Source: the human T2T-CHM13v2.0 reference genome, Homo sapiens. Taken from it: 64,000 nt of DNA. The notes under the pieces are model-generated. The model made no database searches. It worked only from the letters and a program-made list of their open reading frames with translations, and had not been told where the DNA came from. Both the position numbers and the translations under genes were made by a program. Below are positions 1-64,000 of this stretch, one piece after another (positions within the stretch are counted from its first letter, which is position 1; each line of letters begins with the position of its first letter). The stretch is taken from assembly GCF_009914755.1 (NCBI RefSeq), contig NC_060936.1; one strand, given 5' to 3'.

Positions 1-80
1 GAATTCCTGACCTCAAGTGATCTGCATGCCTTGGCTTCTTAAAGTGCTAGGATTATAGGCATGAGCCACCGCACCTGGCC
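1..80 (-). mobile_element. Alu 5' portion, cut by window edge
   Basis: cctgacctcaagtgatc...ggattataggcatgagccaccgcacctggcc is the reverse complement of the Alu left-arm start. Confidence 0.9.
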
Positions 81-1325
81 CAAACCTTTAGCTTTGTCTT
101 ATTTAATTTAAAACAATCCTTTAACCCTCTAAACTGGGTAAAAATTTACATTCCTATGCCTTCTTATAATTTTTTTTTACCAAAAGCATATTTCACTTTC
201 CTTACACACCTTGAATATAAAACTGTTTTTTCAGTATCTCAATTACATGTGATAATGGTAACTCTTAGCAACTTTTATTTTTGGTGCATAAATTTCCTTT
301 CACAAGTCTTTTCATGACTTGCACAGATCATCTACAACATCCTTGGACTTTCTCACTTGTCCTAAACATCCCTTTTTTAAACTAGTTATTTTACTTTAGG
401 ACAAGAATTTACCATACAAGATCCTTTCTTTCATAAAATTTCTTTTCTTTATAATCTTCTTTGCATAGCTAAGGGGCATGGCTAATTCCACATGTTCCCA
501 GGCCTTATCTAGAATCTAATGTCTCCAAGGTAGGTAAATTGAACAATTTTCAAAAGTCAAAGCAGTTTATGACCTTAAAGCATTTAGCAAACCTAATATC
601 TGACCTGCCTAATTTAGAACAAAAGTCTTTATTTTACCAATAATCTTTTAAACTTTTTATTTCCCAAAGATTACTAAGGTTACATGAACTAAAAAGCCTT
701 AAAATTTTTATTTTTCTTTCAAAAAATTTTCTTTAAATGCTTATTTTTCTTTAAGCCAATTCGTTAGAGCTCTTTTATATAAACATCACACATACAACAT
801 ATATATAACTATACAGATAGACAGAAGAAGATCCAGTAGTTGTAAGATTTTTCCTTTGCCAGTTTTTAAGTTTTTTAACTGGATTACTGGCTTTAGGGTG
901 GAGTCCTTGGAGAGACAGGACCAGGAAAGCATGCAGTTTCTACAGCCCAATATAATAAACAGACACAGCTGGAAGGCAAATCAGATCTCCAGAAAGTAAG
1001 GGTCCCATTCCCATTTTTATAACAGATCCTGGATCCCAAAAAGAGGGGATCAGCTCATCTCCCATGGGATTCTTATCTCTCAGTTGGGGGTGGGGACATT
1101 TCCATAATTTCTAGGTGGCCAAGAGCATGCTTCTCTTATCCAAACATGCAGAGCTAAGTATCTCCCCATAATCGCCATTAGCTAACCCCAAAAGTATATT
1201 TCCAACCTAGTTACTACATACCAAACCTCTCTTATAATGCAAAGTAATTTCTGATACCCCCCAAAGTCAAAAACGTCAGATAATGCCATGCAAAAGAGAA
1301 CAGAGCCTTAGATTTTTGAGAGGGA
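81..1325 (-). mobile_element. ERV1-class (MER4-group-like) internal fragment
   Basis: T-rich sequence with motifs recalled from MER4-group internal consensus (aaacatcacacatacaacat...gaagaagatccagtagttgtaagatt); subfamily uncertain. Confidence 0.5.
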
Positions 1326-1329
1326 ACTG

Positions 1330-1800
1330 TCAGGTGGCTAGAATACAGTAAGCCAGGAGTAAACTGTCAGAGATGAAGAAAGAGAGGTAGCCAGGAGACT
1401 AGTCAGAGACAGCCTTGTGACCACTGCAAAGACCATGGATTTTATTCTAAATGTGACATAAAGGTATTGAAAAGATTTGAGCACAGGATCAACATGATAC
1501 TACTTATATTTTAAGAGGATGACTGTCACTGTTATGACTTTAGGAGGAAGCAGGGAGTTGGGGGAAGAGAAGAAACAGATGAATCAGGAGGCACAGTGCA
1601 GCAACAAGAGATGAAAGGTAACAGTGGCTTGGACTACAATGGTAGTGGGAGAAGGTGAATACATGGTCAGATTCAATAATTAGTTTTGAAGTTAATGCCA
1701 ATAGGATTAGGAGATGGGTTTGATACAGGCTGTGGTAGAAAGAAAGGAGTCCAGGATAATGTCAAGGTTTTATGTCACGGGAAGAAGGAGAAGGTTCCAT
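1330..1800 (-). mobile_element. L2 fragment
   Basis: ggattttattctaaatgtga...aagatttgagca...acatgat...tattttaagaggat, typical of antisense L2. Confidence 0.65.
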
Positions 1801-1975
1801 TTAGGTAACAATATGTAATAGCAGCATGTTGCAACCCACACATATTTTATTAAAGAGTTCATGAATTCTGTTAACTTAGGATCCTTCTGCTCTAAAGGCT
1901 AACATCATCCTTCCAGCTCCCAGGGAAACACTTCTCTATATCACTTGCCCCATATCCTTGTAAGTTTCTGACTGT

Positions 1976-2190
1976 CATGTCCAACCTGCAGCCCATGGGC
2001 CACAAGTAGCCCAGGATGGTTTTGAATGCAGCCCAACACAAATTCATAAACTTTCCTGAAATATTATGAAATTTTTTGTGATTTTTTTTTACCTTATCAG
2101 CTATTGTTAGTGTTTCACGTATTTTATATGTGACCCAAGATAATTCTTCTTCTAATGTGGCCCAGGGAAGCCAAAAGATTGGACACCCCA
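1976..2190 (-). mobile_element. MER30 (hAT-Charlie) DNA transposon
   Basis: tccaacctgcagcccatgggcc...tggcccagggaagccaaaagattggacacccc matches the MER30 consensus in reverse. Confidence 0.85.
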
Positions 2191-3912
2191 GTACAGGTTG
2201 CACCATTGCCAACACTGGAGATTAACACTGCTTTGAGTAAGAAGATGATTTGAGCAGTAGAAACACTTGGGTGAGACAGAAAACCAAATGAGCATGTCAC
2301 ACCTTTTTTCTACATAAATGACATCATTTCCCAGTAGTACTGAGCATCAAGTTTCTTGCTTCTCATGATATTCCAATTTGTGACCTTGGAGATGCTTACC
2401 AATGAGCTATTCAAGATAATGATATAACTATTCGACTTAATAATTCAATGAGATAACAATTCAAAAAGCATATGGCTTCTGAAGAAAACAATTTGTAACT
2501 TAAAAAAATCACATTACTTTTAAATTTATATATGTAGGTCTCAGTCTAACTAATGTGTGAAATGTAATATTGATTCTTAACACTGATAATAAGATGAACA
2601 CTGAACATTAGATTTGCAAAAAGCTTTACTTCTATAAAATATTTGATAAATGTGATTAACTTTTCAAAAAACTAAATTTAAATACATGAAAATTAGGAGA
2701 TGAAGGCAGAGTCATGCAGAATGAAGTTTTGAACACGAGCTCTGTTAAGGGATCAGTTGCATTTTCTTACTGGTAGGGAATCAGCCTACCTCAGACACCT
2801 GGGCATCAATCCACTGGTGTGAATGTTTTTGGAGAGGGACAAGTTTTATTTAAATAATTTTAAAATTTTGTTATATATTTTGTTATGATAATCACATGTA
2901 TTTATATTTTGGCTTTCAATTTTGTAGGTTATTTTAAATAGAAGAAATAACTTTTTTGAAAACACACCAAAATAATTTTAATTTTATAATTTTGACATTT
3001 ACTCTAATATATTTTTATAAGATACATTCAATTTTATATCCACTAAATATATTTTATTAATTCTTTAGATCATTAATGGCAATGTAACACACATTCGATG
3101 AAAAACTCATTATAACATAACAAATGATTTTGCAAAGCCAAGAAAAATCTATTTTATAGAATGACTATATAAAAATGTACATACTAACATATAACAATGT
3201 ATGAATTATATATATATATTATTTTCAACCTGTAAGTTAAATGTTTAATAATACTTGTTCAATTCCATTTAATAATCTTTGTTATTTTGCCAATGAAAGC
3301 AATGCATTTACTCATATTTTTATTCTGTCTGATATTATAATAGTATTTTTGACAAGGAAGTAGGAGAGAACATCTTTTATTTGACCAGGGTTAGCTTGAT
3401 TTATAACTTCTTAAACATTTGGTATTTGGGTATTGGTGCTCTTGCCTAGACCCTATAAATATTCCAGACAGCTTCGTTGTTCACAGAGAAGACTGTGATT
3501 AACTCTGTCTGGAGGGTCAGAGAAAGCTTCACTCAGGAGGTGCTGTCAGTCTGGAGGTTCAGAGAAAGCTTCACCGAGGATAGGGTCATGAAGGGCAGTT
3601 AGGAGCTCATCAGTAGGTGAGCTCTCCATCAGACTATGGAAGAAGGGCATTCAGAGCACAAGAACAGCACATGCAAAGCTGGGTGGCCATGTTCTGTGAA
3701 ATGCAGTACGTTTGACCTAGTTGGATATAAAGTTATGTGGGGCTAGGGGAATGGTTGGGCATGGAGCTAGAAATACGACTCAGAGAAAGACATCTTTTGC
3801 TCTCCAGGAGTTTGAAAGGAGTCTGGTGGCAGTCATGGTGCATATCTTAGGAAATACTTTGAGTGACAGATCCTGATACAGATCTTTGCTATTCTACCCA
3901 GCCTAGGATCTT

Positions 3913-4007
3913 TCGTTTTGTGTATTTTTTGAGACAGGGTCTTGCTCTGTTGCCCAGGCTGGAGTGCAGTGGCATGATTTCTGCTCACTGCAACCTCCGT
4001 TTTCCAT
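3913..4007 (-). mobile_element. Severely 5'-truncated Alu (~70 bp plus tail) with TSD
   Basis: Alu 3' end gagacagggtcttgctctgttgcccaggctgg; TSD agccYaggatctt at 3900-3912 and 4008-4020. Confidence 0.85.
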
Positions 4008-4079
4008 AGCCCAGGATCTTAAACCAAGTAAATTCTTGGAATATTTGCTGAATTGAAGTGAAAAAAATTACATATTTGA

Positions 4080-4424
<345 letters not shown>

Positions 4425-5614
4425 TAGTTGAAGCCTTGCAAACAATAAAATATTAATTAAAATTAACATAATAAATTATGATTATCACCAATAATATTAA
4501 TAACAGCCTTGTCAATAAACTAGCACATGATGATCAGTATATTACATGCTCTAGATGAATTATCTTTCTTTTTTTTCCCAGCTAATAAAATGATCACAAA
4601 TACATGAAATATCTCTTAATTCTCACATGAATGCTGATATAGATGGGCTATCAAGGGACAGTGAGATGAATTCACCTGCCCTGATACAGCTAATAAGTGA
4701 CAGACCAGAAGTCTAAACTCAGGTTGGCTTGGATCTAGAAAGATTTGGAAGGTGTCCCCCCTCCTCCCACTCCCTCCCCACAAGGAACAGGCAGTGCTTT
4801 TAAAATAGTTCAAAGGATTGTAATCGCCCTCAAAATGCACCACTTTGTGGGGTTTTTTTTTTCTCCTGGCAACTTTACAAGGTTTGCACAATGGCCACAT
4901 CTATATGATAAACAGATGGAGCATGCACTGTTTCCATCGGTGAAACACACAATGGATTGGTACTGGGGTTTCTGTGGGAGGTGAAGGGACTCGCCAGCCA
5001 ATAAGAGAACACAGATATTCAACTGACAGAGCTAGGGGACAAGGGTTTCCTTTTGCAGGATTCCTAAGTGCTGTCAGTAAGAATCTATTTGCCCCATCAA
5101 GGGATCAGTTGAGAGACACCTTTTCCCCCAAACTGGAAGTACTGGAATCTATTAGAAATGTTTAGAAGAATGTAACTATTAAGAGAAGGGAAAGAATTAC
5201 TTCATGGTATACAAAAATTTGATGAAGAGATTTCCTTACAGGTGAATCTCAGTTACTTGGAGCCAGATGATAGGAGAGTTTGCTGAAGAAAGATGAGGGA
5301 GCTGGGCCACCAGCTATGGTTTTGCAGGTTGTTCACTGCACAAGGGTACCTGGCTGGAATAGCAAGTGAGACCAAAACCCAGCAAGCACTCTGCTTGCCA
5401 ACTCATCCACACTGGTGCAGGGTTTCATCTGCCCAGGAGAAGGGAAACTTTGCTTGAATATGTATATATTCACCAAATGTACTAGTGGCAGCCCAGCCCT
5501 AGAGTGCCTCCTCTTTAAGGGTGCCAGTGGTGACATTATGCATTCCTCCTCAGTCTTCCAAATCTCCACCACGACTTGGAGCATTTGAGAGACTATATAG
5601 AGTAGTAGCCTCTA

Positions 5615-6395
5615 GCAGTGCACTACCAAGTTCAGTAGCCACTAGTCACGTGTGGCTTTTGAACAGTTGGAATGTGGCTGTTGCAAATTGAGATATAAAA
5701 TACACACCACGTATGTAAAATGTAAAATACACACCAGATTTTAAAGACTTTATATGAAAAAAGAATAAAAAGTATTCATTAATAATTTGATTACATGTTA
5801 AAATGAAATATTTTTATATATTAGATTAAACATTATTAAAATTAATTTCACATCTTTTTACTTTTTAAATGCAGCTATTAGAAATTTTGAAATTCTCTAT
5901 TTGGCTTACATTATACAGTTGACCTTTAAACAACACAAGTTTGAGTTACTCAGGCTCACTCATGCATAGATTTTCTTCCACCTCTGCCGCCCCTCAGACA
6001 GCAAGACCAATCCCTCCTCTTCCTCCCCCTCCTCCTCCTCCTCAGGTTACTCAGTGTGAAGACAATGAAGATGAAGACCTTTATGGTGATCCACTTTCAC
6101 TTAATGAATAGTAAATATATTTTCTTTTCCTTATGATTTTTTTAATGACATTTTCTTTTCTCTAGCTTACTTTACCCTAAGAATACAGTACATAATACAT
6201 ATAACATATAAAATATGTGTCCATCAACTGTTTTTATTATTATAAGGCTTCTGGTCAACAGTAGGCTATTAGTAATTAGGTTTTGGGGGGTCAGAAGTTA
6301 CATATGGTTTTCAACTCTGCAGGGTGGGGGTACCTTGGTGCCCCTAACCCCCACGTTGTTTGAGGGTCAACTGCATTTCACTTGGACAACATCGC
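5615..6395. mobile_element. MER33 (hAT-Charlie), interrupted by Tigger2a
   Basis: gtagccactagtcacgtgtggc...aaaatacacaccagatttt...ggcttacatta; terminus resumes after 6373 (tttcacttggacaaca). Confidence 0.75.
5916..6373. mobile_element. Tigger2a/MER28 (TcMar-Tigger) non-autonomous element
   Basis: TIRs cagttgacctttaaacaac ... gttgtttgagggtcaactg; preceded by TA and followed by CA (mutated TA TSD). Confidence 0.9.
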
Positions 6396-6469
6396 ACTAG
6401 AGTCAGGCAGAGGTGGTTTAAACCCCCACCCATCCACTTATCAGCACTGCTTCTTCAGGCAAGTTTCTT

Positions 6470-6779
6470 TGTTTGTTTGTTTGTTGGTTTCTCAAGACAG
6501 AGTCTCACTCTGTCTGGAGTGCAGACTGGAGTGCAGTGGCGTGATCTCAGTTCACTGAAACCTCTGCCTCCCGGGTTGAAGCGATTCTCCTGCCTCAGCC
6601 TCTCAAGTAGCTGGGACTACATGTGCACACCAACACACCTGGCTAATTTTTGTATTTTCAGTAGAGATGGGGTTTCGCCATGTGGGCCAGGCTGGTTTCA
6701 AACTCCTGACCTCTAGTGATCCACCCTCCTTGTCCTCCCAAAGTGCTGGGATTACAGGCATGAACCACCGTGCTCGGCC
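6470..6779 (-). mobile_element. AluS, full length, (TTTG)n tail
   Basis: 16-bp TSD ttcaggcaagtttctt at 6454-6469 and 6780-6795. Confidence 0.95.
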
Positions 6780-7058
6780 TTCAGGCAAGTTTCTTAAGTG
6801 TTTATTTTCTGTAAACATGACTTCATAAACTTACAGAGTTGTTCTAAAGATTAAATGAGGTAATGCATGCATCCTGACACTGCACTAGCACGTAAACATT
6901 ATTATTAAAGTGTTCCGGTCACAGTTCCCCCAAAGAGAGGGACAGGAGACACAAGTGGATACTCCCAGCATTCCAATGCACAGGTACAAATTGAGGACCA
7001 GAATCAAGCCATAGCCTTTATACAAGGAAGGAGATCTTGCAAAGGGCCTTACCTTTGA

Positions 7059-7353
<295 letters not shown>

Positions 7354-8719
7354 CTGTTTTTCTCTTTTCAGAAATCCTGCCTTTGTTCCCTAGAAGCCTG
7401 CTCTCTAAGGACTCTAAGGAAGCATTCTTGCTGGAGTCATCTGGAGCCACCTATCTATGCCACTCTGCCCCATGGGGCCCTACATGGTAAGGTGCTCAGG
7501 GCAGTGATGTAGCTCTGTTTTCTTCACTAGGCTCTACACTGGGGCTCAGTTCTAGGTGATGTGTTTTCAGGAGCACTGTTTTTTGTTTGTAAACATACTG
7601 CCCTTTTCCCCTCGTAGGAGACTGAAAAGAAAACAAACAAACAAAACCCAACAAGCTGCTCTGCAACCACAATACTCACCGCTACGTGTGTATCCAGCTT
7701 GTTCTTGGACAGGTAAAGGTAGGAGGGAATGTTCATAGTTTTCATTTTTGCAAAAGCCTCAAAGATCTGTATAAATCCTTGGTCCAGACATGTTTCTTTG
7801 TGGGCACATTGACAACGTTTCGATTCATAAATGAGGAAGCGAGGACAGATGTGTTAATCTGAATGCTCAGCTTCTGAACAAGACTGAATATTCGTTCATC
7901 TACTCATTCTACATTTCAGAGGGGTTCACACCAGATTTCCAGGGGCGCACAAGTTGCAACCTGAGTCAATTCCTTTGATCACAACTGTCATTTTTCTCTC
8001 AACCCCAACCTTAGGTGGCTCAGTCATTTGTTCGTTCACTTTCCCGCTAAGGCTTGTCCCTGGAATGCCACAGCTGCAGAGTTCCCCACATAAACAAGGC
8101 TTCTAACTAACTGATACACTCAAAACTTACTGATAAAGAAAGCAGCAATAGCCTATGCTTGAAGATGACAAAAAGAAAAAATAAAAATAAGGAAAAGAAA
8201 TAGTAATGAAAACAAGAGGAGGGTGTCACTGTCTGCTGATTGGATCTGCACCCAGAGAGCCATGCACTTTTCTGAGTTTTAAAATTTTCCAACCCAAATC
8301 AGCACAAACTGTTAAGCTTTGTGCTGAAGATTGTGGGGACAGGAAGTTAGAATAAAAGGCAAGTGATGAATATCATTTATTTAAGAAATCTGGACTCAAC
8401 TGACCATCATGATCGTTGTCAGTTTTGCACCATAAAAATATTTAGTCAAAAGGTTTCTGCCCTGTTCCTGTTTCTTTTTGCCCCTTCACGATTCCATTCT
8501 GTTTCCAGTATTTCACTAGCTGGGAAATTTTATTTTTGAGTTCTGAAAACAGAGAGGCATGGTCTCCAAGCCATAGGTTGATTTTCATTGGGAAAATGTT
8601 GAATGAATGTTTGGTAGGCTCACGACACGAAATGAAAGGAGATGCAAAGATAAATGAATGTTGCATGTGCCTTCACGGCATTTCAGTCTAGAGGAAGAGC
8701 TTAGATGTATATTTAATCA

Positions 8720-9620
8720 CCCACAAACATTTATTAAATGCTTACTTGGCTTACTACATGCCAAGCATGTTCTCAGTATCGGGAACAAAGCAAAGACATT
8801 GCTATCATGTGGCTCATACTCTGGAAGAAGGAGACAAACAGTAAAGAAATAACTATAATGTGCCTGATATTATAGTACCAACTTAGTGCTGTTCACCAAA
8901 TAATTCTGGCTCTCCCCCTTGCTGGGCACATGGTGACATCACTCTTCCCTTCCCTTTTTGAAGTTAGGTGTGACTTGTTATGACCAATGACACAGGAGCA
9001 GAAATCACATATATCACTTGCAGGCAGAGGCTTTAAGAGTCAGTGCACAACCCACCACATATCCCATCACCACTGCTGCGGTAATTGCAGAAACACGTGT
9101 TAAATGAAGCCTCGTCACTCTTCAACCCTGGGCCATTACCATGATCAGAGGCTCCTGCTGACCTTCAGTAGACATGTAGTGTGAGCAAGACAAATGTTTG
9201 CTTTTTTAGCCACTCACATTTGAGGATTATCAGTTACCCACAACATAGATCTTTTCTGAGAAGATGGGTTGGCTAAGTACTCTGCAGAAAAACCAAGCAG
9301 GGTTAAGGATATAAAGGAATGGGGTGAGAGGAAGTGGTTCCTATATCAAATAGGGTGGTTAGGGAGGTCCTCTCTGATAAATTAATATTTGGGCAGAGAT
9401 ATGAAAGAAATCAGAGTGCCAGCCATGAGGATTTCTGGCTGAAGAACATCTCAGGCAGATAAATAGGCAAGCACAAATGTCCTGAGACAGGAGCATGCTT
9501 GCAATGTGTGATGAGACCAGTGTGGCCAAAGCACAATGTGAATGGAGGAGAGTGGTAGGAAATGAATTTGGAAAGGTTGGTGGGCATAACAGAGGAGGGC
9601 TTTATGGTCTGCATGTGGTA
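8720..9620 (-). mobile_element. L2 fragment interrupted by an MLT1-type MaLR LTR (~8885-9245)
   Basis: acatttattaaatgcttact... and agggtggttagggaggtcctctctga (L2); tgaagttaggtgtgac...ccaatga...ctttaagagtcagtg (MLT1). Confidence 0.6.
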
Positions 9621-9789
9621 TATGTTAAGATCAAGTGTGACGTGAAGTCAGAGGCGTGTGAGATGACAGTAGATGAACAGCATTTGAGCTGGTCATCTTT
9701 GATGCTTATCACTACCTCATCGTTTATGTCTAACTCATCATCAAATCCTAATGATCTCTTGGATCTCTTCCCTCTGCCCTGCCCTTGTC

Positions 9790-10410
9790 AGCCCCACAGC
9801 CACCACTTTGGTTCCAGGCTTATTAGCCTTTACCTGAACCATTGCAGTAGCTCTCTAACTGACCAAGTCCTTTCATTCTTAGAGCCCTCAAATGAATCTA
9901 ATCTATTACAGCCACTGCCTCCAGGAATGAATCCTTTAATAACTCAAAACTGATCAAGTTACACAGCCCCAGTTATAACACATCCATGGCTCCACACTCC
10001 CTAATGAAAAACAAAACAAACCCAACTATTTAGCACAGAATGCGAGACTCTTCCTATGAAAACCTACAAGTCCCCCTCTCCAGTCTTGACCTCACCATCA
10101 CTCTTTCTTCCTCATCTCCAGAATTCTCTCACTCCTTCAGCTTCCTACACATCACTTTGTTTCATACCTTCGTGTCTTTGCACTCATTCCCTTGGCCTCT
10201 CCAGATCCTTATCTGCCAGCATCACTCAAAACCCTGTTTCATCATGGCCTCCTTTGCAAAACTTCCTGTGGCACTGATCCAATGAGGTTCCCCTCTCCTT
10301 TACCTTAGCATTTTAAAGACTACATCCATGGCTGCACGTATGACCTAGTATACATTACCTGTTTACGTGGCTGCTCCTCTTCCAGTGTGTATGTTCTTTG
10401 AGAATGGAAA
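9790..10410 (+). mobile_element. L2 fragment
   Basis: acctgaaccattgcagtagctctctaactg...atccatggctccacac pattern of sense L2. Confidence 0.5.
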
Positions 10411-12177
10411 CGTGTGATTCACTTCTGTTATCAGGGGCAGGGCCTGTACAGTTCTTCCTCCACCATGGGGTGATTGTGATGTCTCCTTCAAAAGCACCCT
10501 CTGAGTTTCCAGACCTTGCCTCCAAACCTGTTGTCTCCCAAACCTGTTGCCCATGCTTTGCTTCTAACTTTTGGTTTTATTCTCTGTTAAATGCTTTGGA
10601 CTTAATATTTTCAACCCTTCCACATTTCCACCCTCAGGCTTTGCACTGGACACCCAAAACATACCACCTGGGGCCTGCTTGGATCAATCCTGGTACCTGG
10701 ACCACTTCCAGAGCCGAGGTCCTATTTGCAGTCCAGTAGTTGGGCATTGCACACTGCTGTATACAACAGCTGCTTCACACAGGACTGCAGAACTGAACTG
10801 CCCTCATGTTGCTTCACCTTCTGTCTTCTTCACTGTGCACTGGCTTAAGAAAATAGCAGAGCTTTCTCCAATTCTCCCCCAAGCTGACTCAACATAAAGC
10901 AAAGTTTCAAAAGGTTTGAAAGGTGAGTGGCAGCAGCTTCCTATAGCAGTTTGGGTGGTCCCACCAGGGCCCATCAAACTTACCTTACCTACCTTTCTTT
11001 ATCTCCACCCACCCTGGTGCCTTTCTACCTTGAGTTGCTGGAAATGCCTTCAGAGCCCCCACATAGGAATAGAGTTTGTAGAATTTGTCCAAGCCTGTCT
11101 GAAATAGGGGTATGGAAACCACAAGAATGAAGTTGTGGTTTTTTTTAAAAATACTTGGCAATTCTTCCCAAATATGCATTCTGATATGGGTGAGGAGACA
11201 GAATGAGATCCTTGTCAGACTCTGTTATGTCAGCATGAATCTCCTCCTAGGGCCATTTTGCCTCAAAGAGTATGTTTTGAGTCTTTTTGTCCTGGAAAAA
11301 CCCACAGGAGCTGTGAGTAAGGATGGTGGCATGCAGGGGCCCAGGTGTGGGCTGGAACACTTCTTGCTGCCAGCTCCAGAGTTCCTGGGAAAGCAGTATG
11401 ATAGTGGTAGGAAGAATTTCTAGGCAATACTGCTTTCAGGGAATAAAGGTGAAAGTGAAGGGAAAATTAAGCTCACAAATGAAAATGAAAGATAAAGTAG
11501 CCTTTCTTTTCTCTGGCCTGATTAAGCTCAGTACTCTTTCGTTGATGAAAAGAGGATCCAACATGAGGATTTTAAGCTTGTGCTGTCCATGGTGGCTTCA
11601 TATCTAGAAGGTATTTTTAATAAAAGGAGTGCTCAGATCACTGGCTAGAAGAAAGAGCACCCAAGCACATCAGAGATGTCATGGTTAGTCCCAGATCTCA
11701 CAAAGGGAACCAAAGGATTGACCAACCCCACACAGGTCAGGTCTCTTATGTTTGAAGCCTTCACAGTGGCCTAAAAACATCTGCATGAAGCCTCCAAATG
11801 GTAGACAACTGGATGCTTGATATCTCCTCTATTTTCTTATTTTGGCATAGATTAATGGCTTATGATATTGCATCACATTGGTTTATTAAAACCAGAACTA
11901 ACTTCCCTTTAATTTTAATTATGAGTGAGGTTTATTCAGAGACCATTGCGAATGGGTAGGAATCAACTACAAAAGTGTAAAACCTGTTTTCAGATAGAAG
12001 CCCCTTGCTCCCAATGTTGGAAATAAGGTCCTAATCCCAAAGTTAGGTAATTTTCAGGTCACCCCAGTGACCACTGGAGAGACAAGAGAAGCCAGGGAGA
12101 GAGTTTCTCTGAGAATCAGTCAGAAGTCTAGGCCTGTGTCTCTCAACCTTGATTGTATAGTAAGATCTCCAGGGAGG

Positions 12178-12224
12178 TTTTTTTTGTTTTTTTGTTTTTT
12201 TGTTTTTGTTTTTTTTTTTGGTTT

Positions 12225-12275
<51 letters not shown>
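12178..12275. repeat. T-rich tract followed by (TG)~23 microsatellite
   Basis: Direct reading; perfect TG run 12229-12275. Confidence 0.97.
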
Positions 12276-12277
<2 letters not shown>

Positions 12278-12657
12278 AATTCCCAGAGACGGCAGACAAG
12301 CTCAAGAGGTCTTCAGGTGGAAAACTAGAGCCATTACCTGAGTAGCTGTAATGCAGCTGCTGCCTCAACTCTGTGGTAAAAGGGAGATATTAAAGATATT
12401 GGATCAAATATTTCACCCCCTGCAGAGAAGTCTTCATGCTGCCTACGAAGTCTTCTCTTGCTTAAAGGTGCTTCCCCACTCCCCAGAATACAAAGTCCAA
12501 TGCATAGCATCTCTGAGAATCAGGCCTCTTTCTCCTGTTCCCGGCTTCCCAAGAATTCCACCATTCCAGTTTTTTTCTAGGTATCTAACCTTATCTACAT
12601 AGCCATGTATCTGAGTGATGGCTGACTCCATCCCTATATCAAAGTAAGTGTCTAAGC

Positions 12658-12879
12658 CAGATGTTGGCAAACTATGGCCCTTGGGCCAAATCCAATCTGC
12701 CACTTGTTTTTGAAAATAAAGTTTTATTGGAACACAGTCATGCTCTTTCATGTACACATTACCTATGGCAGTTTTTGCACTACATCAGCAGAGTTGAGTA
12801 GTTGCAACATATGATATGGTCCAGAAAACATAAAATATTTATTGTTTAGCTTTTTATAGAAAGTGCTTGTGAATCCTGG
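12658..12879. mobile_element. MER58A (hAT-Charlie)
   Basis: ttggcaaactatggccc...aaataaagttttattggaacacagtcatgc...gcagagttgagtagttgcaaca. Confidence 0.85.
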
Positions 12880-14846
12880 TCTAAGTCTTTTTGCTCAGAG
12901 ACAGATTTAGAAGTGACAACATGAGCTATTTCAGGCCAACCAAGTATGATGAGATGTCTGCTACAGTTTCCTAAAAAGACAGAACAGGAAAAGAGAGCCC
13001 TGTCCATCTTCTGACCATTGCTATGTCTGGATATGAGAGTCAACCCCTTGAAGACTCCTTGAAGAGGAGGTGTTGAAAGAACTTACGTCCTTGATGACAC
13101 TGTTGAGTCTCTCAATCATCCAACTTTGCAGAATTCCCCACTCTAGACTTCTTAATATCTGACATACTAACTACCTGTATTGCTCAAATCAGTTTCTGAT
13201 GGGGTGCAATATTATTTGCATGTTAAATATCCTGAGTCAAATATAAATTACTAAACTTGACTCCAAGAGAAATATTAAGCTAAAAAATACTAATACACAT
13301 TTAAAAATTTCGTAGATAGATCATTGTCAATAATCTAACTACAAAACAAGGAACAGATTCATAGAGTATACCAAGCCCTCAAAGAACAAATAACTTATTT
13401 TACACAACAGTTATAGAAACTATAAAAGGGAGATGCTCTCCATATCCTTTTTATGAAGCTAGAAAAACTTTGATATTAAAAGTGCATAAGGGCAGTATAG
13501 TATGAGAAAAAATGTATAATAGACATAGCTATGAACATAGGTACACAAACTTTTCATAACACCTAATATCTGTTACTTTTTAACCAAAGAAAGTAAGGAA
13601 GCAAAAGAGAGGGAGAAGAGAGAAAAAGAGAGAGAGAGAAAGATAAAAAGAGAAAGAAGGAAAAAAGCAAGCAAGAAAAAAAATTTAATAAATTTGCAAT
13701 AAAAAGACATTTTCTTAATCTGATATAAGTACCTGTCAACAACCTAAAGCAGATGTCATACTAAACGTGAAAATCAAAAGCGTTACCTTTAAAGTTAGGA
13801 ACATAGTAAAGAAACTATTACTGCTTCTATTCAGGACAAAAATACAGAAACAGAAAAAAATAAGAGAGTGATAAGAACTGAAAAAGTGAAACAATATGTT
13901 CAATATTAGCTGGTGATATTGTTGTCTACATAAAAAATTGAAGATATTCCACAATTGGATTAATCAAAGTAATGATGGCTCCTCAAAGTTTCTGGATAGA
14001 AAAGCAATATACAAAAACAATAGCTTTGCTATACCTAATAAACATACATTTAGAAAATGAAACTAAAGAAAAGCTCCCATTCACAATGACGGCAAAAAAA
14101 GGAACATATAAATTTTTAAAAAGATGTACAACATTGTAATAAAAATATAAATATGTATTAAAATACTTAAACAACAAATAAATGAAAAATTATAGAATGC
14201 TAATAGTTAGAAAGACTCAATGCCGTAAACATGATAATTTTTCCCAAATTAACCTATAAATCTAATTAAAGTTCAACAGGATTTTTGCTGAACTTGACAA
14301 GCTAATCCTAAAATTCACATAGAAGAATAAAAGATCAAGAGTCATCAAGAAAACTTTGAAAAATAAAAAAAAGAAGGGAGACACCTTGCCCTCTCAAATA
14401 TCAGGATTTGTTATAGAGTTTTAGTGTTTAAAACAATGTGATACTATCTTGAGGATAAACAGATGGACTCATGCAACAGAAACAAACATTCACATTTAGA
14501 GAATGCGGTACATGTAGTTCTGGTGTCGGGGGCCCTTGAAAGAGGCAAAATAAATAGTGGGAAAAGAATGAGCTATCTAATAAATGAGGCTGAGAACACT
14601 GGCTATACTTATGGTTTAAAAAAAAATCCTACGAAACCTTTATATGAAAAAGAATTCCTGGTTAATTAAGGCCCTAAGTATGAAATGCAAATGTTCCATA
14701 TTATGAGATAACAATATTGAGGATATAAACATAGGAAAATCTTTATGATCTTGAAGTAGGGAAGAATTTCCTAAATAAAACATAAAATTTACCTTATTAA
14801 AGCAATTAAAAATTTTTAGATGGCAAAGACTGTCTGAACAAAATTT

Positions 14847-15325
14847 TTTTTTTTTTTTTTTTTTTTTGTTATAGAAATCTGTTTAATGGTTTAGGAATGT
14901 GTACACTCTGGCTCTGCCAAGTTTCCATAAAGGCAACTTTTCCATGTTTTAAAAAATAGATTTGGTATAAAGATTTATATATTCATAAATAGGTGGCATG
15001 AAAAATTACCAAATGCAAATGGAATACTTGCGCTGACTGAAGCCCTGTTCACCCCAAGTCCAGGCCCTGCAGGGGTCCGAGGGTCTCTGCTGGAGGAGGC
15101 CCCAACTCCGGCAGCCTCTTAGGGAAGAGAAACTGAATTAAATGTGTATTAGGAACCCCTCCAGCTCCTTAAGCCAGCGTCGCACTGGCCCCACCGAGGC
15201 CTCAGCCCACCTCCCTCTGCTTCCCCCCGCCACCTCCACCATTGCCCCCTCCCCTGCACTCTGGCCCCTGACCCCACCTGCTCCCACTCTTTGGCAATTT
15301 ATCAACAAAGGAAGAGATGACACTG
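14847..15325 (-). pseudogene. Polyadenylated retrocopy of an unidentified 3'-UTR-like sequence (truncated processed pseudogene or orphan transduction)
   Basis: T24 tract 14844-14867; ATTAAA on the minus strand (tttaat 14882-14887), 14 nt from the tail; perfect 16-bp TSD tgtctgaacaaaattt at 14831-14846 and 15326-15341. Confidence 0.9.
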
Positions 15326-15847
15326 TGTCTGAACAAAATTTAAAGGCACACTATTGGAAGGAGATGTAGAAGAAATCCCCAAGAAAATATTACTATACAA
15401 GGTATACATTTTAAAAATCTATAAATAAATATAAAAAAATCAGATAGAAAAATTGGTAAATGACATGAACAGGCAATTTACAACAAAAGGAAGGTGAATG
15501 GCCAATAACCACATGGAAAAGTTTTCAACTTCCCTAGTGATTAGGAAAATACAAATTAGACAAAAATGAGATAACACTTTATACCAAGCAAATTGGCAAA
15601 TCTAAGAAGTCTCACGACATTTGTGTTAATGAGGAAGTGAAACAACAGAAAGCAGTGTTCACTGATAGTGGCAGTGTACATTTGTACAACCATTTGGGAA
15701 ATAATTTCTGCTAAAAGTGAAAATGCTTGTACTCAGCACTTCTCTTGCTGAATGCTAGAGGTGTTTGCATACATGCATAAGAATATTCACTGTAGCATTT
15801 TGTAATAGTAGTAGAACAATTGGGAGAAAAAAATTTTATGTCGATTA

Positions 15848-16151
<304 letters not shown>

Positions 16152-16676
16152 TATATATACATATGTATATATAATGTAATTTATAAAATGAACCAGATCA
16201 CCATATAAAATATAGATAAATCCCATAAACACAATATTGAGTTTTTAAAGAAACTGAAAAAGATATGTATAATAGATTTAACAGTGAAAATTTTTATTAT
16301 ATAAAATAACATGTTATTTGTGGGTATATACATGTGTAGTAAAAATATAGAAACATGGTTAGAGCACTTTTGGATGAGGGAGGAAAGAAAATTGGAAGAG
16401 AGTACCTCCAAATCTATAACATTTTATTCCTAAAGCAATAAATCTGAGGCAAATATGGTGACACTGACCTGGCTACCTAGACTCTGAACAGTGGAGGCAT
16501 GACTGAAAACAAAATCTTGACACACCCCATGCATAGCAGCTGGCACCTGAGCCCTAGGTAGGTATCCTACAGGCTCAGCTTGCCACCTCCAGCCAAGCCA
16601 GATTCTCCTGTCTCCAGCCTGTCAGCCACACTCAGAGACATGCCTTTCCTAATATGGGACAGAAACAGTCCCCAGC

Positions 16677-17168
16677 TATGATGGTTAATTTTATGTGTCA
16701 AACTGACTGGGTTGCAAGATGCTCAGATATTTGATCAAACATTATTTTGGGTGTCTCTGTGAGGTGTTTTTGGATGAGATTCACATTTAAAGCAGTGGAC
16801 TTTGAGAAAAGCAGGTTGCCCTTTATAAAGTGTGTGGGACTCATCTTATCAATCAAATGCTTGGATAGAACAAAAAGGCTGACCCTCCTCCAAGTAAAAG
16901 TCTTTTTAACAGCCTTTGAACAGGGCCATCACCTTTTTCCTGCCTTTGCACTTGAACTGAAACACCAATTCTTTCTGAGTTTCACCCTGATGCCCTTTGA
17001 ACTGAAATGACATCATTGGCTCTGCTGGGTCTCCAGCTTGCTAACTGGTTCTGCAGATTTGGGGACTTGCCAGCCTTCATAATCACATGAGCCAATTTCT
17101 TATACTAAATCTCTTTTGATATATATACCCTGTTGGCGCTGCTTCTCTGGAGAACTCTCATTAATACA
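16677..17168. mobile_element. MLT2-family (ERVL) solo LTR
   Basis: tgatggttaattttatgtgtcaaactgactggg ... tctctggagaactctcattaataca. Confidence 0.85.
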
Positions 17169-18033
17169 TCAATTTTTTTGGTATTAAAAGATCTACCCCA
17201 TTTCTCTTCCTCCGAAACTCATCCCCCAAAGCTTAGACTCATTGCTGGATTGGGCTTCCTGTTGGGTAGCAAAACTTTTCCTCCACACTCTTTATTCTCT
17301 TCGTCTGTATTTTTTCTTTAATAATGGCAAGTTGTTATATTTAACATATATTTAATATATATTTAATAACTACTTAACAGTCAATATTTATTATTTGGAG
17401 ATTCCACATTTGCAAATTTGCCTACTTGCTAAGATTTGTGTGTAGCCTCCAAATCAGAACAAGCAGCACTTTCACGGTTCTTTGTGGACAAGCATTGAGT
17501 GGTGAAGAATTTGAATCACCTGATGCACACTTTCCCAGCTGAAGTGAAACGAGGCCACACTCTACCTTCTTTTTATCTATCATACTCTAAACAAGTGTTC
17601 TTTTTGTGGTCTATCCAGTGACATTTTTTTTTTTTTTTGCATTTTTGTGCTTTTTCTTGGTGATTTTACTGTTTAAAATAGCCCCCAAATGTTTTGCTCA
17701 AGTACTAGTGTCTAGTGTTCCTAAGTGAAGAAAGCTGTGCTTTCCCTTTTGGAGAAAATAACTGTACATTTAAGCTTCATTCAGTCAAGTTATAGTGCTG
17801 TTGCTGTGAGTTCAATGTTAATGAATTAACCATATATATGAAATACAGTGTTTTAAACAGAAACACATACAAAGCAAGGTTAGGTGTCGATTGGTTGATA
17901 AAAATGTGACTGATCTGAGGCTCACAGGAATCTAACCCTGTGTTTCTCCTAAGAGCAGTGGTTCAGTATTCAGTAACTCAGTGTTCACAGTGACTTTGCA
18001 GGACATTGCTACTGCAAATAATGAAAATCAACC

Positions 18034-18318
18034 GCCAGGTGCAATGGCTTACACCTATAATCCCAGCATGTTGGGGGGCCAAGACGGGAGGACTGCTTGA
18101 TCCCAGGAGTTTGAGACCGGCCTGGAAAGCATATAGAGACCTCGTCCCTCAAAAATAATAAAAGATATTAGCTAGGTATGATGGTACATGCCTGTGGTCC
18201 CAGCTACTTGGGAGGCTGAAGTGGGAGGATAGTCTGAGCCCAGGAGGTCAAGACTAAAATGAGCCATCATGCCACTACACTCCAGCCTGGGTGACAGAGT
18301 GAGACTATGTCTGAAAAA
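18034..18318 (+). mobile_element. AluJ
   Basis: J-type diagnostics gggaggactgcttgatcccaggagtttgagacc; degenerate TSD gaaaRtcaac at 18023 and 18511. Confidence 0.9.
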
Positions 18319-18329
18319 AGAAGAAAGAG

Positions 18330-18400
<71 letters not shown>

Positions 18401-18514
18401 GAAAGAAAGAGAAAGAAAGAAAGAAGAAAGAAAGAGAGAGAGAGAAAGGAAAGGAAAGGAAAAGACAAAAGAAAAGAGAAAAGAAAAGAAAAAAGAAAGA
18501 AGGAAAGAAAGAAA
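18313..18514. repeat. ~200-bp purine tract with (GAAA)~17, derived from the Alu tail
   Basis: Direct reading. Confidence 0.97.
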
Positions 18515-18819
18515 GTCAACTGTATGTTTAAAAATCTAAGTTGTGGGTGGGTATCTGAATGTATTTTTTAAAACGGTTCATAAAAAAACACAAGACTTCT
18601 TTTGTATGTGTAAAATATATCATAATTTTAAACCATTTTAAAAAATAAAAGGGCATTCATTGATGCCAAAGCTTAGTGTATGACAGAGAGACTGAGGGGG
18701 CAGACTGAGGGGGCAGGCAGAGAAGCAGGTGTCTGATCGTGAAGAGGCAGTAGGCAAAAGGAATACATTTGAATTTTATTCAGAACCAAAATAATTAACT
18801 CATGCTGGCAAAAGATTTT

Positions 18820-19365
18820 GTTAGATTACTCATTCCCTTCTCTCTCCCCTCTTCATCCTGCTTTCTATAACTTTCTCACCCAACTATCAAGGGACCCAAA
18901 TATCTGGTGCATCCCTATTCAAGGATGTACATTTCTAGATATCTCATTTTCACAATAAGTCTGACTCCATTTCTGATGTTTGACTTCTGTCAGCTTTTAG
19001 GCCTCACCCCTCCCTCCTTCCCCTGTCCCACAAGTCAGTAAGCTGATAAGAAATTCTGGATGTTCTCTCCTTTGGCACTGGTGAGAGATTCAAACCACCT
19101 AAGTCCTTTGCCTGCACAGGAACCCTCAGCCCAGACCCACCACCTAAACACTGTAAAAGCACCAAACCCATCTCCTTTCCTTGTCTTTTAAGCCATTTTC
19201 AGATTCCATGGGTATTCCTTTTCTGCTCCTTACAGAAATGCCTCAGTCATGTAAGTATCACAACTTTTCATGTCCTCTCGGTATATATGTGGCATCATCA
19301 GTCTCTGCATCCAAGCCAAATTATGGGTGGGGGTTCCATTGTATTTTTGCAGAAGGACTATTACA
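18820..19365 (+). mobile_element. Old ERVL-type LTR (MER54/MER74-like; family uncertain)
   Basis: gtggcatcatcagtctctgcatccaagccaaattatgggtggggg resembles recalled LTR U5 sequence. Confidence 0.5.
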
Positions 19366-19403
19366 CTTTCAATATAGAAAAACTATTCCAGGATTAAGAA
19401 CTA

Positions 19404-19871
<468 letters not shown>

Positions 19872-20659
19872 TTAACCTGACCACCATCTTATTCTTATGA
19901 TACAATGAGAGATAAATAGGAGTCTTTGTAGATTTATCTAAACTGTTTATTACACGGCTGGTGCTATTATTTTTCCTATTCATTGTATAGTCCCATCACT
20001 GTGGCTGAAAAGATAAACATGAGTTCCTGAAGAGCTCTCTTACTTTTGTTGTACCTCTTTAGACCACCATGCTCCATAGCTATGTCCACCTGGAACACAG
20101 AGGAATGTAGAATCCTCTCCATTAATGGCAGAGCCATAAATTGTTATATCTGCCATATGTCCCTGTCTCTTGCTATTGCATAAAACGTGGTCAGCTAAAG
20201 GCCTGCCACTCTGCACTTGAGCTAGGAAATTCTTCCCCATCTTTACTCAAAATGGAAAGTGCAGCTATAACAAAGTACCTGTAATTAGAATAAGCCATCA
20301 GCTAAATGTATTATTACAATTTATTGGCAGGATAACAATAGCTGCTATGTTCTGTGCACCTACCATAACCAAAATCATTTCTTCTGTTTTCCTGAGGCAG
20401 CTTTCCCCTTCCTGGGCTATAATAACAAGGTATTTCCCCTTCCTGGGCTATAATAGCAAAATAAATGCCAAGAAACATAATTAAATGAGGAAAAAAGACA
20501 AATACCAAATATTTAGTATTTACAAAGTATTGTCCCTTTTGTACTTCCCAAAGTTCAAAGGGCCAGAATTTGAACCAAGATACATCTGACTCCAAAGCTT
20601 GTCATCTTTATGCCTATGGACTTTACCAGGCAACACTAATCACTGAACAGTCATTACCC

Positions 20660-21250
20660 ACATTCTTTTTTGCTAAAAATAGAATCCTGATTTTGTTCAG
20701 CTGTCAGGTGGCCGGGTGCTTCACAGAAATTTGTTCTCTTCCCAGCCCAGAAGTGACCTTTGATGAGGTCAAATCAAATTTGATAGTTCCATCCCTTTTC
20801 TAGCTATTGATTGAGCAGTGGACATGTGACCCAACCCTTTCAAATAAGACACGTAGAAAGTTTGCTGAGAGACTTCTTGGGACATTTCTTTCCTTAAAAT
20901 ATAATGACACGAGTCCATTGATTTTTCTTATGTTTTTATTTTATTGATTTATTTGTATTTATTTTTGCTTTTTTGTTGCTCTGGATATGTTTGCAGGGAT
21001 GTGATGCACAGAACATTGGTAGTCATCTTGCGACATTGGGGGAAATTACACTAAGGGAACACAACAATATCCTGAGAATACCAGAATGGAAAAATATAAA
21101 GAACCTAGATCCCTAACAAAATTGCTGAAAAGTTTAACTAAACCTTGTACCTCCACTGTTCTCTTCAAATGAGATAATTTAAAACTTTTGGTTTGGGTAT
21201 TTTGATTGGGTTGTCTGTTCCTTGAGGTCCAAAATGACCTTGCTGACACT
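20660..21250. mobile_element. Old MLT1 (K/L-like) MaLR LTR
   Basis: aatagaatcctgattttgttcag...gtggacatgtgacccaa...gtcatcttgcgaca. Confidence 0.55.
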
Positions 21251-21319
21251 TGGTCTATAAAATGAGATTTATTACCTGTAGATGTTTTAAAAACCTAGAA
21301 ATAAATTTTCTTGTAAATC

Positions 21320-24060
21320 AAGAAACAGTATTTCTGGATCCTTTATTGGATGTAGAAAGCAGGAAAGAATATCATCCCACACTTATAACCAATAAGAAAA
21401 AAAAGTTAATTTACAAAATTATAACTTCTCTTGAATCTGTCACAGGGCTATGGTCACAAGGCAGACACAACTAACTTAAGAAATTCAAAGAAAGACAGGT
21501 GCCTTCAAGGAGAGTACCTGCTTGCCTGCAGCAAACACCAGATACCATCCAAGCTGGTAAGAAAAAAATCGGCCAAAATTTTTAACAGACTGTTAAAGGT
21601 CAAATGGGATAGTATAGGGTATAGAGTTTAGAGTGACAGTATAGAACTACTGAGAGCCACAAACATAAGGGGAATTCACATCCACTTGCAGGCTCTTCTC
21701 CACAGATGCTGAGTGCTCATGAGAAAAATTAAAGACAGGATGAGATTCCAGAGAAAACATCACTGTGGTACAGACTTGCAGAGGAGAAGAGCAGCCACCG
21801 AGGCAAAGGCTTGAAGATATACCCATTTCTTTCTCTCCTCAGGAAAAAAACAAACAAACAAACAAACAAACAAAACAAACAAAAAAGCCTTATCCCACTG
21901 AGGGAAAAACAACAACAACAACAACAAACTATGTCACCATCAGGGCACTGGTAGAGACCCATTGTAGCTGGGGAAATGAACAGAAAAACCTTCTGGGGAA
22001 GGGCAGGAATATATCCTAAGTCTAGACCATTAGAGATCATTAGAGATTTCCTACTCCTGGGCAAATAAAAATATCACAGAGAAAGCCTCACCTCTAAGAC
22101 CCAAGGACAGAGCACCTATCTGAGACTGAGACTGAACCAGAACAGCAAACAACGCCTCCATTCCACTCCCAACACCAGGCTAGCAAGCTCAATAAACAAG
22201 TAATAGCAGTCTTCAATGCTAAGAGAACTTAACAAAGCATAGGCACAAAGGGAAGACCTAAATCTGAGGATGAAGCAGACATTGAGAAAAACCCTCTGAC
22301 AAACTACTCTCCACCTAAGCACAAGGTAACGCTAGAAGTTGAAGCCTGTGACACATTGAGAGTAACCATAACAGGAAGATAGCATACACCCAGTCTAACT
22401 CCTGACTTGATTGAATCAATCCCATACACTAGAAGCCTAGCAAAAAGCCATAAATATTTTCTTCAGTCTTTGCTGTCTACAAAAAAGTGTCCAGTTTTCA
22501 ACCAAAAATTGCAAGATACACAAAGCAGCACATAAAGAGAATATATCATTAAGAGACAAAGTAATTAACACAACTACATTCAATTATGAGAGATAATTTG
22601 GAACTATCAAACAGTAACTTTAAAACAACTATAATTAATATGTTAAAGGATCTAGTGAAAAACGTCATTAATTTGCATGATCACAAGGAAAGGATCAGCA
22701 AAAAGATGGAAACTATAAGAAAAATGCTAGAATGAAAAGCATGATAAAAGAGATGAAGAATACTGGAGAATGATGAAAGCACGATGATGAATAGGCATTG
22801 TCTGGCTTCATTCCCTCTCACCCTCAAGAAATCTAACTAGCAATTATCCACAGGCAAAAATACCATCCTGAATACTGGGAGTAAATGTGACACCCCCTTG
22901 GACTGAAGAACCTAGAAAAGCTGCAATCAAATGACAAGAGGAGAAATTCTTTTGAACCACACTGCACCTTCCTCAAGCCAGCATAGTGCCACACAGAGAT
23001 AATTTCCCTAGACCCACAATTTCTGTAGTAGAAAAAAAATGAGTTGGAGATGGATAGTCAACTTCCCCACCATTCTCTCTTTTTCTTTCCTCAGGAAAAA
23101 AAAAAAAAAAAGAAAGCCTTATCCCGCTGAGGGAAAAACAACAACAACAACAACAAAAACTATGTCACCATCAGGGCTCTGATAGAGACCCATTATAGCT
23201 GGGGAAAGGAATAGAAAAACCTTCTGGGGAAGGGCAGGAATATATCCTAAGTTTAGACCATTAGAGATCATTAGAGATTTCCTACTGCTGGGCAAATAAA
23301 AATCCTTCTTTGCAGGAGGATTGTTTCTCTTATCACATAGAGAACATTGGGAGTACTGACAGGGCTAGAACATGTGGGGTCAGTTAGAAACAAAAAACAG
23401 GAGTGAACCTCACAGTGACCAGTGCACAAATCTTGGTGGTTGTTCTGCATTCCAGCCAATTTCTAAATGACTCACAGATCAAAAAGGAAGTTATAAGGAG
23501 ATTTGGAAAATATTCTGAATTGAATAAAAAATAAAAACACAAAACAACAAAATTTGCAAGATGTGGTCAAAGCAGTGCTTTTGGGAAAATTTATAGAACT
23601 GAAATGCTCATATTAGAAGAGAAGAAATATTTCAAATCAGTGATGTAAGCTTTTGCCTTAAGAAACTTGATAAAGAGAACAAAGTAAACCCAAAGGAAGA
23701 AAATCATAAAGATCAGAGCAGAAGTCAATGAAACTGATAGCAGAAAAATTATGGGAAATATTACTAATTAATATAATTAATTAATAAACTGACAAAAAAG
23801 AGAGAGAAGACACAAATTACAAATATCAGAAATGGATGAATAAATATCACTATGTAACCTACAGCTATTTACAGAATAATAGAAAATCAATTATGTATCC
23901 ATAGATTTGACAACTTAGATGAAATGGACACATCTCTTGAGACACAAGCTTCCAAATTTCCTTCAAGAAGAAATAGATTAGTCTTATATCTTTTTTAAAA
24001 ATTCATTTTTAATGAAAAACCTTCCAACAAAGAAAATTCCAGGCCCAGATGACTTCACAG
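21320..24060 (+). mobile_element. Mosaic of L1M pieces: 5'UTR/ORF1 (21320-22760), a second L1 5' end (~22770-23455), ORF2 fragment (23460-24060)
   Basis: ggaactatcaaacagtaactttaaaacaactataattaatatg (ORF1); agatttgacaacttagatgaaatggac...ccaggcccagatgacttcac (ORF2). Confidence 0.7.
23070..23303 (+). repeat. Displaced direct duplicate of 21823-22072
   Basis: Near-identical from cctcaggaaaaa to gggcaaataaaaat, sharing (CAA)n and the cattagagat x2 tandem. Confidence 0.95.
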
Positions 24061-24123
24061 CTCTATCATTTTCTACATTTGCTTCGGTTTTGATTCTCCA
24101 CTCTGAGCTTCATAATTATTAGA

Positions 24124-24418
24124 TTTTTATTTTTTCAAAGCAAGGTCTCACTCCATCACCCAGGCTGGAGTGCAGTGGTATGACTATGGCTAACTGCAGT
24201 CTCAACCTCCTGGGCTCAAGCAATTCTCCCACTTCAGCCACCTGAGTAGCTGGGACTACAGCCACACAGAACCATGCCCAGCTAATTTTTAATTTTTCTG
24301 CAGAGATAAGGTTTCACTCTGTTGTCCAGGCTGGTCTTGAACTCCTAAGCTCAAACAATCCTCCTGACTCAGCTTCCCAAAGCACTGAGATTACAGGTGT
24401 AAGCCACTGCAACTGGTT
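24124..24418 (-). mobile_element. AluJ
   Basis: ctcaacctcctgggctcaagcaattctcccac J-type. Confidence 0.9.
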
Positions 24419-27400
24419 GATTACTTGGCCTTTGTGTGTGAATACTGTTTGTGTTATACCTACAGAATTATTTTTTAGATATTAAGTTCATAGAAATTTA
24501 GTTCAAAATGTTATTAGTACACTATCTTAGATTCATGATCATTTTTCAATTAATGACTTTATAAGCACCATTAAAGCTATCCCCACAACTCCATGAAAAG
24601 AGGAGGCAAATAGAATCATGGGGAACAGAAGTTAAACAACTCTTCCAGCCTCATGCTAAATTGATCAGTTCAAATGAGTTCAACTATAAGTCAAGGGCCT
24701 TGAGTCTTGTCTGCTGCACCCCTGTGACTGGACTAACTCGGTCTGGCTACTGTGCAAGGTCAAAAATACACAACCAAAAACTGTCAAGCTAAGGGAGAAA
24801 TCAAGAGTTGGAGTAAGATTACCACGCCAGAGCTAGACACACAAAAATGAAGATCTGAGACAAAGCAGACACAGTCAGCAGGAAGCAAGGACGACTGAGA
24901 GCTTTGCAAGTCTGAATTAGGCTTTCAAGCCATAGTAGGACAAACCAGAGGTCAAAGGGGAGGCCTAGAGGAAATTCAACCCTTCAGGCTTTCTGCTGAA
25001 ATAGGATGGGGTCAGGGAGGCCAATTGGCAGCTTAGAGAAGAGAGCCTGAGGCTGAATATCTCGTTCTACCTGGGGTGTGTGTCTTATACCCTTTCTGAT
25101 CTGGTTCACAGATTAACTTTTGCATGCTCAATTCACTCACCCTGCTCCCCCACAAGGTCCAGAACTGATCAGTAAACTCAGCTGAACAGTGGATTTTGTG
25201 AAATAAAAAAAGCCAAGACAGTTGATTGAATGAATGTCAGCAATTCGTTAGATGTTTTGGTGTCCTTTGGACAGAGCTTATTCATAATCACTCTTGCTTA
25301 ATGTTTTAAAGTATGATCTTACATTTAAAAGAAAATGTGGAGTAGCAACAGAAAGAACAAGTTTTGAAGTCAAAATGACTTGAATAAAAATCACTGCTGT
25401 TTTTGGGCACAAGACTTTAGACAATTAGAAATCTCTAAATTTCAATGTCCCCATATATAACATGGGATCAACAATGTCTACCTCTTGTGAGAGATAAATG
25501 AAATGATATTTGCAAAGTACCTAATACATAGAAGGCACTTGATAAAAAGTAATAATAATGATTATTTTATATGTCTTGTTTAAACTGAATCTTGGACATT
25601 CCATAAATAATCCATCTAGTTTATTCAACAAATATTTATTGAGCACCTACTATGTGCAACAAATACTCTTATAGGTACATGGGATTCAACAAGAAACCCC
25701 AGTCTCTGTCCACCTGGAACTGGCCTTCTATTGAGGGTTTGTATACTATATGCCAACACAGCAAAAGATGCTTCTTCCACTGAACCCAGAATGTAATTCT
25801 TCACCTCACTTCACTCCACTGGTAACAACTAAGGTTACCGAATTACACCTATTGGAAAGACATTCTGTAGATTTCCCTGATACCTTCTGCCTCATCTAAT
25901 AATATCCTGCTAAAGAAAAGGTCCAGTTCTGCAGAATGGAATAACATCTATTCAGAATAGCAACGTAAACTTTGCAGACTCCCTCATACATCTGTACCGG
26001 TATTGGTATTTCAAAGTAATCATATGCTACAGGGGCCAAAGACTCAAATGCCATCTGGGGGGCCATGGGTAAATGAGTCAAGAAGCCCAGTGTCATGGTT
26101 AGTGAGGAAAATTATAAAAATTAAACTGTCTCTATAAAATGCGCAGCCACTACTACTGTCAGTTGATATTGCCAGAGAAAATGCCAGTGTGGTCAGATCT
26201 GACTTTTTAAGAGAAGCTGAAATCTGAATTTTTACATAAAATTAAGTGATTTTCCAAATAAAACCTCTCAATAGTACTTATTCAGCCCAGGAGACATAAA
26301 TTTACAAGCCCAACGGAGGTTTAGAGGACTACGTTTTTAAAAATCAGTAGTGTAAACAGTCTTTAATCCTTTTTCACTTGCTACATGGAAAGACACTCTC
26401 AGAATTGCAAAATGCCAAATGGCAATGGTTTATCATTTTGTTCATTTGTTTGTTTTTATCTGAAACCACAGTTGTTATTCAACATCTAAGAATGTAGAGC
26501 TCAATGGGTCAATCCCATAATTTGTGGAGAAGCTGCAATAAGGCTGGAATAATGATGGATTAGAAGGAATAGGTTGCCCTCACCCTAATGTCTCGTGGCC
26601 TACCACTACCCTGGGATTAAGACATGCAGAGACTTGTTTGTAGTCGCAGATTTTGTATCCTCTCTTGACATGGCTGCAACAAGAATGCACATCTGTGAAG
26701 TGTTTGCCAGCATGTCAAGAGTAACAGGACTCTTGAAGCCATTTCAAATGTCATGTCAATGCTTGTGCATAACATCTTTAAGAAGATTGTTGCTTTAGAG
26801 ATCTTAATATTAAAAAAAGGAACCTGAAACACAATACTTTCAGCCACTTAAAAGTGGAGTTCTTTTTCACTAAGCAGAGCTGAACTTTTTAAACTTTTTA
26901 CCAAACAAGCCTCTTTTTGGTGGTGAGCAAATAAATTAGCATGTGGGTCCTAAGTGCTCTTAAAATCGTTTTGCTATAGATCTGTCCACTGTTTATAATT
27001 CTTGAATAAAGCTAAAAGTAAAGAAAGCCTTTCTCTGAAGGTTTATGAGCATTTTTCCATGAAGCAGAAGTCAAACAGAAGATCAAAGTGATCTAACAAA
27101 ATGCTCCAAACTTGGGTTGGGGTGGGCTGAAGGGCGGTGAAAAGAAATCAGCCCCTCCAGATAGTTTGAGAGATATGTCTTTTTACTTAAAATGAAACAA
27201 AACGGAAAGCATGAGAGTTTGAGTGTATCAGACTAATGAGAGTTTGAGTGACTCAAGCTAAGGTTTCTGAACAATGTTGTTAAAGTATCCGCCTTTGATA
27301 TTTTACCCATAGTATCAAAAACATCTTAAAGGAAGTTAGTCAACTGTTGTACCAAGTAGCAAATATGAACAAAATCAGGTGAATTTCTTATCCCTCTGTT

Positions 27401-28099
27401 CCTAACAGCCATTGATTTCTAGGCTTCTCTGAGTTTCTGCCAAGGGTGGACTTTTCCAAGCTCACAAAGGATTAATGTACAGTCTTGAACTGTCTTGAAG
27501 TGTCTAATGTATTCCATATATTTTGAATACTACATAATTGGCATTTAGCTTTTCATACAATACCAGTTTAAATGCCTACTAACCATTTACTTTACATAGA
27601 AAAATAAAACAAAGGAAACAAAATAAATGTATTGCTGAAAAGGCATGAATCTATTCATCCATGATTAAAGCCTCAATAAATCTGCTTGCAATCACCCATT
27701 GGTATTTAAAGATCTAGTAACTACTCTATTAAATTTAATTCTCTCTGTTTAATGACAGTTATTCTCAATATAATGACAGTTATTTGAAATATATACCCAC
27801 AGATTATTAACGACATTTTAACAAGAGTTTTAAACCATGGAATGTGAGTATGAATCTACCAAATGTCAATAAATCAATTCCTATTTAATGCAGAATGCCT
27901 GAATTGTTAAGTCAAAATATATCCCAACTTAGAATATTTTAAAAACATTTTAATGAAAAAAAGATTTGCCAGGGGGACAATATCTATTTGTGAACTCCTA
28001 GTATTATTTCAGAATAAAATTAAAGATATATAACTTTATAATATATTTATTTTATATAAAAATATGCATTTGAAGGAGAACATTAATTTTTCTTGATTG

Positions 28100-28417
<318 letters not shown>

Positions 28418-29959
28418 TCAGAAAACCATTTTAACCTTATAAGTCAAGTGGTTTTACTTTTTCTGTTGCCAATTAAATATGTGCTAAAATATTACATACT
28501 ATTTTATTCCTGAGATTCACAGCCAGGTTTTTTACAAAACACTCCTTTATATTGAACATAAGAAAAATTGTTTTCAAGTTATGGTGCTCACCAATTTACC
28601 ATCTCTTAAACAAAACAAAGTCCTTAATCCAAATAATTCTGTTTCAGGCTACTGGCACAGTTTGCTGCCTATCAGATACACTCTGGCTGCCATATCTTTC
28701 TGGTCAGCATAAATGGTCCATGCCATTCTTGCTTGAACTTTCCCTTCCACGTATCCACTTCTACATCACTGGAGCATTCACTGGACCAGGAATGTAGACT
28801 GGCAAGTCAGTGTGATGTAAGAATCCTAACCTATAAAGTACATCAGTAGACACTTTGTAGCATGTGCCGTTTATTAGGGTTTCCATTAAAAGCATTACAT
28901 TTCCATACTTTACAACCATAAAAGAGTAAATAATTTCAAAGGATTCCTTGATAGGAGACTTCTGTTTTAAATGGAACTTGGAAATATCTGGGAAATCACT
29001 GGAATAAATGTGCTTAATAGACCCAATGCTGTGAAGTTCTTTTTAACTGTTTTCTTAAGCACATAAAAAGATATAACATTTCCTCCAACATTTTTTGAAA
29101 TACATTTTGGTTTGGGGTTTTCTCTGTAACATTTGCTGTATAAATATTTCTTACAATGCTTTCATTGTTCTTTCTTTCTTTCCTTCATTCTTTCCTTCTT
29201 TCTCTTAGTGCTGAGGCTGACTTCTTAACACCAATAGATTCTGACCCCTTTCATTGCTTTAATCTGCGAGATAAATTAGAGCTTAAAATCAGAAAGTACC
29301 ATTACATGCCACTGAAGAAAACCTGCCGCACTACATGATAAGTTGGAAAACATACACTAAATGTCCCTGTTGAGATATTTCCTTATTTAGAGGAAATTCC
29401 ATCCATGGGACTAAGCAAATATTTCATCAATCTGGGCTGTGTAAGAAGCCAATACAACATTCTTTTCATGGAAAAGATTAGATCAGGCCAGTTTCAGAAT
29501 GAAATAATTTTTAAAGATATTCCTAATACCAAACATTTGAGGAAAATTTAAGTAGTCCATCATATATTCTCACATTATAATCCAATTGGAATTGTCCAGA
29601 TCAGCTGCCTTTATGGTCCTCATTCTCCAGGAAATTACATCAATTTATCTTTGATTTTGCCTGTGTAGGCACTGCATTAGATAGCACACTTTCTTTTTCC
29701 AGGACTGCATTTCTAAGCATCAGCCAAAGTACCTCAACAACACTAGCTGTCAAAGGCAAGATGATGAGTAGATTATATACCTAAGGTGAAACTGTTTGAT
29801 TATCTAATGGTACCAATTTAGAGGTCTCAGGATGGTGGGGATTAATTTTTTAAACCAAAATGTTAAGCCCTCAATAACAACCCCTGGAACCAAGAAGAGT
29901 AAGCATGGAATGTTATCAGGTGGATTTTCCTGACTTGATGAAGAAGGCACGAGTAATTG

Positions 29960-30180
29960 ATAATAGCAACTACCAGACTTGCATGCCAGGCTCTGTGCCG
30001 AATTGTTGGCCCATATCATATCATTTAATTCTTACAACCCCTCCTGATCTTTGTTTTACAGATGAGGAAATTGAGACTCAGAGAGGTTGAGTAACTTTCC
30101 CAAGGTCACAGAGTTAGTAGTGTACCTAGGATTTTAACCCAAGTCTGGCTGAGTCCAAAGCGTAAGTTCTTAACTGTCAT
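29960..30180 (-). mobile_element. MIR
   Basis: ttttacagatgaggaaattgagactcagagaggttgagtaactttcccaaggtcacag core. Confidence 0.88.
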
Positions 30181-31089
30181 GCCCAATATCCCTCTAGCTT
30201 CAGAGTCAGGCAGGGCTAGAGGACAGAGCCCAGAGCCAAACCTAAAAGGAAGGTTGACTTTTAAGGGGTGAAAATGCAGTCACGTCAAGAAGAAAGTTAT
30301 CCAACATCTGTTCACAGGGCCAAGGCCTCCTCCTGGCAGAGTAGATCTGGTTGGCAGGGAAGGAAAATTGGAGTTGCATGAGGAGCATCTTGGATCTGGG
30401 AAAAAGACCTAAAGTCTGAGTACTATCAAGTGGGAGAGGAGGAAAAGCTATATGCCTCCCTCTGGTACTGACACAGGCTTAAGCAACTGCGTGGTGGAAA
30501 GCTGGTGGATTCATCTAGCTCAGATGGCAAGTAAAAAGGAATGAAGGCAAAGAATGACAATCCAAAGCATGTCTCAAGGTGATCACTGCATGCGGACACT
30601 ATCTGGGAGAGGCTGGGAAAGGGAGCAAAAGAGGAATCCAGGGGAATTAATCACTTGCCTGCCAAGGAGATGCAGTTCAGAAACCAAAGGGAAAAGCAGG
30701 GCTCGCTCCCACAAAGCACTCAATCTCCCAAAAGAAAAAGCATAAATAGAGTCATATTTGCCAATGAAGGTTTCTAAATGTTTAAACTAGCTGGTAACAC
30801 CGCACAGATGGAGAAACTAATGCTTGCGGAAGTTAATGATTTGTACCGTAGTCACTCGGTGAGTCGGAGATAGAGCAGATGTAAACCCCCAATCTCTGGA
30901 CTCCCAGATCTGCACATAAACTATCAAAAATACAAACCTTCTAGCCCTGAAATCTGCCCAGCCCTTTTTCTACTGTGTGGTCCCTGTCAACCTTCAACAT
31001 TGTACTACACAGAAGGGATTTCTTTCCCCTTACACAGTTTCTAAGTCTTGGTTAGCTACATGACTGGGTTTCTGCATTTTTTCTTTTAT

Positions 31090-31410
31090 TCTTTCATTCA
31101 TTCTACAAATATTTATTGAATTTTTACTATGCACAAGGCACTGTTCTAGACGCTGGGAACACAGTGGTGAACAAGACAGAGATCTTGCTTTCCTCTAATG
31201 CTGATTCTGGGAGGGGCAGGCAGACAATGAACAACAAACAAGAAAATATCAGAATAAAAGTGTTAGACAGAAAACAGAGCAGAGTGATGGGATGGAAAGT
31301 AACAGCAGGAAATAACTTAGATTGAGTGGTCAAGAATGGCCTCTTAGGGGAGGAGATTTTGAGCTGAGACCTGAATGCCCCCAAAAAGCCAGCCACATGA
31401 AGATGGGAGA
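31090..31410 (-). mobile_element. L2 3' end
   Basis: ttcattcattctacaaatatttattgaatttttactatgcacaaggcactgttctag. Confidence 0.8.
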
Positions 31411-31928
31411 AAAGCAGATTTTTCAGTCAAAATACACACGTATAGATTTCCCAGTTACGCACTCTGTAACCTGTTTTTTCAGCTACTCAAGATAACTTAT
31501 TAGATTGCCAGTGAATGAAAGTGTCATCCTATGAGGAATAAAGCAACACATTTTATTCTAAATTTTAAAGTTTCATTAGCAAGCTTTGATATTTTGACTA
31601 TTAATTTTTATTAATCTGAAATTCCCTACTCATTTTACAACAGATTAAGACACAGCAGTCTTATCAGAGGTTAGTACACAAAGGAATTAAGAGGCTCACT
31701 GAAGAGCTCAAGGGCATGACAAATGTTTCATCCAGATTATGCTCAAATTCATCTGCACAATAGATACTACACATTATGTGGTCCACCACCGTCACTACCT
31801 TGCCCCATTTTATTCTAACCGGCCTCCCAGATCTCCAGCAAACAAGGTGATCCTTTCAAAAAGAAACTGCAATCATGTCTCTCCACCGCTAACCTCACTC
31901 TAAATTACAACATTCTGCAATTGTGGAT

Positions 31929-32671
31929 TGTTATGGGCTGAATTACATCCCCCCAAAATTCAAACATTGAGGCCTGTATTAGTCTATTCTCACGCTGCTA
32001 ATAAAGACATATCTGAGACTGGGTAATTTATAAAGTTAAGAGGTTTAATTGACTCACACTTCCACATGGCTGGGGAGGCCTCACAATCATGGAGGAAGGC
32101 GAGTGAGGAGCAAAGTTACATCTTAGGTGGCGGCCGGTAAGAGAGCTTGTATACGGGAACTCCCGTTTATAAAATCATCAGATCTCGTGAGACTTATTCA
32201 CTATCACAAGAACAGGACGGGGGAAACCGCCCACATGATTCAATTATCTCCACCTGGCCCCGCCCTTGACACGTGGGGATTATTACAACTCAAGGTGAGA
32301 TTTTTGGTGGGGACACAGCCAAACCATATCAAGGCCCTAAACCCTAACGTGACTATATTGGGAGATTAGGGCCTTTAAGGAGATAATTAAGGCTAAATGA
32401 GGTCAAAAGGGAGGGTTCCTATCCAATAGGACAAGTGTCTTTATGAAAAGAAGAGACACCAGAGATCTTTCTCTACATGCTCATAGAGAAAAGGTCGTGG
32501 GAAAACACAGCGAGAGGGTGGCCGTCTGAAAGTCAGAAAGAGCTGCCTCACTGGACATCAACTCCGATAGCACCTTATCTAGCACTTCTAGCCCCTAGAA
32601 TTGCGGGAAAATAAATGTCTGTTGTTTAAGCCGCCCAGTCTGTTGCATTGTTATGGTCCCCTGGCAAACAC
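31929..32671 (+). mobile_element. MLT1A/B MaLR LTR, interrupted by THE1
   Basis: tgttatgggctgaattacatccccccaaaattca ... aataaatgtctgttgtttaagccgcccagtctg. Confidence 0.85.
31975..32331 (-). mobile_element. THE1 (B/C-like) solo LTR
   Basis: tgtattagtc...ccaaaccatatca; 5-bp TSD aggcc at 31970-31974 and 32332-32336. Confidence 0.92.
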
Positions 32672-32679
32672 ATGCGTGG

Positions 32680-33558
32680 TTGTTGACCATCTACTCACCT
32701 CACTTTCCTCTGCCTCTCTCCTGCTTTGCTCCCCTCGCCCACTCATTCCAGACACGCTGGTGGCCCTGTTCCCTGTGCCTGAAGGATTCCTCCCAGAATA
32801 CCCACGGGGATCTCCCTTTCTCCCTCTTCAGGGCTTTGCTCAAACGTCCCTTCCCAGCGAGACTTTCTCTCACCACCTGTATTTAAAATCATGAAACCTC
32901 CCCTCCTCCACAGCTCATTCCATTTCCCTCCTCTATTACTCTTCACGGTACTTATCCCCTGTCAATAAATAATAGCCACGTAATTTATTTATTTGGGTGC
33001 ATTGTTTGCCTCCTCCCACTATGATATAAGCTCCATGAGGGCAGGGAGTGTTGCCGTCCTGTATCCTGTCAGATGAGGACAGAGTAGAGGAGTGTGCAAG
33101 TGTATATGGGAAAGAGAGAGAGACTGAGAGAGAGAGAGAGGGAAAGAGAGAGGGAAAAGATGACCAGTCAGATCAAGATTTTGCCCACTGGAGGCAGTTC
33201 TTTTGAGCTCTTTGACCCAAATTTACTAGATATGGACTTATAAATGCTAATAACATAACAAAAAATACTATAAATAGTTCACAGTGCAATGAGGAGGTAC
33301 TATGCCCAATACCTGGCAGAGGGCCTGTTACAAAGGAGAGGTTCAGTGATTATTTTTTGAACCGAATGGTTATTGTCACCATGACCAGAATCTCCATAAT
33401 CTAGTGACCTGCCCCCATTATTATCATCTGATTATGAGAAAGGGTTTCATCATTTGGAAATGTCACAGGTCATTGGGAGCAGTGTCTTATGTGCTGACAG
33501 TGACCAGCATAGTGCCTGACTTGTGGTAGACTCCCGGTAAATATTTGTGGAATTAATC
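32680..33558 (+). mobile_element. L2 3' region, split at ~33067/33499 by a non-L2 insert
   Basis: taagctccatgagggcaggg...ctgtatcct | accagcatagtgcctgac...taaatatttgtggaattaat. Confidence 0.75.
33089..33498 (+). repeat. Ancient dispersed duplicate of 37631-37713 plus 38655-38936
   Basis: Collinear blocks cagtcagatcaa(g/t)attttgc, caatga(g/a)gaggtacta, tcatc(t/c)gatta, gtcttatgtgctgac; roughly 70% identity by eye. Confidence 0.85.
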
Positions 33559-33564
33559 GAATTT

Positions 33565-34487
33565 TTTTTTTACATTTATCGGTTTAACATAAAAGAAATT
33601 GCAAAGAATCAGATGAAAAGATGCATAGGGCAAGGCATGTGGAAAGGGACACAGAGCTCCCATGCCTTGTCTGGGTGTGCCCCGTGCCAAGAACCTCCGC
33701 ATGTTCAGTTATCCAGAAGTGCATCCGATCTCCGTCCTTTGCGGTTTTTACAGTGGCTTCATTACATAGGCATGATTGATTAAATAATTGGCTGTTGGTG
33801 ATCAACTTGACTTTCAGTCCCTCTCTCCTTCCCAGAGGTTGAAGGGTGGGGCTGAAGTCCCAACCCTCTAATCCTGCCTTGGTCTTTCCTGTGACCAGCC
33901 CTCATCCTGAAGCCATCTAAAGGTTGCCAGTCACCAGTAATCTCATTAGCATTCAAAAACACACTTATTACTTTGGAGATTCCAAGGACTTTAGAAGCTG
34001 AATGCCAGGAAACAAGGACCCAATATATATCCCATAAAATAACAGTTCACTCCCTATCCTCCAACACAGATCCCTTACATTAAAAAAATGTACAACTCAA
34101 ATGGTACTGGCAAATTATTGGAATCCCATTTAATCTTTAATAATTAGTCCAGTCCACTCTTATGTCATGTGAATATGTCTCTCAGAGCAAGGCCACTCAG
34201 GTTTGCAGCCTTCTCATTCAATCTTGTCAGGGTCCAAGAGCAAGAGTAGTCTCAGCAAACATAGAGCTTTACCCTTTCTGGCATCTGGCATAGTTGAGCT
34301 GAAAGACAATGTCATCTCTTGCTCTGAGCCTCTTTGGAAGTGTTGATATAATATTGGATTTCTCTTATTACATACCATTTATTCATTACTTTTTTATATG
34401 ACCTTATTTGAAGATATTATTCATTTCTTTAACCTCATATACTATTTCTCCTTCTCTTCATTTATACCTAAACTTTTCCGCCTTTGC
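33565..34487 (-). mobile_element. MER21-like LTR with adjoining internal sequence
   Basis: gatgcatagggcaaggcatgtggaaaggg...ggcttcattacataggcatgattgattaaa...ttactttggagattccaagg. Confidence 0.75.
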
Positions 34488-34507
34488 TAACATAGCAGAA
34501 AATCTGA

Positions 34508-34554
34508 CAGGACAAAAATACGTAGACACTACTCCTTTAGATGTTAATTTTAAG
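34508..34554 (+). repeat. 47-bp direct duplicate of 35908-35954
   Basis: caggacaaaaatacgtagacact(a/c)ctcc(t/g)ttagatgttaattttaag, 2 mismatches, 1400 bp apart. Confidence 0.95.
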
Positions 34555-35231
34555 TAACTTTTCAATACTGCCCATTATCCTAATATTCCTTTCAGTAAAT
34601 AAGCTTTGCTTATTCTGCTTGGCTCTGAGCATAATGTTCAGATTGGTTCAAATAAAAAAAGCCACCATATTTTTATCCTTGGGAATAAGAAAACAGAATT
34701 TCTTACATGGTAGAAAGGAAAAACGTCACTACAAAATGTAATTATAGCATTTTACAATATGCATCGCACAAACTGTATAAAACACACAAAGTACATCTAC
34801 TAAAACTTTGTTCTAAAACAATTTTTTAAGTGAGCTAGTTTTCAATGCAGTCGAGATTACTGAGTTAAAAAAAAGATTGAGAAGGATTGAGAAGGAGCTT
34901 TGCATAAACAAAAACTCTATCTGCAAATAATTATTCCTTAATCCTAAGAGCTGGGGTAGCTTTCCTTTGTTTATTAGCTTTTTTTTTTGTTTTTTAATGG
35001 AAGTGATTTTCTTAGAGTAGAAAGTTTAGTATCAGAATTGGCTGTGTTGTATATATGGTAGTCACTTTTCAGATATTTTCCTGTCTGTTGGTTTAGGGGC
35101 TCTTTCTCCACACCCACCCTCAAGGCTACCTCTATCTCCACCTAGCCTCTGAATATCTCCACCAAAGAGCAAATCAGTTGACTGAAGGTGAGTAAAAATT
35201 CCATGGGGTTGGTAGTTAAAACTATTGACCA

Positions 35232-35603
<372 letters not shown>

Positions 35604-37713
35604 TTAAACTGACTACCTGAATTATATGACTATCTACATCTTTTCAGAGGGTAGAGTGATTTCTTCCTCAATCTAATAAAATTTATATTACTATATCCTT
35701 AACCCATAAGTGGGTATGTTGAGTACAACTTTAAAATATTTTTTTACTTTGAGAGATTACATGTTTAGGTTTTAATGTGTTTCTTGTTTTGTTTATTGTT
35801 TAGGCAAAGTCAAAAAACTAACCTTATCGGTCTGGCATTTGTTTAAATTTTTATTTGCACAGCAAACATTATTCAGCGCTGTGTTAGTATTAAAATATGA
35901 GAAACACCAGGACAAAAATACGTAGACACTCCTCCGTTAGATGTTAATTTTAAGCAGCAGAAAAAGCCAAATTCTGCGTTCAGTATGCAGAGAAATAAGG
36001 AAAAGAAGTAACAGAAAGAGGTTAATGTGGGCTGAGACCACTTGAGGGCATTTGAGCACCTTTGCATTCCATGCTAATAAAGTGACAGAAGTTAGAAAGT
36101 TGGCCTATCTTTGAAGATCAACGTATATATATAGATATATGAATAGAGGAGATACATTTTATATCTGCTCCAGAACTCATTTTGGATTTTTTTCAACATC
36201 CTTCCGACAACATCCTTCCGAAAGAGATCAAAGTTGAAACTATTAGTAAATAATAAAATTAAGTCAATAGGTTATTAAATACCACATCCAAGTTATCAAA
36301 AATTGAAGTACAGAGTAAAAAAGGAAAAAGTATACTACATACAATGAGATTATATGAGTCTCCAGACCCCCATTTCTGCAAAAAGCTCATCAAATATTCA
36401 TAAATCTAAGTAACTTCCCAGTAGGACATCTCCCAAACAAAGTGTAGGTGAACACAGAAAGCTGAAATACATAAAAACAGAATTTGGGTGTCTACTTTGA
36501 CTGTCTGGAATTTGTTAGGAAGCAGAAATGCCACCAAAATGGAAATTGCACACAGGGAAAAAAATCCCACTGTGCTTTTATCCAGCTAGGTTGGAAATGA
36601 TGTAATAAATGCACCATAATTTATGTACATAAATGTGTGGGTAACTCATCCAGGGAGTGGCAAGTGCAGAATTTTAGTGGAAAAAAATAGTGTACATCAA
36701 AGAAATTTGACCAGCGGCCAACAACCATTAATCTCTTCATGAACTCTTAAATATATAGATGCCAAATAAAACTTGTCATTTTATTCCATCTCTCAAAGCA
36801 ATACATTCTTATTTATGAAGTTATGAGAGAACATAACATTATACCTTATTTGACATACAACACACACAGAGCATACAGCAACCTTGAGAAGATTTCCTTC
36901 ATAAAAATGAGAACATTGATAAATCAACAGCCATACACCTCAAGGATAATGGTTTAAGTCTGACCATAGTCCTCAAACTTAATGTGATTGTGATCTTCAT
37001 TCATCTTTCCATAGTCAGCAGCCCACATCACAGAAACCACTGTATGTGATACATCACCACCAGCCAGCTTGCTAACCAGGACAGACTTCAAATAAAGATA
37101 GCGTTGAATTCTTTCAGATGTGGAGGCATGAGAGAAAATATCAGAATTAAAGTCAAATACTTTAAGTATCACACTAAAAGAAAACATTTGTGTAGCTGTC
37201 CAGAAAACCTATGAGTTGTTGGCTGTAGTTCCTACAGAACTATGGCATTCCGTGTGTGGACATTGTTAAGTGATAAACCTTTCCATTGATGTGGCTTTGC
37301 CAGAAGCCACTTAGCATGCTTTAAATTCATAGCTTGATAGGTTTCCATGGAGAGCTTCCTTTAAAGGTATTTCCTTCTTTGGATTTCTACAGTTCTGTAT
37401 CTTATACACCTCAGCAATATAACATAATGTGTTACTTATTACTATTTTTGAAATGAATAACCAATATTTCCCACCTTGAAATATACTTCAGCAAAGTCTA
37501 GATCAAAACATTTCTGTTTATCGGGACATGGATTCAAGAAGTCTTGCAGATAATAATTTAAAATATACGCAAGTAATGGTAGAGTTATATGATTGTCTTT
37601 CCCACTGCAACCTCAATAAATATTTATAATGGAGTGTGTGTGGGGTGGGGTGTAGAGGGAGAGAGGGAGAAAAAAAAAGAGAGAGAGTCAGTCAGATCAA
37701 TATTTTGCTACTT

Positions 37714-38642
37714 GAAAACATACAAATAGCCAGTAGGCTTATGAAAAATGCTCAACATCAGTAATTATCAGGGAAATGAAAATTAAAATGACAATGAGCT
37801 CCCATCTCATCCCTGTTAGAACAGCTATTATCAAAAAGACAAAAGATAAAAAATGTTGGCAAAGATGTAGAGAAAAGGGAACGCTTCTACACTGTTGGTA
37901 GAAATGTAAGTTAGTATAGCCATTGTGGAAAATAGTGTGGAGGCACCTCAAAAAAACAAAAATAGAATTTGCATATCATCCAGCAATCTCACTTCTGGGT
38001 ATATACCCAAAGGAAGTGAAATCAGCACCTCAGAGTGATATCTGTGCCCTCATGTTCATTGCAGCAGTATTCACAATAGCCAAGATACGGAATAAACATA
38101 AATGTCCATCAACAGATGAATGAATTAAAAAATGTAGTGGAATACTATTCAACTTTTAAAAAGAAGAAAATTCTGTCATTTTCAATAACATGGATGAATT
38201 TGGAGAACATTGTGCTAAGTGAAATCAGCCAGGTGCAAAAAAAACAAATACCACAAGATCTCACTTATATGTGGAATCTGAAAAAATCAAACTCATGGAC
38301 ATAGAGGGTAGAATGGTGATTACCAGAGGCTGAGGGGCAGGGTGGGGAGAATAGAATGGGGAGATGTTGGTGAAAGGAGACAAAGTTTCAGTTATACAGG
38401 AGCAATAAGTTTCGAGATCTGTTACACAGCATGGTAACCAGTTAATAATGTATCACATGTTTCAAAATTGCTTTAAAAAGTAGATTGTAAATGTTCTCAC
38501 TACATAAAAATGGTAACTATGTAAGGTGATAAAAATGTTAATTAGCTTGATATAATCATGCTACAATGTTTTTATATATCAAAACATCACATTGTACCCC
38601 ATAAATATATACAATTATTATTTCTCAATTCAAAATAAAAAT
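37714..38642 (+). mobile_element. L1MA-type 3' end (ORF2 C-terminus plus 3'UTR)
   Basis: atgaaaaatgctcaacatca...ccagcaatctcacttctgggtatatacccaaagg...cacattgtaccccataaatatatac. Confidence 0.92.
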
Positions 38643-39696
38643 TTGAGTTAAGAAAAGATTTTACTCTGGCTGAACTTACAAATGTGAATGAAATAAAATA
38701 ACAAAGAAAGAGTTCAAAGTACAATGAAGAGGTACTACTGCCCGGCACCTGGAAGAAGACCTCTCACAAAGTAGAAGTTCAACAAATACTTTTTAACAAA
38801 ATAGTTGTTGTTAACATAAGCCATCATCTACATGATCTAATGACACCCTGCCAGTTACCATCATCCGATTACGAAAAAGATTTTCATCATATATAGAAAC
38901 TTCCCAGGTCAGCAAGGGCAGGTCTTATGTGCTGACCCAGGCCTGCTCATAGCAACCAACCCTGCTGGTCTTGAGAAATGAATTTGCTCATCTTCTCCAA
39001 AGTGGTCCAAAAGTTAATACCTTGTAAGAAATGTTATGAGATAAATAATTCTCGCCTGATGTTTCCATTTGCCCAGAGTCAGAGTACATAACCTAATCCC
39101 AAGACTCCTAAAACACATGAAAATTAGACCTGTAGTGAGACCACGAGGCATCAGAATCCACGATCGTCCTTCCAAGTTCAGACGATGCTGTAGCATCAAC
39201 CCACACACAATGTTTGCTTTGTAGGTCTGTATTTTCCAGGAAGCAAAAGGAACAGGAAACCAACGAAATCAGCATCGTTGACCAATTATTCAGGGCTAGT
39301 CCTTGCTCTCTTTCTCTTGGTTAGTGGCTATTTCTGGCAGTTCCTAAAACCGAGGCAGCCAATGTCATCACTGTGGAAATATGGATTGTGAGTGGCACTT
39401 AGATAGCAACCAGCTGGGGGCTATATATTAACAAGTGCAAGAATGGGAGCAGAAACAGTGTACAGAGACCCAGAATGTGCCAAAAGATGGCAACTCACCC
39501 CCTGGGGTCCAAAACAGATCCAACTGAGAGACAGAGAGAATGATTGTCTTCTCCACAAAACTGCCTCTCACAGAGCACAGAACCCTTTAGATTTATGCAT
39601 GTGTTTTGACAAAACTGGATGGTTTCTATCATCTAGGAACACTGGAAGGGTCCCATTGGGAGGCAAACAATTTAAATAGGTCAACTTTTTAAAAAA

Positions 39697-39793
39697 TTTT
39701 ATTATTATTATACTTTAAGTTTTAGGGTACGTGTGCACAACGTGCAGGTTTGTTACATATGTATACATGTGCCATGTTGGTGTGCTGCACCCA
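39697..39793 (-). mobile_element. Young L1PA (PA2/PA3-like) 3'-terminal ~100 bp
   Basis: attattatactttaagttttagggtacgtgtgcacaacgtgcaggtttgttacatatgtatacatgtgccatgttggtgtgctgcaccca; imperfect TSD caactttt... Confidence 0.92.
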
Positions 39794-41302
39794 ACTTTTA
39801 AGAAGTTTCAGCATCCCAAGGTGTCCAAAGTCACACACCAACACCAAACCTTTGTGCACCTGGATGCTACATGCCACCCAAAAAGGTCCCCTACTAATCT
39901 CTCACATTCTGTCCCAGCCTCTAATTCAGCCATCAGAGAGCCAGCTCCTCTCGCTGGCCACAATAAAGCCAATTCATGTCAGTTTATTGCTCTTCAATGG
40001 ATGTTAGTTCCATTTTTTAATTACATGTTTATGTATGTGAATGCTTTCCATATTCACTACCCAGAATTTACTTACTCAGCAGTTTCTTAAGATTCCAAGC
40101 GTGCAGACCATTGAATTCACATGGTTTGATTACTGAGTAATTCTTAAAGTCTCTTTACTGGAGTGTGACATTTATCTAAAGTCAAATCTAGAAAGAAAAA
40201 AATATATGTGATGGTGATAAACTACTATTGAAACAGAATCCTAACATGAGATGTTAAACAATAGAGCATTGTAAATAATACCCTCCCCAAAAGGTTCTCT
40301 GTGATAGCCGCAGCTAAGGAAAACATATGATAACAATAATATGATTTCCATAACCCAACAGTCCTTTCACCACCTGTTCCATGTGGGGATGATATGCAAT
40401 AGCTCTGCTCTGCATTTTTTTTTTGTTAAAAAATAAATTCTTTCTCACAAATAATAAATTTATAGCCAGGGAATTTCTTTATGACTTAAGCTTTCATTTC
40501 TTTAACTTACTGCTTTTAGGGACATAAATTCTATTAGCCTCTGTGTGGAAAGTTCGTTAGGGCAACTTGAGATCAGTGGGAATTGGTAAAAGTCTTATGG
40601 TTTAAGATGAAAACATGCAATTCACTTAGAGTCTTTTCAGTGCTCTACAATATTCCTGGCCATTTCAACCCAATATGTGAATTCAAACTACTTCAGTCAA
40701 CATTAAATTAGGCAATAGTCTACATTAATTCATTACATTTAAGTAAAGAAAGATGAGCTGAAAAAAAAATAACATGGCATGCAAGAATGTGTATGTCATG
40801 TCAACCAGCTGAATATGCATTTCAGAATACCATACCCTTATTTACATTTTAGAAACGGTTTCATTCTTAAAACTATTTGTGTTAAAATCAATTCATTCTT
40901 CCAGTGCTTGAATACAAATAGGGCCCATATGATAACAGAGATAATCCATGTATATAGTTTATTTTACTTAAGCAAACACTTCAGTGATTTTTTAAAAATC
41001 AACACTGTCCAGGCAATTAAATGTTTTCTTTAAAAGAAATTATTTGAAAAATACTGGAATTTATCTTGTTGTCTGTACATCAATAGTAAGTTAATAACTT
41101 TGAACTTAAAAAATATAAACTGTTATCCCTTTCCTTTTGTTTAGAGACCTTTTCTTTATAGTCTACACTGGTACTATGCAAACGGTGTTCCCTGGACAGT
41201 GCTGGCCCTGGGTGGATTGGCACCACACTGCAATGAGTTGAGCAAAACTGTGAGTGAGCACTTAGAAACTTTTCTAGTCATCTGACATGAAATTTTTTTG
41301 TC

Positions 41303-41616
<314 letters not shown>

Positions 41617-41842
41617 TGAATCTGATATTAAATATGAGAGGCTTGCATTTTGTACGATTTGGGGTGTTTTTAAATTTAATTTTTCTAGAAATACATTTTT
41701 GTTACATTTGATTAAAACACCAGTTTGTGGCTGATTGGACACTTAAAAACTGGTCCTTTGCCACAGATAGTTTGAGAAGCTTGAGTCTAAACTATAAAGT
41801 GATCTGGATGGTCAGGTAACTGTTTTGTGAATTAAATGTACA

Positions 41843-41843
<1 letters not shown>

Positions 41844-41882
<39 letters not shown>

Positions 41883-41891
41883 ACACACACA
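41844..41891. repeat. (CA)17TA(CA)6 microsatellite
   Basis: Direct reading. Confidence 0.97.
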
Positions 41892-42052
41892 TTATCTATA
41901 TAACAGAACAGCCAACTCAGCAGAAACAAAGCTCAAAGCTCTGTAAACTCATTTCCTCAGTATCTCCAGATGTGCCACAGCTGAGGGAGTGTTCAGAAAT
42001 AGGAATGGTTTGATTACATGATTGAAGCGAATGGATTTGTTATGTCTTGATC

Positions 42053-42197
42053 CTTTTTCTTCCTTCCTTCCCCTCTCCTTTCCTTCTCCCTTCCTTCCTC
42101 TCCATCTCTTCCCTCCCTCCTCCCTTTCTTTCTTCCCTTCTTTCCTCCCTTCCTCTTTTCCTTCCTTCCCTCCCTTCTTTTCTTCTTTTTCCTTTCC
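42053..42197. repeat. Polypyrimidine (CCTT/CT-rich) low-complexity tract
   Basis: ~145 nt, almost all C/T. Confidence 0.93.
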
Positions 42198-44653
42198 TAT
42201 ATTATCTTATTCTCTGTCTCTAAAGAGAGAGTTAAACCAAGAGCCCACAATCACACACATCAACAAACTACATGAGTCAAATTCACTGAGGAAGAGGAAG
42301 GAGAAAAAGAGGTTAGGGATATATGGAGAAGGAAAACTATGGCTCAGAAATGCAGGTACATTAGGATCTAGAGACAAGTACCTATATCAAACAAAAGAAA
42401 TATTGCTTTATGAATTCCCAGAGAATATATTTTTTTCTGAATTAAACTTACCTGTTATTAATATATTTTAATTCTCTAGTAAAGGAATTTTTAAATCTGA
42501 GTTTCTGAAGAACTCTTCTTGGTTGCTCCCCCATGAAAATCCAAAGGAATTTCTTCTAAAAGTCATAATGAACATTCCTTTAGATGTTTTGGGGAAGAGA
42601 ACTGGTGAAGCCATTTCCCCTCTGCTCCCCCTTCACCCTAGCTGAAGTGTTGCAGACCACAGGACTTTGCTTGGGCCCAAATCATTTCGCCCAGACTCTG
42701 AAATATGGGTGGTTAAAAACAGGATGCCAAAACAACCATATTTCCTCCCCTCATGCTGCCTTTTTACATGTACTCAAGACAATGCAGATTTATTCTGCCT
42801 CACCTGTGTCTAATGTTAGACGCATGCCCCAGAATGTCGGAAAACTTTTGTGTTTCATTTTACAATAAAAGAAATGTACTACCCAAGCTCTCAAGAAAGC
42901 ACAAAGAAATGAATCTGTATCCCTTAAGCTTTGCAATTCATTTTTCTTCTTTGTTGGTTCTCGAAACTGAATTCCCTGGGTTGGGGTTTTATACTACAAT
43001 TTTATCTTCTACACTTTTCTTTACTTCCCCCTTCACTCTACCCCCGCTATCCCCCCACTCCCTAGGGGCTTTGGCTTCAAATCAAAACAGCTTTCAAGTG
43101 GCCAGGACCAAGTTCCAAATCTTCTATGTTTCCTACAGATTTTCCTTCTTTCCCAGATTTTTCTAAGCCCCACTCTTTGTAGGAAGGCATGCACCTCCAG
43201 ATAGGGTCCTGACTGTAAGCATTGTGCTTGGGCCCCCATCCCAACTGCAGAAGTTTATTTGAAGTATGTTACTCTTTGCCTGCTTCTTAACTTGAGGCCC
43301 AATAGTCTTACAATGTCATTTTTTTCCCCTACTGTAAATCAAGGGACAGCTGTCTTTGGACTAAATTCCAAATAGTTGGTCTGGAAATGAACTTCTCAGT
43401 GGGTCCCTCCTCTATTCTGGCTGACATTTCCCCATTAATTTCTTTTTCTCTTTCATCCATTCATTGGCTGATGAGTCTATAAATACACCTCATCTGCTTT
43501 TACTTTGCTTTTTAAGAATAAACTGATACCAAACACACTGTCTTAATTACATCCACAGGCAAAGCATAACGAGTTTAAATGTTGTCACAATATAGTTTAA
43601 AAACTTGACATGGTTCATTATGCCAGCTGTGATAAAACTGGGAAATGAAAACCTTAATTTGGATGTGTAAATGAGTAATTCATCTGAAAAGGTATTTTTA
43701 ACATTAATAAATGAGAATACCTAGAAACCTACTAAGCAAAGGAAGGGAGTTGAACAGGAAACCGATAAGTAGATTGGTAAAGAAGCAAGGAAACCCGGCC
43801 TCCATTCCTCTTGGGCACAACACCTCTAAAATTAGGCAAGTCAGCCCTCCCAAATTCAGACCAGACCTGGGAGAACATTGTTCCTCATTCTGTTCTTGAG
43901 CATTCACATTATGAGGTGGCTGCTGATTCATGAGGATCTGAATTCTAGGTGCACATCAGGAAGGAAGGCTCAGGAAAATTCTGATTTATGCCCAGAAGAC
44001 AGTAGGTTTTGGAAAACTCTACTTTTAAGATGAAAACAAGATTAAAGGGAAGGATAAGGTAACACTCATACGTTCTTGATATAAAATTACTTCTTTTAAA
44101 ACCTTTGGTTCTGATGATATGGCTGATAACTTTCCAATAGCAGTAGCCCACTGGGATAAATTAACATTCTGAATTTTGTGAAGCAATCTTTGTTTTCCTG
44201 AGGTATTTTCACACAAACACATTCTTAACTGATGGAGAGCAATGGAGAAATAAATATTCATTTTTGAATGGGAAATAAAAGTCAATGGCAAGTTTCTCAG
44301 GTAGGAAACTACTATAATCTCCCAGTTTTCACACATAAAAAGCCTCAAGAAAATAGCAGTTAATGTACGTTGAGTCATATGTGAAAACTGATAGACATAT
44401 CAAAAAAGTTTTAAATGAGTCAAAAGAAGAAAAGGCTTACAGATGGCCAGATGGCTTTGACATTGATGGAGTAGTATAAGAAGAGTGATGATCAGATGTT
44501 TTACCGTTTCTATGAGAATCATTCAAAATAAATGTGATTAAACTGTAGAAAAATCAATTTTGGCAATGTATAAGAAGTTGCAGACTCTAGCTGGAACCCA
44601 TTCATCACCAGATGAGTTTATTAAAGGATACTGTGGAAGAATCCTTTTCTGGG

Positions 44654-44818
44654 TTTTCTTTTTTTTTTTTAGACACAAAGTCTTGCTCTGTCACCTATGC
44701 TAGAGTACAATGGTGCAATCTTAGCTCACGGCAGCTTTGAACTCCAGGGCTCAAGTGATCCTCCTGCCTCAGCCTCCCAAAGCTCTGGGATTACAAGCAT
44801 AAGCCACCATGCCCAGCC
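44654..44818 (-). mobile_element. Alu monomer (FAM/FRAM-like or collapsed AluJ)
   Basis: ~165-bp single arm with poly-T; flanking aagaatc on both sides. Confidence 0.8.
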
Positions 44819-45309
44819 AAGAATCTAGTTTTTTTAAAAAAAGCTCAGGGAACAGCATGTTAATACTAACTCTGTGCTAGGCATTTTCACATAAATATCT
44901 TACTGACTCTTTGCAGCAACTCAGCAATAGGCATTAACTCTGTGCAACAAGACGTACAGATAATCTCCAATTGTCATGCATTCAACTTCCATATATCATG
45001 TGTGGACAGCTATACACTGCTTACTACATACTAAAACCACGCTTTTATACATCAGTTTTGATGAATAAACTTTTTGAGGGCCCTGGTGGCTGCTGGCTGG
45101 CTAATAATTCAGTTTGACAGCCTTGCTTCTAGACAGACAATGCTGTGGATTCACCAAACCATTTAGTTTCTCCCCTGGGCACATGGAAAAACTACATCTC
45201 CCAGTCATTTTGCATCTAGATGGCATATTGTGACAATTGATGGCCAATGAAGTGTAAGAAAGTGTCAAGTGTGTACTTCTAGCCCTGGCCCTTAAAAAGA
45301 CCCATGAGA

Positions 45310-46199
<890 letters not shown>

Positions 46200-48154
46200 C
46201 CACTGGACTGGACTTTTTATGAGAAAAAAAATTAAACTAAATCAGTGAAATTTGGAATTTGTTTGTAACAACAGTAATTAACAATAACTACCCTTAAGAA
46301 ATAACTTCTATGAATTCAGTGATCCAAACAAAGATTAATATTGGTGCAATTATTTGAATATTTTACTGTAATTTGTCATAATTTTTCTATTAAAAATTAT
46401 GAAAATAGAATAATAAAGGTTTAAATACTAGTAACAGGAGTATCATGAACTTAATATAATACAGAAAAGAATAATAATTATTAGACATATTAAAAGTGAT
46501 GTCTCTAACCTCAGCCAGGCGCTCACTTAAGCATGTTGACTACACATTCGGTTACAAAGAAAAATAAAATTAGAGAATGTGTGGGAGATGCTAGAATTCT
46601 AATCATTCAACTATTGTGTCTAAAAAGCAAGACTTATATCAAAACAGGATCCCTTGCCCCTTTTATATTAAATCCATTGTTTCACTATCTTACAATCAAC
46701 TTGCAGGCATGTTTTCAGGATCAAAAGACAAAAGTGTCTTTTTTCTTATTTTTAAATATAAGAATATTAAAAATCAGAAAAGTTGAACAATTCCCCCAAA
46801 GTCTTGTTAATAAATAATAGAATTAAGATGCATTTCAAGATTGGCATCAGCCTAAAGCCTTATTCTTTTCATTATACCTCACTGCCTCTCATCTCTGTAA
46901 AAAATTAGGATGTCTGCCTGTCTTTGAAGAACAAAATATGTAAAATGAATGATCTTACAGCGCCCCCTTTGAGCACTTTGATTCTATGATAAAGACATTT
47001 CCATCATTTCCTGATGTTGTGAATGCAGGAGGCTCATGAAAAATGTCCCTTTACTACAAAGGTTGGCAAGTGCTCAAAGATATGGCTTTAGTCAGCTATG
47101 CCATGCTGTCTTTACTAAACAGCATTATTTCTAGGAAGAATTTCTATTACTTTAAAGTGGAAAATAAAGTTACAACAACATTAAAGAGTATGTTACAGTT
47201 CCACGCTCTATTCTGTTGGCAGAAAGCTTGGTCTCTGCACCAGCATTCTGCCCCAACTGGCCATGTCTCAGGAGAAAAGAATTCCTCTCATCTCTCTACA
47301 GCAGCCTTTTCTGCTTAACTTAGACCCCCACCAAAGCCGGGTGATGAATACAAAAGGTTTCTAAAGAGAGAAATGGCAAGGAGAGAGCTTGGAGACACCC
47401 TACCTCTTGAAAAGAAGAAAAAATAAGTAAATAGTTTATTATCATCATGGGCCTTGGAATGACATCATAAGACCATCCTTTGTCACCTCTGCCATTTCAA
47501 AGCCAATGCGTATGAGCTATTTTAACTGAAAAAATTATTTTTCATTGACTATCCAACAACTTTGACTTTATACAGTATTTTGAGAACCCATTTTTATAAT
47601 AACTCAGTTCCACAGACTTTTGGACTCATTCGAAAGTGCATGTAGTGGTCAGACTTTTGCTTGTGAGTGATATCAGTGTGAAAATAAGCTTTAATAAAGT
47701 TGCCAGCATCCATGGACCTCTGTACCCATAACAACTTCCATGGCTTCAGTTCTGCCAAAGGTTTTGCTTGATGGGTATTTCCTATGAAGCTTCTCCTGCT
47801 TTCCCACCCATAGCACTGTTCTATGGCCCACACGGGGCCAGAAGCAGCCACTAGGAGAAATTATTGGTCAGGCAACCCTCCAGTGCCGCAAGCCCGGCCC
47901 TCCCTCTTCATGTCCCTGAGCTGTGTCCAAAAATAGAAAATGAGACATGATGATGGATTGAGAGTAGGAAGAAGGGAGGGATCTCGGGGTGAGTGTTTAA
48001 GTCAACACAATGGAATTCCACCAGCAAAGGCTTGCTGCATAAATCACTCTTGAGAGAAAGTTGGGCACACTGGGAAGTGTGTTGGGGCTTCCAGGCAAGT
48101 GGTGGATGGGCACTATCAGGAGGCACACCCAGAAAGAGGTGGGGCAGTGTGGAA

Positions 48155-48297
48155 CAGGACTTCTCAAACTTGAATGTGCCCATGAATAACCTGGAGATCT
48201 TGCTGAAATGCAGGTTCTGACTCAGTTGTCTGGGGTGAGGCCTGAGATACTACCTTTCTAGTAAACTTTCAGTTGACAATACTTTGAGGAGCAAGGA
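48155..48297. mobile_element. MER5 (hAT-Charlie), followed by a MIR remnant
   Basis: cttctcaaacttgaatgtgc...gaaatgcaggttctgactcag...actttgaggagcaagg. Confidence 0.8.
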
Positions 48298-48665
48298 TGT
48301 AGAAAGTAAGAACACAAAGTCCGATTTCAGAACCTATGAGCTGTGAAACCTTGAGCTTCAGTGTTTTTATCTGTGAAATGGAGATTGTTTTAAGTACTCT
48401 TGTATCAGATTATTGTGAGCATTAAGTGACATGATGTCATTTACCTGGGACATAATAAAGAATTCAATATGTTGATCGCCATCAATATTTTATTTTTACT
48501 CATTTGAGCATTGGGGCAGCTTCCAAAACATTGATCTGTCGATTTGATTTTTTAATGGTGAGACGAGGTGCGCAGAATGAAGTGAAGTCCAGGGTGGAGG
48601 GATAGGAGTAGGTGGAGGAAGTGGGAAGAAAAGTAAGCCTGGGAAGGAATAAAAAGAAAGATCCC

Positions 48666-49235
48666 CCTTTCGGCCGGAACCACCATCTTCCAGTAATTCA
48701 CCAAAATGACGAATACAAAGGGAAAGAAGACAGGCACCCAATATATGTTCTCTAGGCCTTTTAGAAAACATGGAGTTGTTCCTTTGGCCACATATATGCG
48801 AATCTATAAGAAAGGTGATATTGTAGATGTAAGAGAATGGGTACTTTTCAAAAAGGAATGCCCCACAAGTGTCACCATGGCAAAACTGGAAGAGTCTACA
48901 GTTACCCAGCATGCTGTTGGCATTGTTGTAAACAAACAAGTTAAGGGCAAGATTCTTGTCAAGAGAATTAACGTGCATATTGAGCACATTAAGCACTCTA
49001 AAAGCCGAGATGGCTTCCTGAAACGCGAGAAGGAAAATGATCAGAAAAAGAAAGAAGACAAAGAGAAAGGTACCTGGGTTCGACTGAAGCCCCAGTCTGC
49101 TCCACCCAGAGAAGCACACTTTGTGAGAACCAATGGGAAGGAGCCTGAGCTGCTGGAAACTATTCCCTATGAATTCATGGCATAATAGGTGTTTAAAAAA
49201 AAAAAAAAAAAGACCTGTAAGGACTGTAAGAAAAA
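48666..49235 (+). pseudogene. RPL21: RPL21 processed pseudogene, full-length cDNA; 159-codon open frame 48706-49185 with an internal frameshifted segment
   Basis: MTNTKGK...[18 protein letters not shown]...IPYEFMA; intronless; pyrimidine 5' leader; A-tail; 15-bp TSD aaaaagaaagatccc at 48651-48665 and 49236-49250. Confidence 0.97.
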
Positions 49236-49999
49236 AAAAAGAAAGATCCCTACCTATACCTTCATCATTCATGTTCAGACAGAAAATTTCCCAGTGACAG
49301 ATGCATCGCTGTGAAATTACATTAAGAGAGGTATTCCTAGGGAAGCTGCGGGACATGCTTTGTGGTTTCTTCATCTATTACGAAAATAAAGGCACTGAAG
49401 TAAGGCTGTAGCTACCAAAGTACCACATTGCTTTAACACACATGTGACTCTTACAGAACTTTTTTACATTAGGGATAATAGCATAAACTTATCAACTGAA
49501 TTAAACAAAGTAAACCAAATTATTTTTGATGCAAATACAGAGTACTCCACCAAAATTTTGGTCAAAGTGCTTAACTCTTAAACCTTTCTCCAGTGCTCTG
49601 AGATTACGAGGGGCACAAGTGAAGAATACCTAAAATTGTAATTGCACCCTAGTGGCCCAACAGCTGACTATAGTCCATGGAGTTTTGGGTTTTGGTTGAT
49701 TTAAATTAATTGTTACATTTAAATAAAGGAAGAGTTTGGCTCAATTCCCTCCCAGCAACTAGAAGCTGAAGTTGAGTAATGGATACTCCTTTTAAATGAG
49801 ACATGCACTCTACAGTTTGCGACTGTTTCCACTATTCCTTATAAGCATACACAGACTTTACTCATTTACCTTATCAATCTAAGCCTGTGTAGAGAGTTGA
49901 GTTTGTCACTCCTGACCTAAGAAGAGGTGGTAAAGAAGCATGGGATTTCTTCCTAGAAGGATGAATAAATGCAAAAGAGATGAAAAATGAGGGGAAACC

Positions 50000-51990
50000 C
50001 CATTTTTTAAATATTTACTCACATATTTACCATTTAAGTGCTCTTCATCTCTTTCTGTAGGTCCAAATTCCCATCTAGTATCATTTTCTTTCTGCTAAAA
50101 GAACATTTAACATTTCTTAACGATCACACGCCTTTTATTGACCTGAAAAAAATTTTATTTTGCCTTTATCTTTTAAAAAAATCTTCAGTAGGTATAGAAT
50201 TCCAGGCTGGCAGATTTTTGTTTTTCTCCAGCACTTAAAAGATGACCTTCCATTGTCTTTAGGCCTGCATGGTTTATGACGAGAAGCCTGCTATAATTCT
50301 CAAGTTTATATCTCTGTACATAACGTATCTTTTTCTCCCTGGCTGTGATTTAGATTTTCTTTTTGGCATTAATTTCAGAAATTTAACTATGATGTGCCTT
50401 AGTGTGATTTTTTTTATATTACTGCTGTTCGGAGTTTGTTGAGCCTTTTGAATCTATGAGTTTACATTTTTAATAAAATTTGTATAATTTTCAGCCACTT
50501 CTTCAAATAGTGTTTCTGTTTCACCCACATCACATTTGTAAGACTCCAGTTACACATATGTTGCATGGCTTTATAAGATCCCAGAGTTCACTGGGGCTCT
50601 CTGTATGTGTGAGTTTGCTTTTAGTCTTTTTTGTTCTTTTTTTTTTTTTTTTTTTTTGAGATGGAGTCTCACTTGGTCACCCAGGCTGGAGTGCAGTGGC
50701 ACAATCTCGGCTCACTGCAAACTCCACCTCCCATATTTAAACAATTCTCCTCCTCAGTTTCCCAAATAGCTGAAATTACAGGCACCAACCACCATGCCTG
50801 GCTAATTTTTGTATTTTTAGTAGAGATGGGGTTTCTCTATGTTGGCCAGGCTAGTCTCAAACTCCTGACCTCAAGTGATCCACCCTCCTCAGCTCCCAAA
50901 GTGCTGGGATTACAGGCATGAGCCACCGTGCCTGGCCTTTTTTTTTTTTTCCAACCTGTGATTCATTTTGGATAGTTACTATTGCTATGTCTTCAGGTAC
51001 AGTGACTTTTTCTTCTGCATCATATAAGATGCTGGTAATCCTATCCAGCTTATTTTTTATTTCATATTTCCATCTCTATAAGTTTCATTTGGGTCTTTTT
51101 AATATGTTTTACTCCCTATTCATAGTGTTTATGTTCTCTTTTACATCCTTAAACATAGGATAAACTTTGTTAAGGTCCTTGCCTACTAATTCCATTATCT
51201 CTGTCATTTCTTGATCTATTTCTACTGATTAATTTCTCTCTTGTTATAAATCACATTTTTACACTTTCTGGTATATCTACAAATTACTATTTGAATTACA
51301 GATATCGTTAATTTTATTTTATTGGGTGCTGGATTGTGTTCTCTTCTTTAAAGAACATTGGATTTCGTGGCAGATCAGTTTGATTCATGAAAGGCTCATT
51401 TTTACATTTTGTATGGTGGTTCCAGAGCAGCTTTTATTATAGGACTAATTTACTCCACTACTAAGGCATGGCACATCTGAGGACTTCACCCAATGCACTA
51501 TGTATTTTGAGGTTTCTCCACTCAGGCTGGTAGAAACACGAAGTATTCCCGGTCCTCTGTAAGCTCTAGGTATTGTTCAGCCTGTGCTTTCAGGGAGTTC
51601 TTCACCGCAGTCTTCATAGTGTCTTCACGAGCACATGCAGATCAATAAAACTCATCCAAAGACATGGGGTAAGTGCTCTGCAGATCTCCAGAGCTTCCTT
51701 TCTATCTAGTTTCCTCTTTCTGGTAAACTCCCCTGCAAATTCTAGCCTCCTCAGTCTCCCCAGACTTTAAACTCTGTCTCTTCAACTTAGCAAGACCACT
51801 AGGCTGTTTTGGTTATTCCACCATGGGTAGTATCCTGGAAACTGCCTCCAGGTATAAGGTGTGGCAATCACAGGGCTCATCCCATTTATTTTCCTACTCA
51901 CAGGGATTAAAATCTTGTTGTCCGATGTCTGACGTTTTGTCTCATTTCTAACTGTTTAAAATGGGAAGACAATTGCTGTAGCAGTTAATC
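50000..51990 (-). mobile_element. Old L1M (5'/ORF1 region), interrupted by an Alu
   Basis: T-rich antisense L1: cacttaaaagatgaccttccattgtctt, tttaactatgatgtgccttagtgtg, gactccagttacacatatgtt. Confidence 0.75.
50627..50937 (-). mobile_element. AluS
   Basis: Full dimer with poly-T. Confidence 0.93.
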
Positions 51991-52859
51991 ATTGATGGTC
52001 AGCAGCAGAAGTTAGTGTAGTTGCTAGAAAACCAAGGCAAGGAGAGCATTTCAGGCAGGGCAGGGATGATCACATAAGCCAAGGCAAATAGGTGAGAAAC
52101 AGTAATTATGAGTATCAGAAAACAGCAATTTGGTGTTGCTGCACCACAAAGCTAAGGCTGGAAGGGACTGGAAAAATATGAGGCTGATGCCGGCATCCAG
52201 GGCCAGAATTTGAGGCTTCTGGGGTTATGTGATTAAGAACTATGGAATAGGAAGAAAAACAATAGTCAAAGAATTAGGAGACCTGGGTTCAGATTCTAGT
52301 TTATTATTAGCCATGTAACTTTGAACAACTCTTTTGTGCTTTAGTTTTCTCATTCGTAAAATAAGAAACCTTCCTTAGTTTTTGCCCAAGACTATATTTC
52401 AAGGTAAAATTTTCATAACTGAGTTCAGTGGAGGTGGGGGGACCCTTTGGGCTGGGGTCTTCAGAGAAAATAGGTTTCTAATACCAAGTATTTACTGGAT
52501 ACCTGCTACATGCCAAGATGTGTGCCCAGAGCTTTAAATACATGGTTTAGTCCCTACAATGACGCCCCCCGCCCGCCACTCATCCCACAGATCAGCCAAC
52601 AGAGAGGTTAATAGTTTGTCAAAGGTCACATGACTAAAAAGTGATGGTAACAAGATCTGAACTCAAGTCTGAGTAATTATATTTTGCTGCTCCTATCTTG
52701 GGCCAGATATCACTATGTCTTTAAAGCTCCTTGGGTAATTCTAATGTGCATCCAGGGTTAACAGTCACTGACTAGAAAGGTTAAAAGCAGGTTTGAGACA
52801 ACAACCTTAATAATTGAACAAGTAACACCTTGAATAATGCCTCCCCTCCCTAATTAAGT

Positions 52860-53099
52860 CAATTTGCACACACAGTGATTGTACCTATACTCCAGCCCAA
52901 CCCCTATAAAGAGCTGGAGAATGGGTGGGTGACTCTTTGATTTTCTGGAACAGGATGTCTTCAAGAGGTGACCTCCTCATAGAGCGAGTGGTCAGTTGTA
53001 CTATCTAATCTTCTTTGTGCTTTTTGCAACAGTACAGATTGACTAAGAATATATTAATATTTATTAATTTGGGGGCAAATTGATGCCACATTTTATGCA
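52860..53099 (+). repeat. Left arm of long inverted repeat
   Basis: Reverse complement of 54911-54946 plus 55591-55796; 21-bp exact core agtggtcagttgtactatcta (52987-53007). Confidence 0.9.
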
Positions 53100-53139
53100 A
53101 TTTAATTTTCGGAGCATAATGATGTTATTATAATAACAT

Positions 53140-53370
53140 TTTACTGTAACAATAGCAATTGAAACCCTACTAGGGTCCATGTACTGTGCTGAGCACCTGT
53201 ATTATTTCAGTTAATTCTCACAACAACCTCATGAAGTAGTTGCAGCTATTGTTCCTGTTTTACAGAAAACTGAGACTCTAAGTTACACAGTGAGGAGTGC
53301 AGAAGTGAGCCCAGCCAGTATGGCCCCCCAGCCAAAGTTCCTAGCCCTTCACTGTGTCGCTGCACTTCTT
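53140..53370 (-). mobile_element. MIR
   Basis: ttaattctcacaacaacctcatgaagtag...tgttttacagaaaactgagactc. Confidence 0.75.
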
Positions 53371-54910
53371 ATAGTGGCTACCGGAGGGAGGAAGAAGGCA
53401 TTTTGTTTTTCTTTTTCAGTTACAAATAGTGAAACAAGAACAATCAAAGGGGCTAAATAATGTCCTATCATCCTTTTAAAACATAGACTAGAACAAAAAA
53501 TGAAACTCTTGATTCCCTGAGACTAAAACCTTTACATTCTTCTGGTCTCTTGTATGTGAAACCTCATTTTTGGCACACGGGTCATTGCTCAAAAGCAATG
53601 CGTGCCTTTATCTTTTTGATCTGTGTGTGGTCTCACTAATGTACGTGTGTTAGGGCCGTGCCACAAATCTGGCACCCCCTTCACTAGTAACGATTTTACT
53701 ACGCAGACCACGTTAACGTGAAAAACCTGGAACAAAGAGAAACTCTGACTAGCAGCATTGTTTTCATGGGGAAATGGGCTACATGATATATCACCCATTG
53801 ATAGGAAAAACAGTTTTAAAACATTTTCTTTTTAGGGTGAGAATTGCCAATGTCTAAATCAAAGATGAATACTTAAAAGATCTAGGGACATGAGAAGCCA
53901 ATAATAGCTTGGATGATAATACAGAAGCCTCCATTCAAATATCCTGGAAACTTGCACCCAGTTTTAAGCAAATGAGCACAAGTGTGTCTCTGATTGAGAC
54001 CAAATGTTTTGGAACGCAATTTTACCTTAGACAAGTCTTGGTTATTCAACAGATAATAGGTTTTGGCGAACTTCTCTACGGGACAAATAGACATTTTTCC
54101 AACAGCATGTAAAGTGACTTTTTCACACTTCTAGGAGAAAAAGGTACGGGAAGAAGTGCCTTGCTGATTAGGAAACCTTAGTAGCCTCCGATCATAAATT
54201 TTGCCCACCAGCAACATTGGCAGTGACAACAGCGTGCATAAGAAAAATGCGTAGATGACTCCATTGTTTCATTTAGATTGTTAGTTTTAACTTCTCTCAA
54301 GCAAAAAACAACTCTTTGATTGAGCTTACTATGAAGTATGAAAATTAACATAAATATAATTCCACACACACTCCCAGCTCTAAAGAGGCGTTTATAAAGA
54401 CAGCAGAAAAGCAAGCCAGATCAAACATAATAGCAAATTGGATAGTAGCCTGGAATTAACAGTGGATTGATGAATCAACCTCACATTTTTATCATTTTTC
54501 ACTTAAGAAGCTTTGATCCAGTGTAAAGATTATTTATTCTCTCAAACCCTGTGCATAGTGAGTGCTGCCCTGGGGTATATTCAGTATCAGAATTATTGTG
54601 GAAGAGATTTCCCCACTGGGCAGGAGTTTGGACTAAATGATTCTAGATGTTGGGTAGAACATGCTGAATTTGTAGATAACAGGTCTGTTCAAGGCCTGAG
54701 GAAATCGTGCAGCCAACCTCGAGCCATTGAAACACTTCCAACAAAGCTTCTGAAGTAAAAACATTGAGTAGCTCCCAGGTTTGTTCCAGTAAACATTGGC
54801 CATGTTGGGGACAGGTGGGTAATGGAGTCTAAACATCCCTGGACACTGTGCCGCAGATTCTTTCAGTGTTCTCTGTGGTCTGCCAGTGAAGGCTAAGTTC
54901 TTGGACTCCA

Positions 54911-55796
54911 TGCATAAAATGTGGGGTCACTTTGCTCCAACATTAATGAAGCGGTGTCATTTGTCTGGGGTAAATACCCAAGATTCATTGTCTGATGGCC
55001 ACGGAAAACTAGGACGGATACGTACACACACAGAGTGAGGTTCAGAGTGGAAGTTTAATATGCAAAAGAAAGAGAAGAGCTCTCTCTGCTGCAGAAAGAG
55101 AGGTCCTGGAAAAACAGGTTGCCCCTTCCGTAGTGAAATGCAGAAGGTTTTATTGATGAGCTTGAGGAGGCCGTGTCTGACTTACGTAGGGCACAAAAGA
55201 TTGGTCGGACCAGGTGTGCCATTTACATAGTGCACAAAGAAGTGGACCGCCGCACCCTAATCTTTTATTATGCAGATGGGTTATCTACCTGGCCGGTGCC
55301 ATGTTGCCTGGTTCTTTACTGCACAGGTGGTGACAAAGAAAAGGGAAGATGAAGACTCCATGCTGAACATACCTGGCTTCCAGGTAGCCCTACTTTGTTG
55401 GCACAGATGCTGGCATTTACCTGTGCAAGCTTCCAGCTTGCTTATCTATGTCCGCAGCTCAATTTTTCAGGCTGCTCTTTGTTAGAAAAGAAATGATTTG
55501 GGGGTTGCTTTGTGTTAAAAGGGAAGCCTTGCCAAGGACTCTCTTACCCTCACTATCTGCCTAAATAATTTATTTCTATTTCCTGTATCATTAACACATA
55601 TTAATTTATATCCAGTCAATATATACTTTTGCAAAAAACACAAAGACTAGATAGTACAACTGACCACTGGCTGAACTAAGAAGGTCCTTGAGGAGGTCAC
55701 TTTTTGAATGTATCCTCTTCCAGAAAATTGAAGCATTACCCACCCGTTCTGGAGGCTTGGCTGTAATATAGAAATAATCACAGTGTGTCCAAATTG
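54911..55796 (-). repeat. Right arm of long inverted repeat, split by LTR9
   Basis: tgcataaaatgtggggtcactttgctccaacattaa [LTR] ttaac...tagatagtacaactgaccact (55648-55668)...aatcacagtgtgtccaaattg. Confidence 0.9.
54947..55590 (-). mobile_element. LTR9-family (ERV1) solo LTR
   Basis: Minus strand starts tgatacagga...aattatttaggcagatagtgagggtaagagagtcc; TG...CA ends; 4-bp TSD ttaa at 54943-54946 and 55591-55594. Confidence 0.85.
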
Positions 55797-57039
55797 GTGT
55801 CCCTTTGGCAACTCAAATCTGTAAGTCCAGGTTTCCTACCCAACAGGTAGGAGGTCTTTGCTGGGTCTTTAACCTGTGGGGGCTGAGGCAAAGTGGTAAC
55901 CATCTGCAGCAGAACAACAAGATGCTTCTGGCCCCAGGAAAGACATTCCAACAACTGCTGGGCAGGCCCTTGCCTGTATCATTTTAACAGCCATACTCCC
56001 ATAAGGGTGTTTCTCAGCCCATACTGGAGAATCAAAGAGGATGTGATCTCAGCTGAAGCCTGACAGCAGGACTGAATCCATTGAATTTCTTGCATTAAAA
56101 CTTGAAAACCTTCTAAATACATTCATGTGAACATTTTCTTATGGTCCTGAGTTTTAAAAAATTAAATCATTATTAAAATAAAAATCTTAATAGCTGCCTT
56201 AGTCCTCTAAACTGGTAGCATGAGTTTTACAACTCCCTCTGTAACAGATGTGGGACCTCCAACTTACTTGGAGTCTTACAGAGAGCCTTGGACTTTGCTG
56301 CCACCAGAGTACCGCTGGTAGCTGCAAGCATAAGAGGACGTGATTCATCCTCCACTCCCTGTGCAGATGATCCGGCAGGGCTGTGAGAGAAGAGCTGTCT
56401 GTCCAAGCCGCTGATGAGAGCTTTCCTGTGGGTTTCATCAAAACTGAAGCCAAGTCCAAAGGGTTATGTCAAGAAAATTGCATTAGACAGTGCCCTTTCA
56501 ACATTTAAATGCCCATGCCTTTAAAACCCTGAATAGAATTGATGATATTTCCCTCTGAAGCTATTTGCTCATGAGAAACATCAGGAAAACCATCTTTCTT
56601 TTCTCTTTTTGACAAGAGAAGCATTGGATGCAAAGGACAGGCAAGAATTGGTAGGGAGGATATACCACTAACGGACAGCATTACCAAGACAGCACAAAAG
56701 TAAGGATGTACTGTTGTGCTACTCTTATTTTTGGCTTTCCGTGATAGCAATTGGAAATAATAAAAATAAAATAAATACAATCAGTGAGGGTGAGAATGGG
56801 CCAGGGGTGGAATGTGGAAGAAATTCCCTTTCTGGTGCTCTCCTATTGCTGAGCAGCTAGAAATCGCTTCAGAACATTGCTTCTGCCTTTCCCGGCCACA
56901 TCCTCTCTCTTTTCCTTCTATAGGCAGTAGAGTGAAAGGGTGAGGGAAAAGTCGCCGGCTTCAGAGAGACCTGAGTTCTAGGCCCAGGTCTGCCACTACA
57001 CTGTTTTTAATTGTGTTTATAATCTTGATGGGTATTCAC

Positions 57040-57270
57040 CAAGTAATTTATCAAGTGCTTACTGTGTGCTGGGCACTCTTCTCAAGGCTTTGAGTCTATT
57101 AATTTAGTTAATTATCACAATGATGATAAGTACTTATTTTCACACCACTTTATACATGAGACAGCAATTAAGTCACTTGCGCAATGTCATACAGCTCAGA
57201 ACTGGAGGACCTGGGATTCAAACACACAAAGTCTGGCCACAGAGCACAAGCTCCTAGTGACTACGCTATC
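57040..57270 (-). mobile_element. MIR
   Basis: tttatcaagtgcttactgtgtgctgggcac...ctgggattcaaacac. Confidence 0.75.
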
Positions 57271-57364
57271 TTTCAAGTTATCTAAGCCCATTTTCTCATC
57301 TTAAAAAATATAGCTTATAAGCCTCATAGAATTATTATGTTGGTTAAATGAGATAATGCATATA

Positions 57365-57535
57365 GGCCGGGTGTGGTGGCTCACACCTATAATCCCAGCT
57401 ACTCGGGAGGCTGAGGCAGGAGAATCACTTGAATCCAGGAGGCGGAGGTTGCAGTAACCCAAGATCATGCCACTGCGCTCCAGTCTGGGTGGCAGAGTGA
57501 AACACTGTCTCAAAACAAAACAAAACAACAAAAAA
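57365..57535 (+). mobile_element. Monomeric AluS chimera (left-arm start joined to right arm), inside a MIR
   Basis: ggccgggtgtggtggctcacacctataatcccagc|tactcgggaggctgaggcaggagaatc; 15-bp TSD gagataatgcatata at 57350-57364 and 57536-57550. Confidence 0.9.
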
Positions 57536-59513
57536 GAGATAATGCATATAAATTTAGCACAGGGCCTGGGGTATAGTAAGCAATAAAAAGATGTCAGATA
57601 TTATTTTTTGACTTTCTCTGTCCTTTCAGCCCAGACCCCCAGAGGTGGAACCAGCAGGGGAAACTTGAAGAAATCGTGCCAGTTTCTTTTCTTCCCCACC
57701 CAGGGAGTCCTGTGTTCATATACTGTTGTGCTACATAACTAATACTTGAAGGAATAATAATGAGGCCATTGAGTGCCAATAATATGTTAGGCATTATACA
57801 AAATTCGTCATTCTACAAAACCTGTTTGCTTCCCAAGCCTACTCAGTCTCTGCTGAGTGGGTTTAAGATTACTGGCAATATATCCATTGCAAACCCTTTT
57901 AGCCAGGAGTGTCTGCTGCTTTGTCTTTAAGATTTTGTCTCTGCAAGAATATTGGACTCTTTGATTTCAGCGGCAAGGGTGTTTGGGTAGCAGCCAGAGT
58001 CTAACATTTTTTGTCCTTTAAAGCCTTCATGCATCTGTTGTTTGGCCATCACAACTGACTGCCTTGACTTGGTTGGAATTACAACTCAATTTACACCCTA
58101 TATTTTCCCTTTATTTCTTCAGCATCATACAGGACTCAAGATTTAACAGCATTTCTTTGACTTTCTGGCCTCCTCTCGAGACTTTGATTTATTTCTACAA
58201 GCCATATAACAGTGTTCTTGGCAGCCAATAAGAACTCTTCAATTGGACACTCTAATCAGGCTCTTTTCCTTGGCAACAAGTTCTAGCCACCTCCTCTTCT
58301 TTGCTGAGAGAAAACTCAGAAAAAAAAAAAAAAAAAAAAAAGGTGCGCCAGTTTAGAAGGAAGCAAAAGCTATCTCAACAGGTGAAAGAAAGCCAACTCT
58401 CGTGAAAGTGGGAAGGGAAAACTCTGCCTCTATAGGTATTGTTTCTTTAGGAAGCCATAAGGCCAAAATAACTGGTTATAATCCAGAGTATTGAATGTTT
58501 TTCCTGATACTCACTTGTCACATGATTTAAGTCAAGCCTGTTTGCTTCTCGGGGACTCAGTTTTCCCATCTGTAGAATATTACTCTCTGGCATCTTCACC
58601 ACAGAGTTTAAAGCATTGGCCATATGTTAACCTCTTTACTTTTCACAATCCTGTAAGAGTCAGGCACAGATACTTTGCTTCAGACCTGAAAGGAAAAAGA
58701 GAAGCAAAGAAATTGTGGGGTCTGCCTACAGTTGCAGTATAGCTGGGATAACAATTTACATTGTTTATCTTAATGCCAAATGCTATTGTTTTCCAGAAAC
58801 TTCTCTGTCAGAAAAATGGAATTATTAACAGAGAAATATGGCACCTTGCTTGCAAGTCATTTGACTTGGCTGTTTAAATGAAGTTAGGGGATTTCAAAAC
58901 CCAATCTAATAGAAAAACATTGGTCAGAGTTTGACATTATACAAATATTTCATACTTGGGGCCTACTGCCTTGAAACACTGACTAATCCTCACTGTTACC
59001 TTGTGAAATACATTATTAGTCATTATTAGTTCCATTTTACAGCTGGAGGAACCAAAGAAGAAAGTTCAAATGGCTTCTCTGGGGCCACAGAGGAAGTCAG
59101 TACTACACAAGAGAAATTCTTGTATTTTCTCTCTCTTTTGCTCACCCAGATAGAGAAAGCAGGTTTTCTGGAGAAGTTCTCACATCTGAAATCATTCATG
59201 AAACTAGAGGCAAATTCACATGGCATTAGTTTTTGAGAACAGTCACAGCTACAGCATTTCTAAAAATGTAAACATAACAGCAAATGTAAGATCCATATTG
59301 GAAAAACACCCTTGAGGTTGTGTTTCTCTAATTGTAGTCATTGGGCTTCCAGGAATTTGAGAGCACAGACCCCAAATCATTCACAGACCATGACACTTCT
59401 CTTACTCATGAATTAACTATATATTGGTATTCAATGAAAAGCTGATGTCTTTTTATGCGTACCCTAGCCAAAAATAATGCTAGGCTTCCTGATGATTCTC
59501 AAGATGTGTGGTG

Positions 59514-59515
<2 letters not shown>

Positions 59516-59552
<37 letters not shown>
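59516..59552. repeat. (GT)~18 microsatellite
   Basis: Direct reading. Confidence 0.97.
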
Positions 59553-59553
<1 letters not shown>

Positions 59554-61251
59554 TGTCAAGTAGACATTTACTGAACATTAACTGTGTATCAAGCACTGTG
59601 CCTACTTGTTGGAAAATAGAAGTAAAAATCTCCTTCCCCTAGAAGAATTTAGGATTTAGGTAAGAAAATAAAATACACATATCTACCAGGCTCTGGTAAA
59701 ATCTAGAGTTCAAATATGTTATTTTTAATTTTGCTTAACCCCATATTTCTTTAACTTTTGGAATTCAGAATTTTTCTTCAAGAAGCACCTAATAATAATG
59801 CCACTATAATTAGTACTTTTCACTTTAAAATTAATTTTTTAATCTCTCCATCAGTATTCAGGTTTAGAATTTCCTAAAAGACCATGTACTTAAGCTTTCT
59901 TATAAAACAATTACATCATCAAGATGCAAATAAAGACTTCTTAATTTCCATTTATATTCAATTATTTTATGTTAAATTTGGGCTTCCCGTCTGCCAAGTT
60001 ATATGCTGTATGGTGAACATATAAACAGGAAGCCAGCATTAGCCCTGCCCAGTAGTGTAGTGGAAGAATGACATGGAAACCTCTGATTGCAATACAATGA
60101 GACGAATGCTGGTTGACACACCTACAATATATGACCAGCGCCTGGAAACCAGCCATGCTAGCACATGGGGGTGCACGGAGGTGTACCGGGCGAAGGAAGG
60201 CTTTATGGAGGAAGTGATGTTTGAGCGGCTCTGAAAAAAACAGAAGGTCCCCAAGGTGAGAAGAGGATGAGGACTTTTCCAGGCAAAAGGAGAGGCAAAA
60301 TGGCGTGATTTGGGAGTCTCCTGGGGATCTACCCGTCAAGAGAAAACCTCCTGAGAAGGTCTATAAGTGGAGCAGCGTCTACAGGGCGCTTCGCACAGCA
60401 AGCTGAGTCAAACACCAAACTGCTTCAGCTAACGAAATCTGCTGCCAGCATCTTCTGCTGTAACCTGCAAACACTGAGATACCTCTAACTTCTCGCCTTT
60501 CTTCCCTTCTTCCTCTTCCAAAAAAAAATGGTAGTGTCTGCTTCCAACTTCTCAAGCATGTGGAAAAAGACCTTGAGCTCCATCAGTGAGTAAGACCAGA
60601 TAAACAGCAGTGCAGTGTTAGTGTCATCTTTGTCAGACTCATGAAAGAGCCTCCTTAAACAATAAATTATCATCAACATTCCAGGGTATAGTTGCTTAAT
60701 ATGTGTACTAGCCACGTCTCTGATACCTCTTCTTTCCGGGGTTTACCCTTTGGCTATTTCACTATTTGTTAGCATTTATGTACACAATTGGTTGTGCAAT
60801 TCTACTCTTTCAGCTGCTGTTAGTTCTTGTGGTGATGAAAGGTAAAACAGAGGGTGCAATAAGATTCAGGAATAATCTGTGGACTTTTATTTTTTAGTGT
60901 GATCTATCTCACAGAAAATTGACATGTTTGTTTTTATTTTATGGAAAACTAACTTTACTCTCAAAATGTTCCTTTACCGTGTTTTTTGGTGAAAAACATT
61001 TTTAAATAGTCTCCACAATTGTTGAATGGCTACTTTTCTGATGAATTTCTTAAGCAGTAAGAGAAGTCCCTACAGCAAGCAGTCTGCTGTTTTGAAATTG
61101 TTTGCAAGGGAAAGTATTGTATAAAGATAATTATGTTGTGGCTAAAGAACTATCTTAGGCTAAAGTCCTTGAACAAAGAACAGATAAGCATGTCTTTGTT
61201 TGAAGTTTTGTGGTGAAATAATCATTGGCAGCTTATGTAGATATGCCTTGA

Positions 61252-61575
<324 letters not shown>

Positions 61576-61809
61576 TCTATGAAAATATTTTTTTAAATGT
61601 GGAGCATTTGCTGGGTAACAAAGTACCTTTTTTAAAAAAATCCACATTGAAGAAAGTCATGTATTCACTCAGCAAATATTTACTGAGTTGCTTCATCTGC
61701 ATAAACACAGATATAAATTCTTGATACATCATTTTTAAAACAAATAATGATTATAATTACTCAAGGGGAACTTAAGACTGATTACTGTTGGCAAATACAA
61801 AATCATAAT

Positions 61810-62330
61810 ACCATATATTGAGCAATTACTAAATATCAGGCACATACTAAGTGCCAAATGTATATATTATCTCACTTAATCCTCTTGGTAACTCTTTGAG
61901 GTATTTTCATTAACCCTTTTTTACAGGTGAGGAATCTGAAAGTCAGAGAGATAAAGAAACTTGTCAAAGTTTGTTAGAGCTAATACACAGAACCAGGTTT
62001 TGAACTCTGGAATGTCTAGTTCCAAAGGCTTATCACTTAACCACTATCTCCCCATTGCCTTAGGTAATATATTAGCCAAAAGAAGAGCTACTTATTGAGA
62101 TACTTATCCCTGGTTGGTAACATGGTAACACATCATTTACAGTGTACAAGATGTGTAGCCACTAACAACAACCCTTGAGGCAGGTGTTTATTAACTCTTC
62201 TATTCTAGAGCTGAGTAAATTGAGACTTAAGGAAATTAAGGGACTTACCTAAAGTCATACTGCTAGCATGAGGCAGGATGAAGACCAGAAGTCAGGAACA
62301 ACTCCTCTGCTGTTGCAACTGTACCACTCT
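61810..62330 (-). mobile_element. Two tandem MIR remnants
   Basis: ttttacaggtgaggaatctgaaagtcagagag and gagtaaattgagacttaaggaaattaagggacttacctaaagtcatac. Confidence 0.75.
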
Positions 62331-64000
62331 GTACTACAAAGAGGTAGAAGGAGAAGTGATGGGAGGTTTGTCTTTCAAAACACGTGCACATGCACTCCAC
62401 AAGTAAGGAGGTACTAGTACTTCTCTTTGTGTTAATAAAAATAATAATTTGAATTAAAATGCCTCTCAATTTTAATTTTACAAAAATTCAGCAGCAATTA
62501 AAACAATTCATTAGCCTAACAATAAATACCAACAGAATCACATATTTAGAGTCCTCATAAAATATTAAGGTATTACTGATTATAAAAAACATATTTTTCT
62601 TGGTTTCTGTATTTAATAGCCTTTCAAGGGCTGGAGATTGTTTAGAATTACAGATAATGATTTTAAATCTTTTTCACTGTAGGAAAACATAGCAAGATAA
62701 AACGAGGAACTCATTATCTACCTGTTTTAATATGAAAGCGGGTAAATTTTCCAAAATGAATTGTTAATGAAAACTCTGAACAGATAATAAACCACGAAGA
62801 GACCTTTCAATCCCGTTAATTCTTGAAGTTGAAATTTTTAAATTTAAAATGGAGAGGAAAGAGTAAAAAACTCTATCCCTCTGAAGGATGTTTAGAGGAT
62901 ATCATTCAAAAATTCGGTGCCAACAACAATTTATACACAGCATGAAGAACAATGAATTCCACTTCTGTGGTTGTATCTGGAGAATAAAACAAGTCAAAAG
63001 GAAAAATTCCAAAGAAGGTTTAAATTTATTCTCCAACCTCAGAGCCTAGTTCGAGTTCGCCTGTGTGGTTTTATTGCTTAGTTCACACATAGGAATTAGC
63101 ACTGGGGATCCTAAAAGCCTGTTTAAAAAAAAAAATCTTTTGCTCCTGGTGTTGATACAAGAAAACACTCTTTCTTAAATTCAGTATGTGATTATTTGCT
63201 TCCTCATAAGTTCAAAATGCATGAAAAGAGAGAGGGGAGTGTCTTTAAAAAAGAACATCCTTCCACCACATTTTAAAACATTGCTCTTTTGTCAATGACA
63301 GGCAATTGGGGGCTTCTAAAAACAAAGGAACATAGTGGTATCTTTCAAATTAGTCAAGAGGGAATTTAGTGTCAAGTTATGTTCATAACCAGATTACCCA
63401 TGGAGTTGCTTTCTGTAGTTACTTCTTTATAGGGAATATATATAACTTAAATTTTAAATCACCAAGATTTAACATTGATCTTTACTACAGTAAAATCCCA
63501 CTGTGGGGGAAGGAGGGGGAAACTCTTACCATGGCATTCCTTCAGGAATAACTTTTTATAGTTGCAACCAGATAAAATATGATTTGCCTATAAGATGAAA
63601 GCTACTACTATATTTTACCATCTGCATTATATATTACTGTGAAATTATATTAAAGTTATATTGAAATAAGTGCTAGAAGAAGACCAATTGTCTAACCAAA
63701 GAAAACATTCAGAAATCTAATAGTTTCAGAAAGGAGAAATGTAAGGTACAAAATGTATATTTTGCCGAAGTCGTATAACAGAATGATCAAGGAAAGAGCA
63801 TCTAAATTGCCTAGGAGTCTAGGCGTTCACAGTCATGTGTTAAACTCCAAGATAGGTGGAATCTCACCATCCTGACATAACCACATGAACCACTTGTAAA
63901 TATACCATTTACATTAGCATTTGAACTTTATCTGATACCTTTCCACACTTCAGAGGCCACTGCCAATCAAACTAGTTTTTTAAAATGCATTAGCTCTTTT

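What the first reader, a model, noticed from the sequence alone, without database searches (positions are those of the whole stretch)
52860..55796. Ancient ~240-bp inverted repeat bracketing a 1.8-kb core, with one arm later split by LTR9
Seen: 52860-53099 is the reverse complement of 54911-54946 joined to 55591-55796, at about 75% identity by eye with a 21-bp exact core. Homology runs straight through the LTR9 insertion point (TSD ttaa), so the inverted repeat predates the LTR. I do not recognise the arms as Alu, L1, MIR or a known MER. Inference: this could be the long TIRs of an uncatalogued fold-back or MULE-like element that captured host DNA, an old inversion or template-switch scar, or a duplicated regulatory module. 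If transcribed, the arms could pair and loop out the core.
Basis: partly seen in the sequence, partly recalled or inferred. Interest (0 to 1): 0.75.

Follow-up and report, generated by a model that had tools for sequence, protein, structure and literature searches.

The report
Inverted duplication split by solo LTR
A 240-base stretch of otherwise unique human DNA was copied in reverse 1.8 kb away tens of millions of years ago, and one copy was later split by a retroviral solo LTR of the LTR9 group; it looks like an ordinary neutral scar.

Summary
Left arm 52860-53099 is the reverse complement of 54911-54946 plus 55591-55796: 188 of 229 aligned columns match (82%), with 5 indels, far above shuffles. 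Both TTAA copies beside the insert map onto one TTAA of the left arm (53064-53067). So the repeat existed before the insertion.

The insert, 54947-55590, is a real 644-bp solo LTR: TG...CA ends, a 4-bp target duplication, and 1616 first-look candidates in the genome. Print and an Rfam hit tie it to the LTR9 group (ERV1, HUERS-P3 kind); the subfamily is unresolved.

Each arm finds only itself and its partner in the whole reference. A profile search adds only chance-level hits. I found no flanking target duplication, no other copies and no Pfam match in the core ORFs, so the long-TIR transposon reading is not supported.

The arms differ by K2P 0.21, about the same as LTR copies differ from each other (0.20). 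"Ancient" therefore means roughly the age of the LTR family, about 45-70 My.

Best reading: one local inverted duplication of unique DNA, from a staggered-break micro-inversion or a template switch. It shows no sign of function. Outgroup genomes, which I could not reach, would decide between the two mechanisms.

The parts
52860..53099 (+). Left arm of the inverted duplication, unbroken, 240 bp
   Evidence: In the whole reference it matches only itself and the right arm.
53064..53067 (.). Single TTAA in the left arm. It corresponds to the site that the LTR duplicated in the right arm.
   Evidence: Both right-arm pieces align onto these four bases.
53100..54910 (.). Core or spacer, 1811 bp. It is unique in the genome apart from one old dispersed-repeat piece.
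   Evidence: 17 matches, namely itself plus 16 short ones that all fall in core positions 73-178. 0 of 7 ORFs (56-92 aa) hit Pfam.
53172..53277 (.). Piece of an old high-copy interspersed repeat inside the core. It looks MIR-like by recall; no library was available to name it.
   Evidence: 16 dispersed matches of 39-99 bases at 76-92% identity.
54911..54946 (-). Right arm, inner piece (36 bp). It ends in the first TTAA copy (54943-54946).
   Evidence: 30 of 36 against 53064-53099.
54947..55590 (-). Solo LTR of the LTR9 group (ERV1), 644 bp, TG...CA. Its sense strand is the window's minus strand.
   Evidence: 1616 first-look candidates, 40 scored, 80-84% identity over nearly the full length. 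TSD and ends. Poly(A) hexamer and strand. Naming.
55591..55796 (-). Right arm, outer piece (206 bp). It begins with the second TTAA copy (55591-55594).

Best explanation
A single local rearrangement in a primate ancestor copied 240 bp of unique, non-repeat DNA in inverted orientation 1.8 kb away. The simplest route is a small inversion of the core made by staggered breaks, where one 240-base overhang is filled in and so ends up at both ends, inverted. A replication template switch that pasted an inverted copy nearby is about equally possible. Later a provirus of the LTR9 group (ERV1, HUERS-P3 kind) integrated into the right arm at a TTAA, duplicated those four bases, and collapsed to a solo LTR by recombination between its two LTRs. 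Since then both arms have drifted neutrally. The structure has no detectable function today.

Shown: the repeat, its sharp ends, its uniqueness in the genome, the order of events and the nature of the insert. Inferred: the mechanism of the duplication, the collapse of a provirus to a solo LTR, and neutrality.
For: - Real and sharply bounded repeat.
- Only two copies in 3.1 Gb. Each arm used as a DNA query gives 2 candidates, itself and its partner.
- A profile of the arms adds 16 weak hits (E 0.013-7.5). Eight are copies of one abundant, unrelated ~600-bp repeat that shares a 35-45-base motif with the arms. The other eight are singletons that agree with each other no more than chance: 60 of 466 against a null of 62 +/- 6.5.
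- The same model run on the 64-kb window gives 63 non-arm hits at E<=10 where 10 are expected. Its E-values are therefore about 6-15 times too optimistic, and the weak hits are chance-level.
- The core is unique except for one old repeat piece.
- The order of events follows from one TTAA in the left arm against two in the right.
- Arm K2P is 0.21 and 0.19 for the two pieces. LTR copies give 0.202 over 703 pairs, and 0.191 for the window LTR against 37 copies. This fits a duplication shortly before, or in the same epoch as, LTR9-group activity with no constraint since.
- The staggered-break model, and inversions with only one breakpoint duplicated (12 of 18), are described for Drosophila (PMC1885836, abstract and passages).
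- Template switches that give an inverted repeat around an inverted spacer are described for human and chimp at the scale of tens of bases (PMC5453318, passages).
Against: - No outgroup sequence could be reached. The orientation of the core before the event, which arm is the copy, and the age by presence or absence are all untested.
- I saw no microhomology at the four junctions by eye.
- The published template-switch events are tens of bases long, not 240 bp with a 1.8-kb spacer.
- The two best weak genome hits (E 0.013 and 0.019) are borderline even after correction. A very old low-copy family from which the duplicated segment came cannot be excluded.
- The follow-up search with a second profile did not complete.
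- No Dfam or RepeatMasker library was on hand.
- Gene conversion between the arms would make them look younger than they are.
Confidence: 0.75

Rival explanations
1. The arms are the long terminal inverted repeats of one uncatalogued DNA transposon (fold-back or MULE-like) that carries 1.8 kb of captured or internal DNA.
For: The form fits: two about 240-bp inverted arms with sharp outer ends around a core.
Against: No target duplication: the 8 and 9 bases outside the two ends match at 2 of 8 and 2 of 9 (read), whereas arms at 82% identity predict about 6-7 of 8. No other copy of arm or core in the reference. 0 of 7 core ORFs hit Pfam. An element young enough to keep arms at 82% should have left relatives at similar identity, as the LTR did.
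Confidence: 0.06
2. Two independent insertions of one very old, low-copy interspersed repeat landed 1.8 kb apart in opposite orientation. Gene conversion kept them alike.
For: Borderline weak hits elsewhere in the genome (best E 0.013 and 0.019). Such families are invisible to pairwise search.
Against: The arms are 82% identical, but no other sequence exceeds 58-69% over 72-151 columns. The weak hits behave as chance. No target duplication flanks either arm singly (by eye). There is no long identical tract of the kind conversion leaves: the longest run is 21, P = 0.33. A close pair is unlikely for a low-copy family.
Confidence: 0.1
3. The pair is a maintained functional module: a hairpin-forming transcript or a duplicated regulatory element.
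For: The arms could pair if both lay in one transcript: duplex -206 kcal/mol against -67 +/- 5.6 for shuffles.
Against: No RefSeq transcript or functional element lies over 50000-58500, and the window holds only MIR6074 and LINC02425. Rfam finds nothing in the arms. The arms have diverged as much as neutral LTR copies of similar age and carry 5 indels. One arm tolerated a 644-bp insertion.
Confidence: 0.03

Closest known systems
Inversions made by staggered breaks, flanked by inverted duplications of unique sequence (Drosophila melanogaster group; PMC1885836)
   Same: An inverted duplicate of ancestrally unique, non-repetitive DNA brackets a segment. Often only one breakpoint is duplicated (12 of 18 there). 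The duplicates then decay by substitutions and small deletions (passages).
   Different: Those inversions are chromosomal in scale and were polarised with outgroups. Here the bracketed segment is 1.8 kb, the species is human, and inversion of the core is not shown.
Template-switch mutations of the four-point model (PMC5453318; PMC7954356, listing only)
   Same: [quoted passage not shown] That type made up 23% of events in the human-chimp comparison (passages).
   Different: The published events involve tens of bases. Here the arm is 240 bp and the spacer 1.8 kb. No junction microhomology was seen.
DNA transposons with long terminal inverted repeats (fold-back, MULE)
   Same: Long inverted arms around an internal segment.
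   Different: No target duplication, no second copy, no transposase trace.
LTR9-group solo LTRs of ERV1 (internal parts HUERS-P3 / HUERS-P3B in the Repbase table, PMC5753468)
   Same: For the insert only. TG...CA ends and a 4-bp target duplication. It aligns over 531 columns to the LTR that hosts MIR4428, which print labels LTR9A1. Print counts 2,011 LTR9 copies (PMC5529029), against 1616 rough first-look candidates here.
   Different: The subfamily is not resolved. The LTR9A1-labelled anchor is at K2P 0.27. The DSCR4/DSCR8 promoter LTR, which a review calls LTR9, is at 0.32. The 37 nearest copies are at 0.15-0.23.

Membership tests
LTR9-group solo LTR (ERV1) | LTR ends TG...CA | tested here: met
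   The window LTR starts TG and ends CA. 26 of 37 fetched copies keep both.
LTR9-group solo LTR (ERV1) | 4-bp target-site duplication. That this length is typical of class I / gamma-like ERVs is recalled knowledge. | tested here: met
   TTAA on both sides here. In the family, 17 of 37 are exact and 30 of 37 match at 3 or more of 4. The shifted control gives 1 of 37.
LTR9-group solo LTR (ERV1) | Dispersed multi-copy family whose copies share the same two ends | tested here: met
   1616 candidates, 40 scored, 80-84% identity, most spanning query 1-644 or 15-644.
LTR9-group solo LTR (ERV1) | Sequence likeness to a copy that print names as LTR9 | tested here: met
   Rfam mir-4428 matches 55289-55361 (E 2e-4, 37.6 bits, below the gathering score of 90). 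hsa-miR-4428 lies in ERV1 LTR9A1 (PMC10379226, Table 2). Its host LTR (L020) aligns to LTR positions 86-644, 531 columns, K2P 0.27. The DSCR4/DSCR8 LTR (L039) aligns to positions 1-454, K2P 0.32.
LTR9-group solo LTR (ERV1) | Match to the Repbase/Dfam LTR9 model, and assignment to a subfamily | not testable with these tools
LTR9-group solo LTR (ERV1) | Association with HUERS-P3-type internal sequence | not tested
   Taken from print only (PMC5753468 table). All 37 fetched copies look solitary. Inner genes were not fetched, by rule.
Long-TIR DNA transposon (fold-back / MULE-like) | Terminal inverted repeats | tested here: met
   in form only.
Long-TIR DNA transposon (fold-back / MULE-like) | Target-site duplication flanking the whole element | tested here: not met
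   Bases outside 52860 and 55796 match at 2 of 8 and 2 of 9. Only a 2-base GT is shared (read).
Long-TIR DNA transposon (fold-back / MULE-like) | Other copies of the family in the genome | tested here: not met
   (2 candidates each). Matches in closed regions are not shown, and very old copies could be missed.
Long-TIR DNA transposon (fold-back / MULE-like) | Transposase remnant in the core | tested here: inconclusive
   0 of 7 ORFs of 56-92 aa hit Pfam at E<=0.1. A decayed or non-autonomous element would also give this result.
Staggered-break inversion with inverted duplication | Inverted duplicate of otherwise unique sequence at the ends of a segment, with sharp limits | tested here: met
Staggered-break inversion with inverted duplication | Bracketed segment inverted relative to the ancestral order | not testable with these tools
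   No primate or other mammalian genome besides this reference was reachable.
   The arms are 82% identical. The best other sequences reach 58-69% over 72-151 columns and behave as chance.

The most novel reading that the evidence does not exclude
The arms are the ends of an orphan, single-copy long-TIR mobile element (or the last survivor of a family otherwise lost) that entered a primate ancestor and carried 1.8 kb of foreign or captured DNA. That would explain why arm and core have no relatives anywhere else in the genome.
Probability: 0.05. Interest if true: 0.55.

Novelty: new member of a known kind. Interest (0 to 1): 0.2.

Why it matters
The locus matters little in itself. It is a clean, datable example of a kilobase-scale inverted duplication of unique DNA in the human lineage. 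A nested solo LTR gives a minimum age without needing outgroups. If primate alignments showed that the core is inverted, this would be a vertebrate, small-scale counterpart of the staggered-break inversions described in Drosophila. It would also sit between base-scale template switches and large inverted duplications. For annotation, it shows that a long inverted repeat around unique DNA need not be a transposon.

Tried and rejected
- **High-copy repeat origin of the arms.** Rejected by whole-genome DNA searches with each arm and by blastn of the arms against the window (no third copy).
- **Old low-copy family.** I built a sequence-only profile of the arms, R1, and searched the reference. It gave 16 weak hits. 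Eight belong to one abundant ~600-bp repeat that shares only a short motif with the arms. Eight are singletons without shared derived states. Running R1 on the window with filters off showed that the E-values are inflated 6-15 fold. I read all 16 as chance. A second profile, R2, was built from the arms plus the eight singletons, but its genome search did not complete.
- **Wider homology.** None beyond the arm ends. Other inverted pairs in 44000-64000 look Alu-type by eye.
- **Coding or RNA content.** 0 Pfam hits for 7 core ORFs. Rfam finds nothing in the arms or core except a GibS match at E 0.79, which I ignored.
- **The 21-base exact core as a sign of constraint or conversion.** Rejected, P = 0.33.
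- **Retrocopy with twin priming.** Considered and rejected, because the core has no parent elsewhere.
- **Subfamily naming.** Two print anchors place the LTR in the LTR9 group but in neither anchor's subfamily.
- **Literature.** Searches for small primate inversions with duplicated ends gave the Drosophila model and nothing on this locus. I make no claim that the locus is absent from print. Supplementary files (the LTR9 ortholog figure and tables of PMC5529029) were closed and may hold the age of LTR9 copies.
- **Rates and dates.** The substitution rates used for dating (about 1.5-2.2e-9 per site per year) and the date of the New World / Old World monkey split are recalled, not taken from a call.
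Full report
**1. Observation**

The sequence and the repeat finder show four collinear inverted blocks that link 52918-53099 to 54911-54950 and 55590-55750. I aligned the left side against the two right-hand pieces separately, as the rules require.

- 52860-53067 pairs with 55796-55591: 158 matches, 35 mismatches, 28 gapped bases in 5 gaps. Score 175, against a maximum of 38 in 200 shuffles.
- 53064-53099 pairs with 54946-54911: 30 of 36. Score 48, against a shuffle maximum of 40.

In all there are 229 aligned columns with 41 mismatches, which is 82% identity. Counting gaps it is 71.5%. The 21-base exact run is there, but it is what 229 columns at this identity give by chance (P = 0.33).

Both pieces end on the same four bases of the left arm, TTAA at 53064-53067. 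These correspond to 54943-54946 and to 55591-55594. Homology ends sharply. Neither the inner nor the outer flanks score above shuffles (146 of 300 and 272 of 300 shuffles reach the observed score).

**2. The insert**

54947-55590 is 644 bp. It starts TG, ends CA, and is flanked by TTAA on both sides. As a query on the whole reference it gives 1616 first-look candidates. The 40 that were scored are 80-84% identical, most over the full length.

I fetched 37 of them after dropping one truncated copy and one copy split by an insertion.

- 17 of 37 have an exact 4-base duplication and 30 of 37 match at 3 or more of 4. A shifted control gives 1 of 37.
- 26 of 37 keep TG...CA.
- A poly(A) hexamer lies 113 bases from the 3' end on the window's minus strand. 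27 of 37 copies keep one there, against 4 of 37 on the other strand. The LTR's sense strand is therefore the minus strand.
- All 37 look solitary.

So this is a real solo LTR of a dispersed family. The 4-base target duplication is, from recalled knowledge, typical of class I (ERV1) elements.

**3. Family name**

No repeat library was on hand, so I named the LTR from its own sequence plus print.

- Rfam's mir-4428 model matches 55289-55361 (E 2e-4, 37.6 bits, well below the gathering score of 90).
- Print places hsa-miR-4428 in an ERV1 LTR9A1 (PMC10379226, Table 2, passage seen). Two other papers say LTR/ERV1 (PMC10136691 and PMC4233971, passages).
- The LTR around MIR4428 in this reference (L020) aligns to positions 86-644 of the window LTR over 531 columns at K2P 0.27.
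- The DSCR4/DSCR8 promoter LTR, which a review calls LTR9 (PMC11007075, passage), aligns to positions 1-454 at K2P 0.32 (L039).
- The 37 nearest copies lie at 0.15-0.23.

The insert therefore belongs to the LTR9 group, but to neither anchor's subfamily.

The Repbase table pairs HUERS-P3 with LTR9A1/B/C/D and HUERS-P3B with LTR9 (PMC5753468, passage). I did not look at inner genes.

**4. Ages**

- Window LTR against 37 copies: K2P mean 0.191; at non-CpG sites 0.166.
- All 703 pairs among the 38 LTR copies: mean 0.202; at non-CpG sites 0.179.
- These are the best-scoring copies, so the values are low estimates for the family.
- Half the pairwise distance is about 0.08-0.10 per lineage.
- Arms: K2P 0.209 (193 columns) and 0.188 (36 columns). 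That is about 0.10 per arm, with a standard error near 0.017 by my own arithmetic.

With recalled rates of 1.5-2.2e-9 per site per year, both figures fall at roughly 40-70 My.

Structure fixes the order: the duplication came first and the LTR second. The two events are not separable by divergence. In print, an LTR9B/HUERS-P3b insertion in TRIM5 is shared by New World and Old World monkeys (PMC3597737, passages). This fits activity of the group before that split. "Ancient" therefore means early anthropoid or primate, not mammal-wide. Gene conversion between the arms would make this a minimum age.

**5. What the arms are**

- Each arm, used as a DNA query on the 3.1-Gb reference, returns two candidates only, itself and its partner. 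The same tool finds old MIR-like copies for a stretch of the core (16 hits) and hundreds of candidates for the LTR, so abundant or similarly aged families would have been seen.
- The arms are not soft-masked.
- A sequence-only profile of the arms adds 16 weak hits with E 0.013-7.5.
  - Eight of them are copies of one abundant repeat of about 600 bp. They share only a 35-45-base motif with arm positions of about 49-95.
  - The other eight are singletons at 58-69% identity over 72-151 columns. Where they differ from the arms they agree with each other no more than chance (60 of 466; null 62 +/- 6.5).
- Run with filters off on the window, the same model gives 63 non-arm matches at E<=10 where 10 are expected, and 11 at E<=1. 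Its E-values are thus 6-15 times too optimistic on human DNA.

I read all the weak hits as chance. The two best remain borderline. A second-round profile search did not complete (listed under steps to tell).

**6. The core and surroundings**

The core, 53100-54910, is unique apart from the old repeat piece at about 53172-53277. Its seven ORFs of 56-92 aa have no Pfam match. Rfam finds nothing in the arms or core worth noting. RefSeq has no transcript or functional element over 50000-58500. The other inverted pairs nearby look Alu-type by eye.

**7. Mechanism**

*A transposon with long TIRs* is disfavoured.
- The bases outside the two ends match at 2 of 8 and 2 of 9.
- No second copy exists.
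- No transposase trace was found.
- An element young enough to keep 82% arms should have left relatives at similar identity.

*Two independent copies of an old family* is disfavoured. The arms are far closer to each other than to anything else, and there is no conversion-like tract.

*A single local event* is what remains. Two described routes fit its shape:
- an inversion by staggered breaks, which leaves an inverted duplicate of unique DNA at the ends of the inverted segment, often from one breakpoint only (PMC1885836);
- a template switch that gives an inverted repeat around an inverted spacer, described at much smaller scale (PMC5453318; PMC7954356, listing only).

I saw no junction microhomology. 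Without outgroups I cannot choose between the two routes or say which arm is the copy.

**8. Function**

The arms could form a long imperfect duplex if both lay in one transcript (-206 kcal/mol against -67 +/- 5.6 for shuffles). That follows from complementarity alone. Divergence equal to that of neutral LTR copies, five indels, a tolerated 644-bp insertion and the lack of any annotated transcript all argue for a neutral relic.

**9. Verdict**

This is a real, datable, but ordinary structural scar carrying an already known kind of solo LTR. Interest is low. The one result that would raise it is an outgroup alignment that shows either an inverted core or an empty site with target duplications.

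Noticed in passing
window 55289-55361 (+), inside the LTR: Rfam mir-4428 matches over the full model (1-73) at 37.6 bits, E 2e-4, far below the gathering score of 90. It reflects homology of this LTR with the LTR9A1 copy that hosts MIR4428, not a miRNA gene here.
   Followed up: yes
window 53172-53277 (core), and by eye also about 52600-52720 (left flank): Pieces of an old high-copy interspersed repeat, MIR-like by recall. The core piece has 16 dispersed matches at 76-92% identity. The left-flank piece was only seen by eye.
   Followed up: partly
window about 52908-52954 (arm positions 49-95); loci L043, L045-L048, L050, L052, L055: A 35-45-base motif of both arms resembles an internal stretch of an abundant ~600-bp dispersed repeat family, whose copies are 63-86% alike. 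I read this as chance similarity multiplied by copy number. I could not name the family.
   Followed up: partly
window 50000-58500: The reference's soft-masking (stretches of 100 bases or more) covers only 50622-50958 and 57340-57572. The 644-bp LTR, with over a thousand genomic candidates, is not masked. Absence of masking here therefore says little about repeat status.
   Followed up: no
L039 (DSCR4/DSCR8 promoter, chr21) and L020 (MIR4428 host, chr1): The copy that a review calls LTR9 is further from the window LTR (K2P 0.32, 415 columns) than the copy labelled LTR9A1 (0.27, 531 columns). The two anchors differ from each other by 0.30. Names in print do not map simply onto distance.
   Followed up: partly
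window arms 52860-53099 vs 54911-54946 and 55591-55796: Transitions and transversions between the arms are about equal (20 against 21). The LTR comparison with L020 shows 70 against 48. The numbers are small and the difference is unexplained.
   Followed up: no
L042, L044, L051, L054 (flanks of weak profile hits): These four loci share a separate ~220-bp repeat at about 79% identity, in inconsistent orientation relative to the arm-like hits. It is probably an incidental common repeat.
   Followed up: no
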